From Camelus dromedarius (Eukaryota), in contig NC_087436.1 of NCBI RefSeq assembly GCF_036321535.1, positions 13,578,001 to 13,642,000 of the forward strand: a DNA stretch of 64,000 bases. The letters are read 5' to 3'. A program made the translations under genes and the position numbers. Under the pieces are notes generated by a model. The model was not told the DNA's origin. It saw only the letters and a list, made by a program, of their open reading frames with translations, and made no database searches. This document shows positions 1 to 64,000 of the stretch, one piece after another. Every line of letters begins with the position of its first letter. Position 1 is the first letter of the stretch.

Positions 1-189
1 GGAAAATATTTGGGGTCAGATTGAGCTGCCCAAAGATACACATGTACTAACCCAGGTCTTTCTGACTCCAGAGCCCAATTAACCACACAGACCCAGTCCT
101 GGCTGAGAGCTGAGCAAGGCCACTTCCTGTCATGTGTGGTTCCCAGCTTAAGAAGAGGGTTGCCCGAAATCCATAAATAACTCCCTGCT

Positions 190-1044
190 TTTCAATATAA
201 TGCATTCGTTTAATGTCATATTACCTAATTATAAAAATTAACCCATGGAAGCAGCATCTACCTTTTACATTATCAGGTCTCAAATATTTTCCAATCATTA
301 TAAGATTCAAGTCTATACTTGTTAAACATCTATTTAGCTCACACATACTTTTATAAAGTTTCAGAAGGAAAAAAAAAAAAAAAGACCTTTTTGGAATCAG
401 AAACAAGACTTGTCAAAGCAGACAAAAGCAACCTGAGGCAGGGGAGGCAGACCTGAAGACAGGGGCTGAGGGGCCAGAGGCACCAGACCCCAGTCAGAGC
501 TTCACAAAGAGTGAAAGGCTGAAGACCAGAGTCACGGATATAGAAGGCTTCTTTCAAATTCTTCTAAATTGAGTATTTTGTCTACGTATTCTTATTAGTT
601 TCACTGTTGGAGAAACACAGAACTTACTGCACTTTGTGCTGTGTACCCTCTCCCTGGGGCTGAAGAACTCGATCATCAAATACCCAAAAAGACAGACCCA
701 GTTCACATGAAACACGCCTTGTAGGTATTTCCATTTGCAACTTTCTGTTCCTTTATGCTGTTTCCTAGTGGACTAAGCCAACTGGTACAGATAATTCAGA
801 TATCAATAATGGACTGCGATCATGATTCTCTCATAGGAGAAAGAAAAGCCCAGAACCATGGTCTCCCATTCTGGTAGCAGTTTTTACAAAACAGCACTCT
901 AGAGCAAATTTGAACAGTTTTAGTGGTTTTAGTAAGCAAGTCCTCATTCGTGTGGCTTACGTATAATTGTGTCGGAGTGGACTTGGTTATACCTAGTGAG
1001 ACCGAAACCACCACCAGACCAAGACTGGCCTTTGGTGAAGGAAC
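190..1044 (-). other. TLR2: TLR2 3'UTR with candidate poly(A) signal ATTAAA (209-214)
   Basis: Lies downstream of the TAG stop; tttaat on + at 209-214. The transcript end is uncertain. Confidence 0.45.
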
Positions 1045-3402
1045 CTAGGACTTTATTGCAGCTCTCAAATTGAACCAAAACCCCTCCCGCTGCATTTCAT
1101 CAGCGGGCCACTCCAGGTAGGTCTTGGTGTTCATTATCTTCCGCAGTTTACAGAAGCGCTGGGGAATGGCCTTCCTCTCAATGGGCTCCAGCAGGATGAG
1201 GATGGCGGCGTCATCGCTCTCGTCAAAGAGACGGAAATGGGAGAAGTCCAGTTCGTACTTGCACCACTCGCTCTTCACAAAGTTCTCCGAGAGCACAAAG
1301 ATGGTTTTGTGGCTCTTTTCAATGCAGTCGATGATATTGTCAATAATCCATTTGCCAGGAATGAAGTCCCGCTTGTGAAGACACAACTTGAAGGGCGGGT
1401 TGAAGTGCTCCAGCTCCTGGACCATGAGGTTCTCCACCCAGTAGGAATCCTGCTCACTGTAGGACACAAAGGCGTCATAACAGAGGTCCCCGCGGGGAGC
1501 CTTCTTGGGCTTCCGTTTGGCCTGGAGCCAGGCCCACATCATCTTCATGTACCACACGCCGTGGAAATGGTGGCACAGAACCCCGGTGAGCAGGAGCAAC
1601 AGGAAAAGGGCGCAGCACGCGGCGGACACCACGGCTGCCCTGTGGCATTCAGCCACCGAGAGCCGGGCGTCCTGAACCCGCCGGCCCCGCACGTGGGATG
1701 GAGAGTCACACAGGTAGTTTTCTGGCCAGTCGATCAGGACCTGGGCCAGTGCTCGCTGCCCCTGCGTGAAAGACAGGAAGTCACAGGAGCAAATGAAGCT
1801 GTTGCCGCCGGCTTCCAAAGTCTTCAGCTTTTGAAAAGAGGCAAGTTGCTCCTTAGAGAAAGTACTGATTGTATTTCTACTGATTCTCATAACTAATAAC
1901 GTGGGTAAGGAGGAAGCATCTGGGAGGGTCTTCAACTTATTCCTGGAAATATAAAGTTCTTTGAGTTGCGGCAAAATCAAAGAAAATGAATTGAGATTGT
2001 TATTGCTAATATCTAAAATTTCCAGGGTCAGGGGGATGCAATAAGTTAAACTGTGTATTCTTGTGCTGGACAAGTTCAAGTATTTCATCTTTTCCGGCCA
2101 CTGACAATTTTCAGGCATTGAATCAAAATTATTCTTACTGATATCCAGGTGAGTCAGGTTTTTCAGAGTAAGCAAAACTTCGCCAGTTTTTTCTAATGAT
2201 TTCAAATGATTTTGCCTTAAAATTAAGGTTTGCAGGAAGGGCCAGGCATGCTCACAGGCTGAGTTTTCCAAGTATTCTTCAGACATTAAATTTTCACTGA
2301 GATCCAAATATTCTAACGATTTTAAGTGTTGTGAGAGTAAACAGGGAACCAGAAAAACCTTACTGTTTTCTATTATGATTCTTTTCACTTTTCCCGTGAG
2401 TGAATATATACTGCTCAGATCGTAAAATAAGAAAAAATTTGGAATAGTCAACTTCCGTACTGTTAACGTCTCCACGTTACCTAGGTATTTAAGTGTGCCT
2501 AAAACAGGCGTTCTAAATTTACCAAGTCCGTTCAGGGTGCAGCCATCAAACTCTACTTCTAACATCCCAGAAATATAATTCAGCAGTTTCACCAGCTCAC
2601 TAAAACTTTCATCAGTGATTTTTACATTTCTAAAGGTCAACTTGTTAATCCATGTATTGGTTTCATAGACGGCTATTTCTGAAATAGAGAACGTGTTCAG
2701 ATCAGTATCTCGCAGTTCTAAATGTCCGACAGAGCTTAAAAGATCTCCAAGGATCTCTAGCAGTGAAACCGGCTGCCTCATGCGAAGGATCAGATGAGTG
2801 ATGTTCTGAATTGACCTCAAACTCTTTGGCTCATACCTCTGCAGATTTGAAGCATCGATCTCAAGTTCCTCAAGAAAATTGAGCCCAGAGAAATCCTTTT
2901 CCTGAATCTCGGAGAAGGGGTTACTATTTCCTACTTTCAGAATTCGCAGATTGGGGAGATGAGAAAAAAGAGACGTTTCGCCAAGTGTTCTGTAAGGATT
3001 TCCCAGCAAGTTTAAGAATTTCAAGGCAGAAAGGGTCCTGAACCAGGAAGGTGATAAGTTAGACAAGCGATTATAGGATAAGTCCAAATGTTCGAGGCTC
3101 CTCAGGGGAAAAAAGGAATCTTCCTCTATTGTGTGGACTCCATTGGACCCCAGCCTCAAGGCCTTGAGGCCCACACACCTCTGCAGGTCATTGTTGCCGA
3201 CATAGGTGATCTTGTTATCGGACAGGTCAAGGCTTTTCACAGCTGCCGTGAGCCCTGGGGGGATGGCGTTTAAAGATCTGGCACGGCCATCACAGACGCC
3301 AGTGGGGTCACAAGACAGAGAATGGGCCTGATCAAGGGCCCCTTCCTTGGAGAGGCTGATTGCTGCTGCCAAGACCCACACTGTCCACAAAGCATGTGGC
3401 AT
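1045..3402 (-). CDS. TLR2: Toll-like receptor 2, complete single coding exon, 785 aa (signal peptide, LRR ectodomain, TM, TIR)
   Basis: Uninterrupted [14 protein letters not shown]...[11 protein letters not shown]...YDAFVSYS...[18 protein letters not shown]...LRAAIKS*. The true ATG is at 3402-3400, 16 nt downstream of a splice acceptor (tctcttatttgtag|GTTG, exon starts at 3418). The track's start at 3417 is a TTG. Confidence 0.98.
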
Positions 3403-3504
3403 TGTCCAGTGACGCAACCTACAAATAAGAGAGGTTCAAATGAGTGATTGTGTTTGACAGCATATCTTAATTCTTGTCTTGAAAAACACTTTGTAAAATG
3501 CAAT

Positions 3505-3542
3505 ACACACCACACACACACACACATACACACACACACACA
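3505..3542. repeat. Interrupted (CA)n/(GT)n microsatellite ~100 bp upstream of the TLR2 ATG, intronic
   Basis: acacac cacacacaca cacacataca cacacacaca ca. Confidence 0.95.
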
Positions 3543-5689
3543 GAGCTAACTACCAAGAAGTAACAGGCAAATGGAATGTATGAATGGGGATAAAAAATGA
3601 ATTCCCTGGCACATCCAGCAACACTAACACAGACAGACTGCCACTGAGCCATGACTTAAAAGCACAGTTCCATCTGGGAGTGTGGATCGGGACCAAACAT
3701 GGGTTGAAAGAATGAGTAAATGAATGAAAGGAGGAATAAACAAGCGAGCAGTTTAAGAAATGGGCCGGGCTTAACCATACGGATGTACAACCACCTATTC
3801 CTACACTTTCCTACACTTCAAACCTTATGTAGGAGCATGCCTCCTCCCTGCCCTGATACCCCCTAGAATTAGAGGTCTAACAGAGCCAGACCACGGCTCT
3901 CACTGGACAACTTTCACTGAATGCAGATCCAGGAGGAACCCACTCTTTAACCCAGAGAAGAAGGTTCCATGCTTGCCAACCTGTCTTGCACCTCCAACTA
4001 GTGGGCAGGAGAGATGCTGAGAACCCCTGGGAGAGCAAGGTGGTTGGACTGAGGGACAATCAGACCGTGAGAAGCTTCTCTTCCTGCAGAGGACTAAGTG
4101 CAGGAAGCAGCGTTTAAGTGACCCAGCACTATTTTTTAAAAGATCATTTAGGGGAAACAATCAACATGACAGTATTACAGTTTTCATCTATATATTTTCC
4201 ATTGGGTTCTTTTTCTCATCTGCTATGTCATTCTTAGAGTTTCAAATTCTCTGCCAAAATGTTCGGCCTTGTCCTTGATCACCATGAACACAGTCAGCAC
4301 AGTCTGATAGGGTGCATGGCACTTCTGACAGCCTTGGAAGACAAGGAGTTAAAGGTTAAGGCCCGGGGCAGTCACGGATGGGACAGGTAAGGCTGAACTT
4401 CAGAAAATAAGCCCTCCGGTAAACTGCAGCAGAGCTTTGCTTTACCTGGATGGCTCAGACTGCTTCAGTCTCTGAAAACGGACTACAGTTATTTCTGGAA
4501 CGTGGGTACCCACAGAAGCAAAGGAAGATTTTCTCTCAAAGAAGATAACATTATCCTAGGCCTCACATTTCTTTCTACAAGTAATTTTTCAAATAAAATG
4601 CCCAGAATAAAATAAAAAACAACTGGACATGAAAAGAAGCAAGGTATTAAGCATGAGAAGAGGAGAAACAGCAGACAATGGAAACTAACCCCCAGGGGCT
4701 ACCCATCCATCATTGCACCCACCTCTAAAATTGACAGGGTTAAGATGAGGCGCCTATTACTATCTGGTACTATATCTATCCCATTGTCTTTCTGCTTAAT
4801 CAGCCATTAAAAAAATCCTCTTAGTATAATTGCTCTGGAGAACCAAAATTTATTTGATTTTTTTCCCTCATTTTTGTAATATATTGCACAAATCTTAAGA
4901 AATCTATATCAATTTTGGCTAAGATTTAATGTCAAACACATCCATTTTTAATTTTTCTAGCCTTTTCTCTTTAAAAGATAAAATTTATAAGAGCAGAGAT
5001 CTTGGGCTATTTGATACAGATATTATTTGGTACCTATTGCATGGTGGATTTTCAACAAATAAAAATTATCAATGATGCTAGAACTACAGTTAATGACTTG
5101 ACACTGAAGATCAGAATTACCTGTCTCTTCTCCCGTTTCCCCAGTACATGGGGCAGAGAATTCCTCAGTGTAAGACACTGAGAAAGGCAAGGGTGACGGC
5201 TCAAGTTAGACTGAGTGGTGTCAGATCTAACGGAGGTCGTGGATCTGGACAAAATAAAAATCACCTGCTTAAGGAATAGAGAAAGTTGACAAAGTGGGGA
5301 GGAATTATTGGTCCAAGACTCAGGAAAGGATGGAAGTGTGAGGAGTAAGCCCGGTGCTAAAGGCGACTCATGCCGAGAGGAAGTTGCAGCCCTGTGCCCC
5401 AGAGTGAAACCCGAGCCAGACACCCACTTTAGGATGAGGGCTGTGATGTCTGGGGGAAGTTGGAGTGGAGAAGGGACTCCTGACCCAGTGCATGATGCAG
5501 AACTGAAAGTGGGCTTTCCACAGAGCCACATGCAGGGAAAAGGCTACACCATATGTGAACAGGGACCTTAAAAATCTCTGCCCTCTGGCCCAGGGTCTCC
5601 ACTTGGCTGGAAGCCAGCCTGCTACATCTCTCTCGTAAGAAAGCAGAACCCAAGCCTGCCACATGTGCTGATATGGGACCAAATATTAA

Positions 5690-6480
5690 AAGATACAACA
5701 ACTAAGAATTTTTCAGAATTGAAGAAGAACATAAATTCCCAAATTACAAATGCATATCGAATCTCAAGCAAAAAAAGAATAGAAATTTCTCATCTAGCCT
5801 CAAAACAGTGGGATAATATCCTCAAAGGGCTGAGAAAACACACCTGTCAGTCTAGATGTCTATACCCATTTAAATTACCATCCAAGATAAAGAATGGAAT
5901 GGAATATTATTCAGTCATAAAAAGGAATGAAATCATGCCATTTGCAGCAACATAGACGGACTTAGAGATTATCATACTAAATGAAGTAAGTCAGACAGAG
6001 AAAGACAAATATTACATGATATCAATTATATGTGGAATCTAAAAAATAGTATAAATGAACTTCTTTGCAAAACAGAAACAGACTCAGAGACATAGAAAAC
6101 AAATTTACCAAAGGGGAAGAGGGTGGGATAAATTAGGACTATGGGATTAACAGATACACACTACCATATATAAAATAGATAAACAACAAGTATTTACTGT
6201 ATAGCACAGGCAATTATATTCAATTTCTTGTAATAATCAATACTGGAAAAGAGTCAAAAAAAGAGTATATATGTATAACCAAATCAGTTTGCTATGCACC
6301 TGAAACTAATGCAATATTATACATCAACTATACTTCAATAAAAATTAATTAATTAACAAACAAATTATCATCCAGAATAAAGATGAGATAGACATTTTCA
6401 AACATTCAAAACCTAAAAAAGAATTTTTATCCACAGACCCTCACTGAAAGAAGTAACCGAAAACATGTTCTTCAGCAATA
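5690..6480 (+). mobile_element. Old L1 ORF1-region fragment interrupted by a younger L1 3' end (~5895-6350)
   Basis: The inner part has a typical L1 ORF2-end/3'UTR (aaaggaatgaaatcatgccatttgcagcaaca...caactatacttcaataaaaa). It is flanked by a degenerate duplication (aaattaccatccaagataaaga / aaattatcatccagaataaaga). Confidence 0.8.
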
Positions 6481-7389
6481 TGGAAAATAAACCTGGTAAG
6501 AGTAGGCAACAAGAAGCAATAATTGAATTTTTTAATGTAATGATAGATAAGAAAAAAAACAACGCTCAGAAACCCGGATGAGGCTTTTTGGTATGAGGAA
6601 AAAGTTATGTAAATTTTAAATGATATTGTGAAGATAAAAACAATTTTGACAAGTAAGCCTATTTGGGAGGATGAATACAATTTAGATTTACTAAAAGGTC
6701 TTTATAAGGAGGTTACACTCAGGATGTCACATACAATAAATTATGCTCCATCACTAAAATCAAAACAAGATATTTAACCAAGCATGCCAAATTCTTAAAT
6801 ACAATAATGAAAAAAATTAACTGACACCTTAGAAACTTCCAAAATATGTTGTCAACATCCGGCAAGTTACGTAATAGGTGCATTATAAAAAGTTTAAAGA
6901 TACAAATGCTCTCTGCTTTTTGAAAAAAGGAACAAACTTAAAATATTGGTGAACAAGTCATTTTTTGAAAGGATGTTTGCCCCTTTTTTGGGAAGTGGGG
7001 AGTACTTTCAAGTCAGGCCATCTTATCTACCAGTTGCTTTTTGGTAAAAATCTGAGTTAGTCATAGTGCAGACAAGACCTTCTGCAAGATTACAAGCACC
7101 TCACCAGGCTGATTTGTTTACATCCGGATCAGTTTCCTTTGTCTCCCAGCCCTTCCCCCGCAACCACCCTCCCAACAGGAAAAACATCCTGGCTGGCGGC
7201 TTCTAAGTTCTAAACACAAGTTCTCATTTATAGAAGTTGAAGAAGTTGTAACGGCAGCGGGTGTGAAGCCCACCCTGGAGCAGAGGCCAGGCTCTGAATA
7301 GGGGAGCGAAGAGTCCTGGGCAGAACGGGATCTTGACCCTGTCCCACTTCTGAACCCTGGTGGCCGAAATCTACCTTTCACAGTTCGGC

Positions 7390-8400
7390 CCCAGGGGTAA
7401 CCAGTGAGCGCAGACGCACCCCCAGCAGGACGCGCCTGTGCAACCTGGAAAGCCTCTACCTGATCCCCGCCATCGCCGCTCGGGGGGACGAGGACGGAGG
7501 CGGCCAGGGCGCACAGAGCCGCCAGCGAGAGGGCGGCCCTAAGGGGAGGCCGAGCCACTGCCCACTCCCGCCTCCGGGATGCGGCCGCCTGGAGCCCTCG
7601 GAAGCGCCCTGCGGCCACCCCCTTGGAGGCTGGAGGGCGCTGGGCCCCGCCGCGGCCGGCGGGCACCGGGACGCCATGGGCTGGGCGTACCTGGGCCGCG
7701 CCCCGTCCCCTCTGGGCAGCTCCTGCTTCTCCCCCGGGCTCGCCTCCACCGGGCGGGTGTCCACATCCACGCGCGGGGCCGCGCAGACAGGACTGCGGGA
7801 GCGTCGACGGCCTGGGGACCGGGTGCTCCCGCCACCCCAGCGCCCGCGCCGCCTCCCCCGTACCCGAGTCGCGAGACTGGGACCCCGGGTGCCACCGATC
7901 GGGGAGCAGAGACCCCTGGCGCCCGCATCCGCGCCGCGGGCACCCTCCGGCCCCGCCTGCCCTCCCGACCGGGGACGGCGGCGGAGCTACGAGGCCCGCG
8001 GAGCGCGCTTTCCACACGACGTACCTGGGCGGCCGCGCCTTCTGCCGCCTCGGGTCGGGACCCGCCCGCGCCCAGGAGAACCTGCAGAGAGCAGTGCGTG
8101 CGGCCGGCGCCTCCTTCTCCCGGTGGGCGGGGACCACCCGCTCCGCGGAGTGCGCCTGGCTCCTGTGACCAGGGACACAACGGCACCTCCGCCCCTCCCC
8201 GCGGGCTCGGTCAGGTGACCGTCACCGAGGTCCTGCCCTGACAGCAGCCTCGTGCCGGGCCCGGGTCAGAAAAGATTGCTGGGACCTGGGTGGGGGTCGC
8301 GGGGCAGCGGAACGAGAACCGGGATGCTTGAGTCCACACCACCCCAACCCCGACCCCGCCACCCCACAGCCCCCTCCAACCTGGGATTCCCCCAAGGACA
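7390..8400 (-). promoter_or_regulatory. TLR2: CpG island / TLR2 promoter with GC boxes and a kappaB site
   Basis: Very high GC and CpG density. GC boxes at 8125-8132 and 8354-8360; GGGATTCCCC (rc GGGGAATCCC) at 8383-8392; ETS-type GGAAGT motifs on the minus strand just upstream (~8625, ~8675). Confidence 0.85.
8025..8110 (-). other. TLR2: TLR2 non-coding exon 1 (5' end approximate)
   Basis: Minus-strand donor CCCAG|gtacgtcgtg at 8025/8024, matching the human TLR2 exon-1 donor as I recall it; lies inside the CpG island. Confidence 0.7.
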
Positions 8401-11400
8401 GAAGCAGATTTCGAAACCAAAGAGAAGGCTTATTACCCTGCCAGTATTTTCTTCAAGCTTCAGGCACTCAAAGCCTCTTATTGCCCTGAAACATGCCGCT
8501 TTTACACGTCTCCGTTCTTCTCCATCCTCGGAAGTCCAAATTCCAGCTCGCGAATTATGCCTGATACCCACCTGTGCTCCTCCTCCTTTTCAGCACAACC
8601 CACCGGCCAGTGTATGTCCAGGGTCCACTTCCACCCGCAAGCCTGTGCTCTCCTGCGTTATATAACTCCCCAGTCACTTCCCAGACTGACACAGCAAGAT
8701 TTTGCCTGAGTTGCAGTTAAGGACAGCCCAGATGTTTTAAAACTTTCAGTCCTGTGGCAGTCTCCTGGTGGTGCATGACCGCCTCTGGCACCTACCTCCG
8801 ATCCCTGCTCTTACCATGAGAAGATGTGGGCTCCCGCCTACATCCAAGATTTTGAACCTTAGTCCATACCTTGCTCATTTCTATCCTTGCTTCTCAAAGT
8901 AAGTAATTTCAAAACCAGTCAGACTGGCTTTCTTCATGGCCCCAGAAACTAGTGAGGCATGTTTCTAGGGGAAACAAATAGCTTTTAAAAATTAAGCTGC
9001 CTTAATATTCATAAACTACATTTTATATTCACAATTACATTTGATCTTCCCAAATTGAGGTGGGAGGCTGAAGAAGTATTCTTGTTCCTCTTTTACACGG
9101 GAGGAAATGCCATGCAAATTGCAAGTGGCAGAAGTGAGATGTGAAACCAGAATTCTACCCTATGTTCAGGGTTCCTTCTGATACCCTGGTTTCTTGCCCC
9201 AACCTTCTATCTACCCTATTCTACATGCCTAGTGCTCAGTAAAGGTTCCAAACTCTGACAAACTTAATCACTAGGCTTAACGTGATGTGATGTGAACTTG
9301 AGAGAGTGGAGTCTGATTTTCCATATAGATTACTGATTACTGTGTGGAGATTTGTCTGTATCCCTGACCATCCAGGCCCTTCAGATGTCTGAAAGACTTT
9401 CTTCTTCTTACTTCTCCACCTCTTTTCCTCATGATTTCTCAACTGTGTACTTAAGAAAACTTCTTTCCAATTTCTTTGCCTTGAAACCCAAAACCTCTGT
9501 TCTTTCTCTGTCTAGCTTTTCTAGATGAACTGCCTAGATTGATTGATTTTATTGCTTCATAATCCCAAAGTCAATTCGAATATTCTGGCAAAGTTAGGTG
9601 GAAATCATTTATTTACCCACAACTTATTACTGGTGTCCTCTGTATACAGTGAAGATTTTTCTAAACATTCTCAGGAAGCTATTAGCACATTTTACTCAGG
9701 AACATTCTTACATGTGTTCAGTTCTTAACGTTTGCAAAGCTCTATCACATAAATCTTTTCACCTGAATCTCACACTAACACATGAAATAAATAGTTCTGA
9801 TATTACACCTTCAGGTCAAGTGATTAAAGAACTTGCCTCAAGTCACATGACTCACAGCAGCCAAGTGACAAATCCCAGGTCAGACTCCAAAACTCCTCAG
9901 CTTCTTTTCATTGTGACCTGAGACCTCCTCTAACTCCCTACAAAACTGTTTTTTCAGTTAGAAAATGAACAAAATATGGAAAAGTATTTGGTAAAAATGT
10001 AATGCTCATGGTATCTATATTTTGGAAACTGACTGAAATTCTAAAGTGAAGTTATCAAAAAACAGTCTGTGTCTTGTTCACATACAATATTTTGTAATAG
10101 TTAAAGAAAATAATAATACATCCATCAAAAACCACTTAATGAAAATCTGCTATAATCCTTGCACTAATACACAGATCTTTGTACACAAACACTCATTCTG
10201 CAAATTTTTTCTGCTTTGAACAGGTTTCAGTAACACCTGTAATTTTTTAAGAATCCTACTTGCTACTGCTTATGCAAAATAATGATAGCAAAATTCTAAA
10301 TCAAAATAGAGACAAGTTTTGAAAACTGAGAATATTTCATTGTGTAGATATTTTTCTTTTACCAACTAGAATTATTCTTTAACTCAAACCCTCCCTGCTG
10401 GGCAATGGCCTTCCTCTCAATGGGCTCCAGCAGGATGAGGATGGCGGCGTCATCGCTCTCGTCAAAGAGACGGAAATGGGAGAAGTCCAGTTCGTACTTG
10501 CACCACTCACTCTTCAAAGTTCTCCGAGAGCATAAAGATGGTTTTGTGGCTCTTTTTGATGTAGCTGATGATATTGTCAATAATCCATTTGCCAGGAATG
10601 AAGTCCCGCTTGTGAAGACACAACTTGAAGGGCGGGTTGAAGTGCTCCAGCTCCTGGACCATGAGGTTCTCCACCCAGTAGGAATCCTGCTCACTGTAGG
10701 ACACAAAGGCGTCATAACAGAGGTCCCCGCGGGGAGCCTTCTTGGGCTTCCGTTTGGCCTGGAGCCAGGCCCACATCATCTTCATGTACCACACGCCGTG
10801 GAAATGGTGGCACAGAACCCCGGTGAGCAGGAGCAACAGGAAAAGGGCGCAGCACGCGGCGGACACCACGGCTGCCCTGTGGCATTCAGCCACCGAGAGC
10901 CGGGCGTCCTGAACCCGCCGGCCCCGCACGTGGGATGGAGAGTCACACAGGTAGTTTTCTGGCCAGTCGATCAGGACCTGGGCCAGTGCTCACTGCCCCT
11001 GCGTGAAAGACAGGAAGTCGCGGGAGCAAATGGAGCTGTTGCTGCCGGCTTCCAAAGACTTCAGTTTGGGGGGGAAAAAATCAAGTTGTTTGTTAGAGAA
11101 AGTTTTATTTTCCTACCTATTACCAAGGAAGGAAGCATCTGGGAGGGTCTTCAACAGATACTTGAAAATGTTAAATTCTTTAGGATATGACAAAATAAAA
11201 GACTTTATTGCTAACATCTAATATGCCTAGAGTCTGGGAAACACTGAGTGTTAAATTGTGTAATTTTGCACTGGATAATTTCAATTATGTTTCCTTTTCT
11301 GGCCACTGGTAAGAACCAAGTGTACACTGACCAAGACCAATGTTAGTCAGATTTTTCTAGAGTAAGTAACATTCTCCAGAGTTTATAGATTATTTTGTCT

Positions 11401-11934
11401 TAAATTCAAACTCTGTAGGAAGCCTCACACATCCTTACGAACTGACTGTTTCAATTAGTCTCCAAGTATCAAATTTTCACTGAGATCCAGGTATCCTGTG
11501 GATTTGAAATATTGCATGCCAAGATGTGGTTGGTATTAAGCAGACTTTGGCACTTTCAACTGTGAATATCTTTAGTTAATATAAAACAAGCATGTCTTTA
11601 AAGTTCTGTCATCATGGAAGATTCTCATAGCTAAGCTCTGTTGTTATTATAGTTTCTGTTGAGCCTGGTCTGATCATGGAATCTCAGCCACCCCATTTTC
11701 CATTTTCCTGAAGTACAGTCTTCCAGTTCGACATCCAATAACTGTTTTTCAAATCTTACTGTTTAATTACTTCAATTTGTTTTACTATTAGTTTTTTCGC
11801 TGTGAGCCTGAGTGTTAAGATTTTCTTGTTACCTGTGATCTCATGTGAAGAGCAGTGTTTCTCACATTTAAATACTTTGAAAACTTCAAAGATTGCCAAA
11901 AACCTTTCAGAATAAAATTGACCTCTTCATATCT

Positions 11935-12908
11935 GGTCAAAAGATACAAATTCCCAGTTATAAGATACATAAGTTCTGGGAATGTAACATACAGCATGGT
12001 GACTATAGTTAATAATAGTGTATTATACTTTTGAAAGTTGCTAAGAAAGTAGATCTTAAAATTCTCAACAAAAGAGCAAAGTTGTAACTATGTGAAATGA
12101 TGGATGTTAAACTTATTGTGATAATTATCTCACAATATATACATATATCAAATAATTATGTTATACACCTTAAACAAATACAATTGTACATGGCAATCAT
12201 ATTGCAATAAAACTGCGGGGGTGGGGGGAACACATTAAGATACCACTACATGCTCACTAGAATGGCTAAAATTAAAGATTGACAATACCAAGCATCGGTA
12301 AAGATGTTGAATAACTGAAACTCTCATATGTTGCTGGTGGGAATGCAAAATGATATACCCACTTAGGGAAAATTTGATCATTTCCTGTAAAATTAAATAT
12401 GCACTTACTCAGTGACCCAGCAATCTCAATCCTGGGTATTTACCCACAAGAAATGAAAAAAAATAAGTCCACACAAAAGCATGTACTTTATTCAGAGCTA
12501 GAAACAACCCCAATATCTATCAACTCGTGAATAGATAGATTGTTGTGTATCTGTACAAGAGAAAGCTACTCAACATAAGAAGGCAGAGCCACTGAAATAT
12601 GCAAGAATGGATGATCTGAAAGGAATTATATTAAGTGAAAGAAGTCAGACACAGACAATAAATATTATAGAACCCATTCATGTGAAATTCTACACAAAGC
12701 AAAACTGTGACAGAAAGCAGAGCTATCAGGGAGCCAGGTGGGGGAATGGACTGACCACAAAGGGGGATGCAGGGGACTTCGAGGGCAATAGAAATGTTCT
12801 GTATCATGATTGTGACTGCAGTTACATGACTGTCTCTGTCAAGCTCATCAAACTGTACTTTTTAAATTGATAAATTTTATTGCATATAAATTATCTTAAA
12901 AAAAAAAC
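11935..12908 (+). mobile_element. Two adjacent L1 fragments inside the pseudogene (L1MA-type 3'UTR ~11935-12215; older L1M ORF2-end/3'UTR ~12230-12908)
   Basis: Motifs gactatagttaataatagtgtattatacttttgaaagttgctaag and gataccactacatgctcactagaatggctaaaattaaa; A-tail at ~12898-12908. Confidence 0.8.
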
Positions 12909-13569
12909 CGACTTTGGTAAATCTTCCCTCCAAGTACAAAGGATGGATATATCAGATCTCCAAAACAGAGGTGCCATCTCTTGCTAGTCTTTGGGAGAAG
13001 GAAGGAGAAAGCACCTAATTTCTTTGGCGGGTCATCCTGCCTTACATATAAAACATCTCCTTTCACCTTAATAAGTTTACTTTCATTTCTCTCACTTGCA
13101 ACCCAAAGAGATTTGACTAAGATATTTCTTGATGGAAAGAAAATTGTTTCTTAATTGTTTGAAGTCCAAACTACCTAGAAATATAGTATAAAATCTTCTA
13201 ATATCATATTCAGATGCTTTATCCCTCTGGAATGCTACTTTCCAACTTTTCACCTTGCCAATAGCACACCATGCATATTCAGAGCAATTCACCACCCAAA
13301 TTTTACAAAGTTCATTCCAGGACTAAACTTGTCATCCTATAATGATTCCAGAAATTAAGATCTTCCTAGCAAGAATGGTCTAAATGTTTATTCTTTAAAA
13401 AGAAAGAAAGAAAGACCAACCAAATCTTTCAGAGTAAAATTGACTGCTTCAGCTGTCAGCCCCAGTGACTGATCTTCTACCTTGATTTCAAACTTCTTGG
13501 TACATTTTGCCAAGGCTTAGAAGCATCAATCTTAAGTTCATTCAGAATAGAAATTCCATAAAAATTTTG

Positions 13570-13622
13570 TTTTTTAAATTTTTTTATATATATATTTTTA
13601 TTGAAGTATAATCAGTTTACAG
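13570..13622 (-). mobile_element. Very short 5'-truncated L1 3' end inside the pseudogene
   Basis: Reverse complement reads ctgtaaactgattatacttcaataaaaa plus an A-rich tail, matching the L1 terminus at 48383-48413. Confidence 0.7.
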
Positions 13623-13689
13623 TAATTTAGATAATTTGTAAATATTTCAGGAGTCTGAAACTTGGGAAATGAAAAAAAGAAAGAGGGAA

Positions 13690-13882
13690 AGAGATAAACA
13701 AGATTATACTGTGTAGCACAGGGAAATATATACAAGATCTTATGGTAGCTCACAGAGAAAGGAATGTGACAATGAATACATGTATGTTCATGTATAACTG
13801 AAAAATTGTGCTCTACACTGGAATTTGACACAACATTGTAAAATGATTATAAATCAATAAAAAATGTTAAGAAAAAAAAAAA
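13690..13882 (+). mobile_element. Young L1 3'UTR fragment with poly(A) and TSD, inside the pseudogene
   Basis: ataaacaagattatactgtgtagcacagggaaatata...caataaaaaa. TSD aaagagggaa at 13680-13689 and 13883-13892. Confidence 0.85.
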
Positions 13883-16109
13883 AAAGAGGGAAGGAGATTT
13901 TTCTTCAAGTTCTTTGATGCTCTATCCCAGAAGCAAAGGACCGAGCTATGAAGATGACATTGAGATAAGCTGCTATAATTTAGGTCCAAATATACGAGAC
14001 TGTCAAGGACAAGGCAAATAATTTTCATCTGTTGCAGGACTTGTTCTAGACGAAAGAAAAGGAGCTTCCAAATTCACATACACCTGCTGAATGTGGCTGG
14101 ATGTAACTGTTATGAGGGCGTGGGCTTTGCTCTCCTTTTTGCAGTGAAGTATCATCAGCCCTGAGAGCATGGAAGGTACTGTCACCTACTACTTGTTGGG
14201 TGGGGAACTGACATGCCCCTTCAGAGCATCAATTAGGTCCAGAGGAATGGAGTATAAACATTGGAGATTCAGCTGGAACTGCAAGGAGAGAACTCTGACC
14301 GGTGGCTTCTTGCTCCAGCTTCCTACCATTGCCACACAATAGCCGACCTCATTTAAAGACAAGAATGAAGACATACAGTGTATTCTTTCCAATCACAGAG
14401 TCAGACACAACCGTGAGTGAGCAACTGGTATCGTTGTAATATCTGTAAGGGTTTTATGTCCTCATCAGGCAGGAAGAATATGAAAAGAACACAAAAGTTC
14501 ATCCACTTCCAAATTCCTTGGAGCTCCTTGGAAAATATTTTGAAATATCTAGACTCAAATAACTGTTAAATCCAACCATGTGGTGTGGCAGTCTGGGTAG
14601 GAGATGCTACCTTCTGTGTGGATGGAAAAAATGAGCTCATGATAATGACAAACCCAGGGACATGAGCTGTGTGACCACTGTCTTCTTCAGGTCCCAGTCA
14701 TATTATAAAGCATAACCAGGGTTCAGTGCGTACTAAACAGGGTCACAGACGAGACTACTGCCAGCTTCCTGGTCAGTATCATTGGCCAACTGTCTAAGAG
14801 GGAATCCCCGAATTATGTATGGTGCTGTAATGTCACTTAAACTATTTTAACATTTAATTAGCTGAGTTTGTCAGTAGGATCAAACAAAAGCTAAGGTTCC
14901 TTTTAAATGGTGTTTAAATTCGGTATATTTATAAATAAATATAGTCCAACCTAAAAGCTGAAGGAATGACAAGGTTTTTAATTTGGCAAATTTAGTAATT
15001 TAGATAGTAAATCATAAAGCCAGGGCAAACTTCTGAATTATCTCTTCTGCAGACAAAATTTTGTGGGGATATTAAAATAATGCCAACATTGACAAAATTA
15101 AATTTGAGTCACTAGAGAAAGAAATGTGCTAAGTGCTTCCTTTCTCCCCATGTTAACTGCTGCTCTTCCTCCTCTGCTGTGTCCACAGCTTCCTCCAGCC
15201 TGCATCAGTTGTGGCCTCATCTTCCAGTCTGCCAGTGTCCTTCTGTGTCCTGCCAGTGCTCCTGCCTCTTCCATATTTATTTAAAGCAAACAAACAAACA
15301 AAAATCAACGACATCTATCTTCCTCAGGTGTCTCTCTTTCTCTTCTTTCATACACCAGCTCTGGAAAGAGCGCTTCACATGTCCAGTCTCTATTTCCTCT
15401 CCTCTTGCCCTGTCTTCACTCTCCTCCAATAAGGCTTCCACCCCTGTGACTCCAAACAGCTTGCAAAGGTTATCAGCGATCACTATGTCGCTGACTCTCT
15501 TCCTGTCGCCTAGAACAGTTAGAACAGATCTCATTGTGACACTCCTTCCTTCTTAAAACATCCTCTCCCTTTGCTTCCATGACTCCACATGCTTAGTTTC
15601 CCTTTTTGACTCTCCTTTTCAGACTTATCCTTCCCTTCGCTGTTTCCCAGGTCTAGATCCTAGGCCACTCCTCACTGGCTGCTTTCTTCCTGAGGAGTCT
15701 CGTCTGTGCTCATCTGCGTGCCAGCTCCTTTCCAGTTGAAGTCTCCTGCACAGACATCTCAACAAGCTGCAGACCTAGAGAGGCAGCTGCCTTCTTGAGA
15801 CGTGTCCACGTGGGTGTCTCAGAGCAGTCCACTCAGCATGTCCAAGTTTGAGCTCATGACACCTCTTCCCGAGGCTGACCCCCTCCCAGCGTTCTTTATT
15901 TCAACACCTGGCACCACCATGCACCCAGATGACTCTGCTGGGAGACTTGTCCTGCTGATTTTACCTCGAATCCATCCAACTCTTTTTACTCCTACTTTCG
16001 TCATCCTAGTTCAAGCTACCTTCACCTGTTGTCTCGACTCCAAAAACAGCCTCCCAGTGGTCTCACCTGCTTTGCCTTCTCCGTATCGCTTGCTTCACCC
16101 TGCATCTAG

Positions 16110-16445
16110 GGCAGCCATGACTCATGAAAATATCACCGGAGCCACTAGTGCAAGCTGCTTATGTGATTTTAAATGCCCTGGTAGCTACATTTAAACAGGT
16201 AAGCAAGAAACGGGTAAAACGGATCTTAATTACAAAATAAAATTATTTTATTTAACCTAAAACATTATCATTCCCATATGTAATGACTATGAAAAAATTA
16301 ATGAGCTATTTCACATTCCTTTTTCATGCTGTCTTTGAAATCCAGTGTATAGTCCACATTGATAGCACATCCCAGCAAAGACCAGCAACACTTCAAGTGT
16401 TCAATATCCATACGTAGCTAGTGGCAACCATTGGACAATACGGAT
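16110..16445 (+). mobile_element. hAT-Charlie non-autonomous DNA transposon (MER33-like) nested in L2
   Basis: atgtgattttaaatgccctggtagctacattt...cttcaagtgttcaatatccatacgtagctagtggcaaccattggaca resembles the recalled MER33 consensus. Confidence 0.7.
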
Positions 16446-16751
16446 CTAGAATGATCATTTAACAATGGAACTGATCATTTCATCCCACCTCAAGCTTAAG
16501 ATTCTTCTATGGCTTCCAAATCATTCTTGGATGAGGATCTAAATATTTAACGTAGACTACAAGTTCCTGCAGGATCTGTGGTGCAGCTCGTGCTTAAATT
16601 TCCTGTCTCTGCCTCCTGTCCCCATCACCACCTGTGCCAGCCACACCAGCCACATCAGACTTTCAGGTTTCCAGACACAGAGTTTCCACTCACCACAGAT
16701 CCTTTGCATATGCTGTTTCCTCTGCTGTGAATGCCATTCTCTATTAACATC

Positions 16752-16872
16752 CCCTCCACCATCACTATCAACCCCACCATCACCACCACCTCCATCATTA
16801 CAGAATCGCCAGCACCACCACCACCTCCACCAGCACCACCGCCACCTCCACCAGCAGCATCACCACCACCTG
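16752..16872. repeat. Degenerate (CAC/CCA)n trinucleotide repeat
   Basis: caccatcac...agcaccaccaccacctccaccagcaccaccgccacctccacc. Confidence 0.9.
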
Positions 16873-17895
16873 CCGCAGAGACTCACTTCTCCTTCAGGTC
16901 CCCACTCACCTTCACTTCCCTTACTTTTCACCCTAGATATGCCTTCCTTTCCTTCATAGCATTTAGCTTAGTTCGTAGCTGTGTCCTCCCAAGTGTGTGA
17001 TTAATGCCTGCCTCTTTCACCAGGCCATAAACAGAACTGGTGTGTTTAACTCACCATTGTATTCTCAGTGTTTACCCAGTAACTTGTATGTAGTACGGTT
17101 CAGTAAAAACTTTTGAATAGATAAATGAATCACTCAAGATAATCAGGAAATGAAGAACTATAAAATGGGGCACGGAATAGAGCTTGAAGAATGGAGGAGA
17201 AGTCAGTGAACACTGTCAAATTGGGTGAGTAGAATCCAAAGCGGGGATGGAGGAGTGGGAGGTAATTACTTCAGTTGAGACCTTACCTTGTGTTAATCTC
17301 TCCGCGTGTTGTTTAATGTGTGTTTGTTTAATGCGTTAGCAAGTCTATGAGGCAGGCATTATCTGCATTTTAAACTTAAAGAGGCTCAGAAGGGTCCGAG
17401 GCCTGCCAGGTGACACAGTTAAGATTGAAGCCTCCTTCTGTCTGATTTCCAAGCCCCTGAACCATGCATTTCACTAGGTTTCCATAGACAACTTCCTAGG
17501 CTTCACAATCTTGCTAGACTTGATCGATGAGAATAATATTATTGAATGAGAATGTGCCTGAACACTCAAAGGACAGAAAAGGCTAGATTTGTTATAGTGT
17601 ATATGCATGTGCCCCTATATTGTTGCAAAGTTTCTTTATATAAACGTTGCCCCAATGCGTTGCACAATTCAAGGGTGATTGCCTCATGTGAGACTCTTAA
17701 GCAAAACAAACCCGGCCTGAAATGATGTCATTTACTATTTCAAGTCCAAGAAGGAAGTTAAATGATGATTGAATAATGGCTCGTATGGAACATTCTCAAA
17801 TACCAATTGATTTTCCTTCCTGTTTAAGTGAGGTTGTGCACATATAGTGCTTAACAGAAAGCTTGGCATAGAGAAAGAGATCAATCATCGTTAGC

Positions 17896-18740
17896 TGGTG
17901 GTATTATGGTCATGATCATGATTGTTCCTGGCTCATTACAGCTCTTCGCTTATTTTCTGCATACATCTAAACTATTAGTTCTTAAAAATATGCTGTGCTG
18001 GCTCAAAAAGACTCACATGAGTCGCGGCCAAAGTCAGCTTCTGAACTGACTCAGGGCAGCTGCCAACCGTGGCCCATGCACCACAGGGCACAGACCCAGA
18101 GCTGAACCGGCCGGTGTCCAGGGCTCAGCACAACCCCTCGGCGCCCTCCTCCACCGTGTTATGGGAACAACGGAGCATGGCTTGTAAGGGCAAGAGCTTT
18201 GTGGTCACAGCAAGTTGGTTTCAGAGCTTGCCTCTTCCACCTGCCCACTCTGTCACCGATCACAAGACTCAGTTTCACATCTGTTACAGGGGGACGATAA
18301 TTCTTAGCCAGAGGACAGTGCCAGGAATCTGGTAAATGTTCAGTGTTAGCTATTATTTTTAAGAAAGGTCCTGGCATTGAAACTATGGGAACTCAGTTCT
18401 TGCTCTAGTTTGCTGGAGGTTGGCCAGTCTACTCAAATTGTCATTTCTCCTGGAAGAAAGGAATATCACACTGTCGCTTGCTTGGCCCACAGCCACCCTT
18501 CTATTTCCTGATTTCCCGAACCAGTTGGTTCAGCGCTGGGTCTGTGCTCCGTGGTGCATGGGCCACGGCTGGCAGCTGCCCTGAGTCAGTCCAGGAGCTG
18601 ACTTTGCCAGAGACTCATGTGAGTCCTTTAGAGCCAACACAGTGTATTTTTAAGAACCAATATTTCAGCATGTACGCAGAAAATAAATGAAAAGCCGTAA
18701 TGAGCCAGGAGCAATCATGATCATGATCATAATAAAACCA
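17896..18740. repeat. Long inverted repeat: arms ~17896-18115 and ~18520-18740, spacer ~400 bp containing a MIR fragment (~18170-18360)
   Basis: Manual alignment of 17902-18108 to the reverse complement of 18527-18734 gives 25 differences over 208 columns (~88% identity). Confidence 0.95.
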
Positions 18741-20472
18741 TGAAAATCCTGACCATTGCCCCCAGCCCCACAGAACCTGCTAAGATTAGTGATGGCATCT
18801 CCAGGTAGCGAGGGAGCAGGAGGAACGTCACCTCGTCGACCGTGAACCTGCTACGGGTGCAATGAGGTCTGATCCTCCCTCAACTGTCCATCTGTCTGAC
18901 GGTCAAGACTGGCTTCTGAAAAATTAGGATGCTCTGACTCTTTTTTGTTGTGAGATATACTATTTCAGAGTGACTTAAAAACATTTCTGACCTGAAAGTA
19001 AAGCAGGGAGGCAGTGCTAAGTGCAGTCTTCACCTAGTGACCATCTCTGTAAAACGAACTTACTAGAGTAATTGTGAAAATTAGGCAAAATGCCACGTGC
19101 AAAACACAAACAGTGCCTGGCCTTTTGTGACCTCATGAGCCCTGGTCAGAAGACAAGCTGTTGACCGAGGAACTCTTAAGACATATGAAATTGCAAAGCT
19201 CAAAGCTGTGTTGGCAGAGGATGAAAATTCAGAGAGGAAATTAAACGACGTGAGTGGGTGTGGACATCTGGGTAAATTTTTTCTCCTCAGTCTTTCCTAA
19301 AAAGCCTTTGTCTCTAACCTTAAGCCAATTGCCAGGAAAGTTACCAGATAACAATTCTCCCCCAAATAATCAGATCCCAAACCTACCTTGTCTCCGGCCC
19401 TCTGTGTGCGGAAGACTCAGCAGGCCAGGAAAGGCCTTGTCCAGTGTAGACCAGACAGCAAGTCCCCAGCCGTCCCCCTGTGTCACTGTCAAAGAGACAG
19501 GTGTGACCAAGAAAGAATTAGTCCTTAAGGGACCTGGAGTGGAGCAACCGGTCAGAAATTCTCTGTGAACATCGTGGCGTCGGCATCCACTTGGCTCAGT
19601 AAGTCCCTTTGAGAAAAGGCAGGTATACCAGGGAATGTAAATGCCACTGGGCTTTGGAGTTTAGGATGAATATTGTCTCCTTCTTACCAATTAGACAAGC
19701 TTAGCTTCTCTCGGACAGTGAGAGCAGGGATGACAGGGGTGGAGGTACAACATGGGAGCCGAGGGAGTTGCCTCACACAGGTTCAGTTGGGACAATGAAG
19801 GCAAAGTGTTTGGGAAGAAGGGGGATCCCCTCAGAAGTAGCGCATAGAGTCCAGGACAGGGAAAGGAGACGCAGAAGGACCCACTGAATGACAGCATTGT
19901 TGGCAGAAGGGTTTTGCCCCTTTGTCAGGGGAGGGCTCCGGGTAAATCTTCTCATCACTCTCGGAGGAGGGAGCCCCGGGGCTGGGCTTTGGGGCGGGAA
20001 GGATGGCAAGGATGCTGCTCTCTTTTCCAAGACTGAGGGATGACCTGCTGAGGATGCTGTCCCTGGCACCCACAGAAACACTCAGACCCTTGCCCAACTG
20101 TGCCAACGCCTGCTCTGCCAGGAACCGGGACAGAGGCAGCGCTGTCTGGCCGCAGGACGTCCAGTGAAGGACTGCATTAAAATTCCACTCTTGCATAATG
20201 TGCTTCACAGAAATTTCAGATGTAGGAAATGAAAGTGATGGCTGCGGAGAGCCTGAACTTCCTCTGAAACTGCCCTAGCCGGGCACAAGCCTTCTGTGCT
20301 GGCGAGGGGAGCACGGCAGGAGAGGAGGGGCCTACTGGATGTCAAGCACCTATTGGGTGCCCCCTTATTTGTGTCCTGTCAACATTTACTCCGTGTGTCC
20401 TTTGGTCACCCGTTTGCTAGGGTGAACAGTCCAAAGTCATGGTCCTCGCCCTCGAGAAGCTCACAGTGTTCA

Positions 20473-20750
20473 AAATGAACAAATTTAACAAAACAGAAAC
20501 AGATTCACGGATACAAACAACAGATGGGAGAGGTGTGGGGGCAGGGCAAAATGGGGGCAGGGACTTAAGAGCTACACTCTTAGGAATAAGGAGGTAAGAT
20601 ACAAGGATGTCATGGACAGCACAGGGAAAATGGCCAATACCTTCTAAGAGCTTTAGAAGCATAATCTATAAAAACATACAGTCACTCTGTAGTACATTTG
20701 AAACTAATATATTACTGTAAATCAACTATTTTTCAATGGAAAAAAAAAAA
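20473..20750 (+). mobile_element. L1 3'UTR fragment with poly(A)
   Basis: aaatgaacaaatttaacaaaacagaaacagattcac...atcaactatttttcaatggaaaaaaaa; flanked by the direct repeat ctcacagt. Confidence 0.8.
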
Positions 20751-21349
20751 GACTCACAGTCTTATGAGGAAGAGATAAATTGTGCAAGTAATTCCAAGAA
20801 GGACAACGTGAACGTAGTACACACGAGGCGGAAGTCTCGCCACAACCCCGTGAAAGAATTATGAAGCCCATTTTGCAACCTGAGGCTCAGAGAGGTCAGA
20901 GAAGCTGGTAAGAGGTACCGCCGGGATCTGACATCCAGGTACCCAGTTCCACAGCCCACATTCTCTCTATCGGCTGACCTCATATGTGCCACGTGCACGT
21001 CACTGGGGTGGGAGCTTGAATAACGATCTACTCTATTCAAAGAGCTTCATACCCTCAAAGGGTGAAGAGTTGCACAAGTAGGTGGATTTGCCAAGAGCAG
21101 GAGAACAGAAAGCGACAGGAAAGGGGGCCCCGCCCTTACTGGGCCAGCGGTCTCGTGTGCATTATTCAGTGTTTCTGAGTGTCAGTGTCTTGGAAGTGTT
21201 AACCTTTTTACAAGGTTGTTACGAAGATGACATTAGAGGGTAGAGGTGAAAGGTGGTTTGTAAATTAAAACCACTGTTCTCATACATACTTTCCAGCTCT
21301 GGAAGGTAACAGTAACTGCCTCGGGAGCAAAGGGCTGGCATGCTTACTG

Positions 21350-21625
21350 CTCAGTTTGAAAGATTTGAGTTCCCCAAGCTCAAGGTCCCTCCTCCATCAC
21401 ACACCCCCCTGCGTGTGCTGGTGTCACACCGCCCTGGGGGAATGTGGGCTCAGTGAACCATGCCAAGTGCTGACAGTCTAGCTGCTGCCATTGCTGTGAG
21501 TAAGAAATTGTCCTTTGTCCCTGACCCACCAGTCTCATGTGTTCCGCTAGCATCTGAGGGACTGTGACAAGCCAACCGGTTAGCTTGGAGTTGGGGTAAA
21601 GTCTCGGATGTGTCGCTTCTGGACA
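21350..21625 (+). mobile_element. ERVL-class LTR fragment (MER77-like)
   Basis: ttgctgtgagtaagaaattgtcctttgtccctgaccc...tagcttggagttggggtaaagtctc; similar to the element at ~41360-41894. Confidence 0.6.
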
Positions 21626-21629
21626 GTGC

Positions 21630-22091
21630 TGTATAAGTTTCCTATTGCTGCTTTAACAAATTACCACAGATTGAGTGTCTTAAAACAACACAGTTTTTTT
21701 TTTTATCTTATCGTTCTGGAGGTCGGACACCCAAATTGGGTCTCACCGAGCTAAAACCCTTTCTGGAGAAAAATCCATTTCCGTGCCTTTTCCTCCTTCT
21801 AAATGCCCCCTTGGCTCTACCTGGCTCCTCCGTCTTCAAAGCCAGCAGCATAACACCATCAACCCTCTCTCTGACTCTCTGGCGCCCTTCCTTCATTTAC
21901 AAGGACACTTATGATTACAGTGGGTCTAACCCAATAATCCAGAGTCCTCTCCCCATCTCCAGACCAGCTGATTAGCATCCTTAATTCCATCTGCAACCTT
22001 AGTTCCTCCTTGCCATGTAAGGTATACCTTCACAGGTTCTGGGGATGAAGATGTGGACGTCTTTGGAAGACCATTACTCTGCCTACCACAA
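21630..22091 (-). mobile_element. MaLR solo LTR (MLT1 family)
   Basis: gtataagtttcctattgctgctttaacaaattaccaca...ccattactctgcctaccaca. Confidence 0.85.
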
Positions 22092-22879
22092 CCGGTATGA
22101 CAGAAATTCAGAAGTGTGACAGCTGACAAAGGGAAGCCACTTTACATAGACCATTGCCACAAAATAGCCACATATTTGAATCTGGCTGTCTCTTAGTCTC
22201 TTGCATTGCTCAGGAGAATTATAACCATCACCGTAAACCTTACATTTTGAAGTTGCCCACGTGAGAAATGGCTCTGTTGTAAATCGAGGTCTGTCCTCAT
22301 AATTTTTGTTTTGAAGTTCATCACTTCAAACAATCACTAAGTGACTTCAGGACCATTATGTAGGTTATGTTGTAAAGCATATTTACTATTTCAGACATAC
22401 ACTCCAGGTTTGGCGTGTGAAAATGCTAATAGCCAACTCCTCACGACACAGTTAAGACCAATGGAAGTTTTATTTTATCTGTATGGATTAAGAAACACTC
22501 ATTTTATATTAAAACTTATTTTTGGCTTTAGCATAAATTTTGTCCTACCAGGGATTGAATCATATCATCTTGTGCATAATGAGAACTGGAACTCAAGGAT
22601 GATTTTATGACAGAGGTTTAATTGCTAGAGACTTTTCAAAACATATGTATACAAATGACATTTAAATGTACATATTATATTTAATGACTGTATTATGGGT
22701 AAGAATCGCTCTCTGAAGTTAAGCAAAATCAAGTTCTTTCCCATTTATTCATTCATCCCATAAATATGTACTGGGCGCCCACTATGTGCCAAGCAACGCT
22801 GGGGAAAAAGAAGTGAACAAAACAAATCTCTGCCCTCTTGGGGGCTCACTGTTGTCAGGCGGGTGAGGAGACCAACATG

Positions 22880-23360
22880 GTGGCACATCTTCACTGGGTT
22901 CTCTGCTCAGGGTCTCATCAGGCTGAAATCTAGATACCAACTAAGCCTTTCATCACAGCCCAAACTAGGAAAAGATTCCCTTCCAATAGTTCCCAGGTGT
23001 TTGGCTGAATTCATTTCTTGAAGCTGTGGGTTGAGGATTTCAGCTCCTTGCTTGGGGTCACTGTTGGCGCCTAGAGGCCACCTGCAGTCTCTTGTTACAC
23101 AAGAGTCTCCAATATGACCACTCACTTTATGACAGCTTGCTTCTTCAAAGCCAGCAACAGAGAGAGAGGGGTTGCTAGCAAGACGGGGGTCTTATGCTAC
23201 ATAACAGTTATGGGAGTGACAGCCCATCACCTTTTTCATATTCTATCGGTTAGAAGTAAGTCACAGGTCTTGCCCGTACTGAAGACGAGAATATTATACA
23301 AGGGCATAAACAGCAGGATTTAGGGGTCCTGGGGACCAGCCTGGGTGTGTCTGCTGCATT
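22880..23360 (-). mobile_element. MaLR LTR fragment (MLT1 family)
   Basis: ctctgctcagggtctcatcaggctgaaatc...gcttgcttcttcaaagccagca...agaagtaagtcacaggtcttgcc. Confidence 0.7.
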
Positions 23361-24069
23361 CTGGTGACCCAGGATGAGTCCAAAGGGGCCATTTGTGCAC
23401 AAGGGAAACTCTAGAACATGGCCCCACCTAACCACAATCCTTCCACACGTCCAGGAAGCAGAGAGATGGAAATATTTGGTAAGCAGCACAAATGACCTCT
23501 ACAAACAAGTCAATATATAATATATCGAGTGATAATAAATGTTACAGAGAAAATAAAGTAGTGTAAGGGGAAAGGGACTGATGGCACGTGGGAGTGGGTA
23601 TTAATCAGGATAACTTAAGTTATGCTGCTGTAACAAACATAGAGAGTCCACCGTGGGTCCAGACAAGTCTCCAGGCAAATTTTGCTCTAGGTAGTGACTT
23701 AGTAACTCAGGCTAATATAGTTGCCCCCATCCTGTGATCAAACCATCTGGAACATGTGGTCTGTCTTCTTGCGACAATAGAGGCAAACATCAGTCTTATA
23801 CGTTAACTCTTAAATGCTTCAACCCAGGAGTGATGTGATTTTTGCTCAGATTCATTGTCCCAAGCATCAAAAGTTCATAAGAAACAGAAACAAAACCAAC
23901 AAATCACTGACATAGTAATTAGTAACCTTGCTTGTTTTGCAAAATAAATTAAATTAAGCTTTGCTTGTATGACCATGCAGGCAATTTTTAAGTCCGGTCT
24001 CCATTTGCATTTGATTTTAACAAAAGCTATAATGGGCAAGGAAGTACAATCTCCTCATAAGGGCTGGCA

Positions 24070-24420
24070 GGAAAGACCTCTCTGATAAGGTGATATCTGG
24101 TCAGAAACCTAAACGGAGAAAGGGAGTGTCCCGGGGACATCTAGGGAGTGAGTGTTTTGGGTGGTGTGAACACCAAGTGCAAAGGCTTGGAGGCAGGAGC
24201 TTTCTTGGTGTATTTGAGAGATGATAAGTCGGGCGTGGCTGGAGTTAAGTGAGAAAGAAAGGCAGTGTAGGAGACTAGGTAGGGGGAAGTCAGATCATGC
24301 AGGGTCTTGGATGCTGCGGCACTCAGGTGTCCCAGGAAGCCACGAGTGGGTATCGAGTGAAAGTGTGACATGGCTGACATATTGAAAGGACTGTTCCCGG
24401 TTGCTCTGTTAAGAATAGAC
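24070..24420 (-). mobile_element. L2 fragment
   Basis: gacctctctgataaggtgat...aagtgcaaaggcttggaggcaggag...cagatcatgcagggtcttg. Confidence 0.65.
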
Positions 24421-26502
24421 TATCTCAACAGCTTGTCTTTCAAACCAAGAGCCCCCATGCTCTGTAATCCAATCTTAGTTACGTGGGGCAGGCAGAATTC
24501 TCTTAAAGCTTGGCTTTCTCGGAGGTGACATTCAGTTGGTCTCTGAATATTGGATCTTGGCATTATTTTATTTACTCCTTCAGAATGCATCCGTTCTAAA
24601 TTTCACCTTGACTATTACTGGGCAGAAGCTGCCTATCTAGTCATTCTTAGAGATCGGACCCTATTTGCAAATAGACACCTGTCAATCATGTGCTTTTTGT
24701 GATACCATCAGCTTTGGATGTTCTGCAGAAAACAGAAAGGGTAGCTATTTGGTTCGCTCCTTCTAAATCCCAGGCTGATGAAGAAGCCTCTATTTGAGCA
24801 TGCCATTTGGTGGCAGAAGAAAATAGTCAGAGACAGAGGACTATGCAGGGCCAGTTAAAGCTTCTCTTGGAAATTAGCACATTGTCACTTGTGTCCACAT
24901 TCATGGCCAACACAAGACACTGGGCCAAGCCTGACAACGGGGCATGGAGTGTGCTCCACCCATAGAGAGTGCTGTTCGGAGAGGGTGGATATGATCCGCC
25001 GTGGTCTCTAAATCGAGTCCATCTGGCCTGAGGTCCCTTAGGAGGTCTTCAACTTAGAGGCGAAGGTTCCAGCGGAGTGTGGAGGTCTCTAGGGAGAGGG
25101 AGAAGGGCCAGAGCCCGGTCGTGGTGTCACTCCCTCTCCAAGGAAGAGCGGGGCCAGGAAAGCAGTTAGAAGGAGAAGGGCTGTGGGAAGCAGAGGAGAA
25201 CTTCTCGGTCACAGAGTCTGTGGTCGGAGAGGTTCACAAAGGAGAGCCGGTCCGCAGGGAAGTGAAGGGCCAGTTGCCTGGATGAGAGATGGCAAGTCCC
25301 ACTGGGGCCATCTTAGAGTCACCATCTTCCTGCTTCGAGTCACCAGGATGTGGGAAAGTGAACAAAGACATGTCTGGAGCTCAGCTTCCAGCTTTCGCCG
25401 GTGTCACCTCTTCAGTCATATCACACTTTGCTGTGCACAGGTCATTGTCATGCCTCGACCTGCTGGGTAGCACCTTCCAGGGGCCAGTGCTGCATTAAGG
25501 CGGGGGAGGGAGAGAGATCATTCAGGAAGGGACACGAGGAACATGTACCAGTAAGCAGGATGCCCAGCAGGAAAGGTGTCTGAGGGACCAGGAGCCCTGT
25601 CTGTGCCCTATGTCCTACTCAGTGGCCGAGGACATGCGGGGGACTGCCTCCGTCTCTCCCCGCCCCTCCCCGCCCTAGGAGTCCACGACTGCACCTGGGC
25701 GTTAGGCCGGCTTTTCCCACAGGAATGACCTGAGAAAAACAAAAGGAAACAAAAGCAAAGTATTTTAATAGCCTGTTTTAGCAACGAGGTGGGGCCATGC
25801 TACAGTTTATTCTCTTGGTCACAAACCATGCACCTGGCTGACTCACGACTGCTGGCTTGGCCTGGGTGTAATATCACTTCCAAGAGCCTAGGGGGCAGGT
25901 TTTCACTTTAGGGTGACCCACTGTCCTGGTCTCCTCAGGATTCTCCTGGTTTCAACCATGAAAGTCTCACATCCTTGGCACCTCCTCGGTCCTGGGCCAC
26001 TGGGGCGGCTGATCACCCAACCACATCCCTCCCAGTGGCCCCTGCAGTGAACTGTGGGGAACGTGGTGGCAAACAGGCGGATTGTTATCACCAGACAGAC
26101 CCAAGTTCAAATCCTTGTATGTGCTACGTCACTTCCAAGTGGTGTGATCTTAGGGAAGTTACTCGTTATTTCAAAACATAGATTCATATTTGCCTCATAT
26201 GGTTTGTTATAAGGTTTGTGATAAAATTCTCACCTCACCAGGGACCCGCAGCCCCCTCGCCCACTTTGTTCGGTGTTAGCAGCCTCCGTTCTCTTCCTTG
26301 AGACTGCAATGTTCACCCTCCCACGGTGCACTCCCCGGTCCCTCTGTCGGGAAGGGCCCAGACTCGTCTAGTCCCTCCTCGGGAGGTCTTCCCTGCCAGC
26401 TCACGCAGGAGGGCCTCTGCCAGCTCTCCCAGACACTCTATGTCTCATCCCCGTTTCATACTTCTTGGGCTGAACGTGAGTGGGAATCGTCTTGGCTACT
26501 CA

Positions 26503-27040
26503 TGAAGAGGGCAGGCAGCCTTCTAAAATGGCTCCCAAAGACCTCCACTTCCTGTCCGTCATCTCCCCTGGAGTTGGGGCAGGACCTAGGGACTCACTTC
26601 TAACAAACAGAATATGGCAAAGTGATGGCTTGTCTCTTCTGGGATTATGTCTTAAAGACATGCTTCTGTCTTACTGGCTCTCTCTCTCTCTCTCCCTCCC
26701 CTCACTTGCTTGTTCTGATGAAGCTAGCTGCCCCAATGGAGAGATGCATGTGGCCAGACACTGAAGGCAGCCTGCAGCCAACAACCAGCAAGACACTGAC
26801 TCCTGCCAGCAACCACATGAACGAGCCTGGGAACAAACTCTCCCCCAGCTGAGCCTGGGGTTGGGGGCAGCCCTGATGGACACCCCAGCCACAGTCACAG
26901 GAGAAGCTCTGAAGCAGAAGGTCCAAGTGGAGCTGTGGGCTGATTCCTGACCCTTAGAAACTGTGAGATAATAACTGTTGTTATTTGAAGTCATGAAGTT
27001 TGGGGGCGATTTGTTATGCAGCAATCAAGAACCGAAACAG
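26503..27040 (+). mobile_element. MaLR solo LTR (MLT1E/F-like)
   Basis: gcagccttctaaaatggctccc...gactcacttctaacaaacagaatatggcaaagtgat...ttgttatgcagcaat. Confidence 0.85.
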
Positions 27041-28769
27041 TGATGTTTTGTTTATTTCCCCTCTAGGATATTAACACCATCGTAGAAGGGCCCATGCGTG
27101 GCTTGTTTACTGCAGTATGTCCGCAACACAAAAAAAAGTCTGGCATGTAATAGCTGCTCAGTTTTATTGAATGAGCAAGTCAAGAGGGCACAGGCTGCCT
27201 ACAGGGCGTGTGAAGACAGATGAAATAAATATTTGTTGAATGAATGAGTAATTTAATGACCAATTAAATGTGAGGAGGGTTGGGAGAGGGAGAGTATTTG
27301 AGCTGACTTATCTTTATCAAGAGGCCCCTAGTGTGGGCTCGGAAGATGTTAAATGAATACATTAGTAGATGAACAAACTCAGGCACAGGTTTCACTTAAG
27401 GATAGACTAGAAGTGATATTGATGTTGACACCTTGAATGAGAAAGATCTGCAAAATGTCTAAAAGGCATTCAGAAATAATCCAGCTTTTCACAGAATATT
27501 CAGTGAGAAAAGCGATCATGTGTATATCCTGTCTTTGTTAAAACACAGATAGGCACACAAGTCTGGAAGGAAACACACCAAAATGTTAACTCCTACTTGG
27601 TGGGCTATAGGATTCCAGTGGTTTTATTTTTTTCCGTTTTGCTTATCCGTATTTGCTACAACAGACAGAACAAACAACAAAGGTACGTCCACTTATTCTT
27701 AAGACACTAGAGGAGAAAGCACCCACAGTGGATTTAAGTCAGCACCATAGAAGCAATCATTCCCCGGGGGGACAAGTAGATTCAGTGACCAGGGAAGAGG
27801 AGAGAGGACTACGGTTGCTGTGGGCAAAACCCCAGGCATTTCCAAAGTAAGATTTCTGATCGGGTTAGAGAAAAAGCATTTGGTGTTGACAGCAGCATAG
27901 CCACTTCCTCTTCGGCCAAACTCCCTCCACCTGCCCTGATGGCCCTCCTTGTCCAAATCATTTCTCATTTCTTTCAAATCCATTTCTGGACACGATGCTG
28001 GTCCAGCCTTTCTTTTTCTCACACTTACACATCTACTGCCTGTTTTCCCATGGTCCTGGAGGCTGCTTCATATTCAACAGCTAGAATAATATCCCACAAC
28101 TGTTTTGATCATCCTTCTCATTGTAGCTGGGGCATGAAATCATGAACTGAAAACTGTGGAAGAGTCACCCTTCATCTCATCCCCAGATGAACTTGATCAG
28201 TCTTTCACTTCCCATCAGAAAGTGACACTTAGGAAACCACCAGTTACCTCCAGTAACCACTACTGGTCTCTCCAAGTTCTGTTCCAGAATGAATCAAGCA
28301 ATGACTCATCTCATGGCTACCTGGGTTTCAGGCCTACTAGTTACTCTGGCAGACTGTTTCTCAATAACTATTCAGTAGTTGACGTGTACTGGCACCTAAA
28401 ACCTGAAATCTTATTTTTCTGAAGTAGAGGCAACACAGGGTGCTGTGTCTGAGGACCAGGCTGGGCTCCTGGTGCTGACACAGACCTCGGAGGCTGCATC
28501 TAGTTCCCCAGGATGTGGAAGCCTGGAGGCGTGGGTGCCTCCTGGGCACCATGGAGAAGCTGCACTCTACTGTGAGGAAGTCCCACGGCCCAGCTGCAAC
28601 AGCTGGGCTGCAAGTCACACTCCTGCTGGCACTGCAGGGCCTTCTCTCCAGAAGGAAGCCCATGCCCTACTGGTTGCCTGGTTGCCTTAGACATCAGAAA
28701 CCTCTCCAAATAGGGCAGAAATTAACAAAATCCTTCTCCAAGCCGGTACAGTGCGGTGAAACATAAAGA

Positions 28770-29105
28770 GTGCCCGGCACCACCCTCTCTTCTCCGCTCA
28801 GACACGTGGAAGCCGCTATTTCCGCTCGAGTGGGACCACGTGACTGGTTCCCACCAATGGGCTGTGAGCGGAAGTGACGTACTGTACGTACCGTACGACC
28901 CTGTGGGGCGAAGAGCAGCCTGAGGCCTCCAGGCCCTTTCCTGTGGAGGTAAACGGGGAGACGCTCAAGACGTTGGCAAAATCCAAGAGCAGAGTGGCCT
29001 GGATACTGAGTCCCACGGCAGGACGGTGTCCCTGGAGTGTCATCTGGGTCTGCTGGGAGATCACTTTGTTTCTGCAGCGTAACCTAGCCTAGCCCAACCA
29101 ACACA
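28770..29105 (+). mobile_element. Old MaLR LTR fragment (MLT1I/J-like)
   Basis: gaccacgtgactggttcccaccaatgggctgtgagcggaagtgacgt...gcagcgtaacctagcctagccc. Confidence 0.55.
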
Positions 29106-30329
29106 CAATCAGTTCTGGGTTTTGCCACATCATTTTGATTTAATGACTTCTTTAAATTAAAGAAGGACGGCAAAGAAGTGGTTGCTTTCTCTCCGGTAGC
29201 ACTGGGCGCCTGGGATACTTGATAAATCTGGGGACGTGGCCTCACTCAGAGCTGCTTGCTCCTTTTGTGGCGGGAATTGCTTTTCTCTATTGAAATAGAG
29301 ACTGAGCGGTCATGTTTCCCGTCAGTGTTGCAGCCTCTCCAATCCTGAGGTCATTGTCCTTGGTCTGTTCCTTACATGTTTTAAGGATTTTAAATAAGTT
29401 CTCCATCTAGTGAACAACTAAACATACAACTGGAATAAAACATCCACCCTGATGCAATGACATTAGGTAGAGTTTTTGTTTGCTTTTGGTTTCTAAAGTA
29501 AGTTTTCTTTTTTAAATACTGCATACATTCTATTACACAATTAATAAATACGTTCTACTTTACTAACATCTCTGTACTCCACGGGGAGCAGTAAATTGTC
29601 CAAATGTCTGGGTCACACAGAAATAATTTTGAAATGTTAATTTGAGTTTGCATAAATATTATATGTATTTTAACAAAGTTGTATTTTAAAGGTGACTTCT
29701 ATAACACTTGCCCAGTATTTTACCTAATTATAATTAGACTGCCTTGCATTTTGGATGTTGGCTGTATGAGTATTTAAAGACATTCTCATGTGCCTTTAAT
29801 CCTAGCCCAAGTAATTTCTACATACCTCATTTTATAGGATTTTTATTAGGGAATGCTTAGTGAAAGTTTCACTTTGCCTTTGCCTTTAAATCCTGTCCTT
29901 TTATAGCATGATGTAAATTTTATTAGGACTTCAGTGTTTGTTTTTAACATACTTACTTTCACCGTTGTTAAATAAAATACACTTTCCCTTAAGACTTAAT
30001 TAAAAGTTTTGGGAGGAGGTGGGGTGATAGTTAACATGCTGATAATAGATAATACCAAAGAGAAAAAGAAACAAACAAAAAATGAAGATGACTCATAATC
30101 CCTCCCCCAAGACAGCGCATCCTCCCCTGCCCCCATTCAGTGCGAACCCGAACGGCGTATAAACTGTATCCTAACTCTTTCACTGCCTACCTCGTTCTCT
30201 TACAACGGCTTTTAAAGGCTTCCTAGTATTCCACCATCTGTACGTACTATAATTTAAACGTATTCCTACTGTCGAACATTTATTTCCAACACAACCCTGT
30301 TCTAAACACGGTAATGGATACGCCGGTAC

Positions 30330-30843
30330 GTCATAGGCAGAATAACGACCCCGCCCCCAAAGAGGCCCACATCCTAAACCCTGGAACCTGTGAACATGTG
30401 ACGGTAGAGCCTAAAAGGCTTGGAAAACGTGATTAAGTTAAGAACCTTGAGATGGGAAGATGATCTGGGTGGACTCAGTCTAATCACACGGGTCCTTAAA
30501 AGAAGAGAACCCTTTGGTCAGAGAAGAAGATGTGACAACGGAGATGGGGTCAGAGAGATGCTGCATTGCTGGCTTTGAAGACGGAGGAAGGGGGCCATGA
30601 GCCAAGGAAGGTCAGCAGCCTGGAGAGGCTGGAGAAGGAAGAAGGAAATAAGAGTCTCCCCTGGAGCCTCCACAAAGGAAGACGGCCTTGCCACCACCTT
30701 GGTTTGAGTGCAGTGAAACTTGTGTTCAATTTCTGACCTGCAAAACTGTAAAAATATAAATATGCGTGTGTATGTGTGTGTGTGTTGTTTTACGCCACTA
30801 AATTTGTGGGAAGTTTTTATGGCAGCAGTAGGAAACTGATACC
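30330..30843 (+). mobile_element. MaLR solo LTR (MLT1C/D-like)
   Basis: ggcagaataacgaccccg...ccctggaacctgtgaacatgt...ggcagcagtaggaaactgatac. Confidence 0.85.
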
Positions 30844-31054
30844 CAATTTTTGTGCACATCTTTTACAGTTTTCCTTAGAAGTCAATTCCTAGAAGAGTTT
30901 TCCAGGTACCTAATACACATCGCCAACCAGTTTACAATCTCATCAGCCATGTAGAAAGTGCTTGCCTCACTTGCCCCTACAGACCCTGAGACTTAAGTTC
31001 ATAGGCAGCCTATTGTTTCAGGTTCTTTCATTTAAATTGATGATAGTAAGCGTA

Positions 31055-31260
31055 ACCAACAGCAGTAGTAGCCAACTGAGGGCTTACTACATGCCAAGCA
31101 CTATGTAAATGCTCATTTAATCCTCACAACGTCTCTATGAGGTCTGTTGCCATTATTAGCTCCATTCTACAGAAGAGAAAACTGAGGCACGGGGAAGCTG
31201 AGAAGGTAGTAAAGCTGGAGTTAGACCCCACGACATCTGGCCTCAAAGGGGATGCTCTTT
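31055..31260 (-). mobile_element. MIR SINE
   Basis: ctcatttaatcctcacaac...attctacagaagagaaaactgaggcac. Confidence 0.8.
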
Positions 31261-33644
31261 GATGAGTCTTCATTAAAATCTAAGCTCCTGGAAGGCGGGG
31301 TCGGTCTCCTCTCCCGCCTCGCTTACTCTAGGGATCCCTGAGTTTCCCCCAGCGGCAGCATAATCCAGCAGAGTAACAACCGTCGTGAAGAGCTCTACAT
31401 GTGGAGACTGGCATGTGACACGTGTACGTATGTGTGTTTAGTGTGCCTTTGCTTGCGGCCAATCCCAGAGTAATTGAAGTATTCTCCAATCATGAAGACT
31501 CTCTTCTTTAACGGCCAGATGGCTGAACTCACACGGGCCCCTCCCACGCATCCTGTTACACACCCTCCTGTGCAGCAGACACCACGCCAGGTGCCAGAGA
31601 CAGCGGTGACCTGGACATGTGCGGAGGCGGGTGTGCGTGTGGATGCTGTAACGGACCCGACAACAGTAGCTGAAACGAGAGTTTGTTTCCCTTCCCGCTG
31701 CAGAGTCAGGGGTCCGGGGCTGCAGGCACCTCTGTGGAGCTGGAGGCCCAGGCTCCTGCTCTCTTGTTGCCCTTCTGTCCCCTCGAGCGAAGATCAGCCA
31801 ACGTTTTCTGTAAAGGACTGGAGTAGATATTTTAGGCCATGGCAACAACTCTGCCCCTTTAGGTGAACGAACAAGGAGTGGCCGGGTTCCGGTACAACGT
31901 GATCCACAAAACAGGCGTGTACAGTGCGTGATGTGCAGCAGGTACCCGACAGAAACAGGAGGGAGCTCCATCACTTCTGCTTGGGTCTGCCTACCTCCCA
32001 CCATGGGGGGCGCCGCGCCCCTGCCCCGTCCAGGCTCAGGAAGGTGACTTGCATCTTCCCCGCAGCCCACCTGCTCCCTGCTGCTCTGACGTCCCCTGCA
32101 CGCCAGCAGGCTGGGCCATCGCCCCCCTCAGCCTCCCATCCACCGCCTGTTTCGAAGCTCCCCTCACAACTGACCTTCCCCCGCCACCTCGCTTGGTGTC
32201 CACTGGCTCCAGCTGGGACGGTGACGACACCAGTGCCGGTCATTGGCTGGTCCCTCACGGCTCCCTCATCTGACCTGGTCCTCCAGCGTTTGACCTGATG
32301 CTGGCCACTGCCTCCCCTTCTTGGCTTCCTCCAACCTCATCAGTGTTTCCTTCTGATCTTCTCTGCCGCTGCCTCCTCTACTAAATGTGAGGTCCCAGGC
32401 TCACTCCCTAAGACTCTTCTCCTCGCAAGGCCCCCATCACTCACTCCCATCACATTAGAACCCTCGGCAGGCTGAGGATGCCCCAGTGGACGGCTCCAGC
32501 CCTAAGCCTCACCTGGCTTCTGATCTGTCGGTGCGGCTACCTCTACGCTGTCTCCACTGGCACACGAGGCCTCTCACACGGAACCCGTCTGACATGCAAC
32601 CCTCAGGCCCCCGCCCCTGCCCGGTCTCCTCCTCTCAGTCAGGGGCATCACCACGACCCAGCTCTCTGCCATTGCCTCCCAGTCTGAGGTGTTCACCTCC
32701 TGCACCCCCTCAACCAGCCTGTCCACACACAACCTGCCTGTCCTGTCCCTCATCCTGCTGATGGGATGGGGGACTCTGACTGCTGTGACTGTTACTCCCG
32801 CACTCCCAGTACCAGCTCTCCTGCCAGCAGTCGGTGATTTCTTTGACACTCAAATGGGGTAATGTTCCTTCTCTCTTAAGACTCTCCAGGTACTGCTCGC
32901 TGGACTTCCCATTCTCTCTTTGGTGGCCAAAAAGGCCTTACAGAGGTGGCCTCTGTCCACCTTGCTGGCTCCCCTCTTTCCCCTGTGTCCCTTACTCATG
33001 GGGCCCCTGCCCCTCGATCTCCTGCCCCAGGGCCTTTGCACCTGCTCGTCCCTCTGCTTTCTCCTCATCCTCATCAAGTTTTACCTGGGATGCACCTCCT
33101 CAAGGAGACCTTCCCCACCCACCCCTAGTCCCCACTGCCACCTCCCCCGAGCTGATCACATCACCCTGAACTGCCCTCACAGCACATGTCATACCCAAAA
33201 TATTCCTTGAACCTTCTGTGGGCTTTTTCCCTAATCCTGCTTCTGGAATGTGCCAGCAGGACCTCATCTGTCCTGTTCTCTGCTGCACCCACAGCCCGCG
33301 GGGCAGGTCCCAGCTCCTGGGAGGCGCTCAGTGTGTACTTTTAAAAGAATAAAAACTTCCAGGTCCCCACGACTGATTTTATCTTATGGCTGAAAATAAT
33401 ATTCCAGCTGAAGTGAAGGTTTTTTACTTTCTTTTGTGTATAGTGGAATAAATACTTGTTTTGGTTTCTCATGTTTCCCTGAAGGGGAATTGAGGGGTCA
33501 ATGAAAGTAGGGGGAAAATTAGATCCTTGGACCAAGGAGAGAGCAGAACGTGTATTTAATGTCTAGACTCAGTCCAGTGGGGAAGTTTTGAATTCAAAAT
33601 TGAAAATGCTTTGGGGCCTTTTTTCATCAACCTAAATACTATTT

Positions 33645-34185
33645 CTTTTATTTTGGTAGAACACGTATAACACAAAACTCACTACCTTCACCGTTTTATG
33701 TGTATAATCTAGCGGCATAAAGTGCATCCACACTGTTGTGTAACCACCACCACGACCCATCCCCGGAATATTTTCAAATCCTCAAACTGAAACCGTCTGC
33801 ATTAAACACCAACTCCCTACCCGCCTCCCCCCTCCAGCCCCCTGTAACCTCTATTTTACTTCCAGTCTCTGAATTTGACTACACAAGGTACCTCATGTAA
33901 GTGAAATTATACAGTATGTGTCCTTTTGTAACTGGCTGACTTCACTCAGCGTGTTTTCAGGGTTCATTCAGGTCATAGCATGTGTCAGAATGTCCTTCCT
34001 TTTTAAGGTTGAGTGACATCCCATTGTACGTCTACAGCACGTTCTGTTTAACCTTTCTCCCACTGATGGACATTTAGGTTGTTTCTACCTTTTGGCTATT
34101 GTGAATAGTGCTTTAGTGAACATGGCGTGTAAACATTTGTTCAAGTCCCTGCTTTCAGTTCTCTTGGGTGTATACCTAGAACGTA
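33645..34185 (-). mobile_element. L1MB-type 3'UTR fragment
   Basis: cacactgttgtgtaaccaccacc...ggtacctcatgtaagtgaaatt...ttggctattgtgaatagtgct. Confidence 0.85.
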
Positions 34186-34439
34186 AATTATTTTTTTCAG
34201 CGTTATCCAGTATTGGGGACGAGGGTCTGCTTCACTCAGATCAGGATTCTAACTGGGGAACCCGAGAGCATGCCTGGAGGTGCTCCTGACAGAAGGGCAG
34301 TCCCCAGTGTATGGTGCCCTCGCCCTGCTCAGCCAGGCCCCACACAACCACGGCAGAAAGAAAGAAACTCAAAGCAAGCAAGCCCGGCATTCCACTCGAA
34401 ACTCCATCCCACTGAATTTCTAAGAAAGACAAAACAAAA

Positions 34440-35280
34440 TGTAAAAATAAGGCATTTTTATTAAAAGTTAAAATGTCTTCCAAGTTTACACATACAAACA
34501 TACTTCCACCACCACGTGGATTTCTAAAATCACCGACAAGCAGATACAAACCAGCCCAGCCAATGTGCATCAGGCCCTGGTCCCTGGGCACCCGTGCTGG
34601 GCAGGAGCCTGTGCCCTCAGAGGGGAACCGAACACCTACCAGCACCTCCGTGCTGCTGTCCCGCCCCAGGGACCAGCCTGCCGGAGAGGAGGGGACATCC
34701 CTGCCAGACGGACGGCAGAACAGCGCCGGGCTCCCTGCTTAGCTGTGCCCACCAGGTCTGCAAAGAGCCCCCTCCACCCGGACAGAGCAGGTCCATCCAG
34801 GCCAGCGACCATCGGCGAAGTTGCCAACACCGGCCGCACATTCCAGTCAACGGAGAGCTTGAAACAAAAGCCTGATTGAGCTACGGTCCATCAGATCAGA
34901 ACCTCTTGGGGTGCCGCCGATCACATTTGCTGTCTGCAGGCTCCCTGGATTCCTGTGCCCACGGTGGGAGGGAACCACATTGGCCGCTTCTTCCTCAGCT
35001 CTTACCTGCTGAGAAGTCACCCCGGTTCTAACAGAAACATCTGGCGCATCTGAGGCACTTCTTGAGTTGTGAAGGTCCAACGCCCAGATGCTTAGTTTCT
35101 ACCACTGATTTGCGAAGGGTTAAAAAAAAAATAGAGCACCCAGATTTCATAAAAAAATTTATTTTCATATAAAAGTGCCAAAATATCCACCAATGTCAAT
35201 CTATTTCAACAGCCAGTTTATGCTAGTCATCCAAACACAAGCCTCTTTATTCACATTGTTTAAAAATCCGATTCTTCTTT
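34440..35280 (-). other. TMEM131L: TMEM131L 3'UTR with tandem AATAAA signals (35246-35251, 35158-35163, 34457-34462)
   Basis: tttatt hexamers on + downstream of the TGA; a U/GU-rich element follows the distal site. Confidence 0.6.
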
Positions 35281-35556
35281 TCACACATTCCCACAGTAAC
35301 CGGAGTCCCTGGACAGCGGGAAATTTGCGTTCCTGTTGGCTGTGGTAGTCCATATGTCCAGGTTCATGTAGGCACGAAACGGGTTAAACCCCGGGTAGTA
35401 TTCCTTGCACATGACCGCCTGGTTGTCCAAGTGAGTCGAGTGCTCCGTGGTGGGACTGACAGGGCAACAGTTGTCATATACGTCATTTTGAGGGGCCCAG
35501 ATGGAACCAAAAAGTCCAGACATTGGAGACAAGCTTCGGGTGCTTGTGAGGTAGGG
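35281..35556 (-). CDS. TMEM131L: TMEM131L terminal coding exon ([22 protein letters not shown]...[10 protein letters not shown])
   Basis: Acceptor cttcag|CCC, phase 0, 276 nt. Matches the recalled KIAA0922 C-terminus and the known TMEM131L-TLR2 synteny. Confidence 0.93.
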
Positions 35557-36281
35557 CTGAAGTGTACATGAGGAGGGAAAAAAAAAAGTTAAAAAAAATA
35601 AAGACACCTTAGATAGGCAATGTCAATGTCAAGGTTGACTACACAGCCGTGGATGCCACGGTGGTATCAGTCCAAGCTACTTGGAAGTGACTAAATTATT
35701 CTCAACAATCTGGGTTGCTGTCACTCCATTTCTCTCAAACGGAAGGTTGTGAGCGCCCCATCAAGCTAGAACAACTTATTTCAACCCCAGGAAGGACCCA
35801 CAGTCAAACGCCTCTCTCTGTAAGAAAGGGCTGAGTAAGGTGGAAGGGCCGGGCTTTTAAGCACAGAGCGTGTTCAGGGGCAGGAAGCCCCCGGGCCTTG
35901 GTCGCCTACCACTGACTGACCTTCCTGGGATGTTTATTTCACCTCCTCCCAAAGCTGAAAGGTCAGCAGGACCACAGAAACACAGCTGTGTCCCAGACAG
36001 CTTCCTGGCCTGAGTTCGCTTTTATCAACAACCATCACTCCTCCGTGTGGCCGGGGTGTCTCTGTCACTGGGTGGCCAGGCCACTGGTGTCTGCAGCGAC
36101 CCACCCCACCCAGCCCGGTCTAACTACGTGCAAGGGCCCCGCAGAGTGCGGCCGGTGACCAAAGGGCCTCGGCCAGGCTCTCCAGCTGATCTGAACCCAG
36201 CTCTAAAGCTCAGGTGAGCCCAGGGGGAAGGAAGCACCAGCAAGAAGCCGGGGCCCAGGCAGCAGGGCGGGCGGCACTGAC

Positions 36282-36421
36282 CGGAGAACTGATGAGACCA
36301 GCGTGTCCCCAGGTGCTCGGCACGCTGGGGGGGCTGTTCCAGGCAGACTGGGAGCTGTGGTCAGCAAAGTCCGTCTGAACTGCGGCAGGACAGGGGAAGC
36401 CACTGGGGCAGTTCATGTTTT
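36282..36421 (-). CDS. TMEM131L: TMEM131L exon ([11 protein letters not shown]...GLISSP)
   Basis: ttgtcacag|AA...CCG|gtcagt; 140 nt; phase 1->0, consistent with its neighbours. Confidence 0.9.
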
Positions 36422-36542
36422 CTGTGACAAATGGGAGACATCGACAGAAGTGAACATTTTTCTGGAAAGAATGGAATTCTCACTCTCAGGCAAAAAAAGC
36501 TTTCCAGGCCTTACGATATGACCAGTTAAAGACAGACGTGGT

Positions 36543-36640
36543 GGGGGAAGGGTATAGCTCAGTGGTAGAGTGCGTGCTTAGCATGCACGAGGTCCTGGGT
36601 TCAGTCCCCAGTACCTCCTCTAAAAATTAATAAATAAACC
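36543..36640 (+). mobile_element. tRNA-Ala-derived SINE (camelid Vic-1-like)
   Basis: gggggaagggtatagctcagtggtagagtgcgtgcttagcatgcacgaggtcctgggttcagtccccagtacctcc plus an A-rich tail; a second copy is at 59225-59315. Confidence 0.85.
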
Positions 36641-38033
36641 CTAACATGGGGCCAGGGTTGAGAATCACTGGTCTAGACTCGTCTTGTCATCTGTAACATG
36701 CTACTCATAGGGACAGTTTTACTCTGAGAGGCAATTCATTGATAACCAACTGTCTTCCAGTTTAGCTTCGTAACCCTGATCTGTAGTTAATATCATCTGT
36801 CTCCTAATGGCTGATACTAGACTTCCCATACCCTTGGCAGCGTATTTCCGTGACTCTTAACAAAATGTGTTGTTTTGCATAGACAGTATGAGGTAAACTT
36901 CCAATTAGCACAAACTAAATCATCAACTAAACAGTCAGAGAAGTGGGTCCAAAGTAGCAGGATCTTTAAAATTGAATTTACAAAGCAATTATTTGGGGGA
37001 TGGGAGTGAACAAGAAGGTTGCAAATGATGGGAGAGGGAGAGACACAAATAAGCATCTATGAAGAAAAATATAACTTTCATATTTTGCTTATGAATTAAA
37101 GAAATAAAGTAGCCATACTCCCAAAAAGAAATTAATTAATTAATTAACCCCCCTAAAAAAAACATAAAAAATGAAAAGAAATACAGACATAAAGTAATTA
37201 CTCCCTGAGACACATCACCTGGGAAGCCCTCGGGGAGGATGTAGTTCCTCTGGGCTTGATTTTCTGTATTTGATAATGTGATGGGTAGTGTAAATACTAC
37301 CATAGATTTAAATAGTGTCAAGATTCTTATTAATGCTGAAAATTTTCCTTTATTACCTGTCATGCCATTGTCAGCCACCTGCACACACACCAAATGCGTT
37401 GATTTAAGAGCAGAAGGCACCAGGCACTTCGCAGTTGTCAGTAAGAAGATAATAAACACAGCCTCACACGCAGGGAGAAAGTGCCCACAGCACCCCCTTG
37501 TGGCTATCAGAGAGCACTGCATATGCCAAAACCCAGATCAGTACAAGCAATTGTGCTGACTCCAGCCCAGGCATCTGTAATTTCCCACAATTGCCCCTCC
37601 GAGCTCCTTTCCTTCCTTCTGCAGCATCTCCCAGGGGCAGAAGAGTCAGGACATGCTGAAGAACAAGGAGGTAAATGATTCTATCTCACCAAGGATGTGT
37701 CTGCCTAAAGAGTAACGACTAAAGCCCTGGCCTCCCGACAGACCACCCACAATGTTAGGTCCACACAAATGCAGACGAGCCCGTCCCGCCTGATCTGAGG
37801 GACTGGGTGGATCAGGGTTCTGTGTAGAAGCCCCTGTACACTCGGGCTGAGGGGCTTCTTGAGGCCACATAAAATGACACACGGCAGGACCTACAGGAAG
37901 GACTGAGCAGCCTCCTGTTAGATGGCTCTCAAAGGCCACATTCTTTGCAGCTGGTGTCTTAGGTCCACACCCTCTCTGCTTTGACTTTCCCAGAATAAAA
38001 GGATGGCGCTGGGATGGTCCAAACAGCTCCTAC

Positions 38034-38122
38034 CTTCTGGAAAGGCGTTGTAGTCATTCAGTTCCAGGGGGCAGTACACACCGGGAAACTGGCCTTCACA
38101 GGTCGCGCTCCAATCAATGAAA
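38034..38122 (-). CDS. TMEM131L: TMEM131L exon ([29 protein letters not shown])
   Basis: tttgtagcag|T...GAAG|gtagga; 89 nt; phase 2->1. Confidence 0.92.
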
Positions 38123-38364
38123 CTGCTACAAAAAGCAAGAGGTCTAGTCTCAGAAACAGGATGTCAACTGACCAAGGGAAGAAAGAGGAAAACGGTTTAC
38201 CTGCCTAGCATCCTCATCACTGCCAGTCCCTCAATTTTGGAAAATAAGTGGTGTACTTTATCGTCACGGAATCAAAGACTAACTCAGTGTGCTCATCACC
38301 CACGACCTACCACTGCAGGCTGGATGGCTCGGACTGGACGCCCACTTCCTTCACAACGGGGGTG

Positions 38365-38525
38365 AAAAGCACAGCCCAGGGCAAATGGTCAGGACTGTCG
38401 GAATAACGGTGCTGACAGAGGGTGACTAGCCTTGCATGGTGACCATCTCACAACGTGTACAAATATCAAACCACTGTGTTGTACACCTGAAACTAATGTG
38501 ATATTGTATGTAAATTGTAATTCCC
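38365..38525 (+). mobile_element. L1 3' end fragment
   Basis: accactgtgttgtacacctgaaactaatgtgatattgtatg. Confidence 0.7.
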
Positions 38526-39586
38526 AAAAAAACCCTCAGAGATGGGAGTTTGATCTGTTGAGCAGAGAGAGCCAAGGACCCAGGAGAAAAGGGGGCCAGG
38601 GGAGCTTTTCTTTAAATGAGACTCTTATCATGAAAAGCAAATAAATTACCCAAGGATAAGGGGAATGGGTCCAAACCCAGCTTTCATTTCCCAGAGAATT
38701 ACTTCCATTTAGACTGTAAATCATTCTCACCTGGTGTCAGATAGCAACCATGTAATGAGCAAGATCAGTATTTGAAAAACTGGCTCTCACTGCTAATTAA
38801 AAGGTATAGACTCCAAAAAGCGTCCACCCACGTTTGTTCTAACGGGAGGCAGACCCTGTGGCTGTGGCTTTGTTAACATGCGGAGGGCTGGATGCCATCC
38901 AGGGTCCCAGCACACGTCCAGGGGCTTCAACATGTCCCGCTACTTAAAGCCCACCCTCGGGGCAGGGCCAGCACTCGCTCACGTAAACCACAACCACACA
39001 AACTGTGACTCGTGGTAGGTGCTTGGATCCCAATTCCAATGTGGACTTTCACTACAGAAAGTAAGAAAGTAAATACCTCTATAATAAGCTGAACAAACAA
39101 ACAACAAAACTTCAAATGGACTCTGATTACACATAGATATGAACATCTTCTCAAGTTTTCACAATTGAATGACATATCCGATGGTGAATTTAAGAAACTG
39201 CCATTGGGTAACGATTTCCCAGTACTCAAACTATTCGATCTTTTGATGTTTAAATGTGTGCAAGATGAATGCCATGGAAAAATGACAGTTTGTCTTCTGT
39301 GAGCAAGTAGGAATTATGAGCGACCGTTTTTGTTTTTTCCATTTTGTCTCTAATCTACTAATAGTTCATCTTTTCATTGAATATATTAATAGCTCATCTT
39401 TTTAAAAAGTGAAGCAATGACATGGTCACCAGCTACGTTACTTTTTCCCCTTCGTGTTTCTCTCAGTTCTTGGTTTGTTATTTATAAGACATCGCGATTC
39501 AACCAGGCAGGTGGCAGCACCCAGTTCAGGCGCCACGGGGCCAAGCGAGGCCATCTTCCGGTCGCCGGTGGGAGAGGAGGCCGTAC

Positions 39587-39707
39587 CTGTTGGGTAGCGG
39601 GGCGGGTCCCTGCACCCCGGCCGGCACGCCGCTTTCCAGGGCGCAGCTGAAGCCGCTCGTCACACACACGGGCTGCGAGGGCCACAGGTCTCCCGGCGGG
39701 TACAGAC
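39587..39707 (-). CDS. TMEM131L: TMEM131L exon ([18 protein letters not shown]...PLPNS)
   Basis: ttccctag|GT...AACAG|gtacgg; 121 nt; phase 1->2. Confidence 0.9.
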
Positions 39708-40437
39708 CTAGGGAAGAGGATCAGCCTCTCATCTCAGTCCACCTCCCGGCCCTGCAGGACCAGCTCAACTTCACCTCCCTCCAGAAAGCACAACCCGGTC
39801 CCCCATCGTGGGGACCACTTCTGCCCTCCTCCAGCCCCGTCCGGACGTCAAGTGAACACACAGCAGGCGGCTTTGACCTTTACCTCAGACGGCAGGTACC
39901 ATCGTCTCCTGACCCAGGTTACAAGACCGTTGTGATGACTCAACGGTACTCATGGGCCCGCTTTCTGCAAAGCCCCCAGATTCCAAGGACACAGCAGTGA
40001 ACATGTTTGCATTCAAGTAAGCAGAGCCAAACAACAAACAGAAGTAAGAAGCTGGGGAAACGGTGCAGCCCCGGGGATAAGACACCAGGATTCTGTGGCA
40101 GTGGGGCGGGTGGGGACCAATGTCAACACCTGGGGAGGGACCACCGTGGACTCCAGGAGGCCTGGGGCACAAAGTGACATGAGTGATACCAGTTTTTCAG
40201 AACCGCCCCCGGACCCCTCCTCAGGAAGGAGCAGGGCTGGGGATGGCTCTCTAAAGCTGGGTAAAGGCCTGACTGCTGGGTCCGCCAACACCCGCCACAC
40301 GGTTCTGAACTCAGTTTGATCACCGACCCCCTTAACCTTTCCAGGGGATGCCCCACTCGTGCACCTCCCAGCAAAACACCTGTCAGCACCTCTGCTGGTC
40401 TCCCGCCTTCAATGCCATAGCCACTGCTCAGTCACTC

Positions 40438-40505
40438 ATGGGATGGATGGATGGATGGATGGATGGATGGATGGATAAATGGATGGATAGATGGACAGAT
40501 GGATG
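40438..40505. repeat. (GGAT)n tetranucleotide microsatellite
   Basis: ggatggatggatggatggat... Confidence 0.95.
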
Positions 40506-41359
40506 CCACTGGCTGGTGGCATGGACTAAAGGGACAGGCTGGCCATCTGCACACAGGCAGTGCCTCCACATAGAAAGACGTGACTCAACCATTCAAAATG
40601 ACTTGGAAACCCAAAGGTTTGCCAGCCAGCCAGCTACACTGGGGACACTGCTTGCCTGTGCCTCTGCCATGGGGGGAGCCCAACAAGTAGACACAAACCT
40701 CCCTGCACCTGCTGTGTGGGAGATGGCGGTAGTCCCCCTCCTGTAAACCCGGAGACTGGCCGCTCAGGGTGGCCAGAGAGACCTTGGAGTGTTTAAAGAA
40801 ACAGCACCCCTAGACCACGTGGCTTTCATAGTGTGGAGGTCTCTCAATGAGGGGCTACCCTTGGCCATGCAGGGAGCTTCCCAGAAGGATCACTTGTGGT
40901 TCACGCACCTCCTACGGGCAGTGTTCACCACGAGGGAGCCGTCCAATTAGAAAAAGTGGGATAAACTTTGCTAAAATGAGCTGAAGTGGTCAAAGACACC
41001 CCCTTGGCCCAGAAGTCATTCAGGGCAGCCTCAGCCCACTGGTCAGGGCTGCTGTGGACAGCAGTGCCCTGGACGCCCTCCGGCCGGCCGAGGCCCAGTC
41101 TAGCCGTCACTAACACCTCCTGCCGTGCCTGGAGAGGTCAGGACAGAGACGTGAGGAGCGAGCCGCCCGGCCTCCCAAGGAAGACCGGGGGTTTACGGCC
41201 TCGCTCAGCGGCTGGGTCGGGACTCTGCGCAGCAGGGCTGCAGTCAGCGCTGCAGGGCAGCTGCACCCTGCTGCTTGAGTCCTGTTGAGAGCAGTGGGAA
41301 CTAGATGCTGTAGGAGCCAATTAAGAGACTCACTGCCCCCTTCTGTCCATCAGATGAAC

Positions 41360-41894
41360 CAAGAACTGCTTACGGAGTGATGTCCTCATGAGCAAAGGGA
41401 CCAGAAGCCAAGACCACACAGAAACAAGGGGCATGTGTGCTGCCAGGAGACTGTCCTCTGTGGGTCTCACCTTCCTGTACTTCCTGAGACCCGATGCTCT
41501 GGCTGTCCACATTCTGACCTACCATTTCAAGGGTATTTGCTAAACAAAGCCTCAGAAGATAGAGACAGGGTCTCCCTTTAGAGCAGGGGGCAAGTTTGTT
41601 TTGTCCAACACAATAAAGGTAACATCTCCTGCCTCTTATAAAAAACACTTGGGCTCCATTAGCTCAGGGCTCCTTTCCTGTCATGCAACCACTGACCACT
41701 GCATGTGCAGGCGGCCAAGAGACTGGCAGCAAGGGGGCCTGAAGGAAGTGTGCCGGGCTGCCTGCGGTGCTAAACGTCCTTTGCCTCTGACCCAGGAGTT
41801 CCCTGTCTTCTGCCAGCATCTGCAGAATCGTGGCAGACTAGCTGGTTAGCTTGTGGTTAGGGTGAACGCCTCAGACCCCTCCCAGTCCTCAACA
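41360..41894 (+). mobile_element. ERVL-class LTR (MER77-like)
   Basis: taaacgtcctttgcctctgacccaggagttccctgtcttctgccagcatc...tcagacccctcccagtcctcaaca. Confidence 0.65.
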
Positions 41895-41954
41895 GTGACG
41901 TGATCTGACTTAGGTTTAACACGATCCCTCTGGCTGCTGTTAAAAATAGACGGC

Positions 41955-42090
41955 AAGGTGGTGACGGATGTTAACCAGACTCGCTGTGCTGACTGTTTTG
42001 CAACATATGCAGATGTGCAATCATTATGCCGTACACCTGAAACTCATATAATGTTACGTATCAATTACACCTCAAAAAAAAAAAAAAAGA
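41955..42090 (+). mobile_element. L1 3' end with poly(A), inserted in an L2 region extending to ~43390
   Basis: gtacacctgaaactcatataatgttacgtatcaattacacctcaaaaaaaaaaaaaaa. Confidence 0.75.
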
Positions 42091-44666
42091 GAAGAGAAAA
42101 CAATGAGACAGTAGTGAGGAGAGAGCAGAAGCAGAGAGACCTGTCCGGTGGTCACGGTGACTACCTAAGTGAGGGATGACAGCGGCCTGGACCAGGGCAG
42201 TCACGGTGGAGGTGGGAGGAGTGAACAGACGCTGGATGCATCTGGAAGGCAGACGGCTTTGAGAGTAAGACAACAGACTGTGCGTGGGGGACAAGGAAAA
42301 AGGCGACGCTGGCACCTAGATTTCTGGCCTGAGTGACAAGACAGACCAAGTGGGGAGCCGGTGAGGAGCAGGACTGAGGGAGGAGGTGGCAGTCACTCTG
42401 GGACATCTGTGCGTCCCCCAAGGACAGAGGGCACGTGGCAAGTGGCTGTATGAGGCCAGACTGAAGGTACAGAGGTGGGAGTTGTTGGGGGAGGGGGAGA
42501 AGCTGTGAGGGGGACACGACCAGCAGGGGAGCATGGGCCTGGCCTCCCGGCGACAGCGTCCAGCATGGCAGAGGGGAGGAGGAATCGCACAGGGACCCCG
42601 GAGGGTACAGCCAGAGCAGAATGTCTTGGGTCCACAGGAGGTCGACTTGAAGACAGAGGACAGAGTGTCGGATTTGCAGACAAGGAAGTCACTGGTGCCC
42701 TGCAGACACTGCCTCAGGGCATCACAGCACAGCCAGTCCACAGGGTTTGGGGGAGAACCAGAGAAAGGGGTCGGAATCAGCAAGCTGTTCCCCTAAACAA
42801 AGGGGTCAGGAGCCACTAGACAACAGGGTCAAGGGAGAGGGTTTTGGCTGCTGTCGGTTTTTCAAAGACCGGAGAATTACAGGATATTTGCACGCTGCTG
42901 GGAACGACTCTTTAGAGAAAACCCGATGCTGGCAAGGACCCTTGGAGGGGAGGGCTGCACTGGCACCCCACAGGTCGCAACACGAAAGGAGCAAGGGTGA
43001 CAGGTGGCAGATGGAGCAGGGGAAGATCTCTAACTGCTTCTCTCTTCCCCAGCGAAACAGGACGCAAGATCGACTAGGAGAACCAGGCAGAGATGCTGGA
43101 GGAGGGTCGGGGGTGAGGAGCCCAGGGAGATGCAGCCGCTGCCCGGGGAGGATAGCGTGTTGACAAGCAGCTGTGTTCCAGTCTCGCTCATCAGCACAGA
43201 AACAGGCAGAGAAGCTGGAGAACCGGGCAGAAGCACGACTGCGGCTTTGCATAGGGGGTGCGATCACGGGAGGGGAGGCGGGGAAGTGATGTAACAACAG
43301 ATCAGAGAACTGAGGCTGCGCACACGAGGGAGGTGATGGGCAGGGAGACAGGGACAGGACCGGGGCTCTGCAGACAGGAACTGTGGACAAGTTCTATTTC
43401 TTTAGTGACTTTATGGTCTAGCCAGGGATTGTAACCCATCGTCAAAAAGAAATAGATTATTAGTGAAGACAAGGTAAAAGACACCTGAAACACACACACA
43501 CACACCCATGGATTAAGACACTAGATGACATACAATTCTCCAAACTGATGACAAAACAAAGACAGAAGAACACGTTGAGATGTGTCTGTTGGACACAGGT
43601 TTTCTCCTTCCCCACCATCAACTACATCCTCTCCCTCTTCTATTACCTCCAAGAAAAAAGGTGGTACCATTTAAACATCCCAAATCTCACCTCAACAAAT
43701 TACTGAATTTAAGAGGTTCTTTTCATTGAAAACTAATTTTACTGGACTAGTAATCAGATCGAACTCACAGTTCATTTATTTCTGTTGATAATTTGACAGC
43801 CAGTCCAAAATGTGACCAGAGGACAGCACAGAAGCCTCATGCCTTCATAGTAGAACAGCTCCACTGTGCAGAGCAGCGTTTAGCTCCCACACGATTTACA
43901 TGAGCAAACATGCGTATCGGAGCCGAGCATGCCCGGAGGGTGAAACGCACCAGGCTCACCCTGCAGAGCCCTGACCGGGTTAGGGAGGAAGGAGGCACAA
44001 GAGGAAAACAGGAGCCACGAGACCAACCAAGGCGAGAGAGGTTAAGGGGAGGGGAAAGGGAGAAGAAGGCCTGGAGGTAACCTCCGGGACAGACCCAGGA
44101 AGGAACAGGCTTCCTTCCCGCCGGGTCTGCACTCTGCGCTCTGGGGCCACAGACCCCCGCCTGGCAGGGGCCGGCAGAAGCTAAGAGATCGGTGGGCTTT
44201 GGGGCAGGAGGAAGGCTGGTCACTGAGGCCGGCCAACAGGCTTCTGCAGCAAAGGGAGGAGGGTGAAGACGCAGGGGAAGCGGAGGTCGGCTGATACAGG
44301 TGACAGACCCTCACCCTCGGTCGGCTCTCCAGCTGGCCTGCCACCACCCTCTATTTCTGCCATCTCGGATGGGAACAGGGAACTAAAGGCAGTGGTATTT
44401 AGAGGCACACTGCTGCTTGGGGGCCACAGGCCATCTGTGCCTCGTTTACCAGGAGGGGGCTGAGGGCCAGTGCAGAAGGGCAGCTGAAGTCAGAGGCCCC
44501 GAGGATGCCCGTGCAGAGGACAGGTGCCTTCCCGAGGCACGAAAACCCAGAGCCATGGGGCCCTGGGCCCTGGTCCCCAGCCTGCCTCATCCACCCCCCA
44601 GTTCCCCGGCCAGCAGGGCAACAGGGACCCCTGGCCGGCATCCCGAGCAAGAGGAACAGGCCTCAC

Positions 44667-44749
44667 CTTTGTCTTCCTCAACACCCGCAGGTCCAGCAGG
44701 AAGGCTGGGACAGGCAGCATTCGAGAACCGGGGGAGGTCACTCGCATCT
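44667..44749 (-). CDS. TMEM131L: TMEM131L exon (DASDLPRFSNAACPSLPAGPAGVEEDK)
   Basis: ccccgcag|A...AAAG|gtgagg; 83 nt; phase 2->1. Confidence 0.88.
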
Positions 44750-45619
44750 CTGCGGGGAGAGCACGAAGAGGGGAACTACTGACTTTCTGAACAAGGAAAT
44801 ACTGAATTTGTATGACCCACTCTGAGTTTTTACATGAAAGCCTCCCCTCAAAAACATACGGATACTGGAGACACAATGTTACACACCCAGAAAAGGGCTG
44901 GAAATGTTAACTTCCCCAGATCCAGCCAAGTCTTGTTTTAATAAACAACAACACGTTTTAACCAAGGTAACTTCGGGCATCGATCTGCAGTTTCCAATCC
45001 ACCTCCCACCAGTGGGAAGCAGTTCTCTGCCCCAAATTACTCTCTACCCCAGACAGAAACAGTTCGCACAGAGCCTCCCTTGTCCAGTTCCACTGAATGA
45101 CACCCTCCTGTCCCCTCAAGGAGCCTAACACTTCCTTCCACTTCTCACTCTGAAGCCCTCTCCTTCTTACGTCCCCTCCCTTTCTCTCTCTCAGTAAATG
45201 GGGCTTGTTTATCTTGTCCGATGCTGCAGAAATCAGCACACGGCGAAATTACAAATGCGGGTCAACTAGGTTCCTGCAAACTTTTCTGAATCATCAGTGC
45301 TATTTTATTTCGAGTCCTAGCAAAGAGTAGATGGTTCCCATCCCTAACTCGTGTTCTTCCTACTTTCAGGAATGAGATGTTCTCTAACGTGGCCTTATCA
45401 CTGAAAGGACCAGCGATACCCGATGCTCCCATGGGACCGTGTTCACCTGGAGGGACCACATGCTCTGAACTGTTAATAAAATCAGACTTTACTTTCTCAC
45501 ATCCTTAAAAGGTGTTTATATTTTCGCCTGCAGAACCAAGTGCAAAGAAAAAACACACTGAATGACAGGAAAAGCAGTACCTAAAACACACTGCAAAAGC
45601 TGGAAAATGAAACACTTAC

Positions 45620-45698
45620 GTGGGGTTGCAGATGTTATGAGAAAGATTCAAGATGATGGGGGTTTCGGGGGGAAAGTCACTTTGCAAAACACTGTCTC
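45620..45698 (-). CDS. TMEM131L: TMEM131L exon ([25 protein letters not shown])
   Basis: tttatgcag|GA...CCAC|gtaagt; 79 nt; phase 1->2. Confidence 0.9.
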
Positions 45699-47074
45699 CT
45701 GCATAAAAACAAAGAGAGGATCACAAGTTTTTACAAGCATAATTCAACTGTATATATATTAAGACACAGACTGCTAATATCATTAACCGCAGATGAGTGA
45801 TTTTCACTTTAAACTGACATTTACACATTGAGTAATTTAATTTTTTTAATTAAAAATTTTTTTATGTATGTATATGCATAAAATGTGTGGGATCATACTT
45901 CAGAAACACTTTGCCTTTTTGGTCTTTCACACCGTTAATTATAATGGGGACATTTTCCTGGTACTTATTATACAACCTCCGGACACCCCCAGACTGCATC
46001 ACATGCCACCGTGTCACAGCAACACCTTTCTCGTTCTCCTGTCGCTGGCCTTATGCCCCCAGCTGCACTTCTATCAGGCAGGCTGTCTTCAGTGACCAAG
46101 AAAACCATTCCTGCCCCCACATAAAACGCCACGAGCAGGGCCTACATCCAAGTCCGTGCATCCTCCACGCTGGCGATACTGTCCCCGCAGATGGGGCGGG
46201 GCTGGTTTGGTTCCTGGGGCTGGGAATAGCTTATCATTTATGTGTGAGACACAGCACACAGTAATAAACAGATACACAGTGTATGTCGGTGGCACTGAAA
46301 TTTTAGGAGGGTTGTTAGGCAAACGGTGTCCACAAAGGCACCTGCTGGAGGGGCCAACGATGAGAAAAAGGCTGAGAAACAGAATCAACTCACAAGTGGG
46401 CGTTTGTCTAGGTTGCTATGGTACCAGGGCCCTGGACTGTCAGACGAGACCTTCTTTACAGGTACCACTGCTGGCAGGAGGGAGAACAGAGGCCAGCAGA
46501 GAGGCTGCTGTACGGAGAGGGAGGTGGGGGGAGTGGGCTGGGCTCTGAGGGAGACGTGGGGTCCAGTGTGTCCAACGAGCCACACGACCCCTCTGAGCCC
46601 GGGTCCTCTGCACCCCACAGAGCGAGCACCCCACAGATGCCACGGTGACACCAGCGGGAATCCCTGCCCTGATACAATGCTTAACCACGTTCTGTGTCGA
46701 CTGTAACAGTGAAAAGGGGTGAATTAAATCCTTACATAGACACTGAGCTGTAACAAATGATGCCAAGGGAAAAGCAAGCCACAATGTGCTACCCTGAAGT
46801 ACGATCTCCTTTGTGTAAATTAAAACAATTCTCTATTTTGTTGATGGCTGTGTGAATGTAAAATAAAATATGGACTAAAAGAATACACGCCAAGTCTATG
46901 ACATTGGATGGTGAGTCTCTCAAGGAGGGGGAAATGGAACAGGCTATAAAGTATTATTCTTTAAAAACAAAATTAGGACAAATCTGACAAAATTAAGAGG
47001 AATTAATTCTGGGTCACAGAAATACAGATGCTGCTTCCACCTTTCCTGCATCTTCAAATTTCTCAAAGTGGGGA

Positions 47075-47535
47075 CCACTGTTTACAGCAACGTTATTCAT
47101 GATACCCAAAAGGTAGTGTCCATTAACAGAAGAATGGACAGACAAAATGCGGTATATACCCATGACGGAATAGTATTCAGCCTTAAAAAGGAAGGAAACC
47201 TTGCCATGTCAGAACATGGGTGAACCCTGAAGACATCATGCTAAATGAAACAAGCCAGCCACCGAAGGACAAATCTGTGTGACTCCCCTGACCAGCTACC
47301 AGAGTGGCCAAATTCACAGACAGCAAGTGGAGCAGAGGTCACAGGGCTGCAGGGGCGGGGAAGGGAAACCTGGGGTTGACTAGGTGCCGAGTTTCTGTTT
47401 GAAAAGATGGAAAAGGTCTGAAGATGGACGGTGGTGGAGGTTGCAGAACAATACGAATGTACTCAATGCCACTGAACTGTACACTCAAAAACAGTTAAAA
47501 TGGTAAATTGTGTTGTGTATACCACAATAAAAATG
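47075..47535 (+). mobile_element. L1MB-type 3'UTR
   Basis: tattcagccttaaaaaggaagga...atgtactcaatgccactgaactgtacact. Confidence 0.85.
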
Positions 47536-47774
47536 TACAAGTGAAAACGTGGGAATTCTTCCAACTGTTTCCAAGATGGAGACTTAAATAATAATACTAC
47601 TAATAATAACAGATGGAGGAAGGAAGGAAGAAAAAGAAAGTGGATAAAATTCAAAGCACAGCAAACACTCAAAGGCACAGGCATCTGTGCTCCGGGCCGG
47701 GGAGGCAGCCCTGGCCCCCGTCCTGGGTCCGGAGGAGGGCGGGGAGCGGGGCCACGACTCAGCCCCGGACTCAC

Positions 47775-47960
47775 CGGCCGGCTGGAAGTGCTGGGGGCCC
47801 GCCGTGAGCTTCTTGTCCCCGTCGGAGCTGCTGGTGCTGCTCCAGCTGCCCCAGCTGCCCCGGCTGGCACGCACGCTCCCCGAGGAGCTGCCGCAGTCCG
47901 AGCTGGAGTCTGAGCAGGACTTCTCCCCGCACTTCTTCCTGGAATCCTGGTAGTAACCCT
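47775..47960 (-). CDS. TMEM131L: TMEM131L exon ([10 protein letters not shown]...[33 protein letters not shown]...FQPA)
   Basis: ccctgcag|AG...GCCG|gtgagt; 186 nt; phase 1->1. Confidence 0.92.
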
Positions 47961-48104
47961 CTGCAGGGAGGAAGAGAGGCCACGTTCACCTACACAACGT
48001 TCAGGGCGAGGCCAACTCTCATCAAAGGAGGGAGGCCAAACTATGAAGACGGCAAGGTTCAACTTCAGATCCGCGACCTCTGCTCATCCAGAGAGAAGAA
48101 AAGT

Positions 48105-48415
48105 TAACTTATTTACCAAACAGAAACAGACTCAGACACAGAAAACAAACTGGTAGTTACCAGGGTGGGAAGGGGATGGGAAGGGATAAACTGGGAGTTT
48201 GAGATGTGCAGATACTAACTTCTACACATAAAGTAGATAAACAGCAAGTTTATAGTGTAGAGCACAGGGAACTATATTCAACATTTTGTAGTAACCTATA
48301 ATGAAAAAGAATAGGAAAAGGAATATATGTATGTACATGTATGACTGAAACATGATGCTGTACACCAGAAATTGACACAACGCTGTAAACTGACTATACT
48401 TCAATTAAAAAAAAA
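48105..48415 (+). mobile_element. Young L1 3'UTR fragment
   Basis: aacttatttaccaaacagaaacagactcagacac...tgactatacttcaattaaaaaaaa. Confidence 0.85.
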
Positions 48416-49289
48416 TTAACTGAAACTAATGATGGGACCTTAAGAAACCGCTGGGGTGAGCTGTGCTGTGCTAAGTGCTCTGCTGTCAGATGGACAATTA
48501 ATGCTGTCTGGGGCTCAGACCGTCAATTCCAATAATAATCTTGACCCCAAAATGGTTCTGGAAATAACAAGCATTTCTCTCAAGAAAATCAAAGCTATTC
48601 TACTGGACTGGAGATTTATAGGTAATTTCTTTATTAAAATGTCCACCAAGAGTTCCAGAGTGGGTGGGAAGAACCTCTAATAAGATCCAGAGGCAACACA
48701 CACGTGTCAAGGGGCTGAACAAGAAGCCCCGCTACCTCTGCGTACTGTCTCGGGTGCACTGATGTGGGCACATGTCTGGGAACATGGGTGTCAGCGGGAG
48801 CACCCCAACTCTCCCGCCTGGCACCCAATGTGCACTGCCCTACCCTGGACCCAGCGCTGGGTGCCCTCTACCACCTCCCCCCCAGGACCCAACCCATCAG
48901 CCCTCACGGGGCAGCAGCCTGGCTCTGCGGGAACCGCCTAGCGCGTGTGCATGAGAACAGCCGCTGTTCTCACCTGCCTTTTCCCCACTCCCCTCTTTCC
49001 CGAGGAAGTCAGTCCAGAGCAAGCACCCACCGTCCCTTCAGGAATCTGCATGCGCAGAGATGAGAATGGCTACGTGTCAGGGGAGGGGGAGGTCGGGAGG
49101 GGCAACAACACTAGGGAAAGAATCTCAGAAGAATCCCAGCACCTGGTCTCCTCCTGACAGCATCCTACTCGGGCTCCAGTGAGCTACACTGCCTGGGAGG
49201 TGACAATCTCATCAAGACACACTGGACACTCCCCCGGAGAAGCAGCAACCCCGAGAGCAGCACGTGGGCAGCTCAGCAAGGCTCCATAC

Positions 49290-49456
49290 CTGCCTCTCCC
49301 TGCGCGGCAGGTAAGCTGCGTCCCAGGCCAGCATCTGTTTTACACGTTTCCCCGGGATTTTCCTGGATGCACCAGCTTCTTACATCCAGGTCGCCACTCA
49401 GCTCTGACCTTTCCAATTCACTGCACACAAGCTTTAATTCACTCTGTTCAGAAGGC
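49290..49456 (-). CDS. TMEM131L: TMEM131L exon ([32 protein letters not shown]...AAQGEA)
   Basis: ctcttccag|G...GCAG|gtatgg; 167 nt; phase 2->1. Confidence 0.92.
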
Positions 49457-51941
49457 CTGGAAGAGCCACCAAAAAAAAAAAAAAAAAAAAAACCACATCA
49501 CGTGTTATCCTGCAAACATACCTACTTGATTTCCTCAAGACTTATCCGAGGGGAGAATACGAATCTGGGACAACTGGAGACCCCTTCTCTTTGGGTCTGC
49601 GGGGAGAAGATGATGAGGAAGGGGGAGATGTTATTACTAAGGACAAGAGTTTGCCATTTCAGAATCAGAATTAAGTCGATGCTCATTTAATCTCTTCATA
49701 TTTTTCAGCAAGAGGAATAAAACTCCGCAGGTTAAGCGAGTCGCCCAAGGTCCACTGGCAAGTGGCAGGTGCAGAGACAGAACCCACAACTCTTGGCATG
49801 TCTTCCTTGGTTCTAGTGTAAAATATGATTCTCAGCAGGTGAACATGCCCGTGGTGTCCAGGGGGAGGTCCTGAGTGTTAACTTAAATCTTTCCTCATTC
49901 ATCCACTTAAGCAAACATTTGCTGAGTGATGACCACGAGCCACATATTGTTAGGAAAAACAGTGCAGTGTCTGCAAAGAATGAAGTTCCTCTCCCAGGAG
50001 TTCATAGTCCAATACTAATCTCTCTCTGGCTAGACCGTGAACTTGAGGAAAGACCTATAACATAGGAAACACAGAAACACGTAGAGAATGCTACAGGAAT
50101 GCTTAGATGATTACTGCATATGGTCCAACTTCAGCAGCTCACGGCAGGTTTGGAGGGTGGCAGGTAAGACTAGATATGTGAGTTGGAGCCACAGTCTCAC
50201 TCGTTTCTGACCGCTCGGGCTAAATGGCGTACAGAAGCACGAGCCAAGGAAACAGACAAGCCAGTGACAGTCACCTCCTTAAGCATCGTGTTCTCAAAAC
50301 ATTTTGACGAGCTACAAGCTACCTGGGAATTACTCTTTAACAACTTAATTTGTTTCTTTAGCATGTCAGAAATCTGCTTTTAAAAACACATCAGAACATT
50401 TCACTGGCGAAATTTCACTCTAGTTTTCTCTCTCTATTCCACTTAAGTCCTTCAAATTTTTACGAAAATACATGTAAAGGAATACAAGGGGTGATTTTTC
50501 CTTTCTACCGGAGACCACATTGCAGCTTTCAAATAATTCAGCCTAAATGAGAATAACTACCAGTCAGTGACCAGGATTCAGTGTTAATAATCATCTGACC
50601 ATGGGTATCTTTCTTTTTTCTCTATTTGCATTTTGCTGACCCTGCTGGGGTCACCTCCCCAGAGCAGGACGTGCCAGGGGGCGCATTTCAGGGCTGAATC
50701 CTAAGGTCTGAGCTCCCGATCACAACTTCTGTGGGAACCTGGAGACAGACACTGTAAGTAGCATCTTATGTGCCCCCATCAGGGGCTCCTGCCACCAGGC
50801 GGAGGCTCTGCCAGAGCTCCCTTCCAACCAGAGGAAGTTCAGCGAGGTGCACCCCTCTCCCCACACCAGTTTGGACCTGCTAGAGGACAAGCTGACAGAA
50901 ACACAGTTAAGTGCCGAGCTGGGCTCATAGGAAAGAGAAATCCCCAGTTGCTGGAACTCAAAAGAAAAGCCAGAGTGGTGGGCACGGAGGGGCGTCAAGG
51001 GAGGAAACACACCTCGCCGCCCACTCAGGGCGGGTTCAGGGAGCTGGGCCTGAGTCTCCTTCATAAAACCAGGCCCAGGGAGGTCACTGCTGCTGGAGGC
51101 GCTCCCCGTGCCTGTGTGCAGGGCGTTGGAAATCTAACCCAAGGAGTCAAAACTCAGAGACGACACCACCAGGTGGGGATCTGGAGTCAGAAAGCACACA
51201 CTCCTGACCTGGTGGAAAAATTCCTCAAGCTGCAGAACTGACCGAAAATTCAATGGAAAGAGAGATTTCTGGAAACCCAGAAATATGGGATAACCACAGA
51301 TAAGATACTGAAAGCTCAGGGAGATTAAGTGTCTCAAGGAAGCAAGGGTTCCCTAGGAGAGGGCCTAACTGGTTCACGGCCGGCTCTGCCCCTTCCAGCA
51401 AACCACGGGGTGTCCGCACCTCACTGCCCACAGCCCCGGGAACCCACCTTCTGCAGGACTGAAGGGCCTGATGGTTCTGTGCATGAGGAGGATTCTCCTT
51501 CATTATCAGGACCCCAGGCAGCCCAGTGGGGTCAGGATCAAGTGGGGACTTGGGCTGCCTGTGCCCAGGGTTTCTCTCTGTGACCCGCTCCACCAGCGCT
51601 CTTGCGTGTCACAGGCAGAAGGAAGGTCCTGGTGTGGAGGGGTGTCTATGCTTTTTCCCTAAAAGCACCCACAGCTTTTAGCATTTCATTAAGTAAAATT
51701 TTAAAAATAGGTTCATGTGAAGGAGTTCTCAACAAAATAAATAAAAATGGAACCAGAAGATATGTTAATTTTAAGAATATTCATTTTCATAACATATTTT
51801 TATCTCAAAATCCAAAACTGCCACTCTCATATTACCTGTATCCAACTTCACAAAAATAAGATTGAAAGATAAAGAGCTAAATGGAAAACTGCAGAGTAAA
51901 TAATGGATGAAGATTTTAAAGGGACTGCAAACACGACGTAC

Positions 51942-52066
51942 CTCAAGACCTGGGCAGCACTCCTTTTCTTGTTTTTTCTACACGTTCGATTTTTATTCCA
52001 ATTTAAATTTTGTAAACTTCCTTCTTTTTTCTCCTGAAGCTTCTTCTTCCTAGAAGGATCTTCTTG
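51942..52066 (-). CDS. TMEM131L: TMEM131L exon ([35 protein letters not shown]...)
   Basis: ttctttttag|CAA...TTGAG|gtacgt; 125 nt; phase 0->2. Confidence 0.92.
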
Positions 52067-55000
52067 CTAAAAAGAAAAAAAAAAAAAGGCAACTTTTAGT
52101 AAAGGCTTAAACTTACTAAATACACATTATAAAAAAACTTCTGCATGATTTTTTTTCTTTATAACTTTTGAAGACCAACACAGTCTGGATTCAGAACATT
52201 CCAGCACTGGTGAAAACTGAGACATACATTTCTTAGTCTCCAGTTTGTTTTCATTTCCTTTTTTTCTCTACCTCCTTCAACCTCTGCAAAAAAGAAAAAA
52301 AAAAAAAAAAAAACGTTGCCTATAAAATTCCTCAGGGGCTAGAAAGGCAAAACATCTGTTAGCAATTTATGGTCAGCTTGCTGTTAGCCTCAGTGGCAAT
52401 AAATCCTCCATCCTTCACCTGTTTATTTGGTATGTGCAATTCGCATGAATTAACTACTGAACAAAAATCACGTAAAAACTCAACTTAGGAATAATTTATG
52501 TATTTATGCTTGTGTTTATAGATGAACTTTAAGAGAACAGCCAAAACTCCAGAGAATGCTCCAAACAAGTTTAAGCTTTTTAAGTAAATAAGGCAAGAAT
52601 ATGCTTGATGTTTTTTCAATGTGGTTCTGAAAAGCAATTGAGCGTGAGATACAAATACAGTATAGATAATATATCATATATTATATACATAGACATCCTT
52701 TTTTTTTTTAATTTGGGCTTTTTCCCCTTTTCAGTATCAGGCATGGTCTCCTAACAGGCCCAAGGGGAGGGGGTTCCCCTGACCTTTAACATTTTAAAGT
52801 AGTTCGCGTCTTACGCCTTCTAACACTTAACTCTCTCTTCCTTCCATCACGCTGCCCCTTTAAAACAGACTCTGCACATGATACATCTGGGCACTGAAAG
52901 CCTCGTGTATCTATTAAAGCAATACGCTCACCACAATCAGCCAACACTAGACATACAATGAAATTGTAACTCTACATGTGGTGCGATTATGGTATTTTTT
53001 GCTTTCTTCTTTAGACTCCTCTATTTCCCCCCAGTATATATTAACTTTTTTTCTGATTCTGAAGGTATTTTGAAAATATGACAAGTTAAACACACAAAAC
53101 CCTATCCTCCAGGACCTTCTGCTAATTGTTTTAAGCTTGATGCTAAATACTCACACTAAAGACATATGGTCAGACATGACCCAATGTTAAACGGTAAATA
53201 CAAACCACATTTATTCCTGTAGTGCTCCTTGTGGATTTCCAGCTTTGGGGAGGGCAGTTTCCCCCTCTCCTGCCCTACTCTGTCTTCTTTTAAGGGATGA
53301 AAAGGCTTTTCAGTACAGCAAGTATTGAGCCTCTCTGTCCCTCCAGGGGCACACACAAAAAGGACCAGCCTCTCCGTGGAGTCAGGGGGTGAGCCGGTCC
53401 GGAGTCACTCTGCCGCATGCTGCCTTTCCACCCCACCCGGTCAGAACGGCCATCACGTGCCCGCGAGAGGGCAGGTACTGCAGAACCACACGCGGGTGGG
53501 CCTCGGCGGTCAGGGGCATCACCACCTTCTATGAATATACGGAGAGTGAATTTAGGAGCATGCGGGGCGTGCTGGAGGAGCAGTGTCCACAGCAAAGACC
53601 AGACGGGCCGGGAAGCGGGTGTGGACAGGGGAGCGAAGAGGCAGGAGACAAGCGGAGGAACAGAAAACGAGTGAGTGGCCCTTCCGCTGGCTGCGTGTGC
53701 GTGCGTGATGGAGAGGGACAGGGGAGCTCGGGCAGTGAGGACCCCGGCCCGAGGCAGCTGGGGGAGACCAGGCTGGCAGCGGATGTGACAGAGGGGAACG
53801 CAGACTGGGAGAACTAGAGCCACAGACTCGTCAAGACGCGGGAGGACGGATGAAGGGACAATGGACTCTCTGTTTCCTGGGAGGGAGGTGTCCCACGCGG
53901 GGAGGCGGGACTAACCAGGAAACTGAAAGTCCACGTGGACTTGAAATTGAGACACCATCTCTGAGGCCAGACCGCCTGGTCTGAACCTCGGTGCTGACTT
54001 GCTGCGGAATCTCGTGTAGGAGACAGCCTCTCTCTGCCTCGGTTTCTTCCTCAGAAGACGGCTGTGAGCATTAAATTACCTGACACACAGCAAGCAGTTT
54101 ACAGAAGACTGGGCTGTTACCACCACCATTGTTGAACTGTTTGAACTAAGTTCTCTGATCTCCCTGCAGGAGGGACAATTCAACTGGCCACAGGGTGCGA
54201 AATACGATTTACGAAGCTTTACTGATAAAAGCAAAGGAAGAAATCAGAGAGCAATTACAGGCTGACTGCACAAAGGTATTGTTAAAGCCACCGCATACAA
54301 GTCAAAGCAAATAAAAAAAAAAAGAGGGAAAGGGCAAACAAAGAAAAAGATCTGCTGTTACTATCTGATAGAGTTAATACCATCACCCATGTTCTTAACA
54401 GAACACAAGGGAAAAACACTAACGTTCACTAGAAAAGTGGGCAAAGAACATGAAATGCAAATTCACAAAAGAAAGAGAAAAGGCCCAAAACATGAATAGT
54501 TTGTTCAAAATATTTAATAATAAAGTATGTTTTTAGGAAAGACAGATCATAGACAAGTGCCTCATCTTTCCATTCTGGCTTTAAAACCACAAAGTGTGTT
54601 TACACGGCGTTCCTGTGCTGCAAACAGGAGGCAGGGCTGGGGAGGCAGCATACCTAACAGTGTGTGCCTCTGAGCAGGGCCAGTGATATCCGGTTGGACA
54701 TTTACTGCTTAACTTACTTTAAAAAAATAAAATAAAATTCTTAAAGAGTCCATGGTGAGATCATGGATGCATGATTTGTTGCTTCTGTTTTTCAGAATTT
54801 TACAAAACAATGAAGGAAAATGCTTACTTTCCCCTAGTATGAGATGCAAATTGAGATGTGAAACAAGACAACTGTTTACCTATCACACTGACCAAGACTT
54901 TGTCAAAAAAAAATAACCGTGCTGCTGAGACCAGAGTAAAATGATCCTTCTCGTACACCGCGTGTGAGGGGAAATCTGCTCCACCTTTCTGGAAAGCAAG

Positions 55001-58000
55001 CTGGCAGCTCGCACGAGGGGCCTTCCCAGCTGATCCTCTTTAATTCTATTTCGGGAAGTCTAGGGGAAGGATGTACCAGGTATTCAGGCAAGACTTAACA
55101 ACAAAACAGCTCATCATAGTGTTATTTACGCAAAGTCAAAGTTGCAAAATGACTTTAAAGTCCAACTGCAGGGGAGTGGTCCGGATTATGGGCACAGCTA
55201 AATGATGGAACATTACGTAACCACCAAAAACAAAGTTACCCGTGAATTTCTAACGTGAGAAAATTCAGGAGTACGACATTATAACAAAACTATACAGACA
55301 ATAAAAATGACCCTGAGTTTTTAAACACCTGCTCAGAGAAGGAAGAGAACACAGGAAGAATGCAAAAAGGAGTCCATTTTGGACAGATCTTTCCCTCCTT
55401 CCTTTATGCTTTCATAATAATCACGAATTCCTTTTCTAAGGGGAAAAAAAAAAAGAAAAAGATCTGCTTAAAAGAAAATAAACAGCCAATGCTGGAATTA
55501 AAATTTAGTTTGTGGCTCCCAAATGTGGGTTCCAACCTCCTTTGCCAATAAATCTAGAAGAATGTTCCCCATGTGCTACAGACAGATTTATACAATTTTC
55601 TTAGCTGCAAAGTTAGGCCCCAAGAATGTACAAGAAAAACAAACACTGAGCACTGCACTTGGGAATGTGTTTATTGAGAATGATTTTCTCCAAATGAACA
55701 ATGAAATGGAAAGTACACTCAGGGGGTTTTAAGGAAGAGTTCTACGGAACTCTGAGAGTGAGTCACAGAGACAGCAAAGGAATGACTGACCAGGCCGCAA
55801 CCAGAAAACCCACTCTGGTCACTGCGAGGAGCTGAGGACCACCCAGCACAGCCCGAGTCCCCCAGACCCGCTGCATCCTCGGACCCCTTGCATCCCCACT
55901 GCCACGCCGGCTGCCCCCACTCAGGCCAGATGTCTGTCCTGCCCAGGCTCACAGATCAGGAAAGGAGGGAGGAACTTACACAACCCTTGGGACCGTGTCA
56001 AGGAAGCGTCTGGGCTCTGCAGACAGAGATAAAGACACGGCTCGTGCTCCCTGAGACCTGATTGTGAGGACACACCGGGGAGAGGATGCCCCGAGTGAGA
56101 GCAAGGCCACAGCCAAGGGCACATGCGGACGGGGCAAGTCTGGCACAGGAGCTGGGGGAGAGCTGGGGCTGGCGGCAGAGGCTGAGACGGGGGCCCCGCA
56201 CCCCACGTGTGGCAGGCAGGGCACCATCTGACTGCCAGCAGACCGAGGGGCCTGGAGCGATGAGCGCCCACCTCTCCTCCAGGACACAGGGCTGTGGGGC
56301 CAACAGGCCTGCCCATCTCAGCTTCAGCTTCTACCTCACTGCAGTGGACCACGGAAGTTTCTACTCATGACCTCATGTCCTCCTCTATCGAATGCATGGC
56401 TTGGCTTCTGCCTCCGTGGCTCGACGAGCTGGCCGGCCCTCTGCTATATGTGCCCCATCAAGCCGTCTGCAACCCCGATCTCTGTACACACGTGGGAGAA
56501 CGCCCGTCACCCCTCCGTTCTAACCTCCACGGGGACAACTCCCGACTCTAGGACACCAGGCCTGCCTTGCCATGGAAGGTGCTGGCTCCGTAGCTCCCGT
56601 GACCAGGCCCCCCGGGGTCCCATTCCGGCCGCCCCTGTCTGTTGGCGATGACCAGTCAAGACCTGTCACTCCCGTGGTTCTCACCACTGGGCGGTACTTG
56701 CTGGTGCTGCTATTCTCGACACTGACATTCGCTCGGCCAACCCCCCCGACCCGATGAGGTCCGCATGCTGTCATTACCCTCATGTTTCAGATGAGGGAAC
56801 AGCGATGCTGAGTAGCTCAGCCAAGGTAAAGGAGTAAGTGTCACGCTGGATTCACACTCAAGAAGTCTGACTGCAAAGTCTACGCTCTTAACCTCGAAGC
56901 AACACTGCCTTGACAGACATAAAAATGAACTTTTCACGTTAATCCCAATTCTCCATCTTCTAGTTACCCAGACTTAAAACCGTGGAGTTATTTTTACAAA
57001 TGGCTCTGGCAGAAAAACTGGTCCTGTCCTTTATGTAGTGAGGCGCTAAGAAGTCCTGCTGGTTCTTCTGTCTCTCCCTCTGCTCTCCCCGTGGGTTACA
57101 CCGGCTCCCGTCCAGACACGGTGTTGACTGCATCACGCCCCCGGCAGAGGAAGAGCCTGGTTACAAGAGGGCTGCTGCTCATGTGTGCCCTCCCCAGCCC
57201 AGCCTCCAAAACACGCAGACTAACCCTCCAGAGACGCAATTCACACGTTCACTCCGGCACTTACTAACCACTGCACGGGCTCTTTACAACAGGCCTTCTG
57301 CCTGCCTCGGTGAAACTGAATTGAGAGACACTCAATGACGACCTGCAAAAAGATCGCAGCCTGCAGGTGGCTTCCCATTTGTTATCCACCCTCTCCCCAG
57401 CCACCCAAGTTCACGAAGCTTCAATAGCTCTCGATGATTTGCAGCAGGGCCCCTAGGCTGGCCACCCTCAGGCCAAGTACTCCAAAAAGACTTTCTATGT
57501 GAACCAATGTGCCTTCAAAAATTCGATCCCGAAGTTCCTCAGCAGGTGACCATCCTTTCCTGTTGCTTATCGCTCACTTACTTCATTCTGTTCCCAACTG
57601 AGATGCAGGGAATAAAGGCCAAACTTGGACTTGGCACACGAGGGCCCTGGCCCCCTGGCAGGACGCCGACTCCCCCTACTCCCCCTCCTGAGCTTCTTCT
57701 CATCAGAAGATTCCCTTACTGCTCCCGTCCCCTGCCCTGCCTTTCCTCCCTCCACCTGCACAAGTGCCTGCCTCCTCCGGGGACTGCCCGCGGCTGCTGC
57801 AGGCTAGGCGGGCATCTCCCGTCCGACACCACCTCCACGGTGGACTGATTTTAGCACTTGACTATGTGGGAATGCCCTGTCTTTCTCAGCAGGCTGCAGA
57901 TTCCTAGTTGGGATTGTCTGTGATTTTCTCATCATTCTCACTTCACTTACTTACATGACATAGAGTTTAAGCACAGTCATTTAAAGAAAGAGAAAAAAAA

Positions 58001-58164
58001 ATCATGCAAAATCCTACCACTCTGAAATAACCAGGTTATTCTCCCAAACCTTATTTTTTTACTATATTTTTGTGAACTTTTACACACGTAAGGAAGGCAG
58101 GACAGATGATGGGAATAATTTATGATACCGGGGCCATGTATTGCTTTTAAATATAAGTTTATGC

Positions 58165-58540
58165 CTCAGAAAGACAAAGAAAAATACCATATGTTATCAC
58201 TTATATGTGGAATCTAAAAAAAAAAAATGACTCAAATGAACTTATTTACAAAACAGAAACAGACTCACAGACAGAGAAAAAATACTTTTGGTTACCAAGG
58301 GGAAGACAGAGAGGAGGGAAGGGATAAACTGGGAGTTCAGGATATGCAGATACAAATACTACATGTAAAATAAACAAGGTCCTACTGTATAGCACAGGGA
58401 ACTATATTCAATATCATTTAATAAACCTATAATGAAAAACAATATGAAAAGGAATATATGTATGTACAACTGAATCACTATGCTGTACACCAAAAATTAA
58501 TACAACATTCTAAACCGACTATACTTCAATAAAAAAAAAT
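58165..58540 (+). mobile_element. Young L1 3'UTR fragment
   Basis: gaaagacaaagaaaaataccatatgttatcacttatatgtggaatctaaaaa...gactatacttcaataaaaaaaaa. Confidence 0.85.
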
Positions 58541-59224
58541 TAAGGCTCAGTTTTAGCTGAACTTAACAGAAGAAACTGAAGTAGAACCAAAGGAATTACT
58601 AACTCTTAAATAACTGTTTCTCCTCCACAATATATTAATTCCCTATGGATCTCTCTAAGGTTAAGAAAAAGATAGTGAAAGGTATTTTTGCAGGTTTTCA
58701 CCCTTTTAATTAAACTACATGTTTCAGTTTTGCACAGTACTGGCTCTCTACCAAGAAACATAAAAATTAAAACTTATTTTCACCTACCTTTCACCTCCTG
58801 TTTTTGCAGATTTTGTTATTATTTTTGCTTTGTTAAGGTTTTAACATTTGCGATCTGGGCTGCAGTCGTAACTGTCAGGTCTTAGTTCTGGATATAAAAG
58901 TGGACAGAAACCTCAACAAGAGACCTTTATCACGGCTTCCTCAACCCTGGCTCTCTGTCTTTAGGTCTACCTTAGTTGGCTAAGTTTCACTATCTTCATT
59001 TTTGGAGTAAGGCTCCTGAGTTCATTTGAGTTTAGGGAAGTATCCTGTTGCCTTCGTGCCTGAGTGCCAGCTTGCTGGACACAATATTCTGGTTCACATT
59101 TTCATCTTTCTCTAAATGGTACTGTTCCCCTGTTCTCTGGCATCAGATGTTTCTCCAAAGTCTGAGGCAGGCTTAAGTGTGTGTGTTTTTGATCTTCCTG
59201 CCTCTCCTGCACAATTCTTTAAAC

Positions 59225-59315
59225 TTTTGTTTTTTTAACGGAGGTGCTAGGGATTGAACCCAGGACCTCATGCACTCCAGGCACACGCTCTACCACTGAG
59301 CTATACCCTGTCCCC
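59225..59315 (-). mobile_element. tRNA-Ala-derived SINE (Vic-1-like), second copy
   Basis: Reverse complement reads ggggacagggtatagctcagtggtagagcgtgtgcctggagtgcatgaggtcctgggttcaatccctagcacctccgttaaaaaa. Confidence 0.85.
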
Positions 59316-60523
59316 TTCTTCAAGCTTTAAGTCCAACACTTTAACTGGGATGTGCCCAGGTCCATCCACTTTTCCTGGTGTGCACGGTGTGCCCTTTGGA
59401 TCTTTAAATTCAGTTCTTCCTGCACATCAGGAAAATTTTCTTCTATTACATCTCTGAATACTTTTCTGATCCATTTTTGGGCCATTGACTTAGACAACCA
59501 TCCTTCTTACCTTGGGCTGTTTTGTCTTTGTACCCGTATCTATCATCACCTTTTCTCCAAAATCTTCAATCTCTCAAGTTTTTCCCTACACATTCACTCT
59601 GATGATCTCAAAGCCTTTTCTTCAGGTCAATAAGTCAATTTTCAGCCACTGCACATGTAACGTAATGTCTACATGTATTGACTGAGCTTTATAATACCTC
59701 TTTCAACCTCATCCTAGCATATTAATTTGCCTCTAAAGACTCTTATTTTATTGAATTCATAGTCTATAGTGTGACGTATTCTCAATTTCCTTCAGGTCTC
59801 TGGATATGCTTCCTTCCAGATTGGGGTCTCCATCTTTCTTCTGTATGTTTTATTCCTTTCCTTCATTTTTACTACAGTCTATCTGTCTATTTTTTTCACT
59901 ATGCTTGTGCTAATACACAGATCGCTTTGTTCTGATCCAAAGTAGGTAATTCTCCTAATTACCTTGCCCACCTTTATCTGAGAACTGTAGTTTCCCCTGT
60001 GAGATACAGGGATGAGTTCTGCTTTCTAGACACTCTGCAGGGGCCCACGCTGGTGGGAAGCGAAAGAGCTAGCTGGATCAGTACAAGCTCTGCCCTCTCT
60101 TCTGGGATTCTGTCACACTAGGGCCCACACACCAGAGCAAGAAAGGCATCTCCGTCCTGGGGCTGCTTATGTAAAAGCTTATGCTTCTAACTCAGAAAGA
60201 TTATGCTCTAAAAATGGATGCTGGATATGTGCCCTGGTTCTATTCTAGCATCTTTACCCAGGAGTTAAACCATTTGCCTAAGAACAGCTTCCTTGAGAGT
60301 AAAAGCTATCTGATGTCACTAAAAATTATTTTAGCATCTCCTGTATAATTAGAAGACAAACTCTCTGAACATATCAACCTTAATCATCAGTGTAAATTCA
60401 AATGTATAGCTATCCCCTTCGAAAAGTATGAAATATAGATGTACAGTTATCACACAGATATTTGTACACTAAGCCCTAAAAATAGGTTTAATTCTAATAG
60501 GCAAGAAAAAAAGGCATACAGAC

Positions 60524-60672
60524 CTCGACTGAAGGTATGTCCTGTTTCTCAGAACACATGTCTTCTTTAGATGCTTTGTGAATCTTCTTTTCTGAAGAAG
60601 ACTTTGTGTCAACCTTTTTCAAAGTTTCACAATTGTCTGCTTCATTCTTGACAGGCACTTGCTGGTTATTCC
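60524..60672 (-). CDS. TMEM131L: TMEM131L exon ([24 protein letters not shown]...KQDIPSVE); upstream exons probably lie outside the window
   Basis: ttattcaag|GG...GAG|gtctgt; 149 nt; phase 1->0. The ten exons sum to 1415 nt and join in one open frame. Confidence 0.9.
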
Positions 60673-60899
60673 CTTGAATAAATAAAAATGATTCAGTTTC
60701 TAGCTGATGATTTCCATTTGTGTTCCCCATAGTTAAATCTCCTTACACCAAATGATCTCGTTTGATTTAATGAGATTTAGACTTAAGGTTTTTGACACCC
60801 ATAATGCTCTAAGAAATTGATTTTGTTTACAGGTGAAAATTTACTTTTAATATTGAGTTCTACAAAGTCATTAAAAGAGGTCCAGGAAAGAATGATGGG

Positions 60900-61435
60900 G
60901 GCACACCACTGTTCACAGCAGCATTATTCATAAAAGCCAAAAGGGAGAACCCCCCAAATGTATGTGGATGAATGGATGGATACACAAAATGTGGTAAATA
61001 CCAGGGAACACCTTAAAAAAGAATGATTCATGGTACTACAATATGAATATAATTAACATTACTGAACTGTGCACTCAAGTGGTTAAGATGGAAAAAAAAA
61101 AAAAAAAGGAATGAAATTCTGACACAGGCCACAACATGGACGAACCCTGAAGACATTAAGCTCATTGAAATAAGCCAGTCACGACAAGACAAATATTGTG
61201 TGATTCTACTTGGACCTAGAGTCATCAAGTTCATAGAGATAAGTAGAATGGCAGGGGCCGGGGAAGGGAGTAGGGGTAATTACTGTGTAATGGGTACAGA
61301 GTTTCTGTCTGGGGTGATCAGAACATCTGGAGATGGATGACGGTGATGGTTCTACAACGATGTGAACAGTTCATGCCGCTGAGCTTTATCATTTAAAATG
61401 GGAACTTTCATGTTATGTATATTTTACCACGATTT
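60900..61435 (+). mobile_element. L1MB-type 3'UTR with a nested short polyadenylated L1 fragment (~61027-61107)
   Basis: tgttcacagcagcattattcataaaagccaaaagg; the nested piece is flanked by aaaaaagaatga / aaaaaaggaatga. Confidence 0.75.
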
Positions 61436-63589
61436 GTTTTAAATTGAGGGAGGGAGAGAGAGGGGTGAGATCTTGGGTTCTGGGTATGACTCAGGCACTA
61501 ACTAGCACGAGGATCAAAGTCAGTCTCTAAGCTGCCTGAGCCCCAGTTTCCTTGTTTATGAATTACCACCATCTCTGCCTATCCTGTCTGTTATAAAGAA
61601 GTGACCAGAACAGAGAGAAATGCAGAGGGTAACAGCCATCTCACACATGAACTTCCTGAGGGCGGTGCCTTCTCCCGCGGTCAGTGCCCACCTGCCCGGG
61701 AGCGGGGCCAGCCTGCAGGATGGGCTCTGGGCGCGATGTCACCACGCAGTAGGGACCACATCATGAGTGTGATAGTTCCAGGTTCCTTTCAAGTGATTTC
61801 ACTCGTGTTTGTTCTTCTATTTCTGACTTCGACAAAAGGTCAAGTCAACCTCAACCCCACGGTAACGGGCCTCAGCGCTCTCATAGGAAACAAAGTATTT
61901 CAACACCTTCTCCTTTTTTCTTTAACTAAGACTCCCTCACAATACCTTGGCCACCTGAGAAAGCGGAGATGACCCCAGCGCCAAGACCCCGCAGCAGAGC
62001 CGGCTGCGGACACGAGGGGGCGGGCCAGTGCCCTCCAACTCTGCAATCCTCACGCTGCAAACTCAACTCACTCGAGGCCAACACACACACGTTTAAAAAA
62101 GAATACCTATAAAGTGAGCACTTTTGCATTTGGTTAACAGAAAATTATATAAATGTTACATAACTATAAAAACGCTGGGAAGTGTTAATTCCTCTCCCAC
62201 ACGAGTTGGGCGTTCGACACCCACAGAGGAAAACGTCCAACACGATGAAGGAACCCAGGAAAGAGCCAAGAGCAGGGGAGACGGGGTCCAAACAGAAAAA
62301 GAAATCAGAAATTAAGACACCCCTTTGGATTCTGGAAGCCATCAGTATGAACAGAACACAGATATTCTCAAGAAAATGTGCCACAACTTTCCTAGAGTCT
62401 TAATTCATGAGAAAATGGATTTCCTCACATTTTCTTTAGGTCAAAAACAGCACTTCAGTTCAGTATGAGTCATCAAAGCTTCTTAGGAAGGATCCAAATT
62501 TAACATCCAACACTAAACCATGCCCAAGAAGAGGTAAAGCAGACTCTGAGAAAATCAGTAATGCCTGTGGTGGGGCTGAGAATCAGGGCAAACAACAAAA
62601 TGAATTCAAATAACAGGTCCTCTGTTAAGTGTCTGAGAAATTCTAACGTGACGATATTCAAGAACTTAGAAATGCTGTGAACATGTACTTGCTTTAAAAA
62701 GCAGAACCATTCCAGGGCATCCTACTAAGCCTGTTTACTCAGAGCACTTACTTACATATCTTTCCTCCATTTATCCCTCGGAGGAGGAGTGTCTGAGCCA
62801 CAAGACAAAAAACAAATGGAACAGGAACAAGTGAACTGACCAGAATCCTGCTCAGAGTCCTACTGAAACCAGTCTAATGGCATGGTGCATTGAACAAACC
62901 ACTACATTTTTATTTCCAGTTATTAGTATCTATAAGAAAATGAGACGATTTTTTAAAATTTCTGCGAAGACTGGTATTTCAGAACATTTGGAGTTATCCA
63001 TCTAATTTGGTGAGAACTTCCACGTACTGTTAATTTCAAGGCTTTGGGGCATTAGGAACCTTAAAAGTTCATTATCCTTTATTTTATCATAGGCAGAAAC
63101 AACAGAAAACGTGCTGACTGGTCCTCTTTTAGAGTGCTGAGATCAGTAGCAATTTTATCTTTACCTCTAAGTTTTTATTATTTTGATCACATCGTGAAAA
63201 AATAATAGTTATAAACCTCTGAAAAGAGACCTATTTCAGAAGATCATCTACGCTACACACAAAGCCCTGCGATCCTGTCAGGCCATCAAGGGGCTCCTGG
63301 ATACAGAACACAAGCCTGGAAGATGCAGCTCCCTTCACAGCTGTCCGACAGGCTGACACGGAGAGCAAGGGTGTGAAACAGCCCTGAGCAATCTGGCAAC
63401 AGCCTTCCTTATTGTTGGGAATTTTAATTTATGATTTACTACAGGCTTCTCAGAAGGAGATGGGAGAAAGAGCAGGGAAGAAAGGAATGACACATTTTCT
63501 ATTGTTCAGAAAACGGTCTGCTTCTCCCCGACAAGGGTGAGCACCTAGACAGAGCCACTAACACCCACCTTGGAAGATTTTCCTCTTAT

Positions 63590-63838
63590 GGTTACCGGTG
63601 AGGAGGGGCGGGGGGGGATAAATTGGGAGTTTGAGATTTGCAGATACTAACTACCATATATAAAATAGATAAACAACAAGTTTCTTCTGTACAGCAAAGG
63701 GAACTATATCCAATATCCTCTAGTAACCCATGATGAAAAATATGAAAATAAATATATGTATGTATATGTGTGACTGAAGCACGCTCTACACCAGAAATTG
63801 ACACACTGTAACTGACTATACTTGAATTGAAAAATAAA
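63590..63838 (+). mobile_element. Young L1 3'UTR fragment
   Basis: gggataaattgggagtttgagatttgcagatactaac...actgactatacttgaattgaaaaataaa. Confidence 0.85.
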
Positions 63839-64000
63839 TTTTTTTCCTCACACACAATAAGTTACACTAGGGAAAAAACTGCCTCAGTAAAAGAAGACAC
63901 AATCCCTCAGGTGCCTTCAGGGGTTCTGACAGGTTTGGGACATCACTCAAGAGACAGATCACCTCCCTGACCCCTTCCCCAAAGGTGGTCTTGTCACTAG

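What the first reader, a model, noticed from the sequence alone, without database searches (positions are those of the whole stretch)
10404..10991. A dead TLR2 paralog carries 425-bp and 105-bp tracts 100% identical to the functional TM/TIR exon: recent, patchy gene conversion
Seen: 10567-10991 equals 1330-1754 base for base (425 bp), and 10404-10508 equals 1165-1269 (105 bp). A ~60-bp patch between them has several substitutions and a 2-bp deletion. Beyond ~11065 the same pseudogene is barely alignable and carries old L1 insertions. Known: a TLR2 pseudogene lies upstream of TLR2 in several mammals, and avian TLR2A/B show region-restricted conversion. Inference: an ancient pseudogene is still exchanging DNA with TLR2 in this lineage, but only over the signalling half. 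It could act as a donor of TIR variants or of null alleles.
Basis: partly seen in the sequence, partly recalled or inferred. Interest (0 to 1): 0.8.

Follow-up and report, generated by a model that had tools for sequence, protein, structure and literature searches.

The report
Camel TLR2 pseudogene repeatedly overwritten
A long-dead copy of the immune receptor gene TLR2 in a camel has had its signalling part recently overwritten from the working gene next door, a known process already reported for the horse that seems to have recurred in many mammal lineages.

Summary
The rest of the pseudogene is 26-40% diverged and heavily frameshifted. It is best explained by interlocus gene conversion within the last few million years. 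In the tracts the pseudogene carries 14 of 15 camel-derived residues and no ancestral ones. Bactrian and wild-camel protein models show the same tract and patch, which argues against an assembly artefact; no read-level check was obtained. The phenomenon is not new: Huang 2011 reported C-terminal TLR2/TLR2P conversion in the horse. What is added is breadth. Short 'TLR2' models from whales, cats, hyena, pinnipeds, bear, human and marmot each group with their own lineage's TLR2 (AU p=6.5e-37 against one pseudogene clade). Those from whales, cats, hyena, fur seal and a bear-like record stop at the same old ~23-codon deletion. Changes in the copies hit invariant sites at a neutral rate, so a selected decoy is unlikely. 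Donation back into TLR2 is not shown; a GC3 jump (0.41 to ~0.8) over the converted codons is the only hint.

The parts
1045..3402 (-). TLR2 coding sequence, 785 aa, single open frame; TIR at aa 642-768
7250..8250 (-). CpG island holding TLR2 exon 1 (7863-7928 matches the N-terminus of the wild-camel isoform X1 model); lies between gene and pseudogene
10366..10396 (-). Decayed TLR2P 3' tail beyond an old deletion of about 68-69 bp (~23 codons, gene ~1090-1157); its reading frames resemble the tails of whale, cat, fur-seal and bear-like models
10404..10508 (-). Conversion tract A, 105 bp identical to TLR2 1165-1269 (aa 712-746)
10509..10566 (-). Unconverted patch: 7 transitions and a 2-bp frameshifting deletion (aa 692-711); same residues in Bactrian and wild-camel models
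10567..10991 (-). Conversion tract B, 425 bp identical to TLR2 1330-1754 (aa 550-691); 59% GC, 22 CpG
10992..11064 (-). Older converted shoulder, 8% diverged; stop codon at codon 550 (arginine in the Bactrian model)
11065..11930 (-). Old pseudogene LRR part, 26-40% diverged, about 24 frameshifting indels in the 10340-11960 alignment; single copy apart from TLR2
11935..12910 (.). Old high-copy repeats interrupting TLR2P (L1-like by recollection)
13377..14172 (-). N-terminal LRR remnants of TLR2P, split by a repeat at 13688-13882

Best explanation
TLR2P is an old tandem duplicate, in the same orientation and 9.24 kb upstream of TLR2, and is dead as a receptor. When a DNA break near its C-terminal part is repaired, the neighbouring TLR2 serves as template and 100-500 bp are copied over (interlocus, non-allelic gene conversion). 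Each event restores near-perfect identity and so favours the next one. The LRR part, broken by indels and repeats, has dropped out, and an old ~23-codon deletion caps the 3' side, so the convertible zone has shrunk to codons ~525-746. Between events the copy decays neutrally. Events in the other direction that carry the frameshift patch would be purged. SHOWN: identity, strata, shared camel-derived residues, clustering by lineage, neutral-like decay. INFERRED: the break-repair mechanism, positive feedback, mainly gene-to-pseudogene direction, and the age.
For: Zero differences over 530 bp, including about 114 synonymous sites, beside K2P 0.32-0.57 in collinear flanks. At sites where camels differ from most of 12 outgroups, the pseudogene has the camel residue at 14 of 15 sites in the tracts (0 ancestral, 1 stop), against 6 camel, 9 ancestral and 14 other of 29 in the old part (Fisher p=0.0007). 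It matches Camelus at 176 of 177 tract codons and alpaca at 170 of 177. The Bactrian RefSeq model P0005 equals this pseudogene at 175 of 177 residues, patch included. The wild-camel model P0038 has the same patch. In a tree of 28 genes and 15 pseudogene-type rows, one pseudogene clade is rejected (p-AU 6.5e-37) and starred branches force at least 8 changes. 15 of 15 pseudogene-type rows best match a TLR2 of their own lineage. 22 of 46 distinct pseudogene changes hit invariant sites, against 25.5 expected if neutral and 22 of 78 for functional genes (p=0.033). Horse precedent in PMC3125219.
Against: No read-level confirmation of the tracts. Cross-species evidence is protein-level only. Locus identity of the short models is inferred from shared tails, adjacent accessions and equal contig lengths, and is weaker for human and marmot, whose models end before the deletion. 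The sample is biased to copies open enough to be annotated. Clustering by locus outside the tract could not be shown: the central LRR part also fell with camelids on a very long branch (98/88), in an alignment biased to camel DNA, and an ancient placement was not rejected (p=0.08). Huang 2011 found primate and dog genes and pseudogenes mostly in separate clusters. Direction was not tested. GENECONV was not run.
Confidence: 0.88

Rival explanations
1. Assembly or polishing artefact: TLR2 reads overwrote a merely similar pseudogene segment.
For: No read-level test was obtained. Word sharing in 14 runs of 7 studies (0.96-0.97) cannot reveal differences inside the tracts, because TLR2 supplies those words (32% of 31-mers). 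The old wild-camel model P0038 is chimeric around the tract, so assemblers do stumble here.
Against: Two other camel assemblies give the same tract and the same patch. An artefact that erased differences over 530 bp would have had to spare a 58-bp patch between the tracts. The same pattern appears in whales, cats, hyena and seals.
Confidence: 0.04
2. The C-terminal part of TLR2P is kept by selection as a truncated TIR decoy or regulatory RNA, with conversion acting as its repair mechanism.
For: A 92-aa ATG-started frame (juxtamembrane region to mid-TIR) is open here. A 133-aa frame is annotated in 4 cats.
Against: Changes hit invariant TIR residues at a neutral rate. Frames break at different places in camel, human, marmot, dolphin and Kogia. 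Identity includes all synonymous sites and is to the own species' gene, not to other pseudogenes.
Confidence: 0.06
3. A recent partial duplication or a double unequal crossover put a TLR2 fragment into the old locus, rather than repeated conversion.
For: A single genome cannot tell a double crossover from conversion.
Against: The tracts are in exact register with older strata of at least three ages (0%, 8-12%, 26-40%). They end at a deletion shared with whales and carnivores. The pattern recurs in many lineages.
Confidence: 0.02

Closest known systems
Horse TLR2P/TLR2 gene conversion (Huang et al. 2011, PMC3125219; read sections 17 and passages of 18, 23, 25, 29)
   Same: Tandem TLR2 pseudogene more like its own species' TLR2 in the C region; interpreted as recent conversion.
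   Different: That paper lists TLR2P for opossum, dog, human, chimpanzee, orangutan, rhesus, marmoset and horse, and treats the horse as the exception. It names no camelid, whale, felid or pinniped pseudogene in the passages read. Here the tracts are 100% identical and resolved into strata. Its sequence file (S4.DOC) and figures could not be read.
Mammalian TLR1/TLR6 C-terminal conversion (Kruithof 2007, PMC2077338, abstract start and two passages; Huang 2011 Table 1)
   Same: Concerted evolution limited to the C-terminal LRR-TM-TIR part of tandem single-exon TLRs. It is also visible in this genome: about 99% over four 150-bp windows, longest exact run 233 bp (L005/L006).
   Different: Both partners there are functional, so selection can favour homogenisation. 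Here one partner is dead and decays neutrally.
Avian TLR2A/TLR2B conversion (Huang 2011; Velova 2018, PMC6107061, passages)
   Same: Region-restricted conversion between tandem TLR2 copies, including the C region.
   Different: Both copies are functional, the N region is converted too, and the C tract starts near nt 1290 rather than codon 550. Whether TLR2P is the ortholog of TLR2B is disputed between these two papers and was not resolved here.

Membership tests
Mammalian TLR2P pseudogene | Second TLR2 copy in tandem with the functional gene | tested here: met
   Same strand, 9.24 kb upstream; the only other full match in the genome
Mammalian TLR2P pseudogene | Disabled reading frame | tested here: met
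   Stop at codon 550, 2-bp deletion in TIR, about 24 frameshifting indels, repeat insertions
Mammalian TLR2P pseudogene | Orthology with TLR2P of other mammals | tested here: inconclusive
   Shared ~23-codon deletion and similar tail with whale, cat, hyena, fur-seal and bear-like models. No DNA or synteny for those species; no horse or dog TLR2P sequence could be read
Interlocus gene conversion | Tract far more similar than collinear flanks, synonymous sites included | tested here: met
   0 of 530 differences against 8-40% in flanks
Interlocus gene conversion | Within the tract, paralogs group by species or lineage | tested here: met
   Protein tree, p-AU 6.5e-37; 14 of 15 camel-derived residues shared
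Interlocus gene conversion | Outside the tract, copies group by locus | tested here: inconclusive
   Only the camel pseudogene LRR part is available; roughly equidistant from placental TLR2s, long branch
Interlocus gene conversion | Non-reciprocal transfer (donor unchanged, no crossover) | not testable with these tools
   Needs population haplotypes or sperm typing; TLR2 is intact
Interlocus gene conversion | Identity is real DNA, not an assembly artefact | tested here: inconclusive
   Supported by Bactrian and wild-camel models; no read-level result
GC-biased gene conversion | Raised GC3 confined to the converted region and AT-to-GC substitution bias | tested here: inconclusive
   GC3 0.41 in the LRR part against 0.77-0.81 in codons 550-746. 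Seven other TLR loci with a measurable LRR part rise by at most about 0.23, but the unconverted tail is still 0.69. Substitution polarity was not tested

The most novel reading that the evidence does not exclude
TLR2 and its dead neighbour have exchanged the same ~600-bp segment in both directions in most placental lineages since before camels, whales and carnivores split. GC-biased repair during those exchanges drove the GC3 jump in TLR2's signalling part. The pseudogene supplies TIR variants to TLR2, and unequal crossover in the identical tract yields 9.2-kb deletion (null) alleles and duplication alleles (intact ectodomain, truncated TIR) that segregate in camels.
Probability: 0.2. Interest if true: 0.65.

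Novelty: new member of a known kind. Interest (0 to 1): 0.4.

Why it matters
Practical: short reads and PCR products from TLR2 codons 550-746 cannot be placed uniquely in camels, and probably not in cats, whales or seals. TLR2 TM/TIR variant calls and assemblies there are at risk, and databases list TLR2P as a second 'toll-like receptor 2' protein. Evolutionary: it is a replicated natural experiment on how long conversion keeps part of a dead gene looking young, and on where it stops (an old deletion on one side, accumulated indels on the other). Any tree built on the C-terminal part will falsely suggest independent duplications, which bears on the Huang 2011 versus Velova 2018 disagreement about the age of the TLR2 duplication. 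If exchange runs both ways it would be a mutational source for an innate-immunity gene, but that is not shown.

Tried and rejected
Read-level check: laying public runs on the pseudogene gave no data, so hidden differences inside the tracts, polymorphic tract ends and pseudogene transcription remain open. Pseudogene as source of the published 618-aa dromedary TLR2 (PMC4293908, first part of the text read): rejected for this haplotype, because its tail equals the gene read in a shifted frame from about codon 576 and the pseudogene has no indel there. Llama allele P0008 shares S536 with the pseudogene but has many singleton changes, so it was not counted as back-conversion. Age of the duplication from the central LRR part: inconclusive. 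The N-terminus of the Bactrian 197-aa model comes from a simple-repeat stretch at 16801-16860 and is probably a prediction artefact. Rows left out of the tree and counts: polar-bear 743-aa model (chimeric), ENA 115-aa and Logan 94-aa (degraded, no species); pseudogene rows were trimmed by eye to in-frame parts. A third protein search found no further clear TLR2P models. Roach 2005 was not held (known only through citations). Searches of earlier scan findings returned nothing. A Pfam test of the repeat was not possible because of stop codons.

Full report
Observation. Both tracts are exactly as described: 425 of 425 and 105 of 105 bases identical between 10567-10991 and 1330-1754, and between 10404-10508 and 1165-1269. 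The 58-bp patch between them has 7 transitions and a 2-bp deletion. A 73-bp shoulder (10992-11064) is 8% diverged. Beyond it, divergence rises to 26%, 30% and 40% (K2P 0.32, 0.39, 0.57), and a further block near 13377-13823 is 38% diverged. Zero differences would have probability 1.6e-16 and 1.3e-4 at the shoulder's divergence. A genome search with the C-terminal DNA found 3 matches of 3 scored: the gene, this copy and one weak match at another TLR locus, so there is no third young copy.

What the locus is. The 785-aa open frame at 1045-3402 (minus) is TLR2. It differs from the dromedary RefSeq protein at 2 positions and from the Bactrian at 4, sharing M280 and V310 with the dromedary, so the window is from an Old World camel, most likely a dromedary. 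Exon 1 lies in a CpG island at about 7250-8250. The second copy lies upstream of that promoter on the same strand. It is disabled by a stop at codon 550, the patch frameshift, about 24 frameshifting indels and old high-copy repeats. The tracts cover codons 550-691 and 712-746. The 3' edge of identity sits at a deletion of about 68-69 bp in the pseudogene.

Is the identity real? A Bactrian RefSeq model, P0005 (197 aa), is that species' copy of this pseudogene: 175 of 177 residues equal the window's, including the patch residues and the frameshift end. An old wild-camel model, P0038, has the same patch inside a chimeric prediction. Fourteen runs from 7 studies hold 0.96-0.97 of the sampled words, which shows that the pseudogene-specific parts exist. 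It cannot exclude differences inside the tracts, because TLR2 supplies 32% of the words. No read-level result was obtained. An artefact is unlikely but not formally excluded.

Conversion test in camels. At sites where camels differ from at least 8 of 12 outgroup TLR2s, the pseudogene has the camel residue at 14 of 15 tract sites (the other is the stop, one CpG transition from the camel arginine codon) and at 2 of 2 shoulder sites. In the old part it has 6 camel, 9 ancestral and 14 other residues of 29 (p=0.0007). About 114 synonymous sites in the tracts show no difference, which protein-level selection cannot explain. With assumed rates of 1.0-2.2e-9 per site per year (my assumption, not from a call), the 95% upper age of the 425-bp tract is 2.6-5.8 Myr, or 1.5-3.3 Myr if CpGs mutate tenfold faster. 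That is well after the ~16.3 Ma split of Old and New World camels (PMC12337305, passage). The two residues that differ between the window's and the Bactrian pseudogene both lie in the 73-bp shoulder (post hoc p=0.012). This hints at conversion after the two camels split, in one lineage or the other.

Beyond camels. Protein searches returned short 'TLR2' models from gray whale, fin whale, Kogia, dolphin, lion, tiger, jaguar, lynx, spotted hyena, fur seal, human and marmot, plus an unnamed bear-like record. For lion, tiger, hyena and gray whale the short model shares a contig length with the full TLR2, and for lion and gray whale it has an adjacent accession or locus tag. The whale, cat, hyena, fur-seal and bear-like models stop matching at the same point as the camel deletion and, except the hyena model, which ends there, continue into tails resembling two reading frames of the camel tail. 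The deletion therefore predates these orders, while the sequence next to it carries each lineage's own TLR2 residues: the hyena copy is identical over 211 residues, and Kogia shares a Kogia-specific residue. All 15 pseudogene-type rows (2 of them camel) best match a TLR2 of their own lineage. A tree of 43 rows rejects one pseudogene clade (p-AU 6.5e-37; at least 8 changes forced by starred branches). Limits: protein only, short rows for Kogia, dolphin and marmot, locus identity inferred, three rows left out, and a sample biased to copies open enough to be annotated. No such model turned up for pig or cattle.

Function of the copy. Of 46 distinct changes in the copies, 22 hit sites invariant in 28 functional TLR2s. 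A neutral expectation is 25.5 (p=0.30), and functional genes show 22 of 78 (p=0.033). The frames also break at different places in different lineages. The copy behaves as neutral DNA that is periodically reset. An ATG-started 92-aa frame exists and one RNA run held more words than TLR2 alone explains (0.44 against about 0.32), but neither was confirmed.

Direction. The patch changes alter conserved residues in the pseudogene and TLR2 is intact, consistent with gene-to-pseudogene transfer. The only hint of the reverse is composition. GC3 is 0.41 in codons 250-520 and 0.77-0.81 in codons 550-746, while seven other TLR loci of this genome rise by at most about 0.23. The unconverted tail is still 0.69, and TIR regions tend to be somewhat GC-richer in most of the controls, so this is suggestive only.

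Mechanism (inferred from general knowledge of non-allelic homologous repair, recalled). Break repair templated on a direct repeat 9.24 kb away needs a few hundred bases of near-perfect identity, and each event renews it. Large indels stop tracts. The strata suggest a convertible zone that has shrunk. Codons 431-524 are about equally similar to all placental TLR2s (0.49-0.53) and less so to marsupials and monotremes (0.39-0.43), as if last homogenised early in placental history. The central part could not be placed reliably.

Literature. Huang 2011 (PMC3125219; section 17 and passages) reports TLR2P in eight mammals, and C-region conversion in the horse as an exception. Velova 2018 (PMC6107061, passages) disputes the age of the duplication. 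In eight full-text searches (seven on TLR2, one on camel divergence) I found no listing that describes camelid TLR2P or conversion across many orders. The library lacks most subscription papers, Roach 2005 was not held, and Huang's sequence file and figures could not be read.

Verdict. Real, recent interlocus gene conversion into the known TLR2P pseudogene; a new instance of a process already described at this locus. The clade-wide recurrence against a shared old deletion is the more interesting and apparently less-described part.

Noticed in passing
L005 and L006 (G000:C1 ~95.22-95.24 Mb): Two TLR1-family genes (TLR1/TLR6 by their ends, recalled) are about 99% identical over four 150-bp windows, longest exact run 233 bp; the third (L008) is not converted. 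This is the known TLR1/TLR6 conversion.
   Followed up: partly
window 16801-16860: A simple-repeat stretch supplies the first 20 residues of the Bactrian 197-aa 'TLR2' model; RefSeq lists TLR2P-derived models as protein-coding TLR2 in Bactrian camel and several cats and whales.
   Followed up: partly
window ~1672-1677 (TLR2 codon ~576): The published 618-aa dromedary TLR2 lacking TM and TIR (PMC4293908) is a frameshifted read from this point; the indel is absent from gene and pseudogene here, so it is either a cloning error or a rare allele.
   Followed up: partly
window 10557-10566: Five of the seven patch substitutions cluster in 10 bp, all transitions; possibly a relic of an older stratum or a multi-base mutation.
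   Followed up: no
window 7863-7928: Exon 1 carries an in-frame ATG that gives the 27-aa N-terminal extension of the wild-camel isoform X1 model.
   Followed up: no
L010 (G000:C37:55867222-55867653): A TIR match with only a 173-aa open frame; possibly another TLR pseudogene.
   Followed up: no
window 47584-47985 (minus): Serine-rich coding stretch resembling a TMEM131L exon (name recalled, not tested), the expected upstream neighbour of TLR2.
   Followed up: no
P0178, P0157, P0017 (residue 580): Gray-whale TLR2 and the fin-whale pseudogene share a tryptophan where five other baleen-whale TLR2s and the gray-whale pseudogene have arginine; recurrent CpG change or exchange, not resolved.
   Followed up: partly

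Follow-up and report, generated by a model that had tools for sequence, protein, structure and literature searches.

Upstream of TLR2 in the dromedary (Camelus dromedarius), two stretches of DNA face each other as inverted arms, each with an AP-1 site and an M-box-like sequence. Has selection preserved this pair of motifs twice, as a mirror-doubled enhancer, or is the locus a duplication of an ordinary kind, along with which the motifs were copied? The window analyzed is a 64,000-nucleotide stretch of contig NC_087436.1, and all coordinates are counted from its first letter. The inverted repeat is real and far beyond chance. Its best local alignment (17896–18108 against 18740–18527) comprises 214 columns with 26 substitutions (18 transitions, 8 transversions) and one gap. 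For the slightly shorter arms described in an earlier note on this DNA (17902–18108 and 18527–18734), the counts given there were exact: 208 columns with one gap and 24 substitutions, of which 18 are transitions. Ungapped extension carries the arms to 18115 and 18520, which leaves a spacer of 404 bp instead of 418 bp. In a BLASTN self-search of the window, arm matched arm with an E value of 1e-69, and folding of the repeat yielded z values of −20.9 and −33.1 (20 shuffles per strand), a long stable stem being predicted for both strands. The parts of the repeat are the following:

17896 to 18115, plus strand: left arm, the putative original copy (its end is 18108 by gapped alignment and 18115 when extended without gaps)
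17910 to 17922, no strand: repeat of the ATCATG type, self-complementary, close to the outer end (right-arm counterpart at 18714–18730)
18106 to 18115, no strand: possible switch point where the left arm ends on its inner side, a perfect 10-bp palindrome (inner end of right arm: near-palindrome, 18518–18531)
18116 to 18519, no strand: spacer, in window orientation in X12 (whole), X16 (17941–18407) and X15 (18384–18705)
18520 to 18740, minus strand: right arm, inverted, 87% identical by alignment and self-search, the putative derived copy

That the repeat might be an assembly artefact was excluded, since it stands unchanged in X12 and the words sampled from the window were complete in 14 of the 24 runs listed (180 words, share present 1.00); 6 of these 14 runs, from 3 studies, were not marked as a possible source. 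Four of the 24 runs (X12, X15, X16 and X19) were aligned to the window, and all but X19 cover the repeat. X12 (whole-genome-like, 2,018 million letters) spans the region in a single contig (16879–20450) without any difference or joint, and its depth over the arms was flat (16.4). A literature search, with subscription papers outside its scope, yielded no account of the camel repeat among the papers listed.

The earlier note had called the repeat a local duplication that is not a transposon, and the search for further copies bore this out. No third copy of an arm was found within the 64-kb window, and no other contig of X12 matched the arms at a likeness of at least 88%, a comparison that filtered-out records and more diverged copies could escape and that did pick up 18- to 37-nt pieces of nearby old repeats. 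Neither a target-site duplication (4–10 bp at the arm ends, within the slack tested; old ones decay) nor multiple copies were found, the two hallmarks expected of a MITE or other DNA transposon. Rfam at its gathering score returned nothing on the repeat; its two matches in the window lay elsewhere and were tRNA-like (36548–36619, plus strand, and 59239–59310, minus strand; 84% alike), probably tRNA-derived repeats or pseudogenes. A scan of metagenome contigs for the motif pair returned 20 loci, none of which resembled 17500–19200 by BLASTN; phage records gave no match, and neither did viral contigs for a 19-mer common to both arms. Taken together, the repeat is very probably a local inverted duplication.

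Which of the two arms is the copy was judged from an old repeat beside the structure; another lies in the spacer:

17780 to 17902, plus strand: decayed SINE-like 3′ half, which meets the left arm at its outer end (score reached by 4 of 500 shuffles)
18186 to 18357, plus strand: decayed SINE-like copy in the spacer, aligning along the SINE copy at 31050–31262 (score reached by 1 of 500 shuffles)

These two calls are the best 2 of 16 pairwise tests and are suggestive at most after correction. An iterative SINE profile built from three copies in the window left the test region unmatched and drifted into flanking sequence. We take both copies to be MIR-like, because of a core motif and because nearly all camel SINEs are MIRs. 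The latter is described for camel genomes, the SINEs of which are almost exclusively ancient MIRs (PMC8605555). The proposal that the right arm is derived is thus weakly upheld: a SINE-like 3′ half does abut the left arm, but this match is just suggestive (one of the 16 tests).

Template switching is the most likely origin of the inverted duplication. A replication or repair polymerase that had copied the spacer would have switched to the opposite strand near 18108–18115, copied ∼213 bases backwards to 17896 and then returned, in the proposed switch order 3-2-1-4; afterwards the arms would have diverged at about the neutral rate, and the motifs would have come along in the copying and not yet been hit by mutation. 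Short palindromes lie at both arm ends, although perfect palindromes of at least 10 bp number 82 across the window. As in published four-point template-switch events (PMC5453318), one arm is the reverse complement of nearby DNA inserted close by, which yields inverted arms around a spacer without any mobile element; the 3-2-1-4 type accounts for 31% of the events described there. Unlike those events, which are short (counted from 14 bp up), the camel piece measures 213 bp, the jump ∼0.4 kb, and the event is old (13% diverged); moreover, four-point events are defined by the ancestral state, and the camel repeat is a putative member.

Divergence between the arms (K2P) was 0.135 (bootstrap 0.086–0.194), or 0.105 (0.059–0.157) when CpG columns were left out. 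A rate of 1.1e-8 per generation at 5 years per generation (PMC7305198) gives a clock of 2.2e-9 per site per year. On this clock, the arms are ∼31 or 24 million years old (with or without CpG columns, respectively; range 13–44). The arms would be older if they had undergone conversion in the past or if the long-term rate were slower. The duplication would presumably predate the split of camel and llama and postdate that from pigs and ruminants. Polarity, age and lack of constraint are all indirect, drawn from the camel sequence itself.

Two other histories of the DNA have to be weighed against a one-off duplication. The arms could belong to a low-copy DNA transposon or MITE with captured host DNA, as its long terminal inverted repeats, and families of the hAT, Tigger and MITE type do occur in camelid genomes (PMC8605555). 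The overall shape would fit, as in MITEs inverted arms enclose a short non-coding inner part and the whole stays below 1 kb. However, unlike MITEs the camel repeat came with neither a target-site duplication (4–10 bp) nor another copy in the window or, at 88% likeness or more, in X12, and its spacer holds a host SINE that is far more decayed than the arms, which makes a transposon highly improbable. Alternatively, the repeat could be far older than its 13% divergence implies, be common to other mammals, and have been kept alike by conversion from arm to arm. The neighboring TLR2 and its pseudogene do convert (589 of 600 columns identical over TM-TIR, ∼60–65% beyond), and in X15 a C>T change at 18675 makes the right arm equal the left at that column. 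Yet this change is a CpG transition, so that ordinary decay accounts for it, and the differences between the arms, mostly transitions, are evenly spread (8 in the 80 columns of the motif block and 17 in the 128 elsewhere). The longest identical tract, 21 nt, was attained in 89% of random placements. Maintenance by conversion is therefore a distinctly doubtful account.

The four motifs of the arms sit at the positions given earlier:

18010 to 18023, plus strand: 14-bp near-palindrome with an M-box-like core, left arm (contains a candidate RNA start at 18015)
18047 to 18053, plus strand: AP-1 heptamer TGACTCA, left arm, a consensus match
18582 to 18588, minus strand: AP-1 heptamer TGAGTCA, right arm, a consensus match
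18612 to 18625, minus strand: 14-bp near-palindrome of identical sequence, right arm

Whether their survival calls for selection was judged by a null model, arm against arm only, in which the 25 differences were placed at random over the 208 columns. The 14-mer and AP-1 both stayed intact in 5.8% of the random trials (P 0.058); for AP-1 together with the 8-mer M-box, the share was 13.7% (P 0.137). These motifs had been chosen after the fact. Retention in both arms is hence at chance level (P 0.06–0.14), and the claim that the module was selectively kept twice is not sustained. With two sequences the test has little power, so it takes away support for constraint but cannot exclude it. We consider it likely that the repeat has no selected function. 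Such motifs are spread over the window, which holds 15 AP-1 sites and 8 M-box-like sites. The motif pair of the arms recurs nearer to TLR2 at 9843–9854, where an AP-1 heptamer and an M-box-like 8-mer overlap at a distance of ∼1.5 kb from the CpG island of TLR2. Outside the left arm, 210 bases away from it, there is a third M-box-like 8-mer (17684–17691). For the M-box-like sites at 703 and 9843, no convincing alignment was obtained (48% identity).

The setting of the repeat is a TLR2 gene with a pseudogene in tandem:

1045 to 3402, minus strand: TLR2 coding exon, intact, 785 aa (reading frame and protein comparison)
10397 to 11514, minus strand: TLR2 pseudogene copy, between the CpG island and the repeat
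16801 to 16860, minus strand: start of P0005, a C. bactrianus protein model (20 codons; the rest of it maps to the pseudogene body)

TLR2 of the window differs from two Camelus reference proteins by 4 residues and from a third by 9, and from nine alpaca and llama proteins by 20–31, which places the window in the genus Camelus. A CpG island lies at 7501–8500, about 10 kb from the repeat, in agreement with the ∼10 kb upstream of the TLR2 promoter stated before. An in-frame first exon in this island (7928–7866, minus strand) belongs to the TLR2 isoform model P0004, which is 27 residues longer. Over TM-TIR (10397–11050 against 1158–1800), 589 of 600 columns agree between TLR2 and the pseudogene, which is absent from the earlier note; beyond, only ∼60–65% are identical. 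The pseudogene has a gap of 2 bases in the block that begins at 10497. Judged from the sequences, this is recent gene conversion between camel TLR2 and its pseudogene, as reported for horse. A TLR2 pseudogene in tandem with TLR2, converted in horse, has been described in mammals (PMC3125219), and the camel copy resembles it in its place beside TLR2 and in the recent C-terminal conversion; camelids, the upstream exons and the repeat are not among what is described in the accessible part of that paper. P0005 (197 aa) joins 16860–16801 to 11040–10510 (minus strand), the codons of its hydrophobic leader lying in a CAC-rich repeat; it may be a membrane-anchored TIR fragment, made up of the membrane part and a truncated TIR part of the pseudogene, or a prediction artefact. 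The idea that the inverted repeat marks a duplicated TLR2 promoter was rejected, the region sharing just repeats, and no paralogy, with the TLR2 5′ region. On the far side of the repeat, a minus-strand reading frame ends near 35283, which looks like the end of TMEM131L.

RNA probably crosses the repeat on the minus strand. The loose ends of X16 contigs bear a template-switch oligo that is used in 5′ single-cell libraries (its motif is given in 10.1101/2021.04.04.438388). X16 is therefore very likely cDNA, each thin contig standing for one molecule; neither X15 nor X16 has a recorded library type, and their RNA status is a guess. X16 contigs cover 17291–17557 at depth 99 and 19412 to beyond 20450 at depth 82, compared with 8–10 over the repeat, contig depth being a poor measure of expression. 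Together with the splice signals, these contigs suggest the following arrangement:

17287 to 17557, minus strand: probable exon (polypyrimidine-CAG acceptor at 17558, GTAAG donor at 17286, X16 contig)
17558 to 19386, minus strand: probable intron of 1.8 kb containing the repeat (inferred; GTAGGT donor at 19386)
19387 to 20450, minus strand: probable upstream exon (inferred; X16 contig)

The first contig ends exactly at the acceptor on one side and 4 bases short of the GTAAG donor on the other, and the second ends 25 bases short of the GTAGGT donor at 19386; no contig spanning an exon–exon junction was found among the X16 pieces listed. Probably, this is a spliced minus-strand RNA that carries the repeat in its intron and belongs to the TLR2 pseudogene. 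Both probable exons look non-coding and have strong splice sites. X15 is unspliced across both splice sites and has a T20 loose end before 16972, where there is neither an A-rich genomic stretch behind nor a canonical signal close by; 16972 is a possible poly(A) site of the minus-strand RNA. X19, which is on record as RNA, contributes scattered 2× pieces, none of those listed lying on the arms, where its depth is zero, and X20–X24 hold small or zero shares of the window.

Does the RNA of the repeat fold, and is it edited? The proposed course is that minus-strand RNA, putatively that of the pseudogene, and low-level plus-strand RNA run through the repeat, and that the arms would therefore pair into a stem of ∼210 bp, which ADAR would edit at a low level and across which reverse transcriptase would jump. 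Signs of both kinds are in keeping with the long RNA hairpin, and ADAR substrate, proposed earlier: three private A>G changes in X16 and template jumps in X15 and X16. Of the 13 differences listed for X16, 11 were at full depth and common to X15. The private changes are:

17938 to 17940, plus strand: two A-to-I candidates, at 17938 and at 17940, from one X16 branch of two (17940 opposite C18696)
18032, plus strand: candidate A-to-I site in the loose end of the X16 contig that jumps from the left arm to 18573 (A in another X16 contig)

ADAR prefers A–C mismatches. All three candidates lie in the left arm within the predicted stem and none has a 5′ G, which fits the neighbor preference of ADAR (PMC5663115). 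The arms make up 9.7% of the bases covered by X16, and A>G accounts for 3 of 23 SNP-like rows; the chance that all three private changes fall in the arms is 0.0009, and that all three are A>G 0.002, both computed after the fact. These sites come from about two molecules and may also be heterozygous SNPs. By depth arithmetic, the edited branch seems to be the one that carries the adaptor tag and starts at 17900, and hence plus-strand RNA; two of the three bases upstream of this start are G, and adaptor orientation can mislead. The candidate changes are A>G on the plus strand, but the main RNA appears to be a minus-strand one, and no T>C in the arms was found among the differences listed. Seven G·U pairs form on the plus strand and 11 on the minus strand, without notable bias towards keeping them.

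In X15 and X16 (RNA by guess), there are single contigs that join left- to right-arm sequence. One X16 contig passes from left-arm position 18034 to right-arm position 18573 over a 5-nt repeat. In X15, one joint (17909–18721; depth 26.9) skips 811 nt over a 10-nt direct repeat, and a second (17904–18384) skips 479 nt over a 5-nt direct repeat, both with non-splice ends. The 10-nt repeat at the hairpin's base derives from the ATCATG-type repeat of the outer arm ends, and the outer base of the left arm is the departure point of two of the three X15 joints. The third (15742–15989) skips 246 bases over a 5-base repeat. Since the piece that it skips is unstructured (z 0.15 and −1.2), jumps also happen without a hairpin. 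Reverse transcriptase is known to slip at hairpin bases over short direct repeats and so to yield false introns (PMC8240250). The camel joints share with such falsitrons (PMC8240250, PMC10275267) the skipped hairpin, the flanking direct repeats of 10 and 5 nt and the lack of splice ends; they differ in that the 811-nt skip exceeds the reported median of 353 nt.

The stem itself resembles the inverted-Alu (IRAlu) hairpins edited by ADAR1 (PMC5663115, PMC13251931) in having arms of a few hundred bases, 85–90% alike and less than 1 kb apart within a putative transcript, and in showing A>G changes without a 5′ G. It differs from them in that the site looks intronic, not 3′ UTR, and in offering three candidate sites and not hyper-editing. 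The repeat would work like an inverted-Alu hairpin but is none, its arms being unique sequence and not SINEs. MDA5 ligands are mostly 3′-UTR IRAlus of high complementarity (PMC13251931), to which an intronic stem of 87% identity is not closely similar. On balance, it is fairly likely that the hairpin forms and is edited.

Two rival readings of the RNA data point in opposite directions. All signs could be artefacts, the A>G changes being SNPs or errors and the joints DNA deletions or amplification chimeras, with the repeat as inert DNA. The unrecorded library types, the few molecules, the missing matched DNA and the X15 joint outside the hairpin would be in line with this. However, the adaptor-tagged ends in X16 and the T20 end in X15 indicate cDNA, and three of three changes being A>G (0.002), all of them in the arms (0.0009), is not what SNPs would be expected to give, even if these chances were computed afterwards; that everything is artefact appears very unlikely. 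Conversely, the left arm could be an active AP-1/MiT-TFE enhancer or promoter-like element that was mirror-doubled and now drives two-way transcription at the pseudogene/TLR2 locus. AP-1 and M-box are intact in either arm, and probable exons of transcribed RNA lie within 0.4–0.7 kb on both sides. In addition, one X16 molecule, with adaptor and an extra G, starts at A18015 (plus strand) after a C, inside the M-box, and the 13 bases upstream of 18015 do not resemble the adaptor (edit distance 10). Capped starts are marked by an unencoded G, but libraries made by template switching contain many false starts (10.1101/2021.04.04.438388), and the start at 18015 is a single contig. Moreover, the motifs were picked after the fact and are retained at chance level, and the window is rich in AP-1 (15) and M-box-like (8) sites, which fall together at 9843–9848 as well, nearer to TLR2. 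The start at 18015, possibly that of a capped RNA, is the sole hint of regulatory activity, and an active enhancer is an unlikely reading. A bolder version, in which a camelid-specific mirror duplication turned an AP-1/M-box element into a two-way start and an ADAR-edited stem in the pseudogene unit tunes TLR2 or pseudogene RNA in camel immune cells, has but a slim chance of being right. The suggestion that the arms are a substrate for inversion of the spacer found no backing, as the spacer has the window orientation throughout and no strand-changing joint was listed in X12, X15 or X16, contigs from which rare alleles are dropped.

The best overall reading, to which we assign a probability of roughly 0.55, is a one-off inverted duplication in the camelid lineage, with drifting arms, a hairpin edited at a low level, and motifs that were merely copied along. 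The duplication is of an ordinary kind, old and local, and its RNA hairpin is probably edited; a putative role in the control of TLR2, in the sense of the two-way element, is quite improbable. From its age estimate, two arms are predicted in llama and alpaca and one in pig and cattle. As a practical warning, cDNA from the locus seems to give a false intron of 811 nt. Beyond this, the locus is a clean case of an inverted repeat that is transposon-free and the RNA of which probably folds into an edited hairpin. If the enhancer reading were true, a single replication slip would have doubled an innate-immune regulatory element and created a dsRNA substrate at the same time, in a lineage without young SINEs. 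Since camels are almost without SINEs beyond ancient MIRs, as far as described in PMC8605555, non-transposon duplications could replace inverted Alus as their short-range substrates of dsRNA formation and editing.
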